From: Chloroflexota bacterium
GTDB lineage: Bacteria; Chloroflexota; Chloroflexia; QHBQ01
Reading direction: 5' to 3'
DNA: 20,000 nucleotides
Assembly (NCBI GenBank): GCA_043754535.1
Contig: JAYUUN010000048.1
Span: 44,484 to 64,483, forward strand
Position numbers and translations under genes: made by a program. Of this stretch, positions 1 through 20,000 are shown one piece after another; position 1 is the stretch's first letter; each line of letters starts with the position of its first letter. Below the pieces are notes generated by a model that worked only from the letters and a program-made list of their open reading frames with translations, did no database searches and was not told the origin of the DNA.

Positions 1-2
1 AG

Positions 3-311
3 GCGACGGCGGAGAACGCTGGCGCAGCTATTGGCGTGATCGAGCATCGGCTGAGCAAGCAAGGCCTGGAAGCGGGCAAGCTCGGCTGGAACGTTGACGC
101 AACTGGCAGCATCAAGAGCGGCGACATGGTAAGCGTGATCGTCCTCGGCCAGGCGCAGATGAAGGTCGGCAATGCCGCCATCGGCGACCGCCTGACCATC
201 GGCGCGAACGGCCTGACCGTGAGCAAGGATGCCTCCGCCTTCACCATCGGCAAGGTCGCCAGCAAGCCAGACGCTAGCGGCAACACCACCGTCTTCGTCA
301 ACTTCAAGTAG
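3..311 (+). CDS. 3' end of a 5'-truncated, probably surface or fibre-like protein
   Basis: The frame is open from position 3 (ATAENAGAAIGVIEHRL...) to TAG at 309-311. The C-terminus GDMVSVIVLG...IGDRLTI...FTIGKVASKPDASGNTTVFVNFK resembles the terminal 'GDxLT...IGKA...V.V' beta module of tail-fibre-like/autochaperone proteins (recognised from memory, not searched). Confidence 0.7.
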   Translation, partial: ATAENAGAAIGVIEHRLSKQGLEAGKLGWNVDATGSIKSGDMVSVIVLGQAQMKVGNAAIGDRLTIGANGLTVSKDASAFTIGKVASKPDASGNTTVFVNFK

Positions 312-340
312 CTCGCCCCAGCGCAAGAAAGGAAAGTGCG

Positions 341-1483
341 ATGCGAAACACACGCACCCGTGGTCGCCCGCTGGGAGCCAGCCTGCTCGGAGTAGTGATG
401 ACCCTAGTCGTGGTCGGTTCGGTACTAGCAGCTAGCTCTGCCAACTTCGCCATCAACTGGTCGCAGACGGGGGCTGGCGGCGGCGAGGGTCGCAGTTCGG
501 CCAGCTACCGCCTGAGCAGCTTCACCGTCGGCCAGGCCGTCGCGGGTAACGCCAGCAGTGCCAACTTCCGGGCTGCAATGGGCTACCAGCAGGTCAACGC
601 CGCCAACGGCGCGGGAGCCACCCAGACCGCAGTAGCCGGGGCCACCCAGACCGCAGTAGCCGGAGCAACCCAGACCGCAGCAGTCGGGGCAACCGGCACC
701 GCAGTGGCAGCCACCCAGACCGCAGTAGCTGGGGCTAATCCTGCCACCCAGACGGCAGTAGCCGCCACCGCAACGGCTGCCTCTGGCACCGCAGTGGCAC
801 AGACAGCTACTTCGGTAGCCCAGACCGCCACCGCCGCCGTGCCTACCAACACCCCTGGTGGTAGCCCAACCGCCACCGCCACCCAGTGCAGTATCACATT
901 CACTGACGTGCCAACCACTAACATCTTCTACGGCGACATCACCTACCTGGCCTGTCGCGGTATCGTCAACGGCACCGGCGGCGGCAACTTCAGCCCCAAC
1001 GCCAACACCAGCCGCGGCCAGTTTGCCAAGATCGCTGCGCTCGGCTTCGGGATCGCCCCCTTCACCCCGGCTAGCGGCCAGAGCTTCAGCGATGTACCGC
1101 CCGGCTACATCTTCTACACCTTCATCGAAACCGCCTTCCACGCAACCGTGGTTAACGGCCTGACTACTACCCAGTGCAACAACCTGGGCGTGATGCCGCC
1201 TTGCTACGGCCCGAACGTCAACATCACGCGAGCGCAGGTCGCTGCTATCGTGCAGCGGGCGCGCAACTACACCGTCGTCACCCCAGCTGGTGGCGCGCAG
1301 ACCTTCACCGACGTGCCAACCAGTAACTTCGCCTTCAACGCGGTGGAGACGCTGGCTAGCCGCAATATCATCAACGGCGCAGCCTGCGCTGGCGGTGGTG
1401 GCCTCTGCTTCCGCCCGAACGACAACATCAAGCGGGGCGAGCTGTCGAAGGTCGTACGCCGCGCCATCGAATCGCTACCCTTA
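341..1483 (+). CDS. Secreted SLH-domain protein, about 380 aa: signal peptide, small beta domain, Ala/Thr repeat linker, three SLH motifs. Probable true end is at 1480-1484, not 1663
   Basis: AAGG before ATG; hydrophobic signal sequence (LLGVVMTLVVVGSVLA); SLH motifs FTDVP...LACRGIVNG...TSRGQFAK, FSDVP...ITRAQVA and FTDVP...IKRGELSK. Homology to the 2810-5551 paralogue stops at AIESLP (paralogue AIEQAP*). The 1484-1663 extension runs through a terminator and into the opposite gene. Confidence 0.9.
614..730 (+). repeat. Coding tandem repeat, 24-bp unit (GATQTAVA), about 5 degenerate copies
   Basis: ggagccacccagaccgcagtagcc / ggggccacccagaccgcagtagcc / ggagcaacccagaccgcagcagtc / ggggcaaccggcaccgcagtggca / gccacccagaccgcagtagct; decayed copies continue to about 840. 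Confidence 0.9.
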
Positions 1484-1496
1484 GCCACAGCAAACG

Positions 1497-1532
1497 AAGC
1501 CCCCTCCTCCGCAAGGGAGAGGGGGCTTTTGT
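1497..1532 (+). terminator. Rho-independent terminator between convergent SLH and DsbA genes
   Basis: Perfect 10-bp stem AAGCCCCCTC (1497-1506) / GAGGGGGCTT (1519-1528), followed by a T-rich tail TTGTTGTTG. Confidence 0.9.
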
Positions 1533-1549
1533 TGTTGCCGCTCAAGTCT

Positions 1550-2086
1550 TTAGCGCACCATCGCCTGCTCAATCGCCGCCGTCATCGCCGCAAAGTCGCG
1601 TTCGCCCGCATAACGTTGACCGTTGATAAAGAAGGTGGGGGTGCCATTCACCCCAGCGCGTAGCCCTGCTCGGAAGCCATCCTTGATCGGCTGGGTGTAG
1701 CGGCCATCAGCCAGGGCTGCATCAAACGCTGCCAGGTCGAGACCAAGCTCACCTGCATAGCGGTCGAGGTCAGCCCGCTCCAGGTGCTGCTGGTTCTCGT
1801 ACAGCTTGTGGAACAGCGGCCAGAACGCACCTTGCGCCGCAGCCGCCTCGCTTGCTTCAGCAGCTAGCTGGGCATGGGGGTGTGCGCTGGGGATCGGGAA
1901 GTGGCGGAAGACGAAGCGCAGGCGGTCGCCAAAGTGGGCGCGCACACGCTCAACAACCGGGTGCGCCTCACCGCAAAGTTGGCACTCAAGGTCGCCATAC
2001 TCCACCATCGTCACTGGCGCATCCTGCGGGCCGAGGCTGTGGTCGGCCTCCGTCACAGGCGGCAGCGGGCGGGCAGTAAGGCTCAT
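1550..2086 (-). CDS. DsbA-family thioredoxin-fold oxidoreductase without signal peptide
   Basis: GPQDAPVTMVEYGDLECQLC (CxxC), FRHFP, AAEASEAA..QG.FW and GVNGTPTFFING (cis-Pro loop). ATGA overlap with the upstream peroxiredoxin stop. Confidence 0.93.
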   Translation of the reverse strand: MSLTARPLPPVTEADHSLGPQDAPVTMVEYGDLECQLCGEAHPVVERVRAHFGDRLRFVFRHFPIPSAHPHAQLAAEASEAAAAQGAFWPLFHKLYENQQHLERADLDRYAGELGLDLAAFDAALADGRYTQPIKDGFRAGLRAGVNGTPTFFINGQRYAGERDFAAMTAAIEQAMVR

Positions 2087-2568
2087 TTGGAGTTCACGCC
2101 CCCCTGCTGCTCCAGGGTCTCGAACACCTTAGTCACCTCTGGCACCACCCCCCGGTTCGCGCCCTCATCGCGCATCAGCACCTTGCCATCCTTGTCCAGC
2201 ACGATGGTGACGCGGTTGGCTGCCCCGTCTGGGTTGGCGACCCCAAAGGCAGCGATGGTCTTGCCGCCCCAGTCGCTGAGGATGGGGAAGCTGAGGTGCA
2301 TTTGCTCGGCCCAAGCCTTGTGGCTGAAGATGCTGTCGGCACTGATGCCGATCACCTGCGCGTCATACTGCTCAAACTCTGGCAGCACTTCTTGGATGAT
2401 GTTAAGCTGGCTGGTGCAAGGACCACTCCAATCGAATGGGTAGAAGATGATTACTGCTGGGCGGCCCTTAAGGTCGCTGAGGCCCATCTCGCCGCCGGTG
2501 CTGCTCTTTAGCTTGAAGTCGGGGGCGTTATCACCCACCTTGAGCGTAGCCTTCTGCTGTTCGTCCAT
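2083..2568 (-). CDS. Peroxiredoxin (AhpC/TSA family, 1-Cys AhpE-like)
   Basis: LKVGDNAPDFKL, FYPFDWSGPC (PxxxS/TxxC), GISADS..SHKAWA, FPILSD and the conserved Arg (NRVTIVLDKDG). Only one Cys. AGGAG RBS upstream. Confidence 0.93.
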   Translation of the reverse strand: MDEQQKATLKVGDNAPDFKLKSSTGGEMGLSDLKGRPAVIIFYPFDWSGPCTSQLNIIQEVLPEFEQYDAQVIGISADSIFSHKAWAEQMHLSFPILSDWGGKTIAAFGVANPDGAANRVTIVLDKDGKVLMRDEGANRGVVPEVTKVFETLEQQGGVNSK

Positions 2569-2638
2569 TGTTGCGGGAACTCCTTTCGGGTATGGGTGGC
2601 GGCAACGCTGCCCGCCACCAGCACAGTTGACTGGCTGA

Positions 2639-2668
2639 ATTATAGCACATCAGGCCGCCCGCCCGCCA
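2639..2668 (-). promoter_or_regulatory. Sigma-70 promoter for the prx-dsbA operon
   Basis: Minus strand TTGGCG-18 nt-TATAAT with extended TGn (TGCTATAAT). Confidence 0.65.
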
Positions 2669-2686
2669 AACTGCCAGAGAAGATAG

Positions 2687-2715
2687 TTGCCGCCCCGCTT
2701 AGACGATGATATAAT
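2687..2715 (+). promoter_or_regulatory. Sigma-70 promoter for the M14-SLH gene
   Basis: TTGCCG (2687-2692), 17 nt, TATAAT (2710-2715), with TG at 2707-2708. Confidence 0.75.
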
Positions 2716-2809
2716 TGCGGCTACCACTAACGCCGTACCCCCAACAGTGACCGCCACATTTGTCAGCCGCTAACCAGCCCAGGTACCCATAAAAGGAGAA
2801 GTAAACAGT

Positions 2810-5551
2810 ATGACTCGTCGGTACAAGATCGCCTGGGCGTTGCTCGCCCTCGCTCTGGTTCTCAATGTCAGCCTTGCCCTGCTGCTAGCAGGGGGGCCAG
2901 GTTTCGCCAGTGGGCAGGGCTTCAACGGCCAGCCCCCCAACCCTGCTGTAGTCGTGGTCAAGGTACGCTTCAAGGATGACCGCGAACGCGACTTGCTGGC
3001 CGTGCGCTGGGGGGCTGACGAGGTTAGCACCAGGGGCGGCTATCTGACCATCTGGGCCAGCCAGCCACAGTACGAGCAGATGGTAGCGGCGGGGCTGAAC
3101 CTGACGGTGGACAAGCCGCTGACCGACCTGGCGAACCACCCCAAGAAGCTATTTGGCAAGGCCAGTGCTGGCGACAGCCCCTGCCCCGCCGACAACTACT
3201 GTGGGGGCTACCGCACAGTCGAGGAGATGCAGAGCTTCCTGGATCAAATGGCGGCCACCTACCCCAACCTGAGCGAGAAGGTGGACTACGGCAACTCCTG
3301 GTGCAAGGATCGCGCGGGTAGCTGCACCTTGCCCAGCCCCTACAGCGGCTACGACCTGCTGGCGATGCACATCACCAACCGCAATATTGCTGGCCCCAAA
3401 CCAGTCTTCTGGTATGAGGCGGGCATCCACCCCCGCGAGATAGCGGTCAGCGAGGTGGCGATGAACTACATCCAGTATCTACTTAGTAGCTACAACACCA
3501 ATGCGGATGCGCGCTGGCTGATAGACTACCACGACATCTGGGTAGTGCCAATGAGCAACCCCGACGGCCACCACATCGTTGAGGCGGCGGGCAGCGGCAA
3601 TGCTTACTATCAGCGCAAGAATGCCAACAACACGGCCAACAACCAGGGCCAGACCTGCACCACCTGGCCGCCGAGCGCAAGCAGTCAGTTTGGCGTGGAT
3701 ATGAACCGCAACTATCCCTTCCAGTGGGGTGCTGCGCCCGGTGGCAGCAGCAATGCCCCCTGCGACCAGACCTATCGCGGCCTCAGCGGTGGCTCGGAGC
3801 CAGAGGGTGCCTACGAACTGAACAAGATTCGCCAACTGGTTGCCGACCAGCGCGGTCCGGCCCTGACCGACGCGGCCCCGCTAACCACCACTGGCCTGCT
3901 GCAAAGTATGCACTCTAATGCCGCCCTCAACCTCTACCCCTGGGGTTGGTCGGTGCAGGGAACGGCTACCTACCGCGCCCCTAACTACCTGGATATTGAC
4001 AACATTGCCCAGCACATGAGCGCGCCCGCCGCTGGCGGCAACAACTATCAATCCTGCCAGTCGCCCGAACCCAACTGCCTCTACACCGTAGACGGTAGCA
4101 TCCGCGACTGGGCCTATGGCGAACTGGGCATCCCGGCGATCACCACCGAACTCGACGGGGCAGCCTTCTTCGTATCGCTGGCCGAGGCCAACCAACTCTG
4201 GCTCGACAACAAGGCGATGCTAATCAACCTGGCAAAGTCGGTACGTGCGCCCTATCTGCTGACGCACGGGCCAGACGCGAACAACGTGCCAAACGTAATC
4301 ACCGTCACCCAGGGCGTGAGTGCCAGCCTCAGCGCGAGCATCAACTTCCAGTGGGCGGGGCAGGGTAGCCATGTCAACCGCAACTTGCAAAATGTGGGGG
4401 CGGCCAGCTACTACATTGACACGCCGCCCTGGATCAGCAGCAGCGTGGCTATCAGCATGAACGCGACCGATGGTGCCTTTAACTCGCCGACCGAGGCAGT
4501 CAACGCGAGCATTGCCACTGGCAGCCTCAGCCCTGGCCGCCACATCGTCTTCGTGAGTGGGCGTGGGGCTACTGACTACGCTGGCTACCAGACGTGGGGG
4601 CCGATCTCTGCCGCCTTCCTCGACGTGACCAATGGTGGGGGCGGCCTGCCGACTGACACCCCCGCGCCACCAGCCCCCACCAGCACATCACTGCCAACCA
4701 TTACGCCAGCCCTGCCCACTGCCACCACCACAGCCCTGCCAAGTGCCACCCCAGCTTCGCCAACGACCACCCCAGGCCTGCCCACCGCCACTACCACCCC
4801 AGCAACCGCCACCAACACGCCAGCAACCGCTACTAGCACCCCTCCAACCACCGCCACTAGCACGCCAGCAACCGCTACTAGCACCCCTCCAACCACCACC
4901 ACTAGCACCCCAGCCCTGCCCACCGCTAGCAGCACAGTGGCCCAGCCAACGGCAACTACCACCCCCTGCACGGCCAGCTTCAACGACGTGCCGAGCGGTT
5001 ACATCTTCCACGACGACATCATCTTCCTCGCCTGTCGTGGGGTAATCAACGGCTTCCAGAACGGCAGCTTCCAGCCGAATGGCAACACAACGCGGGGGCA
5101 GTTCGCCAAGATCGCCACCCTCGGCTTCGGTATCGCTGCCTACACCCCGCAGGGCAACCCCACCTTCAGCGACGTGCCAGCCGCCAGCCCCTTCTACGGC
5201 TACGTGGAGAGTGCAGCCAACGCGAACGCAGTTAGTGGCCTGAGCAGCGGGCAGTGTAGCAGCCTCGGTCTGACCACCCCCTGCTACGGCCCCAACCTCA
5301 ACATCAGCCGCGTGCAGGTGGCAGTGATCGTCCAGCGCGTGCGGAACTACGCCGCCTACAACCCGACCAACCCCACCTTCAGCGACGTACCAGTGGGGTC
5401 GTTTGGCTATGCAGCCATCGAGTCGCTCAACCACGTGGGCGTAATCAGCGGGGCAGGCTGTGGCAATGGCCTCTGCTTCCGGCCCAATGACAATATCAGG
5501 CGTGGCGAGCTATCGAAGGTCGTCCACAAGGCTATCGAGCAGGCTCCGTAG
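2810..5551 (+). CDS. Secreted M14 zinc carboxypeptidase (carboxypeptidase T-like) with Pro/Thr linker and C-terminal SLH domains
   Basis: AGGAG RBS; signal peptide; Zn ligands GIHPRE and SMHS; NPDG, RKN, DMNRNY, SEPE; catalytic Glu in TTEL; three SLH motifs. Confidence 0.95.
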   Translation: MTRRYKIAWALLALALVLNVSLALLLAGGPGFASGQGFNGQPPNPAVVVVKVRFKDDRERDLLAVRWGADEVSTRGGYLTIWASQPQYEQMVAAGLNLTVDKPLTDLANHPKKLFGKASAGDSPCPADNYCGGYRTVEEMQSFLDQMAATYPNLSEKVDYGNSWCKDRAGSCTLPSPYSGYDLLAMHITNRNIAGPKPVFWYEAGIHPREIAVSEVAMNYIQYLLSSYNTNADARWLIDYHDIWVVPMSNPDGHHIVEAAGSGNAYYQRKNANNTANNQGQTCTTWPPSASSQFGVDMNRNYPFQWGAAPGGSSNAPCDQTYRGLSGGSEPEGAYELNKIRQLVADQRGPALTDAAPLTTTGLLQSMHSNAALNLYPWGWSVQGTATYRAPNYLDIDNIAQHMSAPAAGGNNYQSCQSPEPNCLYTVDGSIRDWAYGELGIPAITTELDGAAFFVSLAEANQLWLDNKAMLINLAKSVRAPYLLTHGPDANNVPNVITVTQGVSASLSASINFQWAGQGSHVNRNLQNVGAASYYIDTPPWISSSVAISMNATDGAFNSPTEAVNASIATGSLSPGRHIVFVSGRGATDYAGYQTWGPISAAFLDVTNGGGGLPTDTPAPPAPTSTSLPTITPALPTATTTALPSATPASPTTTPGLPTATTTPATATNTPATATSTPPTTATSTPATATSTPPTTTTSTPALPTASSTVAQPTATTTPCTASFNDVPSGYIFHDDIIFLACRGVINGFQNGSFQPNGNTTRGQFAKIATLGFGIAAYTPQGNPTFSDVPAASPFYGYVESAANANAVSGLSSGQCSSLGLTTPCYGPNLNISRVQVAVIVQRVRNYAAYNPTNPTFSDVPVGSFGYAAIESLNHVGVISGAGCGNGLCFRPNDNIRRGELSKVVHKAIEQAP
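4817..4906 (+). repeat. 45-bp coding tandem duplication in the Thr/Pro linker
   Basis: acgccagcaaccgctactagcacccctccaaccacc(g/a)ccactagc x2 with one mismatch (TPATATSTPPTT[A/T]TS). Confidence 0.9.
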
Positions 5552-5574
5552 CCCAGCAGAGTAGTAGCAACAGC

Positions 5575-5609
5575 AAGGAGGAGCGTGCAAAAGGGGTACG
5601 CTCCTCCTT
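5575..5609. terminator. Hairpin terminator between convergent M14-SLH and glycosyltransferase genes
   Basis: Perfect 12-bp stem AAGGAGGAGCGT (5575-5586) / ACGCTCCTCCTT (5598-5609). Confidence 0.85.
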
Positions 5610-5624
5610 CATTGTCGATGAGGG

Positions 5625-7433
5625 TAAGCGGGTGAGGTGGAACCAAGCGATGCCAATCAGCCCTCCCCCCTGCACCTGACCGCTGGCCGCCCAGTAGCCG
5701 CCCTCAGCGGCCTGTGCGGGGTGAGGAGCAAAGACCAGGGCTACCTGCCCGCTTGCGTCGGCCTGCACCGTGCCTAGCTGCGTCACTTGCTGGCTGGGGC
5801 TTGTCACCCACAGGCCGATGGTCGCGCCGGGTGGGTAGCCGCTACCGTGCAGCTTGACGCGCCCTGGTTGCCCACTCTGCTGCTCAACTACCGCGCCGAG
5901 GGTCGCCTGCGGGCCGCTCAGAGCAATATGGTAGCGACCAAAGCGTAGTTCGCTAGCCCCAGTTGGCGGGTTTGAGTTGCCCGCCGTCTCGTCCACCAGC
6001 CAGAGGCGGGGGTGTGCGCTGCCAGCCACGGCGTTGAAGGTGGCGTTGTCGGTGAGGAAGATGAAGTTGTCGGGCTTGTTGCTGATCACCTGAAAGACAT
6101 ACTGCGCGTTGTGGCGGTCACTACTGGCAGGCGGCAGGTTGACCACTACGCGGCTGTCGGGTGGTAGGCTACCAGCGGCGAAGCGGGCGCGCAGGTAGCC
6201 AGCAACGGCCTGGGTATCGCGGTCCGGGAAGCTCTCGCGGCGGGCAAGGGTACGGTCGAAGCTGTAGACGAATACGCTGGCGAACACTAGCCCGCTGACC
6301 ATCAATAGCACGGGCCGCAGCCAGCCGCCGTGAGCGCGTAGCCAACTGCTCCGTAGGGGCAAGTCTAGCAGGTAGGCAACAAAGGGTAGGAGCAGCAGCA
6401 GCAGAGAGACCAGGTAGCGGTCGCTGCCTGCCCCGATGTTGTTGTAACGGGCGGTAATCAGGATGAAGAAGACCGCTTCGCCGAGCAGCAGCGCAACGTA
6501 GGCGAACAACCGCCTGCTGCGCTCGATGCCAGCCGCCACCGCCACCCCGACCAGCAGCAGCCCGCTGATTGGCGGGGCGAGGGCGAGAAACAGAGCGGGA
6601 TAGAAGGTTAGCTTCGTCCACCAATCGCTTTGCGCGGCGGCGGGTGACCAATCGCTGTTGATTTGGCTGGTCGCCTTCGCAAAAGCCAGTGGGTCGCCCA
6701 GAGTCAGCGCACTCGCGCCCAACCAAAGGGCGATGAAGCTAAACGGCAGCAGGGCGACCAGCAGCAACTTCAGGGTTTGCAGGCGGGCTGCTGGCCCAGC
6801 AACCACACCGCTTGCCAGCCGCCGCTTCCTGTACTGCTCGGCGAAATAGAAGGCGGGCAGCGTCACCGCGAAAGCCAGGGCGTAGAACCAGGCTTCGTAG
6901 CGCACCATCGTTGCCAGGGCGATCAGCACCGCCGCGCCGAGAGCAGACCGCAGGCGATTGCTGCTGGCCCAGGCCACCACGAGCAGAGCCGCGCCACTAA
7001 GCAGCAGGTGCGATATGCTTTCCGACATCCCGCTGAGGCCGAACCAGACCTCCCAGGGGAAGACCGCCGCTAGCAACGCCGTCAGGTAGCCAACGCGCTC
7101 ACCGAACAGGGCGCGACCGAGCAGCAACAGATTGGCGAGGGTGCCGAAGCTACAGAGCAGGTTGACGAGGCGCGGGGCGAGGTAGAGGTTGTCCCAAAAG
7201 TGGATCACGCCGCCAACCAACCAGAAGTGCAGCGGCAACCACACCCCTACCTCAAAGCTGGGCTGCTGCTGCCACTGCCAGGCGTGGACGGTGCGGGTGA
7301 AGCCGTCGGCGTTGTAGTCTAGATAGCCGCGCTGGGCGGTGAGAACGAGTAGCAGAGAGCGCAACAAGACCGCTAGCGCGTATACCGCCAGCAGTCTCCG
7401 CCCCAGGCTCAACTTCGACCATGCTGCTCTCAC
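5625..7433 (-). CDS. GT-C fold membrane glycosyltransferase (ArnT/PMT-like) with a C-terminal Ig-like domain; probable true end is near 5625, not 5532
   Basis: Multiple TM helices, acidic first loop (YNADGFTR), WLPLHFW, MSES, RYEAW and DRYL motifs. The C-terminal beta domain (LHGSGYPPGATIGLWVTSP...ADASG...GYWAASG...IAWFHLTR) ends at an in-frame TTA (5627-5625). The remaining 31 or so codons cross the terminator and overlap the opposite gene. Confidence 0.8.
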
Positions 7434-7491
7434 CCCCCATTGTAACGGCTGGCTGGGGCTAACGTCAAGGCGGCAGGGGGTGGCCGTAAGG

Positions 7492-9441
7492 CTAGCGGTA
7501 ACTGGCTGCTTGCAGGTTGAACAACTCGGCGTAGGTGCCGCCCAGGGTCAGCAGTTCGGCGTGAGTGCCATCCTCCTTGATGCGGCCATCCTCCAGCACG
7601 AGGATGCGGTCGGCCAGGCGCACAGTGCTGAAGCGGTGGCTGATGAACAAAGCCATCTTGCCAGTGGTCAAGGCCTTCATCTGGGCGAAGATTTCGTACT
7701 CCGCCCGCGCATCGAGGCTGGCGGTCGGCTCGTCGAGGATCAGGATTTCGGCATCACGCATGAAGGCGCGGGCAAGGGCGACCTTCTGCCACTCGCCGCC
7801 CGATAGCTGGTAGCCTTCGTCGAACCAGCGGCCCAGGGTCGTCTCATAACCGTTCGGCAGCTTTTCGATAGCTACGTTCGCGCCACTCTTGCCCGCAGCC
7901 AGGCCGACCATCTCTTGATTGTCGATCTCCGCCAGCTTGCCCACCCCGATGTTCTCGCGTGCGCTGAAGAAGTAGGTGGCATAGTCCTGGAAGATCACAC
8001 CGATGCTAGCCCGTAGGCTGTCCAGGTCATACTCACGCAGGTCGTGGCCGTCGATCAGGATTGCGCCCTCATCTGGGTCGTAGAGGCGCGAGAGCAGCTT
8101 GACCACCGTCGTCTTGCCCGCCCCATTCTGCCCAACCAGGGCGATAGTCTCGTCCAGCTTGATCGTGAAGCTAACATCACGCAAGGCAGGGGTCTCCTTG
8201 CCAGGGTAGGTGAAGCTGACGTGGCGGAACTCCACCCCCTGCTTGAGCGGCAAGGTCAGCTTGATTGCGTCGGGCGGCGACTGGATCGCCGGGGTGTAGT
8301 CGAGGAACTCGTAGAGGGTATTGAGGTAGAGGCTGTTCTCATACATCCCGCTCACCCCGTCAAGGATGCTCTGGAAGCTAGATTGCACCTGGCCCACCGC
8401 CTGGGTGTAGACGGTCAGTTGGCCGAGGTTGAACAGGCCGCGCACCGTCTGCAAGGCCACGTAGAGGAAGGTGCCGCTGCTAACGATGGTGCTGAGGCTG
8501 CCGAGGCCAAATCCCGCCAGGTAGCGGCGGCGCACCAGGGTGCGGTTCTCCTTGTAGAAGCGGTTGGCGATTTCGCCCCAGCGGTCAATAAAGTAGTTAC
8601 CCAGGCCAAACAGCTTGATTTCCTTGTTGTAGGTATCCTTCGTCACCAGGTCGAGCAGGTAGCTCATCCGCCTGCGTTCTGGCGACTGGCGGCGGGAGAG
8701 CATATAGCCCTGCCAACCGTAACGTGCGCTGGCGATAAAGCTGGGGATTGGCGAAAGCAGAGCCAGCACAGCCACCAGCCAACCGAGGGTGAGCAGGATG
8801 GCAATCAGGCTGACGAAGGTGATCAGCGAACGCACCAAGCCAAACATCTGCTGCACCATCGCCAGTGGGCGGAAGGTCGCTTGCTGCTGGGCCTGCTGCA
8901 AGCTGTCATAGAACTTGGGGTCTTCAAAGAAGCGCAGGTCAAGGCGGTTGGCGTGTTCCATCAACATCCGCTGGATACGCATGGCGGTTAGCTCTTGCAA
9001 CGCCTGCTGGTTGATGTTTAGCAGGGTCTGCATCAGGCTGCTAGCAACTAGCACAGCGAACTGGGCTACCGCCAGCCAGATCACAGCCTGCACGCGGGCA
9101 TCAGTCGCGCCAGTGCGGGCCGCATCAGCCACCTCGTTAATCAGTGCGCCGCTGATCAGGGCTGAGATCGCTGGCACCAAACCAGCGACCACCGCGAAGC
9201 TGCCAATGGCTAGGGTATAACCCTTGTGGCCCTGCCAGACGAGGCCGAAGGCACGGGGGATACCAGACAGGGTAACGCCCGCGTTCTTACGCAGGTCGGC
9301 TGCGCGTTCACGCAGATTCTTGGGTTTCTCATCTTCAGGGGGGGCAGGTGGCGCGCCGCTACCGCCGCCCTCGCCCTTGCTGACGAACTTGGGGCGGCCT
9401 TGCCGCTCCATCATTGGGTGCATGGGGGGTCTGTTCTGCAT
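7492..9441 (-). CDS. ABC exporter, fused permease and ATP-binding domains
   Basis: Walker A GQNGAGKT, Q-loop VIFQD, signature LSGGEWQK, Walker B ILILDEPT, H-loop ISHRFS; N-terminal TM domain. Start moved to ATG 9441 (MQNRPP), preceded by AAGGAAG and a TATACT -10 box. Confidence 0.95.
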   Translation of the reverse strand: MQNRPPMHPMMERQGRPKFVSKGEGGGSGAPPAPPEDEKPKNLRERAADLRKNAGVTLSGIPRAFGLVWQGHKGYTLAIGSFAVVAGLVPAISALISGALINEVADAARTGATDARVQAVIWLAVAQFAVLVASSLMQTLLNINQQALQELTAMRIQRMLMEHANRLDLRFFEDPKFYDSLQQAQQQATFRPLAMVQQMFGLVRSLITFVSLIAILLTLGWLVAVLALLSPIPSFIASARYGWQGYMLSRRQSPERRRMSYLLDLVTKDTYNKEIKLFGLGNYFIDRWGEIANRFYKENRTLVRRRYLAGFGLGSLSTIVSSGTFLYVALQTVRGLFNLGQLTVYTQAVGQVQSSFQSILDGVSGMYENSLYLNTLYEFLDYTPAIQSPPDAIKLTLPLKQGVEFRHVSFTYPGKETPALRDVSFTIKLDETIALVGQNGAGKTTVVKLLSRLYDPDEGAILIDGHDLREYDLDSLRASIGVIFQDYATYFFSARENIGVGKLAEIDNQEMVGLAAGKSGANVAIEKLPNGYETTLGRWFDEGYQLSGGEWQKVALARAFMRDAEILILDEPTASLDARAEYEIFAQMKALTTGKMALFISHRFSTVRLADRILVLEDGRIKEDGTHAELLTLGGTYAELFNLQAASYR

Positions 9442-9593
9442 CTTAGCTTGTTTCTTCCTTTTGTCTTTTATCCTTTCAAGTATAACCGAGCAAAGTGGCA
9501 GCAGGTGGCTGAGGCGTGTTTGAAGCTGGTTAGATTTGGCGGCAGGCAATAATAAGCTAGCAGAGAGGTCAAACGCTAACCACGCTACCACTC

Positions 9594-9622
9594 TAGACAG
9601 CGCGCAACGAGCGTGCTATAAT
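9594..9622 (+). promoter_or_regulatory. Sigma-70 promoter for the 2TM gene cluster
   Basis: TAGACA (9594-9599), 17 nt, TATAAT (9617-9622), with extended TG. Confidence 0.75.
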
Positions 9623-9690
9623 GCAGCCTAAAGGATGTAACGGATGAAGTATTTGACCCTTGTGGGGTAGGCGGGGAGAGGAGAGACGCA

Positions 9691-10341
9691 ATGAACGACA
9701 ACTATGGACGGGGTGGCAATCAGGAGGGCGACGCGAACACCACACGGATGAGTCCACAGCCGCAGCCAGAGCAGCCTGGCTACTGGCAGCCGCCAACCTA
9801 CGCCGCGCCGCCGCAGCCCTACGCCGCGCCCGCCCCCATGCCCGACAACCTCAAGCCGGTGCCATACGAGCAACCGAAGCAGGCGGCAGGGCCGGTGCAG
9901 TACGGAGCTGCCCCCTATCAGCCGAGCATCACCCCACTAGCGGGTGGCTCTGCTGGCTACAACCCAGCAGACCTCATCCGCCGCGAGGCCGAGAAGCGGG
10001 TTAAGGCGAAGGAGGTCTTTCGCGCTCACCTCACGACCTACCTGTTCGTGATCAGCCTGCTCATCACCATCTGGCTGATCACTTCACTGGCTAGCGGCCA
10101 CCCTTACTACTTCTGGCCGGTCTGGCCCGCCTTCGGCTGGGGCATCGCTGTCTTCGCCCAATACATGACGGCTTACGGGGGGCAGCAGACCAATCCCCTG
10201 CGCCGCGAACAGCAGATTGCCGAGGAGATGCGCCGCATGGAGGCTAGCTACCCACCGCCTACCCCTGGCAGCTTGCCCAGAGACCAGCAGAGCGACTGGC
10301 AACAACGCTTCGACCAGGAGCAACAGGGCCGAAATCGCTGA
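9691..10341 (+). CDS. 2TM-domain membrane protein with Pro/Gln/Tyr-rich N-terminus
   Basis: GAGGAG RBS; AEKRVKAKEVFRAHLTTYLFV...FWPVWPAFGWGIAV...REQQIAEEM matches the 2TM domain pattern. Confidence 0.85.
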   Translation: MNDNYGRGGNQEGDANTTRMSPQPQPEQPGYWQPPTYAAPPQPYAAPAPMPDNLKPVPYEQPKQAAGPVQYGAAPYQPSITPLAGGSAGYNPADLIRREAEKRVKAKEVFRAHLTTYLFVISLLITIWLITSLASGHPYYFWPVWPAFGWGIAVFAQYMTAYGGQQTNPLRREQQIAEEMRRMEASYPPPTPGSLPRDQQSDWQQRFDQEQQGRNR

Positions 10342-10366
10342 ACGAGCTTGAGGGAGATGCTGATCG

Positions 10367-10927
10367 ATGAACGACAACTATGGCCGCGACGCTGGGCCGC
10401 CCACCCCTGACGACGAAACCCGCCAGCTTGGGGCGCAAGCCAGCCCTCAGGGTTACTGGCAGCCGCCTAGCTACTCCGAGCCAGCCCCCATGCCTGACAG
10501 CCTCAAGGTGGCACCTGATGCAGTAAAGATGATCCCCTATCAGCAGCCTGCCATGCAACCCGTTCCGCTACCGCTAAGCCAGAGCTACCAGCCGATCGCC
10601 GTAGCGACCGACCGCCTCAGCGATTTGCGGGCGGCGGCAGAACAGCGGGTGCGCCAGAAGGAGAAGTTCCAACGCGAGACGATGGGCGGCCTCTCCGCTA
10701 TCGGCATCAACCTGATCATCTGGGCAGCGATCAGCATTGTGGCCGGTGGTGCGATCTTCTTCTGGCCGATCTTCGTGATCATGGGCGTGGGCATTGGCAT
10801 CTTCAGCAACTATATGAAGGTATACGGCCCGCAGCCGATGAGCGAGACCGAGCGTGAACGCCAGATTGAGTTGGAGATACAAAGGATGCAAGGCGGCTAT
10901 GGCAGCAACCAACCTCCCCACCGCTAG
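10367..10927 (+). CDS. 2TM-domain membrane protein, tandem paralogue
   Basis: GGGAG RBS; shares MNDNYGR, GYWQPP, PAPMPD.LK, AE.RV..K..F, FWP and RE.QI..E..RM with 9691-10341. Confidence 0.85.
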   Translation: MNDNYGRDAGPPTPDDETRQLGAQASPQGYWQPPSYSEPAPMPDSLKVAPDAVKMIPYQQPAMQPVPLPLSQSYQPIAVATDRLSDLRAAAEQRVRQKEKFQRETMGGLSAIGINLIIWAAISIVAGGAIFFWPIFVIMGVGIGIFSNYMKVYGPQPMSETERERQIELEIQRMQGGYGSNQPPHR

Positions 10928-10964
10928 CTAATAAACGACTACCTTGAGCGTAGGAGGACTTGCA

Positions 10965-11354
10965 ATGGCGATTGAAGCAGGAGGTACGATGAACCAGCAG
11001 GCTGTTGAGTACCCCTCGCCGCCAAGCCCAGACCTGGCTACCGTCAGGCAGCAGCTAGCAGCAGACGACCGGGCGAAGCGGCTGACGGCAGCGGAGAGCC
11101 GCCAGCATGGTGCCTACTTCCGCGTCCAGGTGGCGGTCGTCTTCCTGGCTTGCGACATTGCCGCCTTCCTCATGCACCTGCTGCTGCACGTCTACTCACC
11201 CGGCGGCCTATTCGGGTTCGGCTACTACACCTTCGGCTGGCTGGTCTTCCTGTTCTACGCCACCCTGCTGCCCTGGGCCGTAATAGCCGCTCGCAGGGCA
11301 GGTCAGCTAGTCAACAGCTTGTCTGCCGACGAGCAGCCCGCAGATGACCGATGA
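10965..11354 (+). CDS. Small hypothetical membrane protein with two TM segments
   Basis: AGGAGG 7 nt before ATG 10965, with an alternative AGGAGGT-ATG at 10989; two hydrophobic segments; followed by a terminator. Confidence 0.7.
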   Translation: MAIEAGGTMNQQAVEYPSPPSPDLATVRQQLAADDRAKRLTAAESRQHGAYFRVQVAVVFLACDIAAFLMHLLLHVYSPGGLFGFGYYTFGWLVFLFYATLLPWAVIAARRAGQLVNSLSADEQPADDR

Positions 11355-11383
11355 ACGAGTGACCGACTACCCGCCAGCGCACC

Positions 11384-11420
11384 AGAAAGGGGCGTACCCT
11401 TGCAGGTACGCCCCCTCTTT
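11384..11420. terminator. Bidirectional rho-independent terminator
   Basis: Stem GGGGCGTACC (11389-11398) / GGTACGCCCC (11405-11414), flanked by AGAAA and CTCTTT, between convergent genes. Confidence 0.85.
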
Positions 11421-11441
11421 GCGTCAATTCTCACTTGCAAC

Positions 11442-12620
<1,179 letters not shown>

Positions 12621-12735
12621 CTGCCTACCTCCTTACTGCGAACTATCCAGTCATATCCAGGCAGATATGCTCGCTTTGGCAAAAAGCCTCTCACTATCTA
12701 AACGACTAGCTCCGCCGTTCAGATGCGCGACCCAC

Positions 12736-12764
12736 ATTATACCTTTGTTAGATGTAGAATGCAA
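12736..12764 (-). promoter_or_regulatory. Sigma-70 promoter for the sigma factor gene
   Basis: Minus strand TTGCAT-17 nt-TATAAT. Confidence 0.7.
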
Positions 12765-12807
12765 CCATCCAAAGCATTAGATTTGTATGGGAAACATAAA
12801 TATCCCC

Positions 12808-14862
12808 TTACCAACTTGCAGGAACTATGCCACTGTCTTCACTGTTGGGCGGAGGACGTAGTTGGCCGAGCGGTGGCAGTTCGAGGCACTCAAGTTCGCG
12901 CTCCTCTACCTCGTAGGCTCGGCGGCGGGGGTTCTGTCGCTGACCTTGTGCCAGGAGGGTATATAGCTCGTGCATCTCGCGCAGGGCCGCACTGCGCCCA
13001 GTCTCGCCCACCCCCACCCCCCGCTGGGTATAATGAGCTAGGAGGTTGAGCAGATGGCCGGCGGTATGGCGCACGTGTAGACCGTCTGCCAGGGCGGGGC
13101 GGGCTACCTCCACCTGCCCGACCGCGTTCAACCCATAATGGCTGATCGTGTCGAGGATCAGGCCCACCACCCCGACAGACCCGGCCACGATAGGCAAGCT
13201 GTTGAGCAGATGGCGGCTGGCGGCCAGGTCACCGCTAGTTGGTTCCAGCAACCCGGCTAGCTGATAGTAAAAGCGCGCGCACAGGCGGCGCAACGCCCCC
13301 GCTTCACCACGCAACAAGGCCGCAGCCAACTCGCTCAACTTCCAATAATCGCCAAGTACTTCAGGGTAGGTGCGGTTCTCGCCCCGCTGGGTACCGCGCC
13401 CGATGATCAGTTTGAGGCTGGGTTCTTCAAGCAAGGGGCCAATCAGATTGGCGATGCTCATGGTGGTCGGGCGGGCGGCCTGCACATCCTGCCAGACGAC
13501 CAGATCGCCACTGCTGACCGCTGCGCTTTTCCAGAGCAAGCTACCACGCCCAGCGTAGATGCTGATCTCTGGCAACACCTCATCCTGGCGGTAGCCGCTG
13601 AAGCCGTGCCGGGAGGCGAGTTCGGCCACTGTGCCGTCACCGCCATCGAGGATCACGATCTCATCCACCAACTTTGCTTCTTCGAGCAACCCTTTGCTGA
13701 TCCCTTTGAGCAGTTCGACGGTGTGTTTCTGTGGCCCGGCCACGAAGTTGAGACAGAGGCTGATGTGTAGACCCTGCCGCTCTTTGAGGACGGCCAAGCG
13801 GGCATGGTCGGCAAACTCGTTCACGTCATAGCTATGTTCGACCGCCCAGTGTTCGACGACCGGGCGCAGGCGGGCTTGCGGGTTGAGGTCTGGCGCATCA
13901 AGGGCGGGTTCGACCGGCTCCTCCAGGCTGCCGCGCCCGTTCAGCAGCGAGGTGGAGTCGTGGCTGCGCGGTCGCTGGTAGCGAGCCAACTCTAGCGGCT
14001 GGCGGGTGCGAGCGACCAGCAGCGAAAGCTCGCGCTGCCTTGCCGCTGCGCTAACTCGTTGGGTCATCGTCGGCTGGCCGAGGCCGCCGCGATAGAGGGT
14101 GCCACTCGCCCCCATGATCACCAACTGGTGGTCGGTCATCTCCTGCAAGACGGCGGTGGCAGGATCGGGGGCGTAGACGCTGGCCCGGCGGTAGGCTGCA
14201 CCCTGCAACAACTCCTCGAACTCGGCGAAAGGCTCATCCCAGTGTGAGACAATTTCGCTAGGTGCAGGTGGGGTGCCGCTGTGCAAGACGGTCATCGTGG
14301 CCCCCAGCGGCGGCATCAATGCCTGCCCAATCTTCAGCGCGAACTCAGCGTAGGGGCCACCACGCACTGCCAGTAGGATATCCTGCACTGCTGCCAGCCC
14401 ACCGGCGGCGAAGCGGCAGAGGATCACATCACAGGGGGCGGACAGCATCACCTCGTCGCAGGTGCGCCCGTAGAGAGCATCGGGGCTGCGGGTGTAGCCC
14501 TTCCAGGGCAGCAGCAGCAGATCAGCGCGCTCCTCAATCGCTGCGTCCACGATCCCCAGGGCAACGCTGTGCGCCACCTTCACCTTGGTGTGCAAGACCA
14601 CAGGGCGGGTGCCAGCGGGAAAGGCGCGCAGGTCAGGGGCTGCTGGTGGCATATAATTGAGTAGGGTACGGTAGGCGCGGGCCAGTGGCTTGCCAGTGCT
14701 GAACGAGCTATCTTGCACCTCAGCCACGCCGAGGATGATCGCCTCACCCGCCCGGTCACCAGACACTGCCTGGGCAAGGGTCAACAAGTCTGCCAGCAAC
14801 TTCTGGTTCAAGATCGGGATCAAGATGCGGTAGGGCTGCTTCAAGTTACCGTTGCTGTGCAA
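12808..14862 (-). CDS. Tandem universal stress protein domains fused to a degenerate glucosyl-3-phosphoglycerate synthase-like (GT-A) domain
   Basis: RILIP, ADLLLLPW.G, G.T.DEV...APCDV, ILLAVRGGPYAE.A and LVIMGA (two USP domains); KERQGLHISL, LVDEIVILD and G.G..LWKS....GDLVVW.D (GpgS-like). Start codon is TTG and uncertain. Confidence 0.85.
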   Translation of the reverse strand: MHSNGNLKQPYRILIPILNQKLLADLLTLAQAVSGDRAGEAIILGVAEVQDSSFSTGKPLARAYRTLLNYMPPAAPDLRAFPAGTRPVVLHTKVKVAHSVALGIVDAAIEERADLLLLPWKGYTRSPDALYGRTCDEVMLSAPCDVILCRFAAGGLAAVQDILLAVRGGPYAEFALKIGQALMPPLGATMTVLHSGTPPAPSEIVSHWDEPFAEFEELLQGAAYRRASVYAPDPATAVLQEMTDHQLVIMGASGTLYRGGLGQPTMTQRVSAAARQRELSLLVARTRQPLELARYQRPRSHDSTSLLNGRGSLEEPVEPALDAPDLNPQARLRPVVEHWAVEHSYDVNEFADHARLAVLKERQGLHISLCLNFVAGPQKHTVELLKGISKGLLEEAKLVDEIVILDGGDGTVAELASRHGFSGYRQDEVLPEISIYAGRGSLLWKSAAVSSGDLVVWQDVQAARPTTMSIANLIGPLLEEPSLKLIIGRGTQRGENRTYPEVLGDYWKLSELAAALLRGEAGALRRLCARFYYQLAGLLEPTSGDLAASRHLLNSLPIVAGSVGVVGLILDTISHYGLNAVGQVEVARPALADGLHVRHTAGHLLNLLAHYTQRGVGVGETGRSAALREMHELYTLLAQGQRQNPRRRAYEVEERELECLELPPLGQLRPPPNSEDSGIVPASW
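12817..12832 (-). promoter_or_regulatory. Candidate sigma-54 (-24/-12) promoter upstream of the sigma-70 gene
   Basis: Minus strand TGGCATAGTTCCTGCA = GG-N10-GC, close to consensus TGGCAC-N5-TTGCW, followed by an AT-rich intergenic region. Confidence 0.65.
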
Positions 14863-14864
14863 GT

Positions 14865-16949
14865 TCAGTCCTCTTCGTCTCCGTTGACCAAGAGCTGACC
14901 GATTATGACCGCGATGTTGTCCTGTCCACCCCCCTCGTTGGCGGCCTTGATCAGCCGTTGGACGGCGTGGTGCGGGTCGTCGCTGGTGTTGATCAGGGTA
15001 GCAATCCCCGGTGTGCCGTCTTTATCCTCCTCGTAGATCATCTCCCACAGGCCGTCGGAGCAGAGCAGTACGACATCAAACGGCTTGAGCTTGCGACTAA
15101 AGAGGTCAACTTCCATGTTCGGATCATCACCAAGCGACTTGTAAATCTCGTTGCGGCGGTTGAAGGTACGAATCTCATCCACAGTCAATTGCCCGGCCTG
15201 CACCAGCTTCCAGGCCAGCGAGTGATCCTCCGTCACCTGCTCCAGCTTGCCGTTGCGGTAGATATAGGCGCGGCTGTCGCCCACGTTGGCGAAGTAGGCC
15301 TGATTGCCAACGATCAGGCAGGCCACGCAGGTGGTTCCCATGTCGCTATAACGTTCGCGGCTTTTTTGCACGATCTCACGGTTGGCGGCGATCACTGCCG
15401 AGCGCAGCATCTCACCAACGGCCTCGCTGCCCTGCATGATGTCCACATCGCCAGGGCCAAGTGGTGGCACGTCGAGGCCGTTGCCATAGTTGAAGATCGC
15501 GCCACCCAGCACGTTCTCGGCGATGTTGGCGGCGATGGTACGGACTGCCATACTACTGGCGACTTCGCCGCTGTCGTGACCGCCCATGCCGTCAGCAACA
15601 ACCAGCAGGCTGACCAACTGGTGGTGATCGGTTTCCACCGCGCTAAAGTCGAGGGTGAGCAGCGAGTCCTCGTTCAGCTTGCGAACCATGCCTACATGGG
15701 TGCCAGCCGCAAGCAGCAGGCTGAGAGTGGCGGGGGTCTGCCCCTCCTCCCGATAGTGGTCGAGGGCTTCGGCGAAATCGTCGGCATCCTTGTAGCGGCC
15801 ACCGATAGCCTCGGCCAGGAGGTCGCTGAGGGTGGCAGGGTCGCTGCTAGTGGGGGTCTTACCCTCTGTCAGCGGGCTGGTCAGGAAGGCAGCGGCTAGC
15901 CGGGCGAGGGCGGCTACGTCGGCAGCAATCCCGACTGCATCGGCCTCCTGCGCGCCGCTAACGTCCACGATGCGCGGCAGTTCACCGCCCGCAATGTTGA
16001 TGCTGGCAATGCTGATGTTGGCGAGGGCTACTCCACCCTCGTGCAACGGAGCAAGGGCTGAAGCCAGCGAGCGCGTCCAGGCTAGCAGCCTTTCTTCGCT
16101 GACCCGCTCACCAGCGGGGGTGACGGGGGCGAAGGTCGCCAGCGGTTGGCCGCTCGCTTCTTCGAGCAAGGCATAGTCGCGCTGGCTATCACGGAATGTC
16201 TTGTAGATGCGCGGGAGGCCCTGGGTTTGGGCAAAACCCTTTGCATAGAGCAGGCTCTCACCGCGCTCACCCTCGGCCCCACTAGCGGGCTGCTCGCGCA
16301 AGGCGTAGACCTTGTTGGTCAGTTGCGCCCCGCAGTCGGAGCAGTAGAGTTCGCCAGCGGTGTTGTTCTTGCTGCCACAGACCCAGCATTCCTCGTAGCT
16401 TTTCTCGTCGATCACCCGGTAGAGGTTGAACGTTGGCGTGCCAGTTGGGTGACTCTCAACTACGTTGGTGACGGCGTAACGGTCGGCAACCATCGTCTCA
16501 CGAGCAAGAGGCGGCAGTTCGGCAAGCGGGGCGGTCGGTGGAGCGGTCGGCGGCAAGGCAGTTGCCTCGGCCAGTTGCGCCTCGTCCAACGGTGCGGTGA
16601 CCGCTGCGGTCTTGCGCGGCACACCTCCACTTCCACCCCAGGTTTCAGCCTCAAGCGGCACAGGGTTGGTCAGGTCTCCTGTTGCACCCTTGCTCTGCTG
16701 CTGATATGGCTCACCTGGACCCCTGTCTATACTCTCGGCCTCGTACGGGGGGGCGACTTCGGGGAGAGTTGGCAGGGCGGTGGTATCCGCGTCGCTGGGT
16801 TGGGTGGCAAGGAGGCTCTCAGCCCCAGCCTGCTGCTCAGCAAGCGTGACGCTTGGCGGCACCAATGGCAGGGCAGGCTGGTTGCTCAAGGGCTGGTCGG
16901 GCTGACTACTGCCTGGCTGGTCGGTTGGCTGATTGGTAGACTGCGGCAT
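14865..16949 (-). CDS. PP2C (PPM) Ser/Thr phosphatase fused to a zinc ribbon and a degenerate kinase-like domain
   Basis: PP2C motifs RKLNEDS, VADGMGGH, MGTT, NVGDSRAY, TEDHS, CSDGLW and GGQDNI; CWVC..N.....YCSDCG zinc ribbon; kinase-fold remnants. GAGGAG RBS. Confidence 0.92.
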   Translation of the reverse strand: MPQSTNQPTDQPGSSQPDQPLSNQPALPLVPPSVTLAEQQAGAESLLATQPSDADTTALPTLPEVAPPYEAESIDRGPGEPYQQQSKGATGDLTNPVPLEAETWGGSGGVPRKTAAVTAPLDEAQLAEATALPPTAPPTAPLAELPPLARETMVADRYAVTNVVESHPTGTPTFNLYRVIDEKSYEECWVCGSKNNTAGELYCSDCGAQLTNKVYALREQPASGAEGERGESLLYAKGFAQTQGLPRIYKTFRDSQRDYALLEEASGQPLATFAPVTPAGERVSEERLLAWTRSLASALAPLHEGGVALANISIASINIAGGELPRIVDVSGAQEADAVGIAADVAALARLAAAFLTSPLTEGKTPTSSDPATLSDLLAEAIGGRYKDADDFAEALDHYREEGQTPATLSLLLAAGTHVGMVRKLNEDSLLTLDFSAVETDHHQLVSLLVVADGMGGHDSGEVASSMAVRTIAANIAENVLGGAIFNYGNGLDVPPLGPGDVDIMQGSEAVGEMLRSAVIAANREIVQKSRERYSDMGTTCVACLIVGNQAYFANVGDSRAYIYRNGKLEQVTEDHSLAWKLVQAGQLTVDEIRTFNRRNEIYKSLGDDPNMEVDLFSRKLKPFDVVLLCSDGLWEMIYEEDKDGTPGIATLINTSDDPHHAVQRLIKAANEGGGQDNIAVIIGQLLVNGDEED

Positions 16950-16997
16950 CGGGGGTCGCTCTCCTCGCTTGGGTGTGGGGCTTGCAGCACGCTTATA

Positions 16998-17026
16998 ATA
17001 ATAGCATAAAGCGGGCCGGGCGGCAA
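16998..17026 (-). promoter_or_regulatory. Sigma-70 promoter for the PP2C-USP operon
   Basis: Minus strand TTGCCG-17 nt-TATTAT with extended TG. Confidence 0.7.
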
Positions 17027-17033
17027 CCCTACT

Positions 17034-19523
17034 TCACTGCAAGGCTAGTGGCGCGGGGATATCCGTCTCGCAGAGCGGCTCCTGCTCGTGGGCAGCAGTC
17101 TCCTTGATCAGCCGTAGCTGGCGGCGGCGTAGCACTGTGTGGTTCTTCTCGTCTGTCGGGTCGCAGACAGCAATAGCGAACACCTCGTCTACCGACTCGA
17201 CCGGGATGATCTCCAGCCCGCGCTTGATCTCCGCTGGCAGGTCGTCCAGGTCTGGGCGGTTAGGGGCAGGGACGATCACCCGCTTGAGGCCCGCCCTGTG
17301 CGCCGCCAGCAGCTTCTCGCGCACGCCACCGATTGGCAATACCCGCCCCCGCAGGGTGATCTCGCCCGTCATCGCCAGGTCAGCGGGAACGGGTCGCCCA
17401 GTCAGCATACTGGCGATGGCGACAGCGATGGTGATACCTGCGCTCGGCCCATCCTTGGGGATCGCTCCAGCGGGTAGGTGCAGATGCAGGTCGCAGGTGT
17501 CGAAGAAGTTAGGGTCGATCTGCAACTGGGCCGCTTGCGCCCGCACGTAGCTGAGGGCCGCCTGTGCCGACTCCTTCATCACCTCACCAAGCTGGCCGGT
17601 GATGGTTAGCTGGCGGTGGCCGGGCATCTTGCTCGCCTCGATGTACACAATATCGCCACCGACCGATGTCCAGGCCAGGCCAATAGCAATGCCAGGCCGA
17701 TCCAGCATCTCCGCTGTATCAGTCAGGTAGCGCGGTTTGCCTAGCAGATCGACTAGCAGCTTCGCGCTTAGCTTGATCGTGCGCCCTCGCCCGCCCCCCT
17801 CGGCGATGCGCCGGGCCAGACGACGACAGACCGCCGCTATCTCGCGCTCAAGTTCGCGCACCCCAGCCTCGCGGGTGTAGTTGCGGATCAGCGTCCGCAA
17901 GACCGCCAGCGGCCAGTCAACCTCGTGCTGCTCAAGGGCGTGGGCGGCAAGTTGGCGCGGCACAAGGTAGCGGCTGGCGATCTGCACCTTCTCCATCTCG
18001 GTGTAACCACTGATCTCGATCACTTCAAGCCGATCACGCAAGGCCCCAGGCAGCGAGTCAAGCTGATTGGCGGTGGCGACAAAGAGGACGTGCGAAAGAT
18101 CGAACGGCACCTCCAGGTAGTTGTCGCGGAAGGTGGAGTTCTGGCTCTGATCCAGCACCTCCAGCAGAGCGGAGGCGGGGCTACCGCGCTGATCATCGGT
18201 CAGCTTGTCAATCTCGTCCAGCATCACCACCGGGTTGTTCACCCCAGCCCTGCTGATCGCCTGCACTAGCCGCCCAGGGAGTGCGCCCACGTAGGTGCGC
18301 CGGTGGCCGCGAATCTCAGCCTCGTCATGCACTCCTCCCAACGACAGGCGCACGAACTCACGCCCTAGGGCTGCCGCGATGCTCAGGCCCAGGCTGGTTT
18401 TGCCCACCCCTGGCGGCCCGACCAAACAGAGGATTGGCTCACAGCTCCGCACGGCATCGCCCGCGACTGGGGCAGGAACAGCGCGTTCGCGGCGCAGCTT
18501 GCGGACAGCCAGGTAATCAAGCAGGCGGCTCTTGACCTCGGCCAGGCCATAATGGTCGCGGTCGAGGATGGCAGCAGCGTAGGCCAGGTCAATCGCTGGC
18601 TCCTGCACCGACTGCCAGGGCAGGCCGAGTAGCCACTCAAGGTAGGTGTAAACAGCATTGTACTCTGGCGCACCGGGAGAAAGGCGGGCTAGCTGGGCCA
18701 GTTCGCGCGCTGCCTGCTGGCGTGCTTCGGGCGAGAGAGTTGCCGCCGTCACTCGCTGACGCATAGCAGCCAGTACGTCACCTTCTTCGCCAAGCGCACG
18801 CTGGATCAGGCGCAACTGTTCGCGCAGCATGGCTTCGCGGCCCTTCTGGTTGAGACTCTCCCGCGCCTGCCCGCGTATCTCCTCGCTCAGCCGCTGCGAC
18901 TCGGCTTCGCGCTCAAGCAGGGGTAGCAGGTAGGCCAGGCGGGTGTCGGGCGCGTCAGTCTCCAACACCTGCTGGCGTTCGCTGAGGCTAAGGGGGACGA
19001 TGCTGGCGACCAGGTAGGCAAGTACGCTGGGATCGTTGGTCTGGCCCGCCAGTTCGATGTTGTCACTGTCGGCTTCTGGCAGACTGGTGAGCAGTTCGAC
19101 GAAGCGGCGGCGTACTTCAGTAACGATAGCGCGGAGACTGGCGTTGCTTTCGTACTTTCCCTCGTGGAGCGGGGCCACTATCGCCCTGTCACCCTGCTCA
19201 GCCAGCATTCTTATGCGCCCCGCCCCTTGCAGCAGCAGGTGGAGGGCAGGGTTGCCCAGCTCATCCAGTTCCTCAAGCTGAGTGACAATCAGTGCGCTGC
19301 TGCCTACGGGCTGGGTGTTGCCTCGTGCGTCGGTAGGGAAGACGGCCAGCAACTCCTTCTCCTGCACTGCTCGTGCTACCACCGCCAACTCTGCTGCTTC
19401 ATTGACCAGCAGAGACTGCATGGTGGCGGGGTACAGCACCAACCCACGCAGGCGGATCAGGCCCAAGCCATCCGCCTGCTCCAACTGTATTTCGCTGCGC
19501 CGGTTTGTCTGCTTCTTTGTCAT
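17034..19523 (-). CDS. lon: ATP-dependent Lon protease
   Basis: LDRDHYGL, Walker A GPPGVGKT, RGHRRTYVGALPG, Walker B LDEIDK, PKDGPSAG (catalytic Ser) and IGGVREK (catalytic Lys). Start ATG 19523 or TTG 19529. Confidence 0.97.
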   Translation of the reverse strand: MTKKQTNRRSEIQLEQADGLGLIRLRGLVLYPATMQSLLVNEAAELAVVARAVQEKELLAVFPTDARGNTQPVGSSALIVTQLEELDELGNPALHLLLQGAGRIRMLAEQGDRAIVAPLHEGKYESNASLRAIVTEVRRRFVELLTSLPEADSDNIELAGQTNDPSVLAYLVASIVPLSLSERQQVLETDAPDTRLAYLLPLLEREAESQRLSEEIRGQARESLNQKGREAMLREQLRLIQRALGEEGDVLAAMRQRVTAATLSPEARQQAARELAQLARLSPGAPEYNAVYTYLEWLLGLPWQSVQEPAIDLAYAAAILDRDHYGLAEVKSRLLDYLAVRKLRRERAVPAPVAGDAVRSCEPILCLVGPPGVGKTSLGLSIAAALGREFVRLSLGGVHDEAEIRGHRRTYVGALPGRLVQAISRAGVNNPVVMLDEIDKLTDDQRGSPASALLEVLDQSQNSTFRDNYLEVPFDLSHVLFVATANQLDSLPGALRDRLEVIEISGYTEMEKVQIASRYLVPRQLAAHALEQHEVDWPLAVLRTLIRNYTREAGVRELEREIAAVCRRLARRIAEGGGRGRTIKLSAKLLVDLLGKPRYLTDTAEMLDRPGIAIGLAWTSVGGDIVYIEASKMPGHRQLTITGQLGEVMKESAQAALSYVRAQAAQLQIDPNFFDTCDLHLHLPAGAIPKDGPSAGITIAVAIASMLTGRPVPADLAMTGEITLRGRVLPIGGVREKLLAAHRAGLKRVIVPAPNRPDLDDLPAEIKRGLEIIPVESVDEVFAIAVCDPTDEKNHTVLRRRQLRLIKETAAHEQEPLCETDIPAPLALQ

Positions 19524-19570
19524 TGTCAACTTACCTGCCTTGCTTTACTTCACCCACCCGTACAAACTAT

Positions 19571-19586
19571 TGCAGAAAGTGTACCA
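19571..19586 (-). promoter_or_regulatory. Candidate sigma-54 (-24/-12) promoter for lon
   Basis: Minus strand TGGTACACTTTCTGCA = GG-N10-GC; predicted TSS near 19560, about 35-40 nt upstream of the lon start. Confidence 0.7.
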
Positions 19587-19671
19587 CCCAATCACAATTG
19601 CGCAATTACTATGCAGTATAGTTGGTCAGATAGTGAGCTAGCATCTTCCATGCCACCGCCGCCGCCAATAC

Positions 19672-19700
19672 TTGCTAATGTTGAGATGATATGCTAAAAT
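19672..19700 (+). promoter_or_regulatory. Sigma-70 promoter for rpoN
   Basis: TTGCTA (19672-19677), 17 nt, TAAAAT (19695-19700), with extended TG. Confidence 0.7.
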
Positions 19701-19792
19701 AGGGCTTGACGATCATCAGCTTTTGACCTACCCGCTGCCCCCTAAGCATGGTAGTAAGTACCGGGCGATTTGCCTAATTCAAACGGGGGAGA

Positions 19793-20000
19793 ATGATGAT
19801 GGACTTGATGATGGACATGGGTATGGGTCAGGAGATGAACACCTCGATGCGGGTATCTCCAACCTTGATTGCGGTAAACCAAATACTCGCCCTCTCCTCT
19901 ATGGAGTTGCAGACCTTGATCCAGGACGAAATTGAGCAGAACCCAGCCCTCGAACTGTCCGAAAAGGCGACTTGCACCGTCTGTGGCGATCCGATGCGAA
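19793..20000 (+). CDS. rpoN: RNA polymerase sigma-54 factor, 5' part, truncated by the window and absent from the ORF track
   Basis: Manual translation gives MMMDLMMDMGMGQEMNTSMRVSPTLIAVNQILALSSMELQTLIQDEIEQNPALELSEKATCTVCGDPMR, matching sigma-54 region I (P.L.....IL.L...EL...I..E...NP.LE). GGGGGAG RBS. Confidence 0.9.
   Translation, partial: MMMDLMMDMGMGQEMNTSMRVSPTLIAVNQILALSSMELQTLIQDEIEQNPALELSEKATCTVCGDPMR

Follow-up and report, generated by a model that had tools for sequence, protein, structure and literature searches.

In the mitochondria of the labyrinthulean Thraustochytrium, UUA is a stop codon (NCBI translation table 23). In the bldA system of Streptomyces, the rare UUA codons lie inside regulatory genes and are translated as leucine by a developmentally regulated tRNA-Leu(UAA), and Micrococcus luteus has codons that are unassigned. 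To our knowledge, every known code change in bacteria either gives a stop codon a sense meaning or exchanges one amino acid for a different one. A change from sense to stop has been described so far in organelles (mitochondria and plastids) alone. According to PMC12574857, the labyrinthulean UUA stop involves a nucleus-encoded mtRF2a in which Ala, Gly or Cys stands in place of the conserved 'Ser204'. That paper also gives UUA and UCA as stops in pedinophyte-derived dinoflagellate plastids, presented as a sense-to-stop change outside mitochondria, and UUA and UUG as stops in Marsupiomonadales mitochondria; it further mentions AGA and AGG as codons that end genes in vertebrate mitochondria. Ser206 is given as the RF2 residue that corresponds to the second base of the codon (PMC6821328). 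No report of a UUA stop in a free-living bacterium was found in the literature searched.

The window analysed here, a stretch of 20,000 nucleotides, belongs to the genome (G000) of an uncultured bacterium of the Chloroflexia. This genome, of at least 3.9 Mb and 61% G+C, is a metagenome bin of 132 contigs and is 88.9% complete. A preliminary description of the window had proposed that UUA is reassigned to stop or is unreadable, and each of the refuting tests it named that we ran supported this proposal. As judged from the sequence comparisons below, UUA in the family of this bacterium (G000-G004) has very probably ceased to be a leucine codon inside genes and acts as an end signal beside UAA, UAG and UGA.

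Two genes of the window that end in TTA

The first gene encodes a surface protein with a Pfam SLH match (341..1483, + strand). It has 380 codons, and its last triplet is TTA (1481..1483), read directly in the sequence after ...AIESLP. Starting 13 nt past the TTA there is a G+C-rich hairpin followed by a U-rich tail, similar to an intrinsic terminator (1496..1536, + strand). The folding energy of 1484-1540 was -34.4 kcal/mol (z -5.66), none of 200 shuffled sequences folded as well, and a pattern scan placed the stem at 1500-1523. Under code 11 the ORF is 341..1663, and the read-through tail (1484..1663, + strand) crosses the hairpin, then extends 114 nt into a convergent ORF of 178 aa that is present in the ORF list (1550..2086, - strand). 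The crude gene caller missed the convergent ORF because the false tail overlaps it. A paralogue with Pfam Peptidase_M14 and SLH matches, an M14 carboxypeptidase (2810..5551, + strand), was used as the internal reference for the end of this SLH protein family (C-terminal alignment, g135), and reading it again confirmed that it ends ...AIEQAP-TAG.

The second gene encodes a membrane glycosyltransferase of the PMT_2 / GT-C type (5625..7433, - strand), with a Pfam PMT_2 match at residues 67-217. Its 602 codons are followed by TTA as codon 603 and last triplet, at 5627-5625 (- strand), after ...WFHLTR. A hairpin lies 15 nt behind this TTA, between two convergent genes (5575..5609, - strand). The segment 5560-5624 (- strand) forms a 12-bp stem of -24.5 kcal/mol (z -5.22), again with none of 200 shuffles as good. 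The code 11 ORF is 5532..7433, and its read-through tail of 31 codons (5532..5624, - strand) overlaps the end of 2810..5551 and shows no homology. Among the 150 homologues listed for the glycosyltransferase, none has a best stretch that goes past query residue 601; the best of them, P0241 (612 aa), aligns its own residues 4-609 with query residues 4-601. When TTA is treated as a stop, the two ORFs become 341..1483 and 5625..7433. The preliminary description was thus accurate as to both TTA sites, the distances of 13 nt and 15 nt to terminator stems, which folding showed to be strong hairpins, and the crossing of these hairpins into a convergent gene under code 11.

It had further held that these two are the only in-frame TTAs in coding sequence. 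The 15 longest ORFs of the window (6,365 codons, with 68 CTA and 101 TTG) contain both of them and five more. One of the five lies in the first read-through tail (1550-1552). Three (9579, 9555 and 9552) precede the likely start of ORF 7492..9591, within 14 codons of the 5' end of its longest form. The last (19777-19775) belongs to a partial ORF on the minus strand, probably a shadow of the plus-strand gene from 19793 onward.

Both sites were compared with Logan contigs of four sequencing runs, namely X1, which may be the source of the bin, and X5, X6 and X10 from three other studies. These contigs span 1405-4751 or more, and 5101-5800. They differ from the window at 21 places, without any indel, and at neither 1481-1483 nor 5625-5627. 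Among the sequencing runs listed as carrying the sequence, none was of RNA. The TTAs at these sites are not sequencing errors. An artefact of sequencing, assembly or binning might be considered since the genome is a bin of many contigs, but both TTAs recur in the contigs of three studies that differ elsewhere, TTA ends occur on 82 of the 132 contigs and on both strands, the pattern returns in four further genomes of the family, and TTA and TAA are common out of frame. An artefact is therefore hardly credible. The fallback considered earlier, two independent stop losses or sequence error, also fails, because about 200 genes on these 82 contigs behave alike.

TTA across the genome and the family

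The gene set of G000 consisted of 2,870 crude ORFs (1.09 M codons), the longest ORFs being scored with a codon model. TTA is the rarest codon in it (424 of 1,093,281, versus 12,215 CTA). In the central 60% of the ORFs (659,424 codons) there are 36 in-frame TTAs, as against 3,903 in frame 2 and 2,245 in frame 3. TTA is expected to be rare in a G+C-rich genome, as the preliminary description had pointed out, yet in frame it is 60- to 100-fold rarer than in either other frame genome-wide. The in-frame TTAs per ORF decile number 159, 25, 6, 4, 13, 4, 3, 6, 25 and 179, the last decile holding 179 of the 424. Chance does not account for this. In about 200 of the 2,870 ORFs (7%), the coding part ends at TTA; such ORFs are present on 42 of the 48 contigs that have 20 genes or more, and 200 of these ends divide 95 and 105 between the strands. 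UCA and UUG have flat decile profiles and are ordinary sense codons. AGA, too, is in excess in the last decile (approximately 2.6-fold), also when ORFs with TTA are left out; we judged this modest excess ordinary.

The coding signal was then compared on the two sides of TTA. TTA lies in the second half of 200 ORFs, and in 122 of them it is followed by 10 codons or more. Across the TTA of these 122 the coding score drops from +0.186 to -0.169 and GC3 from 0.761 to 0.603, while controls (n=499) go from +0.227 to +0.199 and from 0.767 to 0.744. The sequence directly behind TTA is at the non-coding level. Coding sequence ends at TTA. For TTAs close to the 5' ends of ORFs the score is -0.18 upstream and +0.12 downstream; these TTAs precede the true coding start. 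Terminator-like hairpins follow 12% of TTA ends (n=200) and 14% of standard stops (n=298), and 3% of positions inside genes (n=217). Their frequency behind TTA is thus about that behind standard stops. Overlaps of stop and start were seen as TTATG at 21 of 200 TTA ends, TGATG at 81 of 866 and TAATG at 27 of 680; the TTATG overlap is compatible with translational coupling and is not clearly above chance.

The ends of homologous proteins fall at the same places. Mid-ORF TTAs number 38, in 33 ORFs, and none of them lies inside a Pfam match, among the matches listed. In 13 ORFs the TTA separates unrelated Pfam families, which indicates that two genes had been read as one. Full-length NCBIfam models stop 1 to 7 residues ahead of TTA: residues 42-383 of threonine dehydrogenase correspond to positions 1-339 of a 341-residue model, with TTA at 385, and residues 10-383 of galactokinase correspond to positions 5-380 of 382, with TTA at 386. 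Peptide deformylase, isocitrate/isopropylmalate dehydrogenase and thiolase also end at TTA. For g492, g1350, g1409, g1413 and g570, the orthologues of relatives stop with TAG or TAA, either where G000 has TTA or at most one to two codons away. For g1847, g2832 and g453, TTA is kept at the same place in relatives, with unrelated sequence behind. Of 63 SLH paralogue C-termini in G000, 45 have the ...SKVVRRAIExxP end followed by a standard stop (TAG 21, TAA 15, TGA 9) and 5, including that of 341..1483, have it followed by TTA. TTA is accordingly enriched at the ends of homologues in all four comparisons (orthologues, SLH paralogues, NCBIfam models and glycosyltransferase homologues).

The family comparison included the congener G001 and a sister genus (G002-G004), all bins of the family being incomplete, and the outgroups G009 and G006. 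Central in-frame TTAs number 3 of 32,862 codons in G001, 2 of 26,530 in G003, 2 of 15,935 in G002 and 1 of 6,523 in G004. The outgroups have 21 of 15,175 (G009) and 7 of 12,678 (G006). In both outgroups TTA is an ordinary leucine codon, and the four relatives share the pattern of G000. The coding signal falls behind TTA in G001 and in G002-G004, and no fall was seen in G009. In samples of G001-G004, no TTA was seen in conserved aligned regions. Conservation of TTA ends extends across both genera. In 200 kb sampled from G000 and G001, six ends are TTA in both, one is TTA in G000 and CTA in G001, and switches between TTA and TAA number zero.

These results bear on the view that UUA is still leucine, only rarely read, so that the tails and fusions are translated and tRNA-Leu(UAA) is just absent from incomplete bins. 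In its favour, G001 has CTA (Leu), four further codons and TAG at the place of that one G000 TTA, the sister genus has the tRNA, and G000 is incomplete and lacks other tRNAs too. The loss of coding signal and the terminator-like hairpins immediately behind TTA speak against it. So do the 13 ORFs that would be fusions of unrelated proteins, and the homologues, none of which reaches into a tail (NCBIfam models and the glycosyltransferase homologues listed). TTA is found in no conserved domain (Pfam matches listed; samples of G001-G004), and the tRNA slot, contiguous in G000 and G001, is filled by another gene. Continued reading as leucine is therefore very improbable.

Leucine tRNA, release factors and a possible mechanism

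No tRNA-Leu(UAA) gene was found in the 88.9% complete bin G000, nor in the incomplete bin of its congener G001. A relaxed ARAGORN run on G000 (288 calls) gave a sole 'tRNA-Leu(taa)', on C60, which was rejected since its structure is bad and it lies inside a 914-aa ORF; no credible gene was thus left. A 'tRNA-Pyl(cta)' call (C31:4032-4124) is probably false, its cloverleaf being poor. G000 further lacks the 16S rRNA and the tRNAs Ala-UGC, Thr-GGU and Pro-CGG. SSU rRNA, sought for changes in the decoding centre, was not found in G000, G001 or G002. In the sister genus the slot of tRNA-Leu(UAA) adjoins cysS; in G000 and G001 a 439-aa ORF is there instead. The tRNA with anticodon UAA in G002, G003 and G004 looks intact and has discriminator A73. 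A compensatory pair change in its anticodon stem between species suggests that this tRNA is probably functional. That G002-G004 hold it and show the same TTA pattern counts against a UUA stop.

The RF2 of the family has a change from L to M five residues before the S-P-Y loop, in a column that is L in all 113 other RF2 sequences. It also has changes from F to Y (S-P-Y) and from H to Q (R-R-Q-T-S-F), both motifs being present in all five family genomes. Among 25 RF2 loci of other relatives, R-R-H-T-S-F occurs in all 25 and S-P-F in 23. The serine of S-P-F/Y is retained in the family, and RF1 has no family-specific change at conserved columns. The H-to-Q and F-to-Y changes were dropped as diagnostic markers or cause, since both are present in bacteria that use TTA. 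H-to-Q occurs in 5 of 113 other Chloroflexi-type sequences, RF2 of the cyanobacterial type normally has R-Q-T-S-F, and S-P-Y is combined with R-Q-T-S-F in two Bacillota loci, L181 and L210, of which L181 uses TTA heavily (59 of 2,430 codons). The pairwise RF2 identities, which do not amount to a rooted tree, are 0.545 (f1-f2), 0.525 (f1-f3) and 0.610 (f2-f3). The canonical motif of the programmed prfB frameshift is CTT TGA C, and a +1 frameshift site is seen near the 5' end of prfB in G001 (L006) and G002 (L009). This suggests that RF2 still reads UGA and that the gene looks like an ordinary autoregulated prfB. Only two genes with an RF-1 domain (RF1 and RF2) were found, and an ArfB-like gene was not found. 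tmRNA is present in G000, on C73.

These facts suggest that the finished protein is most likely released at UUA by RF2. RF2 is the reader of UAA and UGA, and UUA differs from UAA at the second base alone. Organellar UUA stops have been ascribed to altered RF2, and in this family it is RF2, not RF1, that has family-specific changes beside its codon-reading loop. In the genus of the window, the gene of the competing tRNA-Leu(UAA) seems to be gone from its conserved slot, and in the sister genus, where the tRNA is kept, UUA may be read ambiguously.

It is worth considering that UUA might instead be unassigned. Ribosomes would stall there, the protein would be released slowly by near-cognate RF2 or by a rescue system such as tmRNA, and the TTA ends would be tolerated accidents, mostly from TAA to TTA. 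The failure to find tRNA-Leu(UAA) in G000 or G001, the presence of tmRNA and the RF2 motif changes, which are not lineage-specific, fit this explanation. But 7% of genes, those of housekeeping enzymes included, end at TTA, and these ends are conserved across both genera. The sister genus has the tRNA and yet the same pattern, and no further RF-1-domain gene of the ArfB type was found beside RF1 and RF2. Proteins tagged by tmRNA are sent for degradation, so tagging would lead to loss of these proteins. We regard an unassigned UUA as unlikely. A more far-reaching possibility is a natural four-stop code in a free-living family, in which a modified RF2 may read UUA, the sister genus may be an ambiguous intermediate with a competing functional tRNA, and the genus of the window may be past its loss; this full scenario is plausible but somewhat short of an even chance.

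If confirmed, the finding would mean that a fourth stop codon can be acquired by a genome with roughly at least 3,000 genes. The two genera would offer a direct comparison of states with and without a competing tRNA, bearing on the codon-capture and ambiguous-intermediate models, and the RF2 of this lineage would be a natural starting point for altering release-factor specificity. Annotation under code 11 is wrong for about 7% of the family's genes, with false C-terminal tails, false fusions (at least 13 ORFs in G000) and lost convergent neighbours such as 1550..2086.

Comparison with known systems

As in the bldA system of Streptomyces, UUA here is an exceedingly rare codon of a G+C-rich genome, and the sister genus has a single tRNA(UAA) gene. 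Unlike there, TTA is absent from gene bodies and stands at gene ends, and no such tRNA was found in the genus of the window. A regulatory codon of the bldA type was therefore set aside, there being no internal TTA in conserved sequence. Micrococcus luteus is similar in that compositional pressure has removed both a codon from coding sequence and the tRNA that reads it. Here, however, the codon is used at about 200 gene ends and the genome has just 61% G+C. A simply unused codon does not agree with these ends, which are conserved between genera.

The AGA and AGG codons of vertebrate mitochondria (PMC12574857) are former sense codons found at gene ends alone, without cognate tRNA, and resolved by a protein of the RF family, which resembles the present case. 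They concern a handful of organellar genes and a specialised RF paralogue, whereas RF1 and RF2 alone were found here. The pedinophyte-derived plastids and Marsupiomonadales mitochondria (PMC12574857) are alike in that a sense-to-stop change of UUA was deduced from gene ends, alongside altered release factors. Those organelles have RNA editing and a heavily altered pRF2 or mtRF1a, while RF1 here is canonical and RF2 mildly altered; UCA and UUG, moreover, remain sense codons here.

The labyrinthulean mitochondria are comparable in that UUA has passed from leucine to termination, is absent inside genes, stands at the stop positions of homologues and has a suspected reader of the RF2 type. In the organellar UUA cases a conserved RF2 serine is reported to be lost (PMC12574857), whereas the S-P-F/Y serine, which may or may not correspond to 'Ser204', is kept here; this counts against the explanation given above. 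The labyrinthulean change concerns a small organellar genome, and the one described here a free-living bacterium with a genome of at least 3.9 Mb.

TTA codons in the window and the check for sequence error

Direct reading of the sequence upheld both TTA positions and the residues flanking them in the preliminary description. The SLH-domain surface protein ORF 341..1663 (+) reads ...AIESLP, then TTA at 1481-1483, then 59 more codons; its paralogue at 2810..5551 (+) ends ...AIEQAP-TAG. The glycosyltransferase ORF 5532..7433 (-) reads ...WFHLTR, then TTA at 5627-5625, then 30 codons more. Strong hairpins were found 13 to 15 nt 3' of the two TTAs, at the distances described earlier, with fold energies of -34.4 kcal/mol (z -5.66) after 1481-1483 and -24.5 kcal/mol (z -5.22) after 5627-5625. 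The 15 longest ORFs of the window (6,365 codons; 68 CTA and 101 TTG) contain five further in-frame TTAs: one at 1550-1552, inside the tail behind the first TTA, three among the opening 14 codons of ORF 7492..9591 in its over-long form, and one at the window end, in an ORF that is probably a shadow.

When TTA is read as a stop, the two ORFs become 341..1483 and 5625..7433, and the overlap with their convergent neighbours is gone. The spurious read-through tail of 341..1663 extends 114 nt into a convergent 178-aa ORF at 1550-2086 (-), which the crude gene caller missed for this reason; similar losses may occur in annotation pipelines that apply code 11.

Sequence error had been retained as a fallback explanation. 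Contigs of four public runs, one possibly the source run and three from other studies, were aligned to positions 1300-5800. They differ from the window at 21 places, none of them at either TTA, and show no indels. Since both TTAs are unchanged in these contigs, sequencing error at the two sites is excluded.

TTA and the ends of coding sequence across the genome

The genome bin comprises 3,872,131 bases in 132 contigs (61.4% G+C, completeness 88.9%, contamination 0.72%). Judged by the names attached to its release-factor hits, it belongs to the class Chloroflexia. Gene calls were crude, the longest ORFs being scored by a codon model, and gave 2,870 ORFs with 1,093,281 codons. TTA is the rarest codon in these ORFs (424), followed by AGA (1,398), as compared with 12,215 for CTA and 16,181 for TTG. 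Within the central 60% of the ORFs (659,424 codons), there are 36 in-frame TTAs, as against 3,903 and 2,245 in the two remaining frames. Since TTA is common out of frame and rare in frame, the avoidance is at the level of the codon, not of the DNA word. The in-frame counts by ORF decile, 5' to 3', are 159, 25, 6, 4, 13, 4, 3, 6, 25 and 179; for control codons, the profile is flat or has solely a 5' excess due to over-long starts. The contrast between gene interiors and gene ends that was seen in the window is thus found genome-wide.

TTA lies in the second half of 200 ORFs, and in 122 of them 10 or more codons follow it. In these 122 ORFs, the mean codon score is +0.186 before TTA and -0.169 after it, and GC3 drops from 0.761 to 0.603; both values remain high in 499 matched controls. 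The next standard stop follows TTA at a median of 16 codons, close to the non-coding expectation. TTAs in the 5' half precede the start of coding (codon score -0.18 upstream, +0.12 downstream). The TTA ends are spread over 82 of the 132 contigs and both strands. Terminator-like hairpins follow 12% of these TTAs (n = 200) and 14% of standard stops (n = 298), as compared with 3% inside genes (n = 217).

Two other features of codon usage were observed. TAG is the commonest stop, ending 1,216 of the 2,870 ORFs, and Leu is often encoded by CTA (11.2 per 1,000); both are unusual at 61% G+C. AGA, AGG and CGA are enriched 1.5- to 2.6-fold in the last decile, even without the TTA-containing ORFs; basic C-termini, or the ribosome-binding sites of genes lying downstream, may account for this excess.

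Homology placed the end of coding at or near TTA. TTAs separated from the start by over 60 codons and from the stop by over 80 were selected, which gave 38 TTAs in 33 ORFs. At least one Pfam family was found in 27 of the 33 ORFs, and none of the 38 TTAs lies inside a match among the matches listed. In 13 ORFs, TTA lies between unrelated families, and these ORFs are two genes read as one. Thiamine_BP, for example, ends at residue 98, with TTA at 109 and Biotin_carb_N starting at 112; Pep_deformylase ends at 159, with TTA at 197 and Exo_endo_phos starting at 204. Thiolase_C, Iso_dh and PmbA_TldD end at 393, 377 and 769, with TTA at 397, 385 and 774, respectively. Among these 13, the 1,573-aa ORF at C1:32855-37573 (locus L106) has TTA at residue 784 and a GH35 match from 801, 17 residues on; it is more likely to be two genes parted by a TTA stop than a GT-C/GH35 fusion. 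At C81:29240-32800 (locus L108), TTA at residue 500 is followed by one uninterrupted frame with a B3_4 domain (574-728), an acidic proline-rich linker and a complete tyrosyl-tRNA synthetase (822-1182), and this frame could be a real fusion.

A second set, 19 ORFs in which the tail is 20 to 52 codons long, was run against NCBIfam. Models matched in 17, none crossing TTA among the matches listed, and five full-length models stop 1 to 7 residues before it. In the DNA of relatives, orthologues have TAG or TAA at, or one to two codons from, the TTA position in five clear cases; in three other clear cases, sister-genus orthologues keep TTA there, with unrelated sequence behind it. In one case, the congener (G001) has CTA and four more codons, then TAG, opposite TTA. 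Of the 63 SLH-type C-termini that resemble that of the window gene, 45 have a standard stop no more than 6 codons from where the alignment ends, 5 terminate in TTA, and the other 13 are internal copies. Of the 150 glycosyltransferase homologues listed, none aligns past residue 601, and the best of them, with 612 aa, stops two residues past the TTA position.

At least 63 ORFs of this genome, among them the window genes 341..1483 and 2810..5551, have in common a C-terminal module of SLH type that ends in ...SKVV(R/H)RAIExxP; for a genome of 3.9 Mb, this is a very large family of surface proteins.

Relatives and tRNA-Leu(UAA)

Relatives were sampled over 43 to 200 kb each. Central in-frame TTA was found in 3 of 32,862 codons in the congener and in 2 of 26,530, 2 of 15,935 and 1 of 6,523 in three species of the sister genus (G003, G002 and G004), against 21 of 15,175 and 7 of 12,678 in the outgroups G009 (58% G+C) and G006 (71% G+C). 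The coding signal falls behind TTA in all four relatives within the family, unlike in G009. From this scarcity and fall, the trait is common to the family, including the genus with a tRNA(UAA).

ARAGORN reported 46 tRNAs and a tmRNA in the window's genome, with Leu anticodons CAA, CAG, UAG and GAG. The preliminary description had pointed to tRNA-Leu(UAA) as a test. It was not found in this genome by ARAGORN and pattern searches, nor in the congener by pattern searches, but the sister genus has it. A strict pattern matched in 19 of the 36 relatives that fall outside the family (16 of 32 without the unpublished genomes G007, G012, G015 and G034) and in none of the five genomes inside. With a looser pattern, an 83-84-nt tRNA with anticodon UAA and A73, adjoining cysS, was found in G002 (L104/L223), G003 (L100) and G004 (L098/L222). 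Its anticodon stem shows a compensatory pair change, T-A in two species and C-G in one, and a C31-A39 mismatch is present in all three copies. In the window's genome and the congener, the corresponding region is contiguous and tRNA-free, with 95% identity between the two genomes. The tRNA thus appears to have been lost in the window's genus, rather than to be hidden by a mere assembly gap. The slot holds a 439-aa ORF (C57:32167-33483, locus L219), to which no DNA match was found in G002-G004. For the sister genus, which avoids TTA despite its tRNA(UAA), the simplest reading would be release competing with a weak tRNA.

The sole Leu(UAA) candidate of a relaxed ARAGORN run was a false call. A 93-nt 'tRNA-Pyl(cta)' at C31:4032-4124 has cloverleaf mismatches and no proper T-loop, and is probably false as well. 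A tRNA-Sec gene (anticodon tca) is present at C84:51665-51759, and the organism therefore probably uses selenocysteine.

The observation made at two sites was thus confirmed and extended to the genome and the family, and we consider it highly probable that TTA serves to signal the end of genes in this Chloroflexia family.

Release factors and known UUA stops

The release factors had been suggested as a further place to look. The search for RF-1-domain genes found only two, and none that was ArfB-like. In RF1, the P-x-T and G-R-I-H-T-S elements are of the usual form, and conserved columns show no family-specific change. The RF2 gene retains the CTT TGA C frameshift site, as seen in the congener, whose full-length RF2 ORF lies on locus L006, and in G002. 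The RF2 sequence around the codon-reading loop is H-R-M-V-R-I-S-P-Y-D-S-Q-H-R-R-Q-T-S-F; at those places, S-P-F and R-H-T-S-F are present in solved RF2 chains and in 98 of 120 homologues. The L-to-M change is absent from all 113 other sequences compared. The F-to-Y and H-to-Q changes also occur in other bacteria using TTA and are not specific to this lineage. S-P-F together with R-Q-T-S-F was seen in five other Chloroflexi-type RF2 clusters (P0027, P0032, P0045, P0102 and P0110); the nearest of the species representatives compared (L139 and L140) have R-H-T-S-F.

In our literature search, UUA stops were reported solely in organelles (PMC12574857). By analogy with the organellar UUA stops, which that paper links to RF2, RF2 is the best candidate reader of UUA in this family and may carry out release there.
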